DNA from: Vitrella brassicaformis CCMP3155
Taxonomy: Eukaryota > Protista > Chromerida
DNA: 64,000 bases
Direction of reading: 5' to 3'
NCBI GenBank assembly: GCA_001179505.1
Contig: CDMY01000447.1
Location: forward strand, 62,001 to 126,000
In this document: piece by piece, positions 1 to 64,000 of the stretch
Numbering within the stretch: position 1 is the first letter of the stretch
How the letters are laid out: every line of letters begins with the position of its first letter
Notes under the pieces: generated by a model
Databases searched by the model: none
Told to the model about the DNA's origin: nothing
What the model saw: only the letters and a program-made list of their open reading frames with translations
Made by a program: the position numbers and the translations under genes

Positions 1-790
1 TTGAGGGCAGTCCACGGCTTCCCTCCCCTTTCCAGGAGACTGTCTGCTGCGATGGTCAGGGAGGCGGCGTTGGGGGCGGGTGCAGCTGCTGGTGCGGCCG
101 CTACGGGACTAGTCACGAGTTCAATGATCGGCGCTGCTGCTGCTACTGGTGGGTGAGGCGGTAGGGGGGAGGCAATGACCGCATGGTGCCACTCACGCTC
201 ATCACTGCGTACGGTGTGTGTTGTCTGTCGGGTTGGCTGTTGTCAGGAACGGCAGGAGCCGCGGCAACCAACGAGTGGCCTCGCAACGATAGGAGGGGCG
301 GCAGGCCTGGGAGGGATGACTGGAGGCATTGGAGTGATTACCTTCATTCCGGCGGCGCTGACTGCCATCTCTATGCGCTCACTCGTCAGGCTATGGAGGG
401 ATGACGCAACCACCGCAAACGCCACTGGCATCGGCGCGGCAACCGGTGGCCTTGCGGGAGCTGTTGGCAGTGTGGGCCTCGTCTTATCAAGTGAGATGCA
501 TGCAACACGGAGAGAGACTGACACATGACATGCACGTAATATGGTGGTTCTGCTGCTGGTGTCTGTGCAGGTGGATCTGGGTCAGGTCTGAGTGCTGCGA
601 GCATCGCCTCAAGGCTGGCGTCCCTCGGAGGCGGGTCCATTGCAGCGGGTGGAGGTGGGATGCTGGCCGGCCTGTCGGTCCTCACCCTCGGCACGATGGG
701 CGTCGCTGCATTGGCAGGGGGCGCCTCCTGGGGCGTCGCCGAAGGCACTTTGTACTTGCTCGAAATCAACTTGAGGAATGACATCATGCG
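1..790 (-). CDS. Pro/Ala-rich hypothetical protein (multi-exon, runs off the window start)
   Basis: Coding-like segments MMSFLKLISSKYKVPSATPQEAPP...DPDP (~575-790) and PTLPTAPARPPVAAPMPV...ARPLV (~250-490) are separated by GT-AG intron-like gaps. No domain recognised. Confidence 0.4.
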
Positions 791-1448
791 CCTACAGAGA
801 CAGGGGGTTGTCTTCCCGGATGTGATGTGACGCGGGGGCGGGGCACTCCTGTCAACAGTGTGCTTTTTCGATGCTTGGACATTCTGTCCTCCACATGCCA
901 TGTGGTTCTGAGTCAGTTTGTAGTACGAAGCACTGGACAGGATGCATGTTGTGCCTGTGCGGCGGTACTGTAGCCTCTGTGCAGGTTGTGCACGTGCGCG
1001 CCTGTCTGTCTGTCTGTCTGTCTGTGTGCGTGTATGCATATGCTCGTGGTGCATTCGATCCCATTACTCTTGGTGTGTGAGCGTGTGTGATTGTCCGTTG
1101 GTTTTCCTCTCGACTGTCTCTGGGCTGTATTCGTGTGCTGCGCCACTGGCACAACGAAATACAATCCACAAAGAGACGAGGGGCGGCCGCATCTGCGGAT
1201 GTCTCTTCCGGTTTGTGCATGCATGCCGATTGCTTCTCATAAAGTGCTTGCGCAAATATAGGCTTGTGAGGGGGTTTGTCTTGGAGACTGTCCAGCCAGA
1301 CAGAATGTCGGTGTTAGTGTTGCATGCGTTGGTGTGTCAGGGGACAAGACGACGGGAGCATTGCAGATGTGTACGGGTGCCTGGTGGGTCAAGATGGGAC
1401 GCTGATAAATGCATGTCTCGGCTGCCGCGCGTGTGCTGACGACAGTGA

Positions 1449-1480
1449 GCAACCCGCGAGACAGATTTCTCGCGGGTTGC
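1449..1480. repeat. Perfect 13-bp inverted repeat (hairpin) with 6-nt loop
   Basis: GCAACCCGCGAGA (1449-1461), loop CAGATT, TCTCGCGGGTTGC (1468-1480), read directly from the sequence. Confidence 0.9.
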
Positions 1481-2930
1481 CGCGAGAAATTTGTATGGGA
1501 GGCATGGCTGGCCACCAACAACGACAACCAACAAACAGCCATGCGATTTTCTTCGGCGGCCACGATCGGTAAACGAGACGATGAGGAGGGGACAGACCTG
1601 GGCCTCGTCAACGGTTTTAGAGACCTTTGATTCATCCATCCGTCCCCGAGTGTGATTCATGTCATGCACACGAGAAGCGTCTCTGGACATGACACCATGC
1701 AATCAATGCAGAGAGGGAGCACTTACTGTCCGCAGAGAGTGTGTGAGAGCGAGGCAGAGAGAGCCTATGTACAGCACACAAGGACGGACCTACACACCGC
1801 ACTGACAGACAGACATGCACTGACAGACATCACAACCACTCACACAGCGTGTGTATCCGTCCCTGCCATTTCTCTCTCAGCTACCGACATCCTCTCTATC
1901 CTCTCTGTGTCAGTGGTGCCCTGCCGTACGACACAATGGTAAGTCATCCAGCCATCCACCGACCAGCCAGCCATGCCCATCCATCTATCCGTCTGACTGA
2001 CTGACTGACTGACTGTGGGGGACCTGTGTCTTGATGAGCCCATCGGTGCGGTGTCGTCAGTGCCGGCAAGAGCGGCCGCACTGACGACGCCGCACGATTC
2101 GGCGCATGAGGACTGACTGACATGAAAGAAACCTAGACACCCTCTCTGTCTGTCGCCCTCCCTCCCTCCCTCCCTCCCTCCAGTCGTCAGATAAGGCTGA
2201 TAGGAAGAGTCAGCACGGTCAGGCGAGTGCGGGCCGGGCCGCGTGAGCAAAACACAGGCCATTGCTACACCACACGAGAATCGAGACGACTCGCCGCCAC
2301 ACACGCGTCAACAGGTATAGACACACACACGTGGGATGTGGTGGGGTGGTTGACTCGACCAAAAGCAAAAGGAGAGGACGTGTCTTGTCACGCATTGCAT
2401 ACACGAGGCGGACGTCGGATGTGGCATGGGACGGTGTGTGTGCCTTGCTGTGTCTGCCCATCTCCCCTCTGCTGCTGTGTGTCCTCTCTCTCCGGCCCAC
2501 CCACACCTCACCGGTCTGGTCGGCCAATGCACATGAGGGGGGGCAATCGGAGGGGAGGGGCGGAGTGGACAGACAGACAGACAGACAGACAGAAAGAGAC
2601 GAGCGAGCCAGCCGAAGAGACACACTGGTGTGAACAAACACGCTGTCATTAGGAAGAGGCAGACCATCCATCCATCCATCCAGCCAGCCATCAGCGAGTA
2701 CCACAGCAGACAGCATACCGCACGAGAGAAAGTCCCCACCCGCCCCACTCTATCTGCCGCCCACACATCCGTCCATCCGGAGAGAATATGTCTGGCGGAT
2801 CGCTTCAACGCTAACACCGCCGCCCAGCCTGACACACCCATGGAAAGACAGACACAGACACCATTGCGTAAGCCGTGAGCGCATCTGCTGCTCGTCTCAG
2901 TCGTGTTTGGTGCAAACATACCTCAGCTGT

Positions 2931-4700
2931 CTATTGGTCGAAGATCATGGCTGAGATGATGGTCTCCAGCACCGCACGGGCCAGCCGAGTGGTCTGCGGG
3001 AAGAGGACCTTGAAGGCGCCACCCACAGACACAGCCGGTTCGGTGGTGCAGACCTCCACCTTCACTGCAAAGGAATGACAGGAGAGGACAGAGATGAGAG
3101 TGGCACCGCATTCCCTCCCCCCTTGCTGTGCCGGGCTGGGCTGACCATAGTTGGCGAAATCATCGATGCGAATCCATGCGACGAACGATTGGCTGGCGTC
3201 GGTCAGGACGAGATGACGTCCGGGAATGAGGTGGTATGACATGGTGGTGGTGCATCTCTCCACTGGTGTGTGGGGCGACTGCGTAATGAGGGTGTGCAGC
3301 CGGCTGTTGTCGACATGCCTGATACACACACACACACACAACGTACACTCGTGTGTGACGTGGCAATGCCCACAAAGAGTGATGCCCCGCCTCACCTGTC
3401 GATCATACGGTAAGTGCTGTTGATCTGGTGAGTCTTCTCGAAGTGGTTGAGGACGATCTTCTTGACACACGACGACACAGACGAGAAGTTGGGACTGGCG
3501 GACGTGTAGTCGGAAACGCTTGCCCACCGTAGCCAGCCCCTGGACGGGTAATTGTCGATGCTGCTGCTGACGGGCGGGTCGTGCGGCTGTCGATGCTGCT
3601 GGTAGGGGTGGTTGGGAGGGAGGGGCGGGTTGATGGTGAGCTCGAAGCCGTACTGGTCCTTGATGGCCCGCAGTCTGTAGCCGTGCCGGAACAGCTGGAA
3701 GGTCACGCCGTCGCCGAAGCGGATGTGGGGGCCGACCATCTTGAGCTGCGCCAACACACGGGGATCGTCCAAATACGCCTGCACACACAACACATCAACA
3801 CACCACACACCGATTGAGAGCCATCCTTTCTCTCCCTCCCTCCCTCGGTTGGCTTACCGTCTTGTTTGGGTATTGGTGCAGGTCACCAGAATTGAGGGTC
3901 ACAGGCAGCTGGCAGCAGCCGCACTGCCCCGCCAGCTCAATCACCTCGCTCATCTCACTCCAGCCGCCCGCCTCCGTCACACACAGCGCCGCCAGCAGGT
4001 CACGCTCGCCCATCTGCTGGTCGGCGAATGTCAGCAGCTGCACCACATTCTCATTCACCGTCCGTCGCAGCCCCGCCTGTGTGCTGAGGGAATGGCTGAG
4101 TCGCTGCCGCAGCTGAGGCGCTCCGAAGAGGCCTCTGGCCCATTTGCATGTGGCCCTCAGACGCAGGATGTCATTGAGGCTGAGAAGGAAGAATGTGCGG
4201 CGGCCGACGAAGATGTACTCGAGGGGGTGCTGCTTCTGCTGCTGCTGGTTGGGCTGCTGGTTGGGGGCCGTCAGAAGGCCTGCCGACAGTGAGCTGCTGC
4301 CCCCCTCATGCTGCTGCTGTGTCGCTGCCGCAGCACCACCCGCACCAATCGAGCCACCTGAAGGCACCACACAGCACAGGACGGTCATGACGATGCGCAG
4401 TCCACCAACAGCAGCTGATGCTTTGCGTACCTCCACTATGCCCTCCACCATCACCACCACCACCAGCAGCAGGATGGCTGATGTCTACGTGTCTACGCTT
4501 CTTGGCGCCGCCGTCATCATCAGGCACCTGAACAGAAATTGATCCACACACGAGTTCCTCTGCGTCGGTGTGTCTGTGTGTCTGTGTGTCGGTGGACTTG
4601 TGCGCACCGCGTTGCTATGCTGTTTGCTGTTGTCGGTCTCATTCGGTCCCACAGCACCGCCCGCCCCCCACTGAGCCGCTCCGCCGTCGACATTCATTCG
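2931..4700 (-). CDS. Lineage-expanded hypothetical protein with an F-box-like helix (multi-exon; further exons probably extend to ~5330)
   Basis: Phase-consistent exons: RMNVDGGAAQW...HSNA | VPDDDGGAKKRRH... | ...LSLNDILRLRATCKWARGLF...HQYPNKT | (intron 3779-3857) AYLDDPRVLAQLKMVG...ELTINPPLPPNHPYQQHRQ... | ... | ...ETIISAMIFDQ* (stop at 2931). Confidence 0.65.
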
Positions 4701-6228
4701 CTGACATAAACACACACACACGGGGGAGTGACCGGCTTGTGTGTGCCATCCAGTGGTCAGTGGAGCCTTACGCGTCTGTTGTGGTCAGTGGGCGTCTGTG
4801 TCAGCTCATTGCTGAGGGCCGAGTGGGCGTCGGTGAGGTTCGTCAGAAGACCCAACAGTCGGCGGCCAGCCACTGACGCACAAACCTGTCAGCGGCAACG
4901 AACACGACAGAGAGAGAGAGAGAGAGATGCGGCACTCGTGCAGGCGGACCTGTGTGTTGTCGTGTTGGGTGCGTTGGATAGCTCCCTCGCCCGCCGAGCC
5001 GGCGCGGCCATCTCAGATGCGATCTGAAGGCACACAAACAGACAGATAGCACAGTGAATGAATGGTCGGTCTGGCGCCTCCCTCTCTCCCTCTCTCACGG
5101 ATTGGATCTGATCTATGACATCTCGCAAGCTATCGTCCGACCAGCCCCGCCCACCTGCACCCCACACACCATCACCACACACACACATGGCAGCTGTGTG
5201 TTTGCATTGTGTGCGTCATCGCCCACCTCTCGAGGGAGCCGGGCGTCGTGGCTACTGTCCATCTGACGAGCACGGTCAACCACCTGCACCACGGAAGCAA
5301 AGCAGCCACACAGCGACATGGGATGCTCATCAGTGTGCCTGTGCTCTCAGTCTGCCGACTCACTGCTCTGTGTGTGAGTTTTGGCGTCAGCCTTCGAGCT
5401 GAAACTGACGCCAGCCATCAAGAAGCAGCCCGACTGATGCCGTCACTGCTGCCCGCCGCACAGGTACAGAACCTCTCAACTCAGACCGTCACCGTCCGAT
5501 CTGACGGCACACACACCGCACAGCCACGCAGGGAAGGAATGTGTTGCCGGTCGTTTCTATCCGTCATGCATCATCTGCCAGTCTGCTTTGCCTCCCTCAG
5601 TTGGCCTCGCTGATGGGCAGGCTGAGCGCCTCGGCTCAGTGAGTGAATGGGTGGAGAGGCCTTTTGGTCTCACCGATGGTGACGAGAGGAAGTGTGGAGG
5701 CATCAACAAGCCTCTCATCAGACCAAAACTGTTCGCCAAACGAAGTGCGAGCTTCGGCGAGGATTCGCTGTCGGCCAGGAGCGCTTTCGAAGGGGTTGTT
5801 CCCCCCCTTTTAACAAATGCTGTGCGAGGTCGATCTGCGCAAAAGGATTTGCATCCCACACAGCCTCAAAACACGAGTCATACTGTGTCTCAGACCCCAA
5901 GCGCATCTGTCTTTCCATCACTTCGACGACAGCGGTGCCGCGAGAAATTTGTCACTTTCGCTCTCTTCTCTGGCTGTTTTCCCCTTCCCCTCCACAGCAA
6001 TCGCCTGACCCTGCCTGTTGCCCGTAAGTACCATCGCCGTGGGCCTTCGCATCGTCTCGCTGCCCCCGCACACCGTGATGGGTACAAATAAATACACTTG
6101 CCGCGCAAAACACCCGCAGATCCATGGACCAAAAAGACGACACCTTCGTATGTAACCACATACATACCGCAACACACAAACATGAAGAGTGACGGCACAC
6201 CCACACTGTCGCGGTCCACCCACTCACA

Positions 6229-7871
6229 TCACAGCAGCCCCTTCTCTCTCTTGGTGCGCTTGCTGGCCAGCCGATCAGCCGTGGCGGCACCACTCTGCTC
6301 CGCCGCCCGCTTGCGGGGCATGCTGCGCGTCGTGACGCCCTCACACACCACGCCCACCGCCGCCACATCGCCACGCGTGCTGCTGTTGTTGTTGTCGACC
6401 GCCCCACGGCGTGTGCGCTTGGCCCGCTGCTTGGCCGGGGGCTGCTTGTTCTTCCTGCTGTGGTCGATGTGGGTGTCCTCTTGGTCGCTCATCTGCTGCT
6501 CGTTGTTGCCGTCCTCCTCTGCCGCATGGTCCTCACTGTCGGTGTGCTCGTCGCCCAGCTGCTGTCCGTCGATGCTGTCGGTGTTGGTGTCTTCGGTCTT
6601 GTCCTTGGCTGGTGTGTCGTCCTGCTCCTCGTCCGCACCACCTGAGATCGGCAACAAACCAACAGACGCATAGACACATCCAGCGTGCACGAATCCATCG
6701 GCTGACGTCTTTGCCGCCCCACCTACCCGCTCCCTCACGGCTCGCTGGTGGCTGTTGCTGCTGCTGCTGGTGCTGCTGGTGGTGGTCGTGGTGTCTGTCA
6801 GGTTCCCCACCACCATCACCACCACCACCACCCTGCAACAAACACATGGACCACCTAGATGAATGCTTTGCTAGTGTGTTGTGGGTGGCCTGCGTCACCT
6901 GTTCGTCTTGGTCCTTGTGGTCGTCCTTGTTGGTCTCCTCTTGATTGCCGTCCTGCTGCACACCAGCCGCATCGAAACCATCGCGGCCGCTGCGTCAAAC
7001 AGACACACAGGAAGGGAGTGCAGGCGTGTATGTATGGCTGTGTTGGCCGTCGCTGTGTGTCGAGGTGTACCTCACTCACCTGGTCTCGTGGAACATGCCG
7101 CCCCTCAGTCTGAGCATCAGCTGCAGTGTGGCATGCTCGAGAATCATATAGTCCTTGACGGTGAGGCCGTCCTGGAGCTGCTTGCCGCCCCAGATGAGCC
7201 GCTGCTGGTCGGGTGGGATGCCCTCCTTGTCCTTGACCTTGGCCTTGATGTCCTCGACGGTGTCAGCCACCAAAACATCCAACGGGATGGTCTTCCCTGT
7301 GCGTATCCATGACACACAAGGCAAGAGCTGGTGCTGACTGAGGTGTGGTGTGTGCAGTGCACCGCAGTGCCCACCAGTGAGGTTTGTGAGAAATCACTGG
7401 TGGCCAGCAGTGCCAGGTACAGCGTGGCGTTGTCCTGAATGCCGTAGTCCGCGAGGCTCTGGTCGTCCTTCAGACACGAGTCTCGCACGTCACGGGCGGT
7501 CCCGAGCAGCTGCCTGCCGGGCCAAATGCCCTCTCTCTGCGATATCTTGGCCTTGACGTCCTTGATGGTGTCAGACGGCTGCACATCCAGCGTGATGTCT
7601 AAACGCACACGCATAAAACAGTCAGGGACGAACTGACGGGGGACGGTCTGCGCTGTCATCTACCTCGTCTGAGGTAGGTGAGATGGATATGGATCTGGAA
7701 GGTTGGTTTGGGCTGCCCCGGATGCTGCTGCTCGTCCACGAACATGATGATCTTGCCCTTGGCATCCACAGGCAGCGTGCGCAGGTCCCCATCGACCTTG
7801 ACCTTGAAGCAACCACCGGCGGCCGGATAGACAGGGAGGCCGTCGAGCAGACCAACAGCCTTGCTGCTCAT
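6229..7871 (-). CDS. Protein with two tandem ubiquitin-like domains and an acidic/basic C-terminal extension
   Basis: ATG 7871 (MSSKAVG...[12 protein letters not shown]|D). UBL1 is [26 protein letters not shown]...[17 protein letters not shown]2 is [44 protein letters not shown]...LMLRLRGG. It continues MFHETS|GRDGFDA, then D/E-rich and K/R-rich exons ending TGA at 6229. Confidence 0.8.
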
Positions 7872-7969
7872 GGTGTGTGGAGTGTGGTGCAGGGAAAGGC
7901 GCTGTAGGACACACAGACAATAACACAACAGATGATGAGAATCAGAATGTGCATGCAAGCAGCTTTTTT

Positions 7970-8064
7970 GTAGATCTTACACGCTTGCGAGTAGCGTGAC
8001 GATGCGGGAGAAGGGGTAGCCTCGAATCAGTGCCTCCGCCTGCGACGAAATCTAAGCTCGCAGT
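7970..8064. promoter_or_regulatory. Candidate bidirectional-promoter element, copy 1
   Basis: GTAGATCTTACAC-gc-TTGCGAGTAGC-g-TGACGA (7970-8002) plus CTAAGCTCGCAGT (8052-8064). Matches 29718-29807 and lies between divergent ATGs at 7871 (-) and 8328 (+). Confidence 0.55.
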
Positions 8065-8327
8065 TCTCAAACCCTGTAACCCCAGTGCCCAACGGCGGCT
8101 GCAATTTCTGAGAGGCTCAGGGCGAGCGAGGGAGAGTTCTGCGAAGAACTCGAGGCGACAGAAACGCCTGTACGGAGTAGCTTTGCACTCTGTGTAGCCT
8201 TGCCCTATCCCTACGTGAGGCACAACAAGCTAGCCCCTTGAGCTTCGGCAGTACAAGAGCCGCCCCAGCCCCGCCCGCTGAGTGCGTGTTGGTCGTGCAG
8301 ACACGCACCGCCACCCAATCGGCAGTC

Positions 8328-10968
8328 ATGGGAGAGGCTCAGTCGATGATGCTGGCGAGTTGGGACACTGAGGAGCTTGTTTCCCACATCCTGTTCCTCC
8401 GGGAGACCAACCACGTGGAGGCAGAGCCGCGCATATGGCACGTCATCGAGAAGGGCTGGGTGGAGGTCGTTGACAGGCTGCTGCAGAAGGAGCCCACACT
8501 GCTCGGTCAGAACGGCAGCGGGAGTGGGGACAACTGCGGAGGCGTCTCGACTGACTACCTGGTCAGCTGCATAGCCCAGATGACGGCATACAGCATTGCA
8601 ATGGTGGATGTCTCTTTGTGTGTGTGTGTGTGTGCAGATTCGCGCCACGCACAACCGTGGCGGCATCTTCAGCTACTTGGTAGAGCGTTGGTCGGTGAGT
8701 GAGCGCACGCCCGACAACTTGCAGAAGGTGTTGAAGCGAGCCATCGAGAACACGACCATCGACAGGATGCTCGAGGTGGTCCTCTACCGCAGCGGACCAA
8801 TGAAACCGCACGAGATACAGGACTTCTGCAAGTCAGTCAGCCCAGCCAAGGAGCCTCCATCGAGCAGCAACTCGTGTGTTATGTGCTGTGTGGTGTGTGC
8901 CCCTCTCTCTCTCTCTCCGATTAATTAGGGCTGAGAGCATCGAGGGGGGTCACTGGCAGAGTGTGCAGACGCTGCTGTCGTCCCACCTGGCCGTGTTCAC
9001 TGGCGACGACCTCGACCGCATCCTCGCACACCCACCACGCATCATCGACGACTACTGGCGAGTCGTCATTCGGGTGGGTGAGCATGGCGATGATTTGTGT
9101 GTCCCGGGGTGAGGACCGCGATGTCATGTGTCTGTTGCTGATTTGTATGCTGCCTGGCCTGACGCACCCACCACACAGATGATGACTGACGAGAGTTTGC
9201 CAGCTGGGAGGATTCACCCCGCCGTGTTCCGGCCGGGCGATGTGCTGGCGCTGGTGCCAGACAAGAAAAGATACATACAGTAAGTAAGGAGACAGACAGC
9301 CACATACCATGCCATCCGTGATGATCAGAAGGACCTCCCTCCAACGTGTGGTGCACGCGTGTAGGTTTTGTGAGCGTTTGGTAGAGGAGTTCGATGCCGT
9401 GCTGACGCCCCCCGTGGCCCAGCAGCTGCTCGAGGCTGCCGTGGAGGTCAAGAACCCAACACTCTCACACAAATGCATCGCAGCGGGTATGTTTGAAGGA
9501 GCGACGAATGGATGCAGTCAGTCATGGTTGCTGCCTGGCCGCCTGCAATGCAGGTGCGGTTGCGACGGCGGAGTTCATTGAGACAGCGGCGGGTCACTTC
9601 TTCCCCAACGAGGACTTCATCCGATTCCTGCTCGAGTCGAACGAAGCCATCGTGCCATCAGAAAAGGTCGGTGGGGCAGACCCGCCATGGCAAGAGAGAG
9701 AGAGGGGGGTGTCACGTCAGTCACTTTGTGTCTGTCTGTCCTTATCTGCCTAGGCGATGCTGAATGCGCTGAGAGCGTGGACACTCAACTGGAACCTGGT
9801 AGACACACACACACACACACACCGCACACCGAATGCTGACTCACGCGCCGTGTCTTTGGTCTTGGCCAGGTGCGTTTGCTGCTGGAGCGGGGCGGGCCCG
9901 TCACGAGTACTCAACATACACACACACACGGATTGACCTCATAGCATAGCTTGTCTTCATTCCTTGCCGGTGCGCCCTCCCTTTGCAGGTCGTGTGGTGG
10001 ACCGTGTGTTGAACAGCACGACCGTGGACAAGCCCGTCTACCGCCACCTCATGCTGGCTTGCCCCGAAGACCTGGGATCCATCAGGGAGAAACTCGTCGG
10101 GTGCCTGCACTCATTCGAAGACCTCCAGTGGTCAGCCATCAGCACCACTGCACCGCCTTGCTCCCATACACACGTGTGGTGTGGTGCATGGTCTGACTGA
10201 CTGACAGGATGGAGGAGTGTCTAGAGGAGGCGGCCCACCTGCACGCTGCACAGTGGCACGCAGGCGTCCGCCGGTCCCGCGACGACGACAGCACCTCACA
10301 CGGCCACATGTCGCCGGACACAGACGCCTCATCGTCAACTATCCCGCGGCTGTCCACCTTCGAGGCACCGGTTGCATCTATGTCGCCCACCGACAGCCAC
10401 AGCCCGCCCAGCGAGTCGGTCACCTCCGGGAGCAGCCCAACCGGGTCGCCGCCAAGTGAGGGTCGGCGGATTGGCGTGGCGCGGGGCTGGGAGGGGCTGG
10501 CAAGGGCGGGGTCGGGGGCTGACGATGAGGCGGGGGTGCGGCGTGGGGAGGCTGCATCGGAGATCAACACGAGGGAGAGGAACACCTGTGTGGTCTGTCT
10601 GGATGCGGCCGCCGCGGTCATCCTGGCGCCATGCGGGCACAGATGTACTTGCACCAAGTGAGAGAGAAAGCTCTGTGTGTGTATGGCGCGGCGCACGAGA
10701 GAGAAGACACGCATGCCTACTGGTGCGTGTCTTGTGTGTGTGTGTGTGTAGGTGTACGGCGTTGCTGATGCGTCGGCCGGACATCCCTCTCGAGAGCCCG
10801 TTCGGTGTGCGCCGGCCCGCTTTCCACTCACGCGCATGCCCCATTTGCAAAACATACATTCAGGTATTTAGACACACACACACACAGACACAATCGTTCC
10901 TTGCGCAGCACATGGGTCTGTCTGTCTGTGTGGCCTGACAGAGCACCGTGAGACGCGTGTACGACTGA
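8328..10968 (+). CDS. Helical/ankyrin-like N-terminal region plus C-terminal C3HC4 RING (putative E3 ubiquitin ligase)
   Basis: About 12 exons. Spliced C-terminus is CVVCLDAAAAVILAPCGHRCTCTK|CTALL...ACPICKTYIQ|STVRRVYD* (TGA 10966-10968), a typical terminal RING-HC. The ankyrin-like call rests only on weak motifs such as VRLLLERGG. Confidence 0.85.
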
Positions 10969-13900
10969 CCAAGTGCCTGTCTCGCTGGCTGGGCGGTGCA
11001 GTGCAGAGAGCGCAAAAAGAGAAAGAGGAGTGAGTGAGAGAGAGATTGTTTTATTCATTCGGTCGGTCGGTCGGTTGGGGGGATGCAGAAACTAGCGTCC
11101 GTCCGTCCACCCGATGCTATTCTTCTGTTTGGCCCCATGGCGCATCGGCCCGTGTGAGATATGCATACGTATGTGTACCTAATTGGCGGCCGATGCGCCA
11201 TGGCGCGTGAATGAATGAATGCGATTAAGAATGGATTTCGATGGTAAAATGCTGGCTGGCTGGCTGGCTGGTGAGTAGTTGCACGCCCTGGCATTGATTG
11301 TACTGCATGAGTTGAGTGTATTGCATGTGTGTGTGGCACCGGAACAACGGTCGAGCGTTTTTATATTCGTGAGCGCGAGGAGACGAACGCGTTTGTGTTG
11401 TGTTACATAATTTATGCATGCATCGTGAAGACTCACTCCGGGCGGTCGAGCTGTTTTTGCGTGTGCGTGTGCAGTGAGCGAGCGAGGTTGGACACCGACA
11501 TACATGTCGACAGACTGAATCAGTGCGTGTGTTTGCAATTGAATATCTGTTGCCGGTGGCCGGCGGTGGATGTGTCTGTCCATGTTGGACGAGCCGGGTG
11601 CAGAGGTGTGCAGTGAGTGCATCGATTCACTCAAGAGATATATATGGGTGTCACTCAGCAGTCCGTCCGTACGGTACCGAATCGTATGCACACGCACGCA
11701 CACACGAGCACCATGCCATGCAAGTTATCGTTCGATCAATCCGTTGATCAATGAAGTGTGAGAGAGAGGAGAGCAGAGAGAGGAGAGGAGAGGGAGAGAG
11801 GGAGTGAGGATGCATGCCATGCAGTTGCCCTTTGTATGCACTTAACCATCCAATGGGTTCACTAACTGACCATCAGCACGGCACGGCATGGAGGCACGCA
11901 ATCAGGCAGCTAGACAGACAGACAGGCAGGCAGCTAGGCAGACAGACAGGCACTAACACACCAACCAACCAAATGTCGTTTGTCGACAGTGCAGTGAGTG
12001 GATGCAGGCAGAAGGTGAGAGCATCCTACCCGGTCTCCAGTAGGCAGCTAACATCGCTGGGTGTGTATCCAAAATTTAGATAATGCCGCCCGGCCGTCAC
12101 TCACTCTCTGCCTCTGTCTGTCTGTGTGTGGGTCGGTAGTTGTTTCCCGGTGTGACCGCAGGAGGCTATCTATGGGAACAGCCAGCCAGCCGGCCGGCCA
12201 GCCAGAGAGAGGGTGCGACACCGCCCGAGCGCATCAACGCAGCGTCCAGCGAGCAAGTCAATCCAGTCGAGAGCACGGACAAAGAGACACCACTGGCTTT
12301 GCAGGCAGGCAGGCAGACAGATAAACACAGCACAGCCCGGCACGGCACGGCACAGCTGCCACGGCAACCAGCTCCTCATTGCATTGCTCGTCAGTGTCAC
12401 TCATTGTCGCTGAATGAACACACACATGACATGTTGCACACGGCGCCCGACCTTACAAAACGGTCTGAGCTGGCGCACACACACGCATGGCATGGTATCT
12501 ATCGCATCGATCGTATGACGGACAACAACAATCATTGCATCAGAGGCGAACAAATCCTGAAGCAGCAGAGCACAGGACAGCAGCCAACGACCGAATGCCG
12601 GGATGCCGAGAGATGCCGAGCGCAACCAAAGTCAGAGCCGCGTTTGTAGCTTAGCTGTGCACGTGACGTACAAATATCAAGTCGTTCGTCAGCCAGCAAT
12701 GTACACACGCACCGCACATCACATGGTCATACCGCACACACCAACACACAACCAACACACCAATACAGTCCCCCCTCTCCCCTCTCCCCCTCGCCCATCC
12801 CATGCGCACTCCACCATCCCATCCCATCCATCGCTGAGTGAGTGAGTGGCTCGGCTCGCAGGTGTGCGTATGTCTCGTACGCTGCGGCCGCCACAAAACG
12901 ACAGACAGGCAGGCAGGCAGACAGACAGTCATGATGAGGGGACACACGGCCATTCACATGTATACACATGAACTCATCTGCACAATACAAGTACGGACGA
13001 AAATGTATCGAAAGGCAGGCAAACAGGCAGGTATGCAATCGCATCCAGTCCATGTACTGCGGCCAGCCAGCCAGCCAGCCAAGGCTAAATAGATTGATAC
13101 ACACACAACTGCACAACATTCCAGCCATCTCGTCCTCAAAATCACCGACCGGCGAGTAGGATGCATCCCTCTCTCCCCTCCCTCCCTCCCTCCCTCTCTC
13201 TGTCCCTGCCTGGTTGCGTGGAGGAACAGATGGCAGCCGGGAATCTGGCGAGCAAGTATGCACATGTGCATATCAGTATGTGTGTATTAGGGGCTGTGTT
13301 TGTATGCAAGCAATGACAACCCGTCAAATAGCACCCACGCACACACACGCAGAAAGAGACACACACATCAAGAAGCCAGCAAGCAATAGACAGCCATCCA
13401 GCAATCATCCAACCATCGACTACCCACCTCCCACCTCACCCCTTTACCCTCTCCCTCCACCAATGTATCATCTTTCTACGAGCGTATGCTATGAATGACG
13501 AAAAAGGACAGCCCAGAAAGAAAGCAAGAACGACACACAAGACACACACACACACACACTCAGTGAGGGAGGCACAACAAAGAGAGAATACGGCACTTAG
13601 GTGACACGCACAGCACGGCATTGAGTGAGTGAGCGAGGTCAGGTTCATCAGGTCTGTCTGTCCAGGGGGAAAAATTCGATTCTTCTGCATGCATAGACAG
13701 ATAATAGGCACGGTCTTACTAACTACGACACTCACCTTTCATGAGAATCATCGGTCGTTTGTATGCAAGCATTGTGTAAGTATACACACGTATACACGCA
13801 CACGCATACACAGAATGAATGGGTATACACGCAATTCGAGACATGTACACGTGGATGTTCATGCAATTGGACAGACACACTTATGAAGGCACCACGGCTG

Positions 13901-14200
13901 ACTGACGGACGACACAAGAAATGAAAAAGGTCGCGCGTGTCTCCCCTTCTCACTCAGGTGTGTGTGCCCACTCACTGATGCCAGCTCCCGCCCACAAACC
14001 TGCCAAATGGGAGGCACACCCATACATACAAACATACACACGACAGGCGTCATTCCTCTTTCTCCTCCCAGGATACACTTGTAAAACGGCCCGATACACT
14101 GCAAACCAGCCAATCCCTCCTCGAAACACTAGATAAACATGCAGTGCAGGTCGACTCCCTCACTGTCTGCAGGTCCACAGGTCTCTCCCCCCCCCCCCTC

Positions 14201-14500
14201 NNNNNNNNNNNNNNNNNNNNNNNNNNNNNNNNNNNNNNNNNNNNNNNNNNNNNNNNNNNNNNNNNNNNNNNNNNNNNNNNNNNNNNNNNNNNNNNNNNNN
14301 NNNNNNNNNNNNNNNNNNNNNNNNNNNNNNNNNNNNNNNNNNNNNNNNNNNNNNNNNNNNNNNNNNNNNNNNNNNNNNNNNNNNNNNNNNNNNNNNNNNN
14401 NNNNNNNNNNNNNNNNNNNNNNNNNNNNNNNNNNNNNNNNNNNNNNNNNNNNNNNNNNNNNNNNNNNNNNNNNNNNNNNNNNNNNNNNNNNNNNNNNNNN
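14201..14500. other. Assembly gap (300 N)
   Basis: Run of n characters. Confidence 1.
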
Positions 14501-15445
14501 CCACAGGTCTCTCCCCCCCCCCCCTCTCTCTCTCTGAGCAACTGTGACTCTGTAGTATGTGTAAGCGTTGTTAGCCAGAGCTACCATGGGCAGGAAAACC
14601 AGTCGCTGGAATGAAACCGAGTCAATCTGTCATTCCCTGTCGCGTGTCGGGTGAGTGGACTAAGACCAAGCAAGTGCAACTGGTGCCCGTCACAACTAGC
14701 TCACACCTAGCTCACAAGTTGTCAACCTCCCCTCCCTCCCTTCCTCACTCGTGTCTCCATTGACTGTGTGGCCGTCCATATGTCAGCCTGCCCTCCTTTA
14801 GCAGCACTGCCAACACGACGGACGGACGAAACAACGAACCAATGAGTGAGTGCGGGACCGATGGACCGACCATAGCAAGCGTGTGTAAGTCAGTTAAGTG
14901 TGTCTCCTTCCCGCGCACACAAGCACAAGCACACACCCGTCCAATCCCCGCCCCTGTCGATTTCTTCACCCCTGCCTGCCTGCATTCCGCATGGCAACCG
15001 AGTGAGAGCGTGTGACTGTGATTGTGTGTGTCTGAGCGTCCCAAAACCGACATGGATGGAAAGCCCTACCTACCCGCTCCCTCCCATTCCCTCCCGATGT
15101 GTCCCTTCCTCTCTCTGATGAATGAAAATATGGCGCATATCAGTCGATCGGTCGCTATACGTACATACGTACATTCATACATACATATATATATGCATAC
15201 ATATAATATATGAATACGTACATATGTGTGTACTGTACATGTACACACGCGGCAAAGATAGATGTGCAGAACGACATCTCCTTCCGGCTCCCCTCTCAAA
15301 ACGGTCGCACCTGAGCTGACTGACTGACTGAGCGACCCGATCACACCCGACCCGACCAACTCCCTTTCATTCACTCACTTACTCACTCACCGATCGAGCA
15401 ACAAACCGATATATGTCGTGTATATACATACATTCGTACATAAGA

Positions 15446-15503
15446 TGGGTACGTATACAGACGAATAGAAGAGGTGGGTACATATACAGACGAATAGAAG
15501 AAA
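15446..15503. repeat. Two-copy ~29-bp tandem repeat
   Basis: TGGGTACGTATACAGACGAATAGAAGAGG followed by TGGGTACATATACAGACGAATAGAAGAAA. Confidence 0.85.
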
Positions 15504-16501
15504 GAACGTTACGCGCGCAGGTGAGGAGGTACTCACGCTTGCCGCCTGCCTGCCTGCCTCTGTGCCTGCCGCCTGTGAATTAGATATGGTGGATGGGATC
15601 TAACAAAACTGTGAATGGTGAATAGAGATGCAGCAAGCGACAAGTGCAGTCGTGACCGCAAAAAGCCGGCTGCCTTCCGTCTTCCTTTCCTTCCTTCCGT
15701 GTGTGGTCTGCGTGGCTGTGCGGCAATGTAGAGCATCCATAGCGACACACACTACCTAGGTAGAGGGGGGAGGGAGGGGAGGGGGTGAGCACAGATTACT
15801 GTGGCAAAATTGGCCAAGCGCGAGCGAGCAAAAGGCGAGGGAGGCGGGCGCACGATGGATGGACTGACGCAAGTGCGGTCGGACGGATGGTGGCTGGCGG
15901 ACGGGCTGAAGGAAGGAAAGAAGGAGAGGCAACGAGAGATGCCCAGCACAGAAAAAAAGCAACAAGGGAAATGACAAAAAGAAATAACAAGAACTGGACG
16001 AATAATGACACGATATCACATGACCCGTCAGACAGACAGACAGACAGACGGTAGGCAGGCAGGGCAGCGAAAGCAAAAGCACTCAGTCGTCGTATAGATG
16101 GCGTACAGACAGGAATACGATGACCGAGGTGACGATCATGGGTATGGTGTCAGGCTATCTATCTATCCACACACGGGGCAGCAATTGGTCCAGGAAGGCG
16201 AGGACCAACATTGGCCCGCTACGGGCACTGCCCTGTCACACTGAAAAAAGCGCCGAAGTAGACGCGACGCGTACACAGACAAACGGACAAACAGACGGAC
16301 GGAGACACGGAAAAACATACACACAGAGAAAGACTCCCTTGATAGTCTCCTCCTCTCCATCTCTCTACCATCCCGCCATTCCATCCCTTTATCCTTCCAT
16401 CCCTTTATCCTTCCATCCATCCATCCATCCTTCCTTCCTTCAGTGAGCAGACCACTAGGGCGATCAATCGGTCGATTAGACGCCCGTCATGACTGCTGCT
16501 G

Positions 16502-18501
16502 CTATCGCTGGTGGTGCTGTCGGTGTTGGTGCTGTTGGCGCCTCTGCCCGCCCCGCCCCCCCATACCCCTCTTGCCCAGCTGCCGGCGCATCACAGATTT
16601 GCTCTTGCTGCTCTTGTTCCCCCCCTCCCCCTCCCCCTTTCCCTCTGCCCTCCTGCTGCTAGCGCCGGCGCCTCCTTTCTTGCTGCCGTCCGCTGCTGTC
16701 GCTGCCACTGCTGTGTTCGCGCCGTTTGGCTTCTTCAGCTTCTTCAGAGGACTGCCGCTCCTGCTGCTGCCGTCGGTGGTTGTGGGTGACAACTCCTCTG
16801 CGAGTCCCGCCCTGGTGACAGCGAGCTGCACTGGGATGCCTTGTGGCCAGGTGAGTGCGAATCTGTCCCAGATAGCCTTGAGGACGGGCCGGTCGAAGTC
16901 GCTGGTCCACGGCTTGCGTGAGCCGCCGTAGTGCAGAATGGCGTTACCTCGACGGTACGTCTCCCTGTTCCGCACTTGAGGGGAAGGCTGACCTGCAACG
17001 CACACAGAGGAGCATCGCGTGTGTGTTCTTTGCTGGTGTGTGCTGGTACGGTGTGTGAGATGTACCTAGGAAGGCGTTGAAGCGTTCGGGCAGTTCTCCG
17101 TAAGTGCCGTTGGTGAACAGGTTGATGGCGATTTGGTCGTTCACGCCGTATTTCTCGACCCACACCATGACGGTCTTCTCGAACTCGAGCTGCCGCATGA
17201 TGGGCAGGTCCAGCAGCATCACGCCCGCGTTGAACGACTTGCCGCCCTGGTACTTGATCGCATCCGACAAATGGTCGTGCTTCAACCTACACACACCATA
17301 CACAGGGACAGACATGGTGGCTGCCTGGCTGGCTGGCTGGCTGGCTGTGTCCTTCCCCTGGTCTCCCCTCTCGGCTTCTCACCAGCTGTTGATGAGTCCG
17401 CTTTCAAGTGAGGTCCTCCCCCAGATGCCCTTGGTCTCCTCCGCCCGCCTCTCGTCATCGGGAATAGTCGAGGGCAGCTCCCACATGGGCCGCAACGGCC
17501 CCACCACGAGCGCATCGAGGTCGAGGTAGATGGCCCGCCGCAGCTCGGGGAAGAGCGACGGGATGGACAGCCGGCACATGGTGGCCACAGACACGTGTGC
17601 CAGTGTCTGCGTGTACTTCATCTGTGTGCCCCAGTCGACAATGTCGAGACGGAATGTGTGTGGGGGCAGTGGTCGGGGCAGCCGGGTGTCGGCGATACGC
17701 TGGAGGGTGTCCAGGGTGTCTTGTGGGATGCGGTCGGAGATGAGGTGGACCGTTATGGACTCGTTCAGGTTGCTCAAAATCAGCCCGTTCAGCAGAGTCG
17801 GGATATGCTCCACCAAACCCTGCAAACACACACACACACACACACACAGACATAGAGATCGAGAGAATTGCTCTCGTGTTGATTGACTGTCCCTCCCTCC
17901 CTCCCTAAATTCGTTCTTGTGTTCCGTTCGTTCGTACCTCATCAGAGGCGATGATGATGTGTAGGGGGTCCTGGTCCTCCTGGCTGGCAGGCGGCGTGAG
18001 GTGCCCCCCCATCATGAAAGAGAACGACGGCACCATCCGGCCCGCGACAACCTCCTCGATGTCAGGCACAGCCGAGGTCGGCTTCTCACCATCACCCTCG
18101 GCCCCCACACACCGACACTCCTCCTTGCCATTGCCATCACTGCTGCTGCTGCTGCTGCTGATGGCCATGGACGCCATGGACGCCTCCCTTGCCGCATCAT
18201 GTCGCTCCTCGCCAGTGCTGATGGCCCCCCACACGAGAAGGGAGCTCTGTGGCAGGACGGCCTTGGTGCTGGTGTTGCCGTCGACAGCAGTCGGTTCAAG
18301 TGCCTCTTTGGGGATTCTGCAGAAGCTGCTGACGAAGTCGATGTGTCTGAAGATGGCGGGGTTGACTTGGGTCCATAGGAAGGAGTTGAAGTAGGCAAAG
18401 ACGAGCAGGAAGCATGCGAAGAAGGCCAGGTAGCATGACGTACTGAACCCCCCACTGTTGGGCGTCTGCAACACCCCGCTGTTGGAACGACTCGTGCTCA
18501 T
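16502..18501 (-). CDS. Glycosyltransferase family 8, type II membrane protein
   Basis: N-terminal TM (LAFFACFLLVFAYF), LHIIIASD, RLSIPSLFPELRRAIYLDLD (DxD), FNAGVMLLDL, NDQIAIN and ILHYGGSRKPW are all GT8 motifs. Four exons. Confidence 0.9.
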
Positions 18502-18939
18502 TCTCCACACTCACAGTCAGTCAGGCACTCTGCTGCTCGAATGGGCAAGGAGGGGGCGGGGCGGGGCAGGGGAAGGAGGCCTGGGTGAGTGGGGCGGGGC
18601 TGGGCTGACGAATCGACGAGACGACGGTAATGAGGACAACAGAATCACCTATGGTACGTGATGCAGCTCCAGAGATATGTGGGGAACTTCGCCGTCCTCA
18701 CCAAAACGCTGGCCCGAAAGTGTCCGGGGTGTCCGTTCAGACGAGAGAGTTTCACGCCGTTTTTTCTAAGCGTTTTTTGCGAGCTAATACTTTGCCGTGG
18801 CCACACACCCCGACACAACACCGACACAGTAAGACCTGTGCAGAGAAGAGGATGCATTCATCCATCGCGAAAGAAGTAAAGCACGCTGTAATGTTGTTGT
18901 AGGTGCTCTTCCGTTCATCAGACAAGATAGCACTCGGAG

Positions 18940-20994
18940 ATGCTGGCGGCATGGCGGCTGTCGCAGTGGTAGGAAGCCACACCCATGGGCCACACAACAC
19001 TGTGCGATGGCGAGTACAATCATTCGTAGATCCACGGCCATGTGTGTCTGTGTGGCTCCGCAGGTACGTCTATGGCCGCCAGAGCTTCACCAAGGCCGGC
19101 TTCGAGCATGCCGCCAAGAGCTTCAACCCTGCCGTAAGCATGCACACACACACACACACACACACACACAGATCTGCGGAATGAGTGAGTGAGTGAGTCA
19201 AGTGAAGGGAGAGTCGACGTTTGCCAGCTGTCGCAGCATTGGTCGTAGTACCCTTCACAATAGCGACACTCTCCTCCGGTCTGCCGGCCGATTGGCTGTC
19301 GTCCTGACTGCCGACCACACGCAGACCTGAGCGAGTGGGTAAGGCAGGCCTCTCTACCAGCGAAGCCGACACCCTGCCAGTCTTCTTTGCAAGAGGCCTG
19401 CACACACACACACACCATCCACCATCCACCATCCACCATCCACTCACATGACATCCACATAAATGACTCTCTCTGCTTGCCTGGATGGATGGATGCCGTG
19501 CCTCTGTGTGTGTGTTGATGCTTGTTGACTTGATCAGGACTGTGATGTGGACCTCTCCAGTCGTCACTTTATCATCACGGGCGCCACGTCGGGGCTGGGC
19601 CTCTCGTGCGCACAGGTGCTTGCTCGGAAAGGAGGGACGATTCACCTGGTGTGTCGGAACAAAGACAAGGGGGAGAAGACGCTCGATCAGCTCAAGGCAG
19701 ATACCAACAACCAGGACATCCACCTGCACGTTGTGGGTGAGAGAGGAGAGCTCCCCTTGAGCACAAGAATGGGCCATGGCTGGCTGTAGTGTTCATTTCT
19801 CACTCTTGCTTCACTCCTTCATTCTCACTCTTGCTTCATTCCTTCAGATCTGTCTGAGATCGGTGCCGTTCGCCGCTTCTGTTCGTCGTTTCAGCTGCCC
19901 CTGCACGGCCTGATCAACAATGCGGGCATTATGGTCCACACGAGGACACTCACACAAGACGGAGTAGGCCAGCCTCCACATCTGATGAATTCACCCTTCC
20001 ACTGACTGAGGCCATGACCACTTCTGCCCTCCCTCTCTCTCTGTCAGCATGATGTCAACTTCGTGACCAATGTGCTGTCCCCCTTCCTGATGACTGTCGA
20101 GCTGCTCCCAAACCTGCGGCGATCAGGTGACCCACACTCGGTTGGTGGAAGACAAACAGCGGGCATCGCTGTCTCGTGTGTGTATTGCAGGTGACGGTCG
20201 CGTGATATTCGTCTCCTCTGGCGGCATGTATGCTCAAGGTGGGTAGTCACGGCCAGCGGGGAAAGCAGCGCACACACACACAGAGGGAGGGAGGGAGGAC
20301 ATGCGGTGGTTTACATGCGTTCAGAGTTGAAGCCTGACGATCTCGAGGACAAGAAGCTGACCAAGTATGACGGCACATGGGTGTATGCGCACAACAAACG
20401 AGGTGGGCGGAGACGCCGCCACGAGAGGGGCACCACGTGCAGCCACTTTGCTCTCTCCCTTTTGGCAGCCCAGGTGTGTCTGGCCGAGCTGCTGGCTGAG
20501 AAGGTGTCACCCGCCCAAGACTCCCCGGTGACCTTTTACTCCATGCACCCGGGATGGGCAGACACTCCTGGTGTCCGGCTGTCGATGCCCTCATTCTTCG
20601 ACCAACACAAGGGCATCCTCAGGACAGCTGAGCAAGGCGCCGACACTATCGTATGGCCGACGAGCGATCTGAAAAGGACATGGCATCACTGTGGCGTCCA
20701 CGTGCGTGTGTGTGTGTTCAGGTGTGGCTGGCGATCGCGCCCTCTCTGACGGGGCCGGAGCAGAGGAGCAAGTACAATGGCAAGTTCTCCCTCGACCGGC
20801 ATGTGGTCTCGCAGCATCTCTTCGGCGCACAGACGCAGCCATCAGATGATGATTTGGCGAAGTGAGGGGAGAGCACAATGGGCAGGGGGACTCGCATGAA
20901 TGGATGGATGGATGCTGTCATGTGTGTCAGGTTGTGGGAGTATGTGTGCAAAAAGGCCAACATACCACCAGACTTCTACAAAAACAAGACGTGA
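18940..20994 (+). CDS. DHRS12: Short-chain dehydrogenase/reductase, DHRS12-like
   Basis: MLAAWRLSQW|YVYGRQSFTKAGFE, FIITGATSGLG (TGxxxGxG), LINNAG, VSSGGMY, YAHNKR (YxxxK), SMHPGWADTPGVR and EQGADTIVW match the DHRS12 pattern. TGA at 20992-20994. Confidence 0.88.
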
Positions 20995-21494
20995 CCTCAT
21001 CCGTGGCGATGTTCGTATGTGGCTGCTTGTTGATTGCGTTATTTTTCCGTCAGCAGCATGAGACGATTTATTTCTGTAGCTGTGTGAGTGAGGATAGATC
21101 GACTGCCCCACACACGGGCGAGTGTCTGGGTAAGTTGGGTTCTGCCTTGGTCGCCTTCTCGTCCTGGCCTCCGTTACAGAAATGCTGCCAAGACAGGAGC
21201 AGACGCACCCACAACTCGCTGAGAGGAAACAAACGCCTTGCCCCCCCGACTGAGACGATGATCCATACTGTGGTTTTATGTGTGCATGGACTGGACAGGG
21301 TCATTCATTCATTCATGTACAGAGTCAAGTGTGTGCAGCTGCACTGCAGCCTTCCCTTCGCAGAGAGGCTCTGAAACACGGCCATGGCAGCGCAACACAC
21401 ACAGACAGATAGGGAATGCAGCGGTAGTCAGTGCCGGAAATGACAGGAAGTCAGCAGGGGGGAGCATCGACAGATCAATGAGTCAGTCAGTCAG

Positions 21495-22047
21495 TCAGTC
21501 TTGCATGTCGTCATCTTGTTGCTCGTCGTCGTCACTCGTCGTCTTGCGCACATACAGCACGTTGTTACACCTGCAATGCAACCCCCACACACGGCGCGGC
21601 GCGTGTGAGGTGTAAACGCCGACTCATCCATTCACTCAGTCACCTGATGAGTATCTCTCCGAGGGTGCCTTTGAAGTTGCCGTCAATCCACTCCTCGGCG
21701 TTGAGGAGCTGGAAGTTCATGTAGTCATCCACCGACTTCAACGTGCCTGAACGAACCAATCGGCCAGCCACACGGACACACATCAATGGTGCACTGACTG
21801 TAATCTGTGTGTCTGCCTGGCGCACCTTTGTACTCCATGCCCCACTTGAGCTTCACTATCACCTGCACACATGGACGCGCACACCAACCATGAGCGATGC
21901 CCATCCGCCTCGGCGTCTGTTTGCTCACCTGCTTCCCTGACAGATCCTGAAGGAAAGGTTTGGGGTTCAGGGGAGTGATCTGCAGCCAACACACGATCAC
22001 ACAGCAGCATTCGGCATCCTGCCTTCTCTCTCTCTCACCCCGCTCAT
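21495..22047 (-). CDS. SNRPF: Small nuclear ribonucleoprotein F (SmF)
   Basis: MSG|[17 protein letters not shown]|[13 protein letters not shown]|[34 protein letters not shown]|CNNVLYVRK...*. Five exons, the first coding exon being 9 nt. Confidence 0.97.
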
Positions 22048-22892
22048 GATGCTGCCTTGTCTGCGTCGTGCAGCGAAGTCAACAGGGAGTGAAGATCCAA
22101 GTCAAAAGCGGACGCCGACGTGGATGCAGAGTGCCCACGGCGCCTTCTGGGCTGAGATGCCGCTTTTTGGTTTTGTGGCAACCTGGTCACAGCCGGAGGG
22201 TTTGACGAGGGGTCAAAGGGTTTGTTACCCTAAACCCTGGCAGCGGTTTCAGGGAGAATCAATAGGCGGCCCACAGTAAACATTTCGCGCGATAGACCCA
22301 AGAGTGAGACCGGCAAGGCTTGGGCAAGCGGGCGGTGATCACGGGCCAGATCTTGATGTAGTCAGCATCTCATCCAACCAGAACGCGACTGATCCCATCG
22401 ACGAACGCGAAACTGCAGCCGATGGCGACCACATCGTGCTGACACCTTCCCAGATCGGCCACCAAGATCTAGAGGACACACAGGCAGGGGGCGACACTGC
22501 GCGACCGCGAGACACCGCCACTATCGATGATACCCTTTTTTCACGCAGCCCCACCAGAGCGCTTTGGATGTGAGGGGCAACTTTCGGTGCTTGATGGAGC
22601 ATCCTGACACTCGAAGTGACTTGACCGATTTCGTCCGTCCGTCTGTCCGTCGTGTTGAGGTGAAGTGTGTCAGATATGCAGTCCAACATGTAGGACATGC
22701 CATGGCAGAGAGAGAGAGTCGCTATGTACACAGCACGCAGCCCGTCAGCCACAGGCCGATAGAGACAGACACAGAGACATAGAGAGAGAGAGAGAGAGAG
22801 TCAACGGTCTCACTCGGTCACCCACAGTCACAAGTATCACATGCAGAAGACATGACGACATCCCTCTGCCCTCATCGCAACACTCCACGTCT

Positions 22893-25140
22893 CTATCTGT
22901 CTGGCCCTCTGTCTCTGTCTGGGTGGCCTCTGTCTGTCTCCTCGCACCAGCCGCCTCGGTGGCCGAGTGCCGCTCCCATCGTGCCAATCGTCCGCAGGGC
23001 CGTGTGGTTTGCTGCTGCTGCTGCTGCTGCTGGTATGTCTGTGTGGCTGCTGCTGGTGTGACTGTCGCTGCTCGAGCTGCTGCCCGACGAGCTGTCCGAC
23101 GAGCTGTCCGACGCCGTGGGCGAAGGGGGGCGGTGCGACACGGCGGCGGGAGACGGCGGGGCGTGTGGCGGTGGTGAGTCGGGCGAGGTGAACCACGGGT
23201 GGTCGAGGGCAGCCTCCACTGACAGACACAAACAAAGAGGCACAGCACAGCGGTCTGTCTGGTCTTCACACACTGCGTGCGTCAGTCAGTGACCACACAG
23301 CACAGCACAGCACAGCCATGTGTGTGTAGTGTATATCACCCACCTGATGCGATTCGGTCGTGTTTGTTGAAGGCCAGGAGTGACCGGATGAGGTCCTTGG
23401 CTGCGTCGGACACCCCGTCGGTGCGTCTGAACCGAACCCCCTGCAAGACACAATGGAATGGACACACACAAATATCAATCACCTCACCCAGACGGCCCCC
23501 CCGTTGATGTGATGTGTGACTGACTGATCTGATCCAGCCGACCGAGCCACCAACCCTTTTAACCCACCTACCCGGGTCAATGCCTTCCACTTGCCCTCAG
23601 TCATAATGCCGTCGTCGCGCAGGTCAAAGGGATACCGCCCAGTGAGCATTCGGTAACTGAGGCACGCACAGCACACATGACATGACATGACATGACATGT
23701 GGGCTCCCAGCCAGCCCAGGCAGGGCTGGATGGGATGGGCTGGGATGGATGCACGTAGCGGACTGACTGACTGACCAGTATGTGTGTGTGTATGTGTGTC
23801 TATGTGTGTGTATGTGTGTTTGGGCTCACTCACATGCACACGCCCATCGCCCAAATGTCGCTGGCCTCGCTGTAGTCCAAACACTCGTAGCACTCGGGGG
23901 CCTGCACACACACACACACAGACACACACAGACAGACAGACAGCACAGCCGCATTGCATTCTCGGGCGCATCGAAGGCTTCGGACAATTGAGTGTGCTTA
24001 CGAGGTATTTTGCGGTTCCGATAATGCGCGTTGGCCTGCTGCTTTGGGGGGTCAGGACCGTGTCGAAGTCAACTAACATGACACGGTCGCCGCTGGTCAT
24101 GATGTTCCGCAGCGACACGTCGGCGTGTGTCATCTGCACACACACACAGACAGACAGACAGACAGGCAGACAGAGAGACAGGGGCTATGCTGTGCTCGTG
24201 TGTATGTGTATGTGTATGTGTGTGTGTGTGGTCATTCATCTGTGTGTGTGTGCGTACGCCGTGGTCGTGCAGCACTTTGAGGCCGCTGAGCGCCCCCATG
24301 GCTATCCGTTTGGCCTCCCTCTCCCCCAGCCGTCCGCAGTCGGCGTCTGTCCCCCTGACCCACTCCATGTTTATGTAGTAGTTGTCGTCGTCTTGGAAGA
24401 TGCCAGAGGCGAGGCAGAGGTGCGGTGACTCCGGGAGGTCCAGGATGGCCTCGTACTTCTGTACAAAGTCGGCCTCTGTGCACTGCGGGTCATCCTCCCT
24501 GGTATTTAGGGGGGTAGTAGGAAAGAAGGAAACAGACAGACAGACAGACAGAGAGGGTGTGGTGTCTGAGAGGAGAAAGGATGACTGTCTGTGTGTGCCA
24601 TGAGCTGACATGAAGTTGCTCCGGGGGACGAGTTTGATGGCCTCGTAGAGGCCGCGGAACCAGGTGGCCTCGACCTTCAGAATGAGGCCGTTCCTGCACA
24701 CAGACAGTTGCATGCGATGCATACCACTCCCTAGGTACCGTAGTGTGTCCCATCCATTGAATGAAATCTATGTGTGATATCATTGGGCGGGCCCATGTAT
24801 GTGCAGCTGACTGAGCTCTCTGTTGCCCGCCGGCGGCTTGGCTTACCCGCCGTCGTCGGCCTCTCTGACGAGCCGCAAGTCGTTCTCCTCGAGCATCGAC
24901 CAAAAGTCGGCGTAGCGCTGCATCGCACACCCCAATTGACACACAGAAGAATGAAATGAATGCGGCGTCACGTCATGGGGCCTGCAACGCTTCTCTGCTC
25001 CTAAAGAAGCTGACCCAAACTATCGGCAGCTTGAACGGCACGCTGCACTTCTGCCCCTCGCTGTTGGCCGTCTGGCCGCCCCGCTCCCCGCCATTATCAG
25101 CAGCTGCTACACATGCGACGGCCGCTTCAGGCGGCATCAT
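22893..25140 (-). CDS. Ser/Thr protein-kinase-fold protein with non-canonical motifs
   Basis: EAIKLV (subdomain II), HADVSLRN (VIb), LVDFD (VII), GTAKYL|APE (VIII), SDIWAMG (IX), MLTGRYPF, AKDLIRSLL...RI...ALDHPWF (XI), then an S/P-rich tail. The 5' exons are uncertain. Confidence 0.85.
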
Positions 25141-25353
25141 CGTGACGTGACGACGGTGGATTGGATCAACAATCACAATGGCTCTCTCGCACACTATCGA
25201 ACCGACGACGCCTCTGCACTCCGCAAAGACCAAACGTCAAATCAAAGAGAGCCACATCCACCGCAAAGAAGAAGCTCGCAGATCTGTTTGAGGGGACCGG
25301 CTTTCGGGCTCTGTCTTGATGTGCTTGACCGTTCCGGATCTGCCTAAGAAACG

Positions 25354-25645
25354 ATGTCTGCAGCAGGCTCTGTGTGGAACAAAAACAGGTACGACGCGAG
25401 AGAGAAGGAGTAGATCATGACAGTGGCAGGGATGACTGACTGACGGCTTGGCTTGTGTGGTTCCTTTGTGCGATCGATGTAGTTGGCATTGGGAGGAGAA
25501 GAACTACGGCAAGTGGGCAGAGGAGCACATCGGCAGCCTGCTCACATCATTCACTCTCGACGGACCGCATGGCACCATTCGGCTTCACAACCCAACCGTC
25601 AACGGCGAGGTAAGTGCAGTACGCCCCTGACAGACACACAGACAC

Positions 25646-25681
<36 letters not shown>

Positions 25682-27492
25682 TGAATGAATGGAGATGCAC
25701 AAAGCGTGAAGCTGGTCTCTGCTGGCGTACTGGATGTGTTTGTGTGTGAATGCGTGTAGGCGTCAGTGTCAGTTCGTAAGGGCAAGCGGATCGCCGCTTA
25801 CGAGTACAAGCTGGACTGTCAGTGGAGCGGTGAGGCACCCTCGGGCGAGGCCGTCAACGGCACACTCGCCGTACCCGACTTCTCCGTCGAATCTGTGCAG
25901 GTACACTGACAGACAGACAGACAGACAGACAAGCATCGCTGTCTTCGCTGCTTTACACACACTTATGTGTGTGTGTGTGTGTGGGTGGATGTGTGTGTGT
26001 GTGGATGTGTGGACGTTGTCAGGATGATGACTACGAGGTTCGGGTGAACGTGCAGACGTCCTCTGATGCGGCGACCGCCCTCAAGGTCAGACAGACAGAC
26101 CGACCACACCACGTAGCAGTGTGTCTGGGATAAAGAGTGACTGCCGGTCGGCTGTGGGGCTGCATGGCCTGCGTGTGTGTGTGTGTGTCTAATAAATACA
26201 AATACATGCAGGAGTATCTGAGGAAGGATGGTGCCAAGAAGCTGCGGGCCCATCTGCGGCAGTTCCACGACGCCATCAACACTGCCGAATCAGAACCTGG
26301 TGAGTGAGTGACTCTCCCCCCTACCTAAACACACAACACAACACAACTCGGCTTGGCTTGGATGTATTCATTGATCTGCTCTCCATCTGTGGATGGATGG
26401 ATGGATGTCGCATCAATCATGTGCAGATCGTCTTGAGGCCGACAAGAAGCGTCGCGAGGAGGAGCTGGCGAGGATGCAGGCTGCGCAGCAGACCACTGGC
26501 GAGGCCAAGCTCAAGATGCTCGAACAGACCAAGGCAGAGGAGGCCAGGAAACGAGAGGCCAAAGCCCAACAACCACCAGCGCAAGCACCGGCACAGGCAC
26601 CGGCAGCAGAGGCGCCACAGCGGATTGTAAGCTAGTGGGGTGTGTGTGAAGGCAGCAGGGAGGGGATGAGCCAATGCGCGTGTTGTGCGTTGTGGTGTTG
26701 TCTTGTGTGTGCAGGAGGCTCAGCCGGAGGGTAAGGGTTCGGTGTGGAACGTCAACAGCTGGCAGTGGGAGGAGCGGCCCATGACTCAATGGGCGGAGAA
26801 GCACCTCACGCACAAGCTGCAAGACACACAGGTGAGGACGCCACACCGAGCCACCCAGCGAATGACACACACACACACACACGCACACGCACTGTCTGCC
26901 TGCCCATCTGTGTCTGTCGATTAGCTGACCCTTCTCGACGGCTCAACCAGCGTGTCCTTGCTCGACCCCAAAATCAAAGGAGACGTAAGCACCGCGCACC
27001 CACCCTGCAGACACGTGCTGTGTGCTGTATGCTGTGTGTGTGGCACATTAATGTGTGCAGGCGTCGAGCAGCATCCGCAAGGGCAAGAAGCTTCTGGTGT
27101 TCGACCTCAGCCTCACCGTGGCCTGGTCGGCCACACGGAGGGAACCCAATGGCGACTTCATGGCTGACGCTAAAGGTAATAGCGCCCCTCTGACCGCACG
27201 ACACCTCAGCCACCCCATGCTTCGTCTGCTGTGCCCAGGTCGCATAGAGGTGCCAGACTTCTCATCTGAGAGTCTGGGTGACATCCAGGTCAAGGTGACG
27301 TGTGACCAGAAAGAGGCGCCGCGGGAGATCATCAACCAGGCCATGAGAAAGGAAGGCGTCGACCAGCTCAAAACCATCCTGCTCAGGTATGATGTGTGTG
27401 CCTGTGGGGTGGGTGGAGAAAGGTGTGTGATGGGTGGATGTGTTGTTTTGTCGGTCGGTTGCAGCTTCGTCGACGAGATGCGGCAGGCGTGA
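25354..27492 (+). CDS. Activator of Hsp90 ATPase (Aha1) family protein with two N-type domains
   Basis: Domain 1: SVWNKNS|WHWEEKNY...SVRKGKRIAAYEY...GTLAVPDFS. Domain 2: GSVWNVNSWQWEERPM...SIRKGKKLLVFDL...IEVPDFSSE. A coiled-coil linker joins them. Stop at 27492. Confidence 0.9.
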
Positions 27493-27953
27493 GGGTGGTT
27501 GGTGCGTGTTGACCTGGTCGAGTGCATTCTTGTACACCTGCCCGATGGTTGTGTATGGCTGTTTATTATGCAAGTGGGTGGGACGGCCGATGACTGCGTG
27601 GCTTGTGTGGATCCATCCATCTGTGTGGGTGCGTGTGTGGGCTGGGGGGGGAGGGCTTCTTGTGGACTGACTGGGAGGAAGACCACTGGTCTATCTATCT
27701 GCGTGAAAGCAGCATTTGTCAGCTGCACTCCCACACTCATTCAGGGGTTCATTCACTCACTGCACCAATGCGTCAGTCAATGAAAAGCGCATATGAAATG
27801 AATTCAGACAGACATCGACTTAGTCGTCATCAGCTACGGGGGGGGGGAGAAAACGGGCCACTCATGCCATGCGGGAAGTCCATAAAACACCCCAGTGGCA
27901 CACGGCACACACACACACACTTCAAATATATAATGTGTCGGCGAGTAGAGGTG

Positions 27954-27997
27954 CTACTTAGCCAGCCCCTTAACCAACTCATAGCTGCCAGCACGAA

Positions 27998-28028
<31 letters not shown>

Positions 28029-29633
28029 TAGAGAGAGAGGTCATTGCACCATTGATTCATATTGTGCTGTGTGGTTATATGTATACCTGCCGAATTGAAT
28101 TGCTCCCGACAGGACGGCACGTACGAGGCGGGGAGATACCCCAGACCACAGCCTGGCGGGACCTTCCTCCGTGGCGATGCGCATGCCGCAGTCGACGATG
28201 CCACTGTAGGCCGCTGATGACGATGCACTGCTGTCAGACTGCGCGGCAACGCCACCGCCATAGCTGCTGGCGGGCGATGCTGCGGCAACCGACGTCTCGC
28301 GTTTATCCTGGGTCATCAGCCGTGTGCTGCATAGAGAGGCAAGCAAGAGAGAACGTGCCTGCCTGGATCAATCAATGCGCCCCAGGTCAGGAGGCAGGCG
28401 TGTATCACCTGCCTCGCCTCTTTGCTGCCTACCCTACCGGATGACATCAAGAGGGTTCGTGAATAGCTGTGCGGTGCAGCTGGCCAGGCTGCCGGCCGCC
28501 GTCTTCTCAAGTAGGGTCAGCTCGCCACCGAGGGCTGCCTTCAACGAGTCGTAGACCAGGAACTTGATGACGTCCGTCGGGTAAGCATAGGCGATGTTGG
28601 CATTGTACCCAGTGTACAATCCACCTGAACCAACCAACAACCGAACAAACAAACAAACAAACAAAGGCAGTCGGCTCAGTGGCGTATATGGATTTCTTGT
28701 CTTCCTTCCGCCCCCAACCCACCGATTCCATCCTGCTCGACTGTTTTCCTGATGCCGTCCAGTGTGTTGTTGGCGAGGCCAGCCTGACACCTCGTCTTGA
28801 CCACCTGCATGTTATGTGCATGAATGAAGCCAGAGAGTCGATGGCTGGCCAGCCACCACCCCCACTAATCGCATCCTTGCCTGCCTACATACCTCTGAGG
28901 GCGTCCTGACAAGCCAGTATGGCACGCTCGCGGCGAGCACTGCAGCCGATGTCCGCACCTGAAGATTCCCCGATAACCCTGCCTGCGCAAGATAAGCCAT
29001 CGACGTGTCCTTGACGCCGAAGAAGAGGGCGGACGCCGGTGTGCCGACCACCAAGGGCGGCACAATGCCGCGATACAGGTCGTCAAAAAGCCCGTCATTG
29101 GTCTGATTGCGAAGCTGCAGCCGGGCACGCAGCGTATCCAGGGGATGCAAAATGGCGTCTTTGCCCAGGCGGCTCGCCCCGCCTCCAGCCAGTCCACTGA
29201 TGAGCTCCTTAGCCAAACCCTTGTCTGCTCCAGCTCCTCCCGCTTCTGGTGGTAGCGAAGTGGGGACAGGAACAGCAGGCACAGCAGCTGAGGCAACCTT
29301 GTCGGAGGGAGAGTGGAAGGCGCTTGTGGCGACTCCTATGGTCAGCAGGCCGGACAATAGAGACCCTCCATTCAGATGATCTCTTCGACCGACTCGTGGC
29401 TGCTCATCAGACAGTGAAGACGCGCGGCTCGTGCGCCTTTGTTCCGTTGATGTGTCATGGCCGCGACTGCCGCTTTGTGCGACTAAGGAAGCTGACACGT
29501 GGTGCCGTTGCAAAGGCGGCAAAGGCCCAGCTCGGTGGGCAAGGCCGAGATAACGACTCGGACGATGAATGGTCAAGAAAGCCCCTACAGGAAAACTCGG
29601 CTGCGGATGCCTTGCAGAGCAGGAGGAGCCCAT
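27954..29633 (-). CDS. Mitochondrial carrier family (SLC25) protein, SAM-carrier-like, with long N-terminal extension
   Basis: Three PX[DE]XX[KR] signatures: HPLDTLRAR, TPSEV|VKTR, NPLDVIR|TR. Also LYRGIVPPLVVGTPASALFFG and LWSGVSPRL...AIQFGS|YELVKGLAK*. The start codon is uncertain. Confidence 0.88.
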
Positions 29634-29717
29634 GAGGGAGATCTGATCTGTTCACACGATGCTGCAACGCACAGATCACCATATGCACACCGGTGATGGA
29701 ATGCACGCGCTTTTCTC

Positions 29718-29815
29718 GTAGATCTTACACAGTTGCGAGTAGCCTGACGACGTCGGGGTACCTTGGAAAGAAGAAGACGGACGCGGAACCTCGGCTAAGC
29801 TCGCAGTGCGAGCTT
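29718..29815. promoter_or_regulatory. Candidate bidirectional-promoter element, copy 2, with palindrome
   Basis: GTAGATCTTACAC-ag-TTGCGAGTAGC-c-TGACGA (29718-29750) plus AAGCTCGCA-G-TGCGAGCTT (29797-29815). Lies between the carrier gene (-) and the RRM gene (ATG 29924, +). Confidence 0.55.
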
Positions 29816-29923
29816 TGCATCTTCACACGTTCTCCTTCCCTGCCTTCTTCTGACGCTGCTGTATCTTGCACTGTTCCCCATGCTATCGTTTATGCATCAA
29901 GATCTTTAGGAAAGAACCAACCC

Positions 29924-31110
29924 ATGGCGGAAACGACGGCCATCGCTCAGCTGCTGCAGGCACTCCAGGCCCAGCAGCAGGGCCAGCCGGCTGCCGCTAT
30001 GCCCCTCAACACCCCCGCTGCCGCATCGTCCCAACCAACTGACGTGGAAGTCGCCATCCCATCAGCTGACTTCGACTACGAGCTGCAGCAGGAAGATCTC
30101 CGCTCTCTGATGGCCGTGTTCGGGCAAGTTCTCGGCGTGAGCGTCAATCCGATGGAGGGCTCGGCAACAGTCACGTTCGCGCGAGAGGAGAGCGCACTGG
30201 AGGCAGTGAGGGAGCTGAACGGCGTGTGGCTGCGGCCGTACTCGCAGAGGCTGGGTGTGCGTGTGGTCAGTGGGCCTACCACACGCACAGGGAGACCGTC
30301 GAGGGAGAGTGCGGGTGCGTCGGCATCAGCTGCTGGTGGTGGTGGCGACGGTGGACAGGGCAAGGGTAGGAAGCAGATGTGTCGACTTGAGCTGGTGGAT
30401 GTGTTCGGGCAGGAGCCGGAGTTCAACATCACACTGGTGGGTGTCAAAGGGTCAGTCAGTGGGGTGGCGGGCAGGGCTGGGCAGGGGTGGAGAGAGTGCA
30501 TCGATCAATTTATCGTGCTCGTGTGTGTGTGTGTGTGTGTGCTGTTTGTCAGCGGATGCTGGGTGACAACAACTCCAACATCCTCCATATACTGAACGAG
30601 GCGTGGAAGCTCGTCGACATACACATCAAAGGTACTCAGGTACCACACACACACTACCAGACACGTAACAGTGTGTGCCTGTGTCCCGTCACCTTGGGGG
30701 GATGTATGGGTCAACCAACATAACACGTAGGCAAGGCGACCAACCAGGCGCCCGCATCCGAGCGGCTGCACCTGACCATCACCTCATCCGACGCACAGGC
30801 CTACCGCACAGCACGGGACCTTGCTGAAGACCTCTTCGCCGCCATATGCGACCAGTTCAGGGACTTCTGCAAGTCAGTGACGTGACATCACCCTCCACCC
30901 ACACACAGACGGCTCTCTGTCTGCCGATGGATAGATGGACTTGTGTGTGTGTGTGCGTATGCCAGGGTGAAAGGTCTTCCCCCGCCACACAGCATGGGTT
31001 TCCGTCGGCATGACTACATCGAGGATATGTCCCAGCCGAACAAACTCAACTACATCGGGCACAGGGAGAGGTGGTCCCTCATGGGCGGGCTCATGCACGA
31101 TAGAGATTGA
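29924..31110 (+). CDS. RNA-binding protein: RRM plus degenerate KH-like domain
   Basis: RRM-like region EDLRSLMAVFGQV...ATVTFAREESALEAVRELNG. KH-like region RMLGDNNSNILHI...VDIHIKG...RLHLTITS...ARDLAEDLF resembles KHDC4/SF1-type KH. TGA at 31108-31110. Confidence 0.7.
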
Positions 31111-31777
31111 CCTCGTCGATCCATCCAATTATGGAGAGAGACGACACACACAGACAGATGAGGCAGGACGACTCAAGTGTGCGTGTGGGGTCCGTTGATA
31201 GAGAGCGGGCATGAAGACCCCCAATGACCTTGGGTGCGTGGACTGTAAATCGAAAAATCATTGACCAGTAGGTTGTTTGGTTGGCATGGCGTGTCCACCC
31301 CCTGACCGACAGACCATCCCACGCACGCACTCACTGAGAGATGGATGCATGATTCACATTGGAGCCAGTGCGAGGCAGCCAGCTAGCCAGGCAGCTACTG
31401 CTGCATACGCTGGCTATGCACCTAAGAGTGTGTGTGTACCTTATCTTACTCGCAGGCAGCTCAAAAATTATCGCATTATCATTTCATCTGCACAATCGCT
31501 CTGCTCTGCTCTCTCGTCCCATCCCACCCCTCTCTGTCCCCCCCCTGTGCGCCCACACCTCCCGCCCACCCACCCATAACGTCACAGTGAGACAAAGCGC
31601 CTCAAATCTGATCCACCTGACTGTCTGACTTACTGCACTCCGCAGACCTTCCACATCGACACGCCATTGCCCACGCACTGAAAAAACCCTCACTTGGTCA
31701 GCTGTCCATCACCCACAGCCCACAGCACAGCCCCTCCCTCCTCCCTCCCTCCCTCCCTTCCTTGATATCTGTCCCCT

Positions 31778-32572
31778 CTAGAATAGTTTCTCTTGCAGCA
31801 CATCGCTGTCCCATGCTGGGTGGTTAAGGACCTCCTTGAACAGAGTGGTGCCCCTCAGTGTGTTGGTGAGCGGCAGGTGCCCCCTGGGCGCCTTGTCGAG
31901 GTCATACATGAACTCATTCTCGCCGAACCACCGCCTCAGCCGCTCGATGCCGTCCTCCATCTTGGACCACCCCACCTTGCTGCAGAAGGTCTGGAAGTCG
32001 GCCCTGCACGTCTTCCACACCTTCTTCTGCACACTGTAGCCGAACCGGCCGTTGCTGTAGTGCAGCCACAGCCGCTCGATGGTTGCCATGTCCGTGACGG
32101 GGATCTTCCGCACCTCCGTGAAGTACACGTACTTCCTCATCTGCGCACCCGGCCCCGCCAGCTCAATCAGCATGTCCCGCGTGAACTGGTCGGCCTCCTT
32201 GAAGTCCTGCTTCGCCAGCATACACGCCAGAGGCCGGTAGTCCTTCCCCGCCTCTGACGGCAGGTGCTCGGGGATGCTCGCCACCTCCACTACGGCATCC
32301 GTCTTCGAGGGCTCCAAGTCGGGCAGAGGGGAGCTCTCAATGGCCGAAGGGGCAATGGATGGCGGGGCGTCTGTCACGGTGGACGATGCTGAGAGGGCGA
32401 CAGATGAGGGGAAGCGGGCGGTGCGTAACCGGCTGAGGGTGGAAGAGAAAGGGGATCGTCTGGAGAGGAGGGAGGGGGAGGGGAGCTGCTGGAAGGCTGC
32501 GCATAGATAGATGCCGATGGCGGCGTTGAGGCAGACGGGTACAAACACGCCCATCCCGGTGCTGCCCGTCAT
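31778..32572 (-). CDS. GUN4: GUN4 (Mg-chelatase cofactor, porphyrin-binding), plastid-targeted, intronless
   Basis: DYRPLACMLAKQDFKEADQFT, YVYFTEV, ATIERLWLHYSNGRFGYSVQKKVW, GHLPLTNTLRG and LNHPAW are GUN4 motifs. The N-terminus has a hydrophobic signal peptide ending CAA-F followed by an S/R-rich transit-like segment. Confidence 0.95.
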   Translation of the reverse strand: MTGSTGMGVFVPVCLNAAIGIYLCAAFQQLPSPSLLSRRSPFSSTLSRLRTARFPSSVALSASSTVTDAPPSIAPSAIESSPLPDLEPSKTDAVVEVASIPEHLPSEAGKDYRPLACMLAKQDFKEADQFTRDMLIELAGPGAQMRKYVYFTEVRKIPVTDMATIERLWLHYSNGRFGYSVQKKVWKTCRADFQTFCSKVGWSKMEDGIERLRRWFGENEFMYDLDKAPRGHLPLTNTLRGTTLFKEVLNHPAWDSDVLQEKLF

Positions 32573-32789
32573 CTTGCGCGAACGGGTAGCAGATGCACCA
32601 CGACGTACACGACGGACGACGCTGATGCCAAAACGCTTCTGTGACGGCAGATCTTTCCCCTTGCGCCTTTCACACAGAAGGCGGGATCGCAAGCTCGCAG
32701 TGGCAGGTGATGGGTTCGACAGATCTTGTGTGTTTTTGTGACGTGGAGGTCGGCGAGAGGCAAGAAAACTCAGGCCCACATCTCAGCTG

Positions 32790-35180
32790 CAACCGGCAGC
32801 AGCCGATTGAAGAGGCCCCACAAGCGCGGCCGAGCGACGAGGGCGGAGGTGCTGCAGAGGGCAAGAGCGGCCGGCGCCCGGAATCATTCGACAACGAAGA
32901 CGATGAGTGTCACGGAATCGTCGGAAAGCAGCCTGGCAAGCAGCCGAGCGGCACCAGCCACGGGAGTGGTGAAAATTGGATTCCTGAATTGCCTGAATCG
33001 CCGACAGATGGGCATAATGTGGACGAAAGGGGCGACTGGAGGACAGAGGCGAGGAAACTTAAAGAGATGGTTGCTCAATTTCACGAGGGGGCAGGCAGCA
33101 AGGCGTCGTACGAAGAGTTTCCCACTACCCTTCGATACGAGACGCGAGTCAACGACAGCGGGGAGGTCGAAGAGAAGCTTGTCGGGATAGCGTTCACTCC
33201 CGAGCCCTTCATCAACACTGCACGGAGAGTCGCCCGTGTCCTTCTCTTTCAACTGGCAACTGCATTGGTCTTTGCAATCGCGTGGGCGCTCTTCTGTGTG
33301 GGTAAGACAAAGCCAACTTCACATGCAAGGAAACGCATATGTATCTGGACGGATGCCATCATGTTTGTGCGTCTATGTAAGGTTGCTGGCCGATGTGTGA
33401 GTACAAGAGCTTCAGTCGCGGGGTGCCGTGGATAGTACTTGATTTCGTTCGTGTGCTGCTTGTATGTGTCGACTATATCGCCACCGCACTCCTAACGGCC
33501 GAGGGGGATGGAGGACTAGCTTTGCGACTCCTTGTCTCGTGCTGGTGGCTTACCGTGCCTGGCGTACTGTTCATTTTTTCAAGGCCGGTGGTGCACCATT
33601 TTTTGGAGGATTCAGAGTCGTGTACAGAACTTACATAATGCTCCCTGCGGCGTCTTTCGTCAGCATCCTAGTGGCGTTCCTCTTCTTTCGCTTCAGCGCC
33701 CACAGGAATAAGACCGTTATGCGGCACAGGAAGACGACCTATTCCTTTCAGCTGACGTTGATATTTTCTATACAAGTATCACTCGGAATCGTCATGTAAG
33801 TTGAAGTCCCGATATCAACATTCATTGTTGGCCTGCTTTTTGTCTCGTAGCCGAATATTTTTCCTCCCCCTGGCCGCAGGAGGGGGAGCGGACACGACCG
33901 ATGCGGAGCGAACACGAGTGGCATTCGGTTTCCTGCTGATCACGTGGCCACTCCTTGGATTAGGTACGTTGGTTCTGAAATCATGCTGATTGCCTAGCCA
34001 TTCTGACCAATCAATCAGTGACTGCCACCAATCGGGCTATTCGGGACGGATCAGCACTGCAGACAGCACCATGTCTCGCCTTTGGGGCTGTTGCGCATGC
34101 TTTGTTTCCTCGCATGTAAGCAGCATCCGAGTGAGAGACGAATATACATGATCAATGCATTGCTCTACAGACTTCAGTCAAAAATGGCATTGCTTTCGCC
34201 GCATCAAATCCTGACATCTGTCGCTCTCGGGTAAGGTCTGCCTGACATAGTGGCCCCTGCCATTCGGTGCTCTTCGAACAGGTGCTTCGACCTCTTGACG
34301 GACATCGCGATTCCATATTGTATGCAAGCAATCGATATATTGCATTCCAAATCATGTCTTTTCACGATCTCTCTTGCGTGAGCAGGTGTTCTCCTTGGTG
34401 GCGCGAGCACGAGGCTATTCATACGACTGGTGGCCCGCTTCAAGCCGAACCAAAGGGAGACGCAAGATCAGCATGATGCTGTCGACATTATTACCGTCAG
34501 GGACGCTATGGGAGCTGTGGCTGAGAGCAACAGCGATCAAAAGCCCGGCCCTTCACTGAGTCATCTTTCCACGAGGGCGGCATCGTACCGTCGTTCAAAA
34601 AAGAGTGCGGCATTCGATCGCCTCCGCTCCATGTTAAGCGGCTCGTCGCTTGCATCGCAGCTGAGTACGATACTTGACGCGCAGTCCAAATTCGTGACGG
34701 AAGGGTACCATCCCACGTTCCTTCGTCGACTCAGCGACGTGAGCACTTGAGAGCATATGGGGAAAATAACGACAGGAAGAGCCATGCATTCCATCCATGT
34801 ATGTCTCCTGCCCCTGTTGATTGAGTACAGCAGGTCCATTTGTACGGCCTGGCGGAGCTGACCGCACTGGTACGAACACAGGCAGGGAGGCAGGGAGGCA
34901 GGGAGGCAGGGAGGCAGGGAGGCAGGGAGGCAGGGAGGCGATGCATCTGTTCTGTCACTTTACTCACAGATCTTCTCCAATTTGTGCTCCATCATCTTCG
35001 AACAGGTGTGTGTGGACGTGCAGCATGCACACGTGCCGTGTATGTGTTTCGTCATGCAGATCTTGTCTCCATCTGGCAAGCGGTTGGCGGAGAGATTGGC
35101 TGGCCTGGCGGTCCTTGTGCTTATCGAGATGAGCCTCGAATTCCTACTCTTCTGCGTGAGCTACATAGCTCTCCATTAAA
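32790..35180 (+). CDS. Putative multi-pass membrane protein (fragmented; may be a pseudogene)
   Basis: An acidic N-terminal ORF is followed by several hydrophobic segments in successive short ORFs (VLLFQLATALVFAIAWALFC; LRLLVSCWWLTVPGVLFIF; FVSILVAFLFF; VAFGFLLITWPLLGLG; LAGLAVLVLIEMSLEFLLF). Exon structure not resolved. Confidence 0.4.
34881..34939 (+). repeat. (GGCAGGGA)7 octamer tandem repeat
   Basis: Seven perfect units read directly from the sequence. Confidence 0.95.
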
Positions 35181-35506
35181 GCGCAAAGACAAGGGCAATT
35201 CCATTCGCTCACCATCTGCCTGGGTGTGGCTGGCTGTCTTGTCTTGGTGCGTTGGATGCAGTACATGGTTCGTGTGATCAATTTGCCATTGACCAGGAGC
35301 GAGAGGGAGCCGAAAGCCGTGAGGATGCGACTCATGGGCATGTTGTTCGCGGGGAGCTGCTGTGTCGTCCACGGTGCCTCATCAATGGTCGTGTTCGTTT
35401 TGCAGTCGTTGGACAGAGAGGCATATGGTAGCGTGGAAGTGCGCGACTACTGCCCGCACGACTCTTTCCTCTTGCGGAGACACATGGGAGCATAATTGAT
35501 TGAAAT

Positions 35507-35539
<33 letters not shown>

Positions 35540-36499
35540 AGATATCCGTATGCCGTGCTGTGCTCCGCTAAGACAAGAAAAGTGGCTGTCGCCAAGGTTT
35601 TCGTGTCTCATGTAGGTAGGGCTGATTTTGACGAGTGGTGCCCGAGGCCTCACGTACTAGGACTTTATTGGTTGTAATTGGCGAGTAAGCGGGGCTTCGG
35701 TGTCGTTTCGCTTCACCTCACCAATGTGACTTATCTGCGTTGGTGCGATGACTAAAACTGCTGCAGGCGTTGCACGTCAATGAGCGGTTCATCCACACAC
35801 ACACCGTTAAGTCACTCGGCAGACAGCAGGACATGCACAAGTCGTGTCACTACCAGCCATCCATCCATCCATTGCACCCTGCCATGTGGTTTCTCAGTCA
35901 GTCCCCATCAAAAACGAAACACTTTGCCTGTCTATTTCACCCATATATCGAGAAAAGGTAGTCTGCGGCCAAGCAGACAGACAGACAGACAGACAGACAG
36001 ATGTGGCCTCACTGCCATCCATCCATCCATCCATCCCTGCTTTGCGTGCAGCTCACACCGACGTGTCACTACTGAGGTCCCTCCCTCCCTCCCAGACACA
36101 GCATCTTCTCGTGCATTGCAGCCAAGCACAGACAGTCAGCAATGATGCGGCTATCTGTCTCCCCGGCTACTCCTCCTCCTGTTCCTCCTCTCCGTCGTCT
36201 TCCTGCACGGCCGGGAGGGCCGGTACGGGGTCCTCGGGCGGCTCGTACTCGGGCTTCTCACCAGCCAATCGCTTGCTGCACACATACACAATACAGAGCA
36301 GCCACGGAGGTCATTTACAGACACATGGCCGGTAGGTACCTCGTGTCTGCCTCGTTGTGTGTATGTGTATACGTCACCTGCGTCGCACAGCGCTGCCCTG
36401 GTTCGACAAACCCACATCGTCTGGAGAACACACAACACATCACACCGCAGGATAGACACCACACCACACCATCGACATGTCCTCAGCTGACTGTTTTGT

Positions 36500-38983
36500 T
36501 GCGGTGTGCACAGGTGTGGTGTGGTGTGGTGACTGACTATAGGGTTTGGCCTTTGGGTGCGCTGCTTTGGGCTGAGCATTTGCCGATGGATGGAGAACGG
36601 GCCGCAGGTCTGCCGGCCGATTCGCACCAACGCCAATCCCAACACCAACATTACCTCTACCCCCTGCACACACAAATCGATGGCAGGGAAGAAAGCGAAT
36701 GATTTCTTCTCTCTCTGTCTGTGGGTCGACTGACCTCGGTTCTGTCCGCCCCCCGCCCCACCCCGTCCAGCACCGCTCCCACCTGTTGCCATGACAGTAG
36801 ACAACACGCCTTATGTGTGCTGGGTGGGCGATGTGGATGGGGGGAGGGATGGGGAGAGGTCAAGGTAGCTTACCTGACGAGTGCAGGGCGTTTGCGCGCG
36901 GGTCTTTGTTTCGGTCAAGTGGCTTGAACTTCACGGGCCCCTGCTGCAGTCTGCCGATGCCGCCGATGCCGCCCATGGCGCCGCCCATGCCCAGCGGTGG
37001 CGGGCCAGGGTTGACGTCAGGCTGCCCGCGTGCAGGGGGGATGTAGCTACTGCTGTTGTAGTTGTAGTTGGCCTGGCCCATCATCTGGCTGCTGGACGAC
37101 GTGGGAAACCTGTGGGGGTTCGGCACGAATCCGTCGTCGTTGGGGTTCTCGCCACCTGACCGATGGATGGATGGATGGAATGGATGGACACACAGACACA
37201 CACAGAGAGAGGTGTGTGGTGGGGTGGTGAATGGTGTGGGGGGTATGGTGTGTTGGTGTGTTGGTAACCTCGTTTGCGTCTGGGCAGATCGCTGTCTTTG
37301 ACGCCGGGCGGCTTAAGCTGGGGGAACCTGGCGAAGAAGGCGCTGAGCTGGTTGTTGGTGCTGTTTTTGTTGTCTTACGACTTCTTCGTGTCCTTGCCGC
37401 CTTCCTGCTTGGCCTTGGCATTGCCCTGAGACACACACACACGCACACACACAGAGAGAGGAGAGGAGAGATTGCACAGCCAGAATGCGCTGCGTGTGTG
37501 TGTGTTTTCTCCGGAGATCTCCACCTACCCTGACCTGGATATTTTCTTGTCGAGTCCGAAGTGCCATGCGACGAAGAGGATGCAAAGGACGGCCAGGAAA
37601 GCGAGAAAAGCTGATACACAGACACACAGACACACAGACACAGACAGACAGACAGACAGATAGACAGACTTTGTGTGCGTGTGGGTGGGCAGCTGCATAC
37701 GGTGTGGCTGACCCTGACACACGAGGAACGGGATGTTGGGCGCCTCCACTATCATCGTCACGAACCCAAACAAACTGCACAACAGATACACAGAGAGAGA
37801 AGGTGACGACATGCCCATCCCCATGTAAGATGGGGCTGAGCTCGACTACTGTGGGTGGCGTGCGTGCGGACCGAACCCCTCGAACGTGTGCAGTGTGTGG
37901 TCGGCTTTGTTGAGTATGATGCCGATGGGGTTGATCATGACCATGCCCAGCAGCGACGTTATGAGCATCAGCAGACCGCCTGTGGGTGGCCACACACACA
38001 CGTACGTACGTACGTACGTACGTACGTGGGAAAGGCCATGGATGGATGGATGGATGGACTCCCTGCACTAGACCACTGACTGACCGACGAAGCAGAAGAT
38101 GCGCAGGGCACGCGGACCTGAATGAATGAATCACAGACACACACAGGGACACAACCACAATCAACCACCAACGACGAGTAGAGCGAGAGAAAGAACCCAC
38201 CCCAAACACACACACACACAACAACACACACCACGCGCTCCTTGCCGGGCCCGTGTCCGACTGACCTCGGTTCTGTCCGCCCCCCGCCCCACCCCATCCT
38301 TGCCCACTGCGATTCGGTGCCGCCCAGCGGGCGCTGTGCTCGCCACCTGACCGATGGATGGAGGGATGGAATGGATGGACACACACAGACACACACAGAG
38401 AGGAGAGGTGTGTGGTGGGGTGGGGTGCGGTGTGGGGGGTGTGGTGTGTTGGTGTGTTGGCAACCTCGTTCGAACAGAGCGCTGTCTTTGTCGTCGCACG
38501 GGATGAGCTGGGGGAACATGGCGAAGAAGGCCCTGAGCTGGTCTGGCCGGGGGTAGAAGTTGACCACGCCGTTGCTGCCAGTCTTGCCCTTATCTTGTTT
38601 GAAGGCAGGGGCGAACATTTGGATGCCCTCGACCTCCCCCTTGGTGTTCTCGATCGCCTTGGCAAATTCACTAATCTGACGCACAGATATCAGATATCAA
38701 AAACACCGCCTCACTTTTCGGTCACCGCCACACGACCCATCCGTTTGTCCACGTGTGTGCAGGTAATTCGTCGCTTACTCACCGTGAGCTCGAGACTCCC
38801 GAGTCCTAGCCCGAGTCCATAGGCAGGTGAGAGTTTGATGACGAAAAACCCGCCCTTGATGTCGACGAGTCTGATGTGGGCGTACTCACTGCACGCCCCG
38901 TAGATCCATGTGCAATATTGCCGCTTGATGCCATGAACCGTCACGCGGCAGTCCATCTCAGCCTCCTTTCGGCGCCCAGCCAT
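36500..38983 (-). CDS. Chimeric hypothetical gene with internal duplication and a COPI-associated-like TM segment
   Basis: Exon DQLRAFFAMFPQLIPCDDKDSALFERG, then GPRALRIFCFV|GGLLMLITSLLGMVMINPIGIILN, LFGFVTMIVEAPNIPFL and AFLAFLAVLCILFVAWHFG. A second copy NQLSAFFARFPQLKPPGVKDSD follows. Gene ends are uncertain. Confidence 0.5.
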
Positions 38984-39018
38984 CAGCTCCGATCAAATTT
39001 GATCTGCACGCCATACAC

Positions 39019-39077
39019 AGCACACAGCACACAGCACACAGCACACGGCACACGGCACACGGCACACGGCACACGGC
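39019..39077. repeat. Heptamer tandem repeat (GCACACA/GCACACG)n
   Basis: About 8 units, switching from GCACACA to GCACACG midway. Confidence 0.85.
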
Positions 39078-39965
39078 GACGGTGGTGCGGCCGCATTCAA
39101 CACCCTTCCTTGCGCCCTCCCAGCTGACCAATTGCAGCTGACCTTATGGGCTATCACCAGACGACGTCAGCAGGGTCATCGGCACGCGCCCCTTTAAGAT
39201 GAGAAGTGCCCGCCATGTTCGATAATGGCGGCTATCCATACACGTGTGCAATGTGATGATTTCCTTCGTGGCGCGCTCAGATGCCCTCAAAACCGAACGC
39301 TTCCGGCCAGGAAACCAACAGGACACAGGCGCTTCTTTTGTCGTTTTTCGTGTTCTGTCGTGCCGCCGGCATACATCTATCGTTCCATACGCCGACCCCT
39401 TTGCTGCCGTACCGTACCCCACCCATCATGGATAAGAAGGTGCGCGTGACGGCCAACGCCAAGCGGCACGGCATCGACACATACGTACGCAGGCTGTGTG
39501 CAGCATCGCTGATGGTGGTTTGGGTGTGATGTGTTTTGTGTGCAAACAGGTGCGGAGGAGGCGATGGCCTGTTGAACGCGAAGAAGCCCCAGCGGTAGCC
39601 TGATGACCAGCGGCCCCCATGGGGCGGGCTAGGGGGAGGGGCGGCCGCCGCTGCCGCCGCTGCCGCCGCGGCTGCTGCAGCAGGAGCTGGTGAGTCGTCG
39701 TGAATGTCATGCATGTCATGGTCGTCCTGCAGGCCGTTGTCGAATGGGAGGGGCGGGGGTAGGCGGGGGCGGGGGGAAGGGGAAGGCCCCCTGCTGCTGC
39801 TGCTGCTGCTGTGCCTGGGCATCGAGAGCCGCCTGTTTGTGTGAAGGAGCAAGACACAGCTGGACGCCATCCAGCATGGAACGTGGTAACCATCCACGAT
39901 GGAACAATCGAAATTTGCAACGACGTGCACAGACAATGGTCAGTCACAGCAATGCACAGTTATTT

Positions 39966-40625
39966 TCACTGCCCGATGTCTTCCTCAATGCCCTGGAGGC
40001 GTCTCTGCAGTGCCAGTATCGACTGCTGTAGGGTGGCCTGCAAGACAAAAAGAGAGAACTCCCATCCGCCAACCATGCCCTCCCTCCCATTCCGATCATC
40101 CTCAGGATACTTACGTTCTCATTTCTGAGTGTCTTGAGCTGCTCATGGAGCTTCAGATTCTCCTGTCATTGGTCCCCAGACACACCACAGCAGTGGATAG
40201 ATGACAGACAGCAGCAGTCGATGAATGAATCCCCCAGCCCCTTCGACTCGTTGACTGACATACTTACGTTTCTCTGTGCGACGAAGAACTTCTTGAGTTC
40301 GCCCTTGCTGTTGTCGAAGTGCTCCAATACCTGCACACAGATGCATCCGCAGCGAAAATGGATGGACACGAAGAAGGCCAGCTCATGACAGGGCTTCTCT
40401 GACCTCTTCTTTCAGCTTCTCGAGCATCTCTGCCACGTTGGTATCGCCATGCATGCCCTTGACCATGCGCAGCCCCTCGAGCTCCCGCTGGGCTTTCCTC
40501 AGGTCGTTTTCGATGAGGGCCTCCAGCTCACGAATCCGCTGCTTCAAGCCGCTGCCTGTCGTAGGGGTCATCAGGGTCTGACGCTCACGAGTAGCGGTGT
40601 CCATCGGGGCGGCCTCGGAAGCCAT
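39966..40625 (-). CDS. Small coiled-coil protein
   Basis: MASEAAP...LEKLKEE|VLEHFDNSKGELKKFFVAQRN|ENLKLHEQLKTLRNEN|ATLQQSILALQRRLQGIEEDIGQ*. Phase-0 GT-AG introns and a heptad pattern. Confidence 0.75.
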
Positions 40626-40875
40626 CCTGCAACGAACAAACAGTGGATCGAGAGTGGGGGAGGGTAAACGGTTGCTGCCTTACCTTGGGGGAGAGCAATC
40701 ACTAGCAGGAAGCAGAAATGTGCAAGCTTGTGGGGGCAGAGTTGGGGCGATGTTGCGCGCTCAAAAGATGGTGCATGTGATTTTTGAGCGGCGCACGTAA
40801 TCGACAGAACCCAACAGGAGGATTCTATCATTGCAGAAAGAGGTGTGGGACGGCGAGCCCCAGTGCAGTTGTTCG

Positions 40876-42068
40876 ATGCTTTCCGGCGACGAAGCCAGCA
40901 TCATGGCCAGCACCTTCCTCAACAAAACAATGGAGAAGGTCAGCAGTGAGTGATACGTGAGAAGGGATGCCGTGACTGCTCGCAGAAGCAGTGCAGCTCG
41001 GTGATCTACACTTCCGTCTCCCTTCCGTGTGTGTGGTGTATGTTGCAGCCAGCGCTGAATCAGTACTGGTTCAGTGAGGAGACCATCAAGGCCATCGTGG
41101 ATGAGGTGGAGACGGAGGGCAACCGAGTCGCCTTTCTCTCGACGCCCAGTGTCTTCTTCTCCATGGTCGATGCCGACCCCACCGTGGTGCAGTGCAGCAG
41201 GCTCTTCGACGTAATGGCACTCAGAATATATCATCAGACAGGGACAGATGGGGTGTGGAAGGTCCACCTGCAAAAATGCAATGCATCTGTGCGGGCGGTC
41301 ATCCCATGGATACATGGTCTTGCGGGATGTGCGTGTGTGTGTCTGCCCTTGTGTTTGTATGTCTGTCTGTCTGCGCATGACATGCATGCAGTACGATGTG
41401 TCTTTCGCAAGCCATCCGTCGTTCGTGTTTTATGACTTCAACAATCCCGAAGAGCTGCCGGACCACCTGCTGCACTCGTTCGACTATGTCATCATTGACC
41501 CGGTAATGCATATCATCCAGAGAGAGGAACGTGTATCATGTCTCAATCGGACTTTGCATCATGTCTCTGTGTCTCCTGGCGGCTGCAGCCTTTCATCACG
41601 GAAACTGTGTGGCGCAACGTGAGGCAACGAAGAGAAACGGCCATGCACACCAAGCGCCGCATGTCTGTCCTCTTTCGTCTCATCAGTATGCCCGGACGAC
41701 TGAGCTCTTGTGGCCGCCTGGGGGCGGCAAAGTCCTCGCGTCGACGGTCATTGAGAACGCCCCTCTGCTGCGCGAGTTGTTTGGCGCCAAGCCGGTCAAC
41801 TTTCGACCAAGCGTACCCAATCTGGTCTACCAATACTCGGTAAGCTGCTGCTGGTGAGCATATATGTGTGTTGCTTTGGTGGCTATCTCCGTCTGTCCAT
41901 GTCTCTGTGTGTGTGTGTGTGTGAGTACAGTTCTTCACCAACTACAGCAGCAGCGGCGGTCCTCTGAATACACTCAACAGTGAGGTCGATTCCGACGACT
42001 GGCAGGGGTCCGAGGACTATCGGAGCAGAGCTACGGGAAGCTCGGCGAGTTTGCCGCTGACGCAGTAG
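40876..42068 (+). CDS. EEF1AKMT1: EEF1A lysine methyltransferase 1 (N6AMT2/Efm5 family)
   Basis: LNQYWFSEETI, VAFLSTPSVF, FVFYDFNNPEELP...FDYVIIDP|PFIT and FRPSVPNLVYQYS|FFTNY. TAG at 42066-42068. Confidence 0.88.
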
Positions 42069-42366
42069 GCCAGTGCGGTGTGTGGCCGTCCATGCATGTG
42101 CGCTGCCTGCGTCTGAGGTGGTGAGCATATTCGGATCGCAATCGCATCGCATCGCAATTCATGCGACACGTGATGAACAGTTGAGTGAAGGAGAATGCAA
42201 CCCGTCAGTCGTCAGTCAGGTCATGAGTTCCGTCCGTCCGCACGCACAGAGAGACAGAGGAAGGGAAGGCAGCAAGATATCGACACAGTGTGATCTCATC
42301 ACGGGAGCTCTACACACGAAACACTAGGAAGGCATCGAGCCGACGCAGCACTGGGTAGCTCAGCGC

Positions 42367-43516
42367 TCACAGGATGTCCCCCTCACTCCTCAGATACTCA
42401 CCCACATCCGCCTGCACACACGAGGCCAACATAAACGAACAACACGGAAGACCGACGGACAGATGCCTCTTCTCTGCTGCCCCTGTCCCTCACCTGATGG
42501 AAGACGATGATAGCTTCTGGGTCCGCCGATCTCATCTCGGCAACCGACCGTGCCGTCACCCCAAACCCTGACGAAACGACACCAGCAGCCCACACACTCG
42601 TACACGTACGTGTATGTGTGTCCATCCATCCCTCCGTGCACATCCGTCTGGTCACCTAGAGGGATATCATTCTGCGAGAGGAGCACCACGCCGGTGTTCT
42701 TTGGGCAGTTCTCCGTGATGCGGGCAAGATGACGCTGACACCAGAGAGGCCAGTTTAGTTTGTGTTGTGGGTCTGTCTGTCTGTCTTCCCTCAATCGCTC
42801 ACCTTGACAATGTGGTTGCCGTAGACGAACGTCTGCTCCCCGCCCTGCTTCACCCACACCTTGTACTGAATGAAGACGAAATCGGAGGCGTATGAGATAT
42901 ACATTCGGCTAGCCACTAATGAGTGCCTGCCTGGTCCTGACCTTGGCGTATCTGGCGAGGTACTCGAGAGCCGTGATGGTGATGCGGAACTTGTGCGTCT
43001 TCGTGAACTTGCCGATGCACGTACCGCACGACAACTGCACTCACACACACAGACACACACACACACAGATCAACACACATAAGCCAACCACCGTGTTGTG
43101 TTGATTTCTTCCCTCCCCCTTCGCTCACGAGCTCCTTCCTCGGTACGCATGCCGCCATCTTCAACAACGACTCACTGATTGACAGCAGGACAGACACACA
43201 CACCGAGAAGAGGACCAGATGAGAGAATTCATGTGACTGACCAGGCCAGCCAGACACCGCCCTCCCCTCGTCCCCCTTTCTTCTCACCTGCAGTAGTAGA
43301 CTCTGTCTTTGTGTAGCCGGAACACATAGGTCTCGTCAGGCCGCTCCACCAGCTGCATCACGTTCTCACCGATGCTGCATCATCCACACACACACAGACA
43401 GAAACCAGCCAAAACCGATGAGTCATTGTGGTGCCAGTGCATCCGTCGCTTCGTCCTCACTATTTGGCAAGCTTCTCGAAGACGGCAGTGGTCTCTTCTT
43501 GCGTCAGAGGCCGCAT
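42367..43516 (-). CDS. NIP7: 60S ribosome biogenesis protein NIP7
   Basis: [78 protein letters not shown] and IIVFHQ|[10 protein letters not shown]. Confidence 0.97.
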
Positions 43517-43639
43517 CTCCGCTGATGTCGAGATGGTTGAATGGAATCGATGAAATCACGCAGATCTTGGAGAAGCCTTGAACTGTGTCGTGAATGCTGT
43601 CGTTCACAGGGTGTTGAATGAGGATTCAGACTCTGAAGC

Positions 43640-46600
43640 TCGTGCTCTGTTTCACGCAGACACTAAACGAAAAAGGCGAGGCGAGGCAAGTAAAAAAGCG
43701 GAAGGATGACTCGTTTCGACACTCACAGTCCCGTACGGAGGAAAGCCGACACGTCGGCCTCGGTAAGTGCACTGATGGATGGCGTCACGCAACAGTCGGG
43801 GCGCACAGAGCCTCGTGGGATGGCAATGTGCCGGCATGCATGGAGAAATGAACGAATACGCCTTTCTGCATCGTTGTCCGTGGTTGTATGTTCTCAGGCA
43901 ACGATTGCGGCACCGCCCAAAGAGGAGGACGGTTGTTCTCTGCGGGCGACGCGTCGCATCACCGCGAGCACCACAGACGAGGACCCGTCGCCCTGTGCCC
44001 AGTCGCCGTTTCGGCTAAGCCCCCGGCAGTCGTTCGACATTGCCACTGGAGCCACCTCGCGTGCAGACGGCGTCGGCTTGGCCGGTCGCATCGCCACGCC
44101 CCCCACAGACGCCCACACGGACGTCACGGCACACGCCAGGAAGCAGCGGGCGGCCGACACGACTGACGACAGCAATGCGGCCGCCAGGAAGCAGCGATCG
44201 GTCACAGGTAGTGCAGCTGGTCGGAGAAAGCGGCCCTCGCCGCCACAGACGGCCGATGGTGCTGCTGGTGCTGTTGGTGTTGAGAGGGGTCATGGCGGTG
44301 AGAATGCCGCGATGATCGGCCCAGGTGTCGGCATCCGCACAGGAGGTGAGAGGGAGAGAGAGGGAGGGAGGGAGGGAGGGAGGGAGGGAGGAGGACCAAC
44401 ACGCGGACACGTATGTTGTGTGTTTGTCACTCGTTGATGTGTGCAGGTGGCCGAGGTGACCCTTTTGCTGCCTTGGCCGATGTGACGAGGACATCCGGCG
44501 GCACTAACGCCCCCCGCCCCCTTTGCTCACCCGCACCACAGGACGGCCCCAAGACACTCACACTCACCACAAACCACTCTGGCTACATGAATGAGGAGAT
44601 GGAGCTTGTGGATGCGGTGGAACGTGTCGTATATCGCTACGCACTGGTTGCCATACAGTTCCTTGACAGGTGTGCACGCGCGTCATAACGCGCATAGCAC
44701 CTGACAACACGACACTCTCATTCACGCGCTCTTTGTCCGATGTGGTGTGTCGGTGTGCAGCAGCGAGGCCATGGAGGCGGCCCTTCGCCGCAGCCGGCAT
44801 GTGTCGTTCCATCAGTCACCGTCATCGCCCCCTCTTGATGCGAATGGTGCATCATCGGCCACCATGCCGCGACGCGTTCCCGACCTGCTCCTCCCAGCCA
44901 CACTCCCAGCTCAGTCACGACACCATCACCACCGTCAGCAGCAGCGAATCCCTCCTACAGCCGCCCCGCAGCCGCCCCATGCCATGGCCTTCGCCAAGAC
45001 GCCTTTATTGCCGCTGAAGGCCAGTGGCGCCGAAGCTGCTATTGGTGTTGACAAGGGGGGCATCCGCAGAGGAGGTAAGTCGGGATGGAAGCCAGAGGGG
45101 ATGTTTCATCTTCAGACACACACATCGATGGATTGATATGTTCTTTCTCTTCTTGTTCCTTTCTTCCAGGGCTGCCATGCCGTCGTACCCGCCAGTGATG
45201 AGCAATTGTGCATAGTGATGTGTTGATTGCTTGAATGGTCGGTGTGATTTTTGGAGGGAATGATGCGTATAGGAAGCATTCATTGCATTCATTGCATGAA
45301 CGATGCTGTCCATGACCGATACCACTTGTACGTACGACAGGTGCATTGCAATGCATTGACAAGAGCCTTTTGCTTTTCCCTATGATGGCGGTGTTGCCTC
45401 GCGAGGCTTCTCTCGTCGCCCAGATCAGAATTCGCCTCTTCACGTGCGTGCACGGTTTTCCACGTGCACGGTTTTGTAGACAAGGGCCGCATCAGGAGGC
45501 ACCATCACTTTCCACCGTGCCGGTCTTCTCTTGATGGCCTTCGCCTTTCCGTGCGCCTCAGATTTGGCGAGACTGCGAGACGGACCTCCCACAAACCCTT
45601 ATTTATTATTGCGTAATTCAGCACTGACCCGCCTCGGGCTGCCTCTGTACCACTATCCCATGACGTCGATACCACTGGTTGCAGCACGATGAGGACGGTG
45701 CTGTTGCCATTTTCCTGCAGTCCGCGCCACGGCGGCACGGCCGAGCCAGACCTGATGCGGCAGGCCATGTGCTCCAAACCGGCGCCGCCCGAAGAGCAGG
45801 CGTCGCATAACCACCAGCACCACAGACGGGGACCCCTCGCCGTACGCCCACTCGCCGTACGTCCAGTCGCCGTTTGGCACCAATGCCCTCGACCCCATAC
45901 GCGACGCGTTGGCGTTGGACCTCAAGGCTGAGCTGGAGGTGGTGCATGCCGAAGAATGCGTGAGGTATCGGTATGCTCTGGTCGCGATAGAATTCATCGA
46001 CAGGTATTATAGGGCCTGACATACCACGACATGCCACGCCTCACATGCTCTTGTATCGTGCTGCGTGTCGGTGTGCAGCAGCGAGGCCATGCAGGAGGCC
46101 GCTCGCCGCAGCCAGGACGACAAACCAAACAGATGGCTGCAGCAGGTGAGTCCGTCATGAGCCGAGAAGATCCTTTTCGTCACTTTCACTCTCCCCCTCC
46201 CTTCCCTCCCCTCTCCTATGTGTGTGCAGATGGCAGAGCTGCAGAGTGAGAGGGACAGACTACAGCGGGAAAACGAAGGGCTACAACGTACGGAAGTGTG
46301 CACAATGGACAATCGATGGATGGCATTCTGCCCCCACCACATGTGTATATCTGATGCGGGCGGGGATGGGGGGATGCAGATGACAGGGCGGAGTTGCTGA
46401 GTGTGATTCGGGCATACGATAAGCACCTAAGGGCTGCCGCATACCTCTCGCACGATCACGAAGGCTTCAGACTCCCCACACGACCTGTAAGCCGATAAGT
46501 GACCCACACAAGAAGACACAGACATGCATCTGTGGGCATGCAATTTCTACAGGTCAAGGCTTCGCCACCGCCCCCCACCATCGCTCCTGACGGCGCCCCG

Positions 46601-48110
46601 GCAGCCGAGCCGGCTCGACCGGCCAGTCCGGCTGGTGGCAGTGTGACTCTCCGACAAACGGCACACGCAGGCAAACAAAGAGGTGCGACTGCAGACAGGG
46701 ACAGCAAATGGAGGCACTCATTGATGTGTGTATGGATGTGTCCCGTCCGTGTTTGCGCGTACGGAAGGCCGAAGCGGGAAAAGGCGAAAGCGCCGTAGAA
46801 GGTCAGAACGATGACCCAAGCTGTTTTCGACACTCACAATCCCGCACGAATGAAAGCCAACACGTCCTCCTCGGTAAGTGGTGCACTGATGGATCACGTG
46901 ACGCCGCAGTCGGGGCGGACAGGGCCTCATGGGATGGCCATGCGACATGCATGGAGAAACGAACGAATAGGCCTTTCTGCATCGTTGCTTGTGGTTGTAT
47001 GGTTTCACAGCAGGCCTCTCTGCGGGTGACGAGTCATCACCGCGAGCACCACAGACGAGGACCCTTCCCCTTTTCCCATGTCGCCATTCCGTCTAAGCTC
47101 CCGGCAGTCGTCTGCCGTAGCCACTGGCGCGAGCGTGGCCTTACGTGCCATAGACGCCCACACGGACGTCACATCTCACCCCAGGAAGCAGCGTGAAGCC
47201 GACATGACCGCCAACAGGGACACGGCAGCCATCAGAGTGCCCGAGAAGGCCTCTGATGGGAACGTGACGGCCAGTGCAGCTGGTCGCAGGAAGGGACCTT
47301 CACCACCAGAGACGGCCAATGGTGCTGCCGGTGCTGGTGGTGTTGGTGTGGGGAGAGGCCCTGGTGGTGAGTACGACGATACCGCGATGATGATCGGACC
47401 AGGCGTCGGCATCCGCACAGGAGGTGAGAGAGAGAGAGACAGGGAGAGGGAGAGGGAGAGGGAGAGGGAGGAGGACCAACACACACGCGGACACGTATGT
47501 TGTGTGTTTGTCACTCGTTGATGTGTGCAGGTGGCCGAGGTGACCCTTTGCTGCCTTGGCCGATGTGACGAGGACATCCGGCAGCACAGACGCCCCCCGC
47601 CCCCTCCACTCACCCGCACCACAGGACGGCCCCAAGACACTCACACTCACCACAAACCACTCTGGCTACATGAATGAGGAGATGGAGCTTGTGGATGCGG
47701 TGGAACGTGTCGTATATCGCTACGCACTGGTTGCCATACAGTTCCTTGACAGGTGTGCACGCGCGTCATAACGCGCATAGCACCTGACAACACGACACTC
47801 TCATTCACGCGTTCTTTGTCCGGTGTGGTGTGTCGGTGTGCAGCAGCGAGGCCATGGAGGCGGCCCTTCGCCGCAGCCGGCATGTGTCGTTCCACCAGTC
47901 ACCGTCATCGCCCCCTCTTGATGCGAATGGTGCATCATCGGCCACCATGCATTCCATGCTGTTGTGTGGGTCACTCAATCGTTGATGTGTGCAGGGGGTC
48001 GTGATCCGTTTACTGGCCTGGGCCAAGGGATGAGGGCATCCGGGACAGAAGGCCCCCGCCCTCTCACCGCTTCCACAACACACCACGCCCCCACGACACT
48101 CACACCCATC
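43640..48110 (+). CDS. Hypothetical repeat-module gene(s) built from a ~1.2-kb duplicated unit
   Basis: Spliceable low-complexity exons containing the module EMELVDAVERVVYRYALVAIQFLDR|SSEAMEAALRRSR. The number of genes is unclear. Confidence 0.45.
43705..44866 (+). repeat. Local duplication, unit 1
   Basis: Aligns by eye with 46820-47950 across exons and introns. The 3' part (44440-44866 vs 47525-47950) is near-identical. Confidence 0.92.
46820..47950 (+). repeat. Local duplication, unit 2
   Basis: Direct-repeat partner of 43705-44866, offset about 3.1 kb. Confidence 0.92.
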
Positions 48111-48279
48111 AGGCCCCCATTAACAATAACAATACCACCGTTGTTGTGGTAGTACAAAGACAAAAGAAAGCATTCATTTGTTTTGTCTGTTGCCTTGCGT
48201 CTCAGATCATCGCTGCCTGCATTTTATATTCGATGGACCTTCAAGAAGCCTCCCGTCGAGTCCTCCGGCCCGCAGCCAC

Positions 48280-51200
48280 ACCGGCCAATACACTGTCACC
48301 GTCAAGGCGGGGACTCTTCATGATCGGGGCGTTGTGGAGCCCTCCGAGTGTCGGCCAGCGAGTGGATACGGAGCTCGGTCACAGAGTTGGAGCCATCCTC
48401 GGATACAAAATTCGGTACCGAACGCGCCTTTCGCTGACAAAAAATCGACTTCGCCTCCCATGGCATCTGCTCCAGGCACGGCAGCAAAAGTAGCTGGCAG
48501 ACCAAGATCTTATTCGCGACTACAGGGGTGGCGATCAGGTCAGCAGGCCGCCTGAGAGTCAAGCGCATCTTTGTGGCTTGTACCTCTTGAAATCAGGATG
48601 GCGCTGTCGGACAAGTTGCTGTCTGAACTCACCCACATCATGGTCGACGAGGTTCATGAAAGAAGTCAGCACACTGACTTTTTGCTCGCGTATCTGAAAG
48701 ACGTCCTCAAGGTGACGACCAGACTTGCTGTCTATTTGTTAATGTCGTATGTGTCTCTTCCATCGTCAGCGCCGTGTCGAGCCTCTCCGAGTGGTGCTGT
48801 TGTCTGCGACGATTGATGAGGAGAAGTTCAGTGGATATTTTGACTTGTGGGCTGAATGAGATGCCATGTCTTGTGGTGCACAAATCTAGAGGTACAATCA
48901 CATCACCAATCGACTCATACTAATCGTTGTTTTCCATTTCCCCCGCGGCAACGCTCAGGACGTGATAGAGAAGACCGACTACTATTACACCTACCCATAT
49001 GCGAGACACGACGCGCCTGTAGGTGTACGACCCCGCAAGAGATAATGTCAGGCGTTTGTGTTTGCAGAGATTCTGGAGCCGGGCGTCGACCGATGACAGA
49101 GAGGAGCTACCCTGAGAGAGTCCTTTTGCAGCTATGCCGACGAAAGAAAGTAAGAATGTACGTTACGACAGAACCATGTCTCGTCGGTGTGTTGCCCGTC
49201 ACATGACATCATCAACTACGGGCTGATCCGACGGCTGGTTGTGCACATCCGCACGACTATGCCCCCAACCGAAGCCGTCGTGATCTTCCTCTCGGGCGCC
49301 GACGAGATTAAGACGTGCCTCTACGAGCTGCGGCGTCTGGTTGATGACCGTCGGCCGCCCGAGTTCTTCCTTCTACCTCTTTACAGGCACCTTTCTTCAG
49401 ATGATCAGAACATGGTTCTGGAGATGCCACCAGAGGGTACAAGAGAGAGAGAGAGAGAGAGAGGCAGATATATGACGTATATTGTTCCTTGATTCAGGGG
49501 TGAGGAAGATCGTACTCAGCACGAACATCGCTCAGACGTTGATTACGAGGGGCCCTCGTCCCGGCCCTCCCCTTTTCCCGCCGCGGAGCGTCTGCTGAAG
49601 CAGCCACATTGGCGCTCTTTCGACCGCTCCCTTCTGCCCTCCGGGGACCCCCTGCATCGCCCTCCTGGTGGTCCTCAAGCCAGTGACGATGGGCAGCTGT
49701 TTTGGTGGCCCTCAAGCCGCTCAACCGCCTCAAGCCGCTCAACCGCCTCAACCCCTCAACCCTCTGTATGTGCGCTTCATCTTGTCGGGGAAGCGCGACC
49801 TCAGCCGCCCGCCCCCCTACCGGCGGATTACCGGGATTATGATTGACGACGTTCGGTGAGAACGATTGGATGAAAGACAGAACATGCAGATGAATACAGA
49901 AAGAGGGATGAGTCATGAGGGTTGTTGTCAGGCACGTAGTCGATACGATGATGCACAAAACAATGTTCTTCGACAACAACACCCGGGTAAGGATATAAAT
50001 AGTACACAACCGAGCTGTTGTGCAGGTCCGGGAACTCACGACAATGACTATATCGCGAGCGGAAGTGAGCGGAAGCAGAGACGCACACTTCGGATCAGTC
50101 AAGGAAAGGGACGAACAGGGCGGGTCGCTCCAGGTACGTGCTGGCGGCTAATTACTCGATCCGAGTTTGAGGACCTCGAGCCGAACGGCATGCCGGCCAT
50201 TGAAGGGAGTCACTCGATGAGCTTGCCTTGCACATCCTCGCAATCACTGACAGGTCTGCCTTTACACACCACGGAAATGGACAAGAATGTCATGGTGTTT
50301 GTGTGAGTGCGTATAAGTTTAGTGGCGAGCCTTCTTCATTCTTCAACGAAATGATCGATCCACCTTACCCACACCGCATCGACGCATCGGACATTTCGGC
50401 CATTCAGGTCAGCAGGAGACGCAGAGACACAACAATATGCAGCACGCATGTCTTGCATGTACACAGCCCTTCAGCTCACAACCCTTGGTGCTCACCTAGC
50501 CAGGCTGCCTGTCGACTTGAGAGCGGGAAGCTGCTTCTGATTCTCTGTGCGCTGGGCATCCCCAAATAGGTCAGCGAAGGGAAAAGATCGACTGTCAACG
50601 AGCTACGGTACAGATGTATGTATATCATGACAGGCCCACACCATCGCCGCGGCGCTGTCAGTCGAGAGTCTTTTCAAGGCGCCACTCGACAGAGAGGCAG
50701 AGGCGGACGCTGCGCGAGCCCATCTTTGTTTCAGAGACAACGCATCACGCCTGCATGTGTGTTCTCTGGATGCATCGTTTCTTCCTCTAAACGCAGGTGC
50801 CGACCTACATAGTCACCACCTGGCTGTCTGCAGAGATCCAGCTCCGTTAGCGGCAGCGGCTGGACTTCTTCCGTCAGCGAGCGACTCAAATTCAGACACA
50901 TGTATGTATGTATGTATGTATTGGTGTGTGTGTGCATTTAGGTGACGAGTGCTCGCTCACTATGGCTGACGTGTGGAGTAAGCAGGCATGGGGCATCCCA
51001 CTCGTCATCGTCGATCGCATCACCTTCCCCGGTAAGCAACCGATCAAGGCGCACATGAAGTATGACTGTATGACTGTGTATTTGTGTATTTGTGTGTGTG
51101 TGCATGTGCTTCAGAAGTTCAGCTACGACGGCCACAACGCCCCACCAGTATCGAGCGCGCGTCACGTGGATTTGGCCGTGGCCGCTCCAGAAGGAGATCA

Positions 51201-51605
51201 ACAGCGAGTGGACGCAATGGTCGACCGAAGCGACAAGCGAGGAGGTGGGCTGGGTGACTGACAGAGACAGACCCGACCCAGACAAAAACAACAACACATC
51301 CGCGCGTCATCGTATCCACTGCTTGGCTTGCTGGCTGCAGAGCAGCGAGGAGGGCGAGGCCGTGTTTAGCGACCGCAAGGAGTTCATCATGATCTTTGCG
51401 TGCAGCGAGTGAGCGGTCGAAACGAGACAGACAAGAAAGATGCCACCCAGATGCAGCCCACATGCACATGCCTTGTCTCCATCTTTGGTGGTGTCCACAC
51501 AGGGCGTTTCGTTTCGACGTAGAGGTCAGGAGCACCTCTGGCGAGACCATCAGCGTCGGCAGCACCCCTTCCATGCACCCCCGGCAGCCCCGGTTGTTGG
51601 GCTGA
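48280..51605 (+). pseudogene. Degenerate DEAH/RHA RNA helicase (DHX36/DHX57-like), interrupted by an insertion
   Basis: GYKIRY, THIMVDEVHERSQHTDFLL (motif II), VVLLSATID (III), AVVIFLSGADEI (IV), VRKIVLSTNIAQTLIT...IDDV (V, split) and QGKGRTGRVAPGTCWRL (VI). No Walker A seen. In-frame TGA at 49596-49598. Confidence 0.7.
49541..49842. mobile_element. 286-bp insertion flanked by an 8-bp near-perfect direct repeat (TSD-like)
   Basis: GATTACGA (49541-49548) ... GATTATGA (49835-49842). Removing the insert and one repeat restores STNIAQTLITIDDV. No TIR or poly(A) is visible, so the element class is unknown. Confidence 0.6.
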
Positions 51606-51949
51606 CGGCAGCACATCTCAAGAGACGGTGGACCTCAACCCGAAGGTGGAGGACGGGCAGACGCAACAATAAACCATCCACTTCCTGCACCGGCTGCACG
51701 GCTGTGACACTGCATAGGTGGCTGGAGGGGCCTGACGAGACGAAATAGTGTAGTGTAGTGAGATGGATGTAGCTACGGATGCAGCTGTAGTGCGACATCG
51801 ATCGTTGCCTGCATTTTATATCCAGACGTCTCTGTGTCTCTGTTGTCCCGTTACAATCGATAAAGTTGTTCGGTTACAATCATGCGTAATGGGCACAAAA
51901 GTCTCACCACACACGCGTCCCCGCCGTCTGTCTGTCTGTCTGTCTGTAT

Positions 51950-54497
51950 CTACTGTCCCTGAATGACCTTGCCGCGCCACTTGACGCTTACGAAGTCTGC
52001 CTGTTTGGCCTGCCACTGCTTGCCCAGGAGATAGAACAGATGCCTGTCCTCCAGCCGCTGCCGATTGAAGGCCTGCATGACGTTGGACACATCAACACAC
52101 GCCAAGTCGCCCACACGCTCCTACACACACAGACACACAGACATCAATGACTCTAGGTGTCTCGTCAGCTACTGGGTTGTCACACAGTGTACCTTGATGA
52201 AGGGCACAAAGACACGATAGAAGTCAGCGTCGCCGAAGTCGAGGTAGGCCAGCGACCGCAACACAGACGACAACTCGCCCAACGTGAAACTATGACCATG
52301 CACACCAGCACCACACCACACCACCACGTTACGGTTGTATACATTCTCTGTGGACGGGGGGGGTGTGGTGTGCCGTGCCAGCAATCCTTACTAGTGGACT
52401 CGTTGGCAGATGTGTTCCCCCAGCCTCTCCAGCACGTTGAAGCGCTCTCCCTCTTCCTTGGCCTCCAGCCACGGCAGCTTGCGCGACACGAAGAACCGGA
52501 GCGTGCGGCCACGGGCGTTTTTGGCGCGGGCGGGTGTCTGCCGCCAACTCACCAGACCCTTGAGGTAAAACACCAGGTGGAACGGCTTGGCCAGGTCGGC
52601 GTGGAACAGGCGAAACATGCTGCACACGAAAGAGGGAGAATACACACAAAGGGGGGAAATGGCTGCGTGGTTGTGTGGGGCGAAAGGGGTTGCTGGTTGA
52701 CCGTCTGGTCATGGCCTTGACGAGGTCTTCGTTCTCAGCGACGAGCCGATTGGTGGAGAGGAAGTTCATGGCAGCGGCGAGCTGCAGGGGGTCGAGCTGC
52801 TCCACTGCCTGCGGCTCATGCAGCCGCTTGGCCAGCACCGTCCGCAGCTCACGGTAGTAGTCAGCCCACTCGTGAAACCGAAGCTGCACACGGACCCACA
52901 CGTGACGAGAGAGACGGGTTCACCGTGAGATAATGTCTGTATGGCTTGCACTGACCAGGAGAATTGCGTCCATGACGATGGCGATCTGCCCGAGGTCATA
53001 CTCCACCACCCGCCCCTCCACGGCCTCTGGCAGGTCCCGCCTCTCCTCAGCCAACCCCGCATTCACCTCCTTCTCACGCCCCTCGTTCATCTCCACCTGC
53101 CACCCCTCCAGCCCCTCCTCGCCGCCTTTGCCGGCCTTCTTCCGGATGCGGCTGCCCAGGGGCAGGCCATAGAGGGACGGCAGCCCACAGCCGTACTCGT
53201 AGCTGGGGAGGGCGTAGCGGGAGAAGAGTGCGTCTGTCGGGGCGGCCGTCACGGCAAGGTCCTGCTGCTCCACCTGACCCAGGCCTGCACAGGGAGAGGC
53301 GAGCGCCACACATGCACATGAAAATATCAAGTCTTTGTGTGTCGTCCTGTGCCTGCATTCATCCGTACCTATCTTGGCCTGGAGCCGTTCGTATTCGCCC
53401 AGAATCTCCTCAGCCACGGTGCGGAAGAAGGTGGAGTGGTTGAACTTGAGCAGCGCGTAGGTGCGCGCGAGTTTGGTCTTCTCGAAGGGCGTGAGCTTGC
53501 CCACACACAGCAGGGGGTGCAGCCGGCGGGCAGCGTGCCGCAGCATCTCCTCGTCCCGCGACTCGAGCGCCGCATAGCTGTGCAGGAGGTCGATGAGGCT
53601 GCGGGCGGAGAAGGCCACCGCCTCCTCTATCACCAACTCGGCCACGTCATTCATCAACTGATCGACGCATCAACGCACCGGACACAAAGGATGACTGTCC
53701 GCCCCGCCATGTGATCTGTGCTCACCTCTGTTAACTATCTATCTCACCTGAATGTGTTTGCGGCCGAGTGATGCGAGTATGGTGACGAGGCGCGTGACGG
53801 TGTCGGTAGGGAGGCCGTGGAAGTCCTGCCGCCCCCTGCGGATGAGCAGCTGGATCAGGCTGTCCGAACGACAGCTGATCTTGGCGTACGAATCGCCTGA
53901 CCGATCCGATACACGCACACGCACGGTCCACACACACGCAGGATCCGATCCATGCACACGTTGGTGTGCGTGTGTGTACCGATGTTGAGCAGCTGGTCGA
54001 GGTGGGTACGCTCCGCCTCAAAGAGGGGACGAGACGACTCTGTCACCTTATCCCAAAAGGTCGCCTGACAAACAAACAAACAAACAAACAAGGCCCAAGC
54101 AGCGACAGACAGACAGACATCTGCACTGACATTCGGCCAGCGCACTCCATACCTGATGGAATCTCTTTCTGGCGAACACCTCGGCCATCCTCTCGTAGTC
54201 ATCGATGTTGGTCACGCCCCGCCTCCGCAGCTCAGCCGCATACCGTCGCCAGAGGCCCTCGCTCTCCCCTCCCGCCTCATACACAGGGAAATCATTGTTA
54301 ACCTTGCTGAGGGAGCCGGAGAGGTTGCCGGTGGCCAGATCTTCGAATGCGGGCGCAGCAAAGGCGAACCGATGAAAGTCAAAGTCAGATTGGGCAGCTG
54401 CCGCTGCTGATGACTGGCACCGGACAAACGGCAGGAGGGGCGGGAGAGGCCGGGGCAGAGAGCGACAGTGCCGTCCTGGTGCGCTCAACGTCTGCAT
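51950..54497 (-). CDS. Helical-repeat (RAP/HPR/FAST-type) putative organellar RNA-binding protein
   Basis: Basic presequence-like N-terminus (MQTLSAPGRHCRSLPRPLPPLLPFVRCQSS). Repeated helices: LIDLLHSYAALESRDEEML, TKLARTYALLKFNHSTFF, ELSSVLRSLAYLDFGDADFY, SNVMQAFNRQRLEDRHLF. About 8 exons. Confidence 0.6.
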
Positions 54498-54804
54498 CAC
54501 GGAACGGTGGCTAGGGTTGGAAACCCTCGACCCCGTGCACGTCCTTTCTCTGCACGCCCAGCTCGCAGATGCCAATTAGGCGTGACAAATGGAGGGGCGC
54601 AAGCGGAACCACAAGTCGCGCACGCAAGGAAGAAATGCAAAACGCAGATCGGTCGGATTCATTCAACTCAACTGTACAAACACGACACGGGCCCCTTGCT
54701 TTGCAATGGCCCTCCACTCACTCACTCCGACTGGCTGCCCCATGGATGGGATGAAGCCAACCACACTGCCCTGCCAGCTATCGACCTACACAGCCCCCCT
54801 ACCC

Positions 54805-57099
54805 CTAATCATCTCCCACCAAACCACCACCCGTCTCATCGACCGACGTCGTCTGCCCCTCCACTTTGTCGCTGTCGTCCAGGTGTGACGTGATCCTGGC
54901 AATCTCCAGCAGATGCTGGTCGCTGAGGGCGAAGAGCGGCGCCGCCAGGCACTCAGGCAGCTCGTCCCTCCCCGCCACCCTCACATCCCCACTCAGGACG
55001 GCCCTGATGGACCCCGCACGGACGGCAGTTCCCTGGGTCTCATCGTCTTCGGGGTCGCTGTCGTCATCGCCCTCACTCTCGTCATGGTCGAGAGGCGTGG
55101 GGGATGTGGGCACGGCTGAGGAAGCCGCTGGGGGGTGGGAGGGGGAGGAGGGGACGGATGGCTCAGTAGGGAAGACCACTTGCAGGCTCAGCCGATGCCG
55201 CTGAATGTGACCAACTGAACGGACGGATGGCAAAAACACACGTGCGTTTGCGACCCGACCACGTAGGGTAGGGCCACCAAGTGTTTCAGTGAGTGCAATC
55301 ACTCACTGGCATCGAGCAGCTCCCGCAGCGCTTCCGTCTGCCCCCGCACCGCCAGCCTCAGATGGTCGTCCGGCAAGCTGTGGCTACCCTCCTCGATGCT
55401 CTCCAGTGACGGCAAAGTCTCCGTGCTGGTCGTCATCTCCAGGTCGTTCAGCTGCCCGTCACGCCACAGCTCCAGCCGCCCCTCCCTTGACGAATCCTTG
55501 TACAGGTCCACCTCGTTGATCTTCAACAGCGATACCACCGATATCAGCAGCCGCTTCAGCTTCCTCTCGTGCTCGACGTCACGCTTGAACCGCGTCAGCA
55601 CACGCACGTCGGTCGGCAGCCTCTGAAGCACCTCGCCCTCACGAACCGCGCCCCACTCGGTGTCTGGGTCATGCTGCAAAGTGGTCTTGGCGGGGTGGGC
55701 TTTGTCATCGTCACTGTGTGGTGAGGGGCCTTCTGGTGGTGGGATGGTCACGTCGAGGGAGTCGCTGGACGAGGAACTGGAGGGCGTGACGGTCGATGTG
55801 ACGGAGCGGGTGGCAGAGGGGGTGGGCCTCTTGGTCGGAATGACCCTGCACACACAGCACAGCACAGAGAGCAGCCGTGTGCGCGAATGGCCATGTGGAT
55901 ACATACACATTGCACTCATTGCCGGAGTGTGTGTGCGTTACCTACCAGGCTAGATGCCTCGGTTTGATGACGCCCGACTGTATGCCGGCAAACAGCGATG
56001 TGGTCTCCTCAATCGCGTCGGCCTTCTGCACCCACCTCACCAAATACCCACACATCTCACACAGCACGTCCAACAGCACTGGGCCGACTGCAGGTGCCAC
56101 CCGCCGCACTTCGGCGCCCCTCTCATGCAGCCCCTGGTAGTAGCGATGCAGCCCCAGCACCGTGCTGAGGGGCATCGGCGGGCGTGACGACCGGCCGCAA
56201 CCCCAGGTGCTGGTCCACGCGTCCCGTCGCCGCGCCAGCACCCGTGGCGGCATACGGGTGGCGGCGACGACGCGGGCAAGGGACCCTGCCCCTGTCACCA
56301 CGGGCACTTGCCGGCTGAGACCCTGCCTCCGCTCCCTCCACGCCCTATCCACAGCCTCCCACGCCGCCCTTGTCTTGTCGTCTGGCGTCAGGGCATCACT
56401 GGGGAAGCACCGACGCCGGAGCGTCCTCTGGAACTGACGCCAATACGTCATGAGGGCCAGAGTGTTGCCGTGGAAGTGCTGAAGGGGGTCACTGGCACCG
56501 GCCGTCTGCTGCTGCTGCTGCTTCGGGGGGGATGAAGGGGAAGAGGGAGAGGGTTGGGGAGGGGAGGGCAGCCAGGCCGGCGAATGGTTGCCCATGTAGA
56601 GCCAAAAATACACGAGCGCCTCGAGCAGCTCGCCGGCGAGATGACGCACACGTCTGTACACGGTCATCTCCTGAGTGAAAGAAACATCACACATCAAGAG
56701 GAGGAAAACTCACCACGCCAGTCTGCGCTCATTCATGGGCACGGTCCAGCTCACCTTGCGCGGATCATCCTCTCCACTGGATGTGCCCATGACCAGGTTC
56801 AGTGAGCTGTGCGACTCGGCCAGCAGCTGTGCCACGAACAAGCACTGCAACTCCACCACCAATGAGGTCAGCAAAGATGACATCAAGGCATCGTTGGGTG
56901 TGGCAGGCGGCTGGGTGTGGAGGTCCAGGAGTGTCCTCTGTGCGTTCTCAAGCGTGTTTGCCGTCTGCTGCAGCCGCTGCTTCAGCGCTGTCCAGAAGTG
57001 CTTGGTCACGAGGCCCAACACCTCCAGGCTGTGCCTGTCGAGCGAAGCCCGCACCGTGTCGATGACCACTTCAAGCGCCTCCATCACCTTCAATACCAT
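54805..57099 (-). CDS. Hypothetical protein (helical regions plus low-complexity linkers)
   Basis: Four long exon ORFs (56710-57099, 55942-56670, 55310-55850, 54805-55290) with GT-AG junctions. No domain recognised. Confidence 0.7.
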
Positions 57100-57361
57100 C
57101 CCTTCTGGAAGTATCTATTGGCTATCTATTCAAGAGGAAGAAGCGTTCTTCTCGCGCTCGTCAGCGAGCTAATTCTTGCGAGCTTAAAAGAAAGGCAGAG
57201 TTGCGAAAGAGGCCTTGTTTTTGCTCGGCATCAGCACTAGTGCATCAGCAGGAGTGTCCTGTGGTACAGCCGAGGAGAGAGCCTCCCTGTCGACAGGTCT
57301 CGCCGCCTTCGTCGTTTGTCTGAGGTTCGCCAGTGGTCTGTCCGTCAGGGCATGCCTCTTG

Positions 57362-58392
57362 ATGACTCAGAAGCGTGCCCATCGCAGCAGTGACGACACC
57401 GACAGCCCGTCACCCGCCTCGTCAGCCCTCGTAGCTGCCTCCACCGCCGCCACGGCGCGTGCCTCAGGTGGAAGCGACACGCACAGGATGTCGGAGGACG
57501 AAAGGGAGTCCGCGGCACACGCCAATGGGCCGGGGAGCGACCACAACGAGGATGGCAGCGACAATGAAGTCGAGTGCTGCCCGCTGTGCATGGAGGAGCT
57601 CGACGATACTGACAAACACTTCTACCCTTGCAAGTGTGGCTACCAGGTCGGTCGCCCCGCCCTCACCGCAACACACACGACCACAGCACCGAGAGGACAG
57701 AGAGGAGAGGACACAAACAAAAGACAGTCGCATCTCATCTCATCTCATCTATGGTGTTTGCTGCTTTGATGGGGTGTTTTCTGTCTGTCTGTCTGTCCTT
57801 TTTGTTGGTTCTACCTACCATGTCGAAAATCGATCAGGTGTGTCTGTGGTGTGTGCATCACATTCGGGAGCAGCTCAATGGCAAGTGCCCCGCGTGCCGC
57901 ACGCCATACCACGAAGACAACTACACAAGAAGAGTGCCCAAAGAGTACGTATGGACAGACACCACACACAACACAATACATACCAACAGCCTTTTAACCA
58001 CTCCATCATTGAGGGATGATTCTCCTGACTTGTTTCCTGTGTGTGTCTGTTGTCTGTCTGCAGCAACAAGCCGAAGCGGCCCCGCCAGACGGCACGTCGC
58101 GAGGACAACCGTTGGAATCGCAATGACGCCTGCCGGCAGCCGGTGCTGTTGCCAAAGGACGCCAAGGCCCTCGCCGGGGTTCGTGTCATCCAGCGCAGTC
58201 TGGTATACGTCATCGGGCTGCCGGAGCACGTGGCGGCGGCGGACGTGCTGCAAAGCAAGTACTTCGGGCAGTTCGGCAAGATCATCCGGACAGTCGTCAC
58301 CAAACAGCCCACATCCTACAGCGGGTAGGTTATGTTAGTTAGCAAAGAAGAGAGGCAGGCAGAGAGGCCACGCCGGCGATGCGTTTGCATTG

Positions 58393-58424
<32 letters not shown>

Positions 58425-61400
58425 TGTCAGTGCCAGTGGCCCGACCTATTCTGCGTATCTGTATTACCAGCGCAACGAAGACGCTGCCAGCGCCATATCG
58501 GTGAGAGAGAGAGAGAGAGAGAGAGAGCAGGCTTGCAGCAAGGAGGGAGGGCCGCGATGACATCCATGTCTGGCTATGTGATGTGTGCTGTGCAGGTGAT
58601 GGATGGATCGTCGATCGACGGTCAGCAGATCAAGTGTTCGTACGGCACCACCAAGTACTGCTCCTACTTCCTCAAGGGGCAGAAGTGCACTCTCAAAGAC
58701 TGCCTGTACCTGCACCACCTGGGGGAAGACTCTGATAGGTACGCAGCCACACACCCATACCAATACCAACACCCACACGAACACACCATACACATACACA
58801 CCACACACGCCTTGCCGTGTGACGTTTTCTCAGTTTCACCAAGGAGGCGATGGTGAATTCCCGCCATCAGTTCCACAACCAGGTCATGCCCGACGGCCCA
58901 CTCACGACCAACAAGGCCGGGGCAGCCAAATTCGGATTCGGCACATACGGCCGCAGACAACAGCAGCAGCAGCAGCAGCAACAGCAACAGCAGCAGCATC
59001 AGAGGACCCCATCCACAGGGCCCACTCCCTCCCCATCCACTACACCCTCCCCCAATGCGCCCGCCCCTGCTGCTGCCACTACTGCCGCTGCTTCGTCCGG
59101 CACACAACAGCCACAGAAGGACAAGGACAAGGAGAAGGAGCCCCGCGATAAGGACAAGGACAAGGACAAGGATGTGGTGATGGCTGACGGTGGTGGGAAG
59201 GGCGACGAGGGAGAGGGCGAGAAGGGTGGCCAGGGGAAGCTGGGGATTCAATACCTGCCGCTGATCACGGCTGACGGGCCGCTGCCCTCGTCCTCTTCAT
59301 CGGGCAGCTACCATGTGCCGCTGGTCGTCGCGTCTGGCAAGGGGTAAGTAGCTCGAGCATGGCGTCGTTTGGTTGTGGTGTCCATTCCATTCACTGTCAC
59401 GATGTGTGTGTGGTTGTCTGTGTGTGAGCATTTCAGGTCTCAGAAGGATAGTCGACACACTCATCGCAATGCCACTAGCCAACGGTGAGTCAGAGGAGGT
59501 GGAGTAGCTCACCGAGAACACGGCGAATTTTCTCCCTGTGTGTGTGTGTTGTTTCAGGGGTAGCCGGAGCCACCATATGCACAGCCCCATCAGCGGCCTG
59601 CATAACGATGTAAGCACCACACACACCGCCACGCCGCACCCCCGAGTGGCAGAGATGATAACCACATCAGTTCAGTATCGCTAGCAGACCCATCCCACAG
59701 AGACAGATGGATCTGACGACACACTTTGCACGTCAGACTGAGCCACAGACAGACAGACAGGCAGACAGCCGGCCACTCTTCCACCCGCCATCTCCCCTTA
59801 ACCATTCTTCTCCCTCCCCTGTCTGTGCATTGATTTGTGTCTGCAGAAGAGCTCCCCGGTCTGTTCTCCAGCCATCCGGCCAGAGAGCGCCGGTGCCGGT
59901 GCTGGCACCGGCCTCTCGGTGTTCGACGAGCACCACCCCCATCCCCCCTCCATGAACCTCACCCTCCGCCGACCAGCCGGCACGCGCAAAGACAGAGACG
60001 CCGCCAACAAGAACCGATCCACGCACAACCAGCCGGGCGGCGGCACCAACGTCTCATGGCAGGTCCGCAAACCCTCCGGCATCAGCCCGGGCGGCGCACT
60101 GGTGTCGGCTAGCATGCCGCTCATCACTCCCAAGGGCGCCATCAACGTGACAGCAATGGGCGGCCAGAGGGAGCGTGCTGAGCGAGAGAGGAACAGGGGC
60201 AGCGGCGGCCACACGCCGCCGTCAGTCAAGGATGGGGAGAGCCCCGGCTCCGGCTCGGCCAGGCGGGCGGCCACGCCCACGCAGCCTCACGAGGCGAGAC
60301 AGCGCAACAAGGACAAGGACAAGGAGAGGGAGAGGGAGGCCGACGTCGTCATGACAGATGTGACCAGCCTGGCCAAGTCCGCCCCAGACGAGCAGATGCA
60401 CCCCAACCCGTCGTCAGCCGAGGAGCAGTCGCCATCGCCACCGGCGTCTGTGTCTGCCGGCGCCCCGCCGGGCATGACCCTGCCCGCATCCACGGCCACA
60501 TCGGCGGCAGACACTGGCAGCAGACCGACGGTGCCCATCCGGTTTGGGGATTTCGACGCGTCGACGTTCGGGAAGAAGGACGACAAGGGTGGCGACCCGA
60601 GCATGGGTGGGTGTGCTTCTCAACCCAACCTCCGTGTGGTGGAGATGCCCGACATACCAAACCTGCCCGTGACCAGTGGGGACCTCGGCGCAGGGGCAAT
60701 CACTATGATCGAACAAGAGGTGAGTGAGTGAGTGAGTAATATACACACGGGGATGGGAGGGATGCTTAGATGCATATGAGTGGGTGGGACAGACACAGGG
60801 AGGGAGCTCCATCTTTGGGTGGTCATTGTCGGTTGCAGCTTGATTTGGAGCCGGTGCCAAGCCCACTCCAAGCTCCCGAGGTGCCGACCAGCAGTGCCGC
60901 TCCGGTGTCGGTGCCGGTGCCTTCCCCCCTCCCCCCCGCGCCCCCATCTCCCTCCCACCACACGGCAGCAGCACCCCTGCCGTCGGAGACCCACCCCCCT
61001 CCTCCCGGCCCACCCCCACAGCCCGAGTCTTCCTTCAGACCCCCATCAGTGATCGCACCTGCCCATCACTCCCACGCCCACACCCACACCCATCCCCATC
61101 CCCAGCCGCACCTCCCGCATCCACACCCGCAGATCCTCTCTGTGCCCTCTCATCGCACAACCAGCGACCATTACGGCGGCCACGGCTCGTCGTCGTCGCT
61201 GATGGACGGCATTCAGGTGATACCCCCGCCCACACACGCTGCAAGGGGGCCGATCGGTGGTTTGTCCGCGGCTGCCGGTGGGGCGGGTGGGGTGGATCTC
61301 AACGGACAGAGGGATAGAGATGGAGGGAGGTATCGGGGCGGCGAATACCACCAGCACCAGCACCAGCACCACCACCACCAACAGCAGCAGCAGCATGCGC

Positions 61401-62922
61401 CTGCTGTTGCTTCAGCTCGTCACAAGCCGCTGTACTCGAGGCTGGGCATCAAACTCATTGACGACGATGAGGAAGAGGTCAGCAAGGGAGAGAGGGGAAC
61501 GAACATACAGTGACGTGTTGCTGCATAAGTGGATATTGTTGTGATGGTCAGGAGTCGTCCAACGCATTCCCAGATCCCTACGATAGCACAGACCATCGCA
61601 ACGATCAGCCCAACCACCACCCCCACAGGTCCCCAGCAGGAGCCCCCTCCCCTCTCTCAGTCATCCCACCCACGCCAGGCGTCAACGTGGGCCCATTCGA
61701 GCCCATCAAGCCACAGCACAACAGCAGCGCCAGCAACAGCAGCAGCGGCTGGATGGGCGGCGACTCCTACAACCACACCGACCTCACCAACGACATGGCG
61801 CGGCTCACCACCGGCAGCCCCAGCAGCAGTAATCAGAACAGCAAGGGCAAGGGCGTGCCGATCAGCCTCAACGAGCGGCTGCAGTTCGACGACAACGACA
61901 AGGGAGGGATGATGCATCCGCATCAGCACCAGCAGGATGACACCAGCACCCCCTCGTCCACGGCGCGGCGTGACAGCGGTGAGGGCCGCCCGGCTGTGAT
62001 CAACCCTCAGTCGCTGCCCAACAACCCCTGGTACAACCCACAGAGCTTCCCCGACGACCACGGCGCCGCCAGTGGGTCGTTCCCCCCTCTCAATGCTTCC
62101 TCATCCTCCAACAAGCAGCAACAACAGCCGCATGAGGAAGGCAAGCCGGGCCCCTCCAGCCCTATGCACCGTGGCGCGCCCCCCGGGATGACGCCCTCCC
62201 CTTCGCCGCCCAGCGTCAGCTTGTCGAGTGAGGGCGGCAAGGGCCCCGACTCAGACGCGTCTATCATGGATGCGCTTGCCAAGGTGTGTCCCCAGGTGTC
62301 GCTGTTCGCCAAGAACAAGCCGCAGATGCAGCATGGGCCAGCGGGGAGCGATTCAATGGCGGGGGCGGGGGGCCCCGAGCCGCAGCCGCCAGGTGGTGGT
62401 GGTGGTGGGTTTGGGATGGGCAGCCGGCCGTCTGCTTTCAACCCTTCTGCGCCGCCATTTGTATACGGCCGGTCGTCCCCCTCCCCCAATACAAATCCAC
62501 ACGTGCCGTCGATCATCCGGCCGTACAATGACGACCAGAGCCACAAGCAGCCCGACTGGATGAAGCATGACCATCACCAGCAGCAGCGGCGCGACCACCA
62601 CCACCAGCAGCAGCAGCAGAGGATGCCTCCCCGCGGGCAGCCGCAGCCGCCCCCGCCCCCTCCTACACATATTCCGCCAGTGCCCACAGTGCCCCCACCT
62701 CGCCCGGATCAGCTGATGAATCAGCGGCAGATGCGCATGATGCACGGGTATGACGGCGGGTACGGGGGAGGTGACCCCCAGGGTGGGGGCATGTTTTCCG
62801 GTGGCGGTGGTGGGTACGGCGGCATGTACGGCCAGATGGGGGGGCCATCAGCTGGGCTGAACCCTGCTGCATATCCTTTCGACCCACAGGCGGCCATGTG
62901 GCAGCCTGGACAGAGACAGTGA
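57362..62922 (+). CDS. CNOT4: CCR4-NOT subunit 4 (NOT4): C4C4 RING, RRM, CCCH zinc finger and long low-complexity tail
   Basis: CPLCMEELDDTDKHFYPCKCGYQ|VCLWC...CPACRTPY, VRVIQRSLVYVIGL, YFGQFGKI and IKCSYGTTKYCSYFLKGQKC...CLYLH. TGA at 62920-62922. Confidence 0.96.
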
Positions 62923-64000
62923 CTCAGGGAGGGAGGGAGGGAGGGATGACAGCCACGGAGAAGGGGAAAGGGGATGCCTGCGTGAGTGAGTGGGTGGGCG
63001 GGCGGATGGACACTTGGTAGCTTACGATCGTTAATTCAGTGTATGTGTCTGCCTGTGTGAGATTGGATAAGACAGAGGGGCGGGCGAGACGAGGCTCGGC
63101 GGCGTCGGGGCCGGGCCGAGCCAAACAAACCAACACGGGGTGGGAGGCCCGCCTGTCTGTCTGAGGGCGGGTGGGGTGGGGTGGGGTGGTATTTGTGTGG
63201 TGGATGGTTTGCCTCAAGTGCCTGACACAGACAGACAGACAGACAGACTCGCTTTTGATGTGCGTGTGTGTGAGAGAGAGAGAGATGGAGACCAGGGTGC
63301 GGCCGATGCATGCACGGATGGATGGATGTGTTTTCCCTCCCTCCCTCCCTCCCTGTCTTCCCTGTTCCCTCCCTTCCCCCTTCTCCCCTGCTTGCCATAC
63401 CGCCCCTCTTCCAATCAATCCATCATGCACTGTAATGTCCGCCCCGCCCGCAACGCACCCGTGGTTGATGGATGTTTTCGTGAGAGAGACAGCGTGTGAG
63501 AGTGGTGCATACCTACCTTACGTTTGCATACCATACCGTCCTTGCCTGTGCGCCATACCATACACCATGTGCGAGAGGGGGACAGAGAGACGGACGACTG
63601 ACTGACTGATTGACGTTTTTGACATGCATGCCCCCATGAGTGCTTTCTGCAGTGGCTGGCTGTCGGGCTGGTTGGCAGAATGAACGAGGCGACGGCCTGT
63701 CAAACCAGTGGATGCCGGGTCAGAGGAGATGGATTGAAGAGAAGACGCGTTTTCTTTGTCTGTCTCCCTTTCTCCCAGATATGTCCACACACCGGCCGGC
63801 CGGCCGATTGATTGAGTGTTTCCTGACGCCCATCCATCCATCCACGGGGGCAGGGAGAGAGTGAGAGTGAAAGTGAGAGGGTGGATGAGAACATGATGTG
63901 TACTGCTGTGACTGAGCGGCATCGGCTCTGGGGAATCGCACGGGGAACTCAGATGAGATGAGATGGCACTTGTGCTTGCATGAGTACATGATTACATCCA

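Follow-up and report, generated by a model that had tools for sequence, protein, structure and literature searches.

A target-flanked insertion in the motif V exon

The window, by which we mean the whole stretch of 64,000 nucleotides of Vitrella brassicaformis nuclear DNA that was analysed, contains on its + strand, at about 48.2–50.7 kb, a helicase gene of the DExH (DEAH/RHA) type with many exons. Homology searches were made exon by exon. Detectable homology begins right after the ATG at 48233, which is the first ATG to share the reading frame of the first homologous helicase exon, and the HA2-like exons reach 50729. The closest outside relative is the protein P0005, for which DHX36 structures were matched at E about 1e-97, and which carries the Pfam domains Helicase_C and HA2. 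In addition to the segments listed below, the relic holds the motif Ia region and part of HA2. Pfam searches with the individual exons gave no matches, the exons being too short. A search of representative proteins with the exon of 75 residues returned only fragments with 35–48% identity and no match to the gene itself, and word searches for the protein of this locus, with a length window that could miss full-length models, returned nothing.

The features of the relic and of the interrupted exon are as follows.

48233–50729, + strand: DHX36-like DExH helicase relic, as far as exon homology can be traced
48646–48657, + strand: DEVH motif
48800–48811, + strand: SAT motif
49205–49436, + strand: exon of 75 residues
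49498–49548, + strand: 5' half of the motif V exon, G-VRKIVLSTNIAQTLIT
49541–49548, + strand: target-site duplication (TSD), copy 1, GATTACGA, which is the last 8 nt of the 5' exon half, from the paralogue alignment
49549–49834, + strand: inserted DNA, 286 bp, 67% GC, C-rich on the + strand
49596–49598, + strand: TGA inside the insert, in the helicase reading frame
49710–49761, + strand: tandem repeat of 18 nt in 2.9 copies, within the insert; by pattern search it is not a genome-wide minisatellite
49835–49842, + strand: TSD copy 2, GATTATGA, 7/8 identical to copy 1, from the paralogue alignment
49842–49855, + strand: 3' remainder of the motif V exon, IDDVR, with a normal GTGAGA donor next to it
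50100–50123, + strand: motif VI, QGKGRTGR

The motif V exon is interrupted at 49541–49842. Across the two junctions the sequence reads ACG TTG ATT ACG A / 286 bp / (G)ATT ATG ATT GAC GAC GTT CG, followed by gtgaga. Deleting 49549–49842 restores T-L-I-T-I-D-D-V, and the restored STNIAQTLITIDDV agrees with STNIAETSITIEDI of the intact paralogue L011, and with STNIAETSITIEDC and TTNIAETSITVDDV in the database relatives P0005 and P0004. The same exon is in one piece in three paralogues from the same genome, namely L010 (C510), L011 (C284) and L008 (C256) (alignment A2), none of which has the insert. The initial annotation had proposed that a TSD-flanked insertion splits motif V exactly, and that excision of the 286 bp together with one TSD copy restores the motif; on both points the paralogues and the database relatives bear it out. 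It had also described a gain of 294 bp that preserves the frame and contains a TGA, and the coordinates agree: 286 + 8 nt makes 294 nt, or 98 codons, and the TGA is where it was placed.

The codons homologous to 'ATC ACC A' of the paralogues are present on both flanks of the insert, as 'ATY ACN A', and the duplication of 8 nt is therefore real and not a chance match. The chance of a 7/8 match, in a fixed register, is about 4e-4. The sole mismatch between the two copies is a C to T change in a CpG. A third GATTAC is found at 49826–49831, just within the 3' end of the insert.

Condition of the host gene and its paralogues

Two features of the locus were overlooked in the initial annotation: the status of the host gene as a pseudogene, and a GT-AG pair offset from the insert borders (49538/49804), which is discussed below. 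The host gene is, to judge from its sequence, a pseudogene which could not encode a helicase. This assignment is made because no Walker-A exon was found, and because of a premature TAG in addition to three deletions that shift the frame. The exon carrying motif I / Walker-A (GxGKT) and any N-terminal homology were not found within 5 kb upstream. The remaining lesions were identified by alignment to the paralogues L010 and L011, and for the indels there is a single, Illumina-based assembly to go by, the Vitrella brassicaformis assembly being short-read based (PMC4501334).

50057–50076, + strand: exact 10-bp tandem duplication over an exon end and its donor
near 50064/5: 5 nt missing, by comparison with L010 and L011, from an exon whose proper end is two bases into a codon (alignment A3)
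between 50204 and 50205, + strand: deletion of 1 nt, CGG to -GG, at the MPAI / SLDELALHILAI boundary (alignment A3)
between 50527 and 50528, + strand: deletion of 1 nt in conserved Gly-Lys codons, which are GGC AAG in both paralogues (alignment A1)
50567–50569, + strand: TAG in place of the GAG of both paralogues, the last codon before a conserved donor (alignment A1)

As a result of the 5-nt deletion, the phase is wrong where the intron at 50065–50098 joins its exons, and motif VI falls out of frame. This intron has 34 nt, as against 75 nt and 71 nt for its conserved counterparts in L010 and L011; it is the shortest of the gene and may be too short for splicing. The deletion at 50204/50205 puts the conserved SLDELALHILAI in a different frame from MPAI, and the deletion at 50527/50528 leads to a TGA three codons on. 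Reading the frame breaks as short introns does not rescue the gene. The only frame-keeping GT-AG pair at motif VI (50065–50108, 44 nt) deletes the conserved Q-x-K, and is also contradicted by the alignment with L010 and L011, in which the conserved intron is 50065–50098 and out of phase. There is no complete set of motifs I to VI in a single open and spliceable frame. Gene models in this region may for their part hide frameshifts behind implausible short introns, and should be read with this in mind.

The relic thus resembles helicases of the DHX36, DHX29 and DHX57 type (DEAH/RHA) in having DEVH, SAT, TNIAxT, QxxGRxGR and HA2-like segments in the order of the family. It differs from them in that the search for a Walker-A exon was negative, motif V is interrupted, the frame is lost in motif VI and HA2, and a stop codon comes prematurely.

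It belongs to a small family of DHX36-like paralogues, comprising L008 (C256), L009 and L010 (both C510) and L011 (C284), among which L011 is the sole member that looks intact. In L010 the TNIAE core of motif V is missing and one exon is internally shifted, but the splice sites are still canonical and QRKGRAGR is intact. In L008 there are frame breaks (two 1-nt gaps), and motif V contains a tandem duplication of 12 nt that brings a TAG with it. L009 breaks off behind the 75-residue exon, where it has a genome-wide motif of 21–24 nt that is described in the last section. Compared exon by exon, the copy in the window is 38–68% identical to each of the paralogues, and therefore has no close parent gene among them. 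Exact or near-exact tandem duplications of 10 nt and 12 nt are found at exon ends of two paralogues, at 50057–50076 of the window and at about 1835–1860 of L003.

Nature and origin of the insert

A query of 302 bp was compared by BLAST with the genome assembly (72,700,666 bp in 1064 contigs), and matched only itself at E<=10. Translated searches of the insert, using its three open frames against the whole genome, also returned only the insert itself, and a 30-mer from the insert occurs once in the genome when up to 3 mismatches are allowed. A multi-copy element is ruled out by these DNA, translated, exact and near-exact pattern searches. One of the two possibilities raised in the initial annotation, that of an unclassified element, is consequently not borne out if a mobile family is meant: the insert is strictly single copy.

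The ends of the insert have no inverted pair in any register (repeat search, seed 6), and at neither end is there an A or T run, a 3' poly(A) or a simple tail. The exact borders are GG..GA or GA..GG, and not GT-AG or GC-AG. The earlier observation that terminal inverted repeats, poly(A) and GT-AG ends are all absent is thus confirmed. There is no Pfam match to the insert at E<=10, and a coding fragment of a known protein family was rejected on this ground. There is equally no Rfam match at E<=1, and the RNA fold of the insert does not exceed shuffled sequences in stability (z = +0.22); a known RNA or a self-splicing intron was rejected accordingly. No bacterial, archaeal or viral relative was confirmed in prokaryote genomes and viral contigs, and neither these nor the nuclear assembly yielded a donor or source gene. 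A 22-nt flank probe for an empty-site allele or relatives in metagenomes was without a match.

In our best reading of the locus, to which we give a probability of roughly 0.68, there was one insertion at a staggered break, which captured a piece of DNA in a gene that was dead or dying. The order of events that we infer is as follows. The paralogue would have split from its relatives; later, a single event would have placed the 286 bp in the motif V exon, at a break whose stagger was 8 nt. Fill-in of the stagger would have led to the duplication of GATTACGA, and one of the two copies would later have been altered by a CpG transition. The inserted DNA would be either filler captured at the break or the sole surviving copy of an element that has otherwise died out; captured filler is favoured because the TSD is almost intact, no terminal repeat is present, and there is no fragmentary relative in 72.7 Mb. 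The paralogue may already have been dispensable at the time of insertion, or may have become so. If the relic is transcribed, the insert is most likely carried passively and left unspliced.

The word capture is used on the grounds that the TSD is present and the features of a transposable element are absent, with no donor in the genome or in the prokaryote and viral collections. The second possibility raised in the initial annotation, that of a repair-captured fragment, therefore survives as the best mechanistic guess, although it is a guess for which no donor sequence was found. On this reading the insert is neither an intron nor an active transposon, but a mutational scar in a pseudogene, rather than a new kind of intron or of mobile element. 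Since the host gene is broken at several places, no mechanism for excising the insert is needed, and most of the interest that such a mechanism would have had is gone.

Filler DNA is known to be captured at double-strand breaks, and the repair of a break can create an intron flanked by short direct repeats. New introns of this kind have reportedly been described in populations of Daphnia. The Vitrella insert is like these cases in consisting of a single piece of unrelated DNA in an exon, with a short target duplication and no transposon features. It is unlike them in that no donor was found, the host gene is dead, and the insert is most likely left unspliced. We consider it unlikely that the locus is one relic of a general, transposase-independent insertion process in Vitrella, in which staggered breaks of about 7–19 nt would be filled with unique or ectopic DNA and would occasionally give birth to an intron. 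Taken alone, a neutral insertion into a dead paralogue is of little weight. It is, however, a cleanly delimited and unique insertion, with a target duplication and without transposon features, and paralogues show the exon as it is when uninterrupted; taken together with comparable cases from this genome, it could throw light on the capture of DNA at breaks in chromerids, and on the birth of introns by that route.

Of the other explanations, the first is that the insert is a recently gained spliceosomal intron, which would be removed either through the GT at 49538 and the AG at 49804, or precisely, by a non-canonical route of the type described in Amoebophrya. This we judge decidedly improbable. 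Every GT/GC...AG pair that leaves the frame open from the start of the exon to IDDV was listed. The pair 49538/49804 is the sole GT-AG pair that keeps both the frame and STNIAQT, and its existence speaks for an intron, as does the fact that 294 is divisible by 3, which would have allowed the segment to be tolerated, or spliced, at an earlier time. However, the candidate intron has 267 nt, 65% GC and a GTTGAT donor, and its removal would add 9 residues to motif V, giving STNIAQT-RPPPYRRITGIM-IDDV, which would still be disruptive. The seven introns of the host gene that are supported by homology have 34–76 nt and 41–59% GC, mostly 41–45%. Their donors are GTACAA, GTGAGA, GTAAGG, GTGAGC, GTCTGC and GTCAGC, a pattern that can be given as GTRAG or GTCNGC, with YAG acceptors. 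With 267–294 nt and 65–67% GC, depending on the borders taken, the insert is unlike the neighbouring introns in size and composition, and on these sequence measures it makes a poor local intron. An intron at the motif V position is moreover absent from the aligned paralogues L010, L011 and L008 (alignment A2).

For the non-canonical route, the relevant comparison is with another alveolate. In Amoebophrya, non-canonical introns and introners have direct repeats that overlap their borders and inverted repeats of 8–20 nt near their ends, they form families, and their splicing was shown (PMC7789003). The Vitrella insert shares with them an alveolate host, a direct repeat of 8 nt at both borders and the lack of GT-AG at the exact borders, and the border-overlapping repeats are to that extent a point in favour of the intron. 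A further such point is that 9 nt on either side of the insert are able to pair in RNA. In contrast to the Amoebophrya introns, the insert is without inverted repeats near its ends and without family copies; the fold (z = 0.22) also argues against this route. Finally, selection for splicing is not expected, because the gene is broken elsewhere.

A target duplication of 8 bp is typical of the hAT and P superfamilies of DNA transposons, and a stagger of 8 nt is what hAT-type or P-type transposases make. The insert might on this ground be what remains of a family of non-autonomous DNA transposons (hAT-, P- or Merlin-like), a lone survivor with decayed ends, an explanation that we regard as distinctly unlikely. 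The TSD has the required length of exactly 8 bp, as in hAT and P-type insertions, and the insert is short and non-coding, which would suit such an element. Unlike those insertions, it lacks terminal inverted repeats in any register and any trace of a transposase, and neither DNA nor translated searches of 72.7 Mb gave a further copy or fragment. Nor can decay easily be blamed for the missing ends, since the TSD copies differ at only 1/8 positions, and ends decayed beyond recognition would therefore not be expected. Insertions retroposed by non-LTR elements differ from the insert as well, in that here there is no poly(A) or simple tail and no genomic source.

A local origin would require that the neighbouring exon and intron were duplicated, that the copy grew in situ by small tandem duplications, and that it then decayed, and it appears very improbable. 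It is suggested by the last 51 nt of the insert, which match the exon 49498–49548 at 25/51 positions on the diagonal +285 (a weak similarity, suggestive only, which includes the third GATTAC). The background rate for a diagonal match of this type is 2.5e-4 per position. It is also suggested by the nested short repeats within the insert, and by the 10-bp tandem duplication in the same gene. However, local alignments of the whole insert to the surrounding gene and its paralogues score no better than shuffles, and a copy of the neighbouring exon or intron or of a paralogue was rejected on this ground. The internal repetitiveness of the insert is unremarkable, being in the top 6–14% of window segments, which speaks against growth in situ by microduplication. 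A second apparent similarity between insert and gene falls on another diagonal, so that the two suggestive matches are inconsistent with each other.

An assembly artefact, in the form of a chimeric join or of mis-placed reads, is hardly credible: the assembly was made from short reads (PMC4501334) and the insert is GC-rich and locally repetitive, but both junctions lie in one exon with a clean duplication of 8 nt, the same gene continues on the two flanks, and a misjoin would not duplicate the target.

Repeated sequences around the relic

The helicase relic is bracketed by two copies of the genome-wide motif of 21–24 nt mentioned above, the first of which ends so close to the start of detectable homology that the ATG follows 3 nt after it.

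48209–48230, + strand: copy of the 21–24-nt motif, TCGCTGCCTRCATTTTATATT, just upstream of the ATG at 48233
51801–51822: second copy of the motif

The motif, TCGCTGCCT(A/G)CATTTTATATT, occurs at 455 genomic sites when at most 1 mismatch is allowed (227 forward and 228 reverse), and a reversed control gave 0. It is also present in L009 at about 7053. The copies have unrelated flanks and are often found in arrays on the same strand. The motif may be a signal at gene boundaries, a promoter or a terminator. Directly upstream of the relic, at about 44670–48100 of the window, there are three copies of a repeat unit of roughly 1.5 kb, with related ORFs that begin at 44670, 46045 and 47753.
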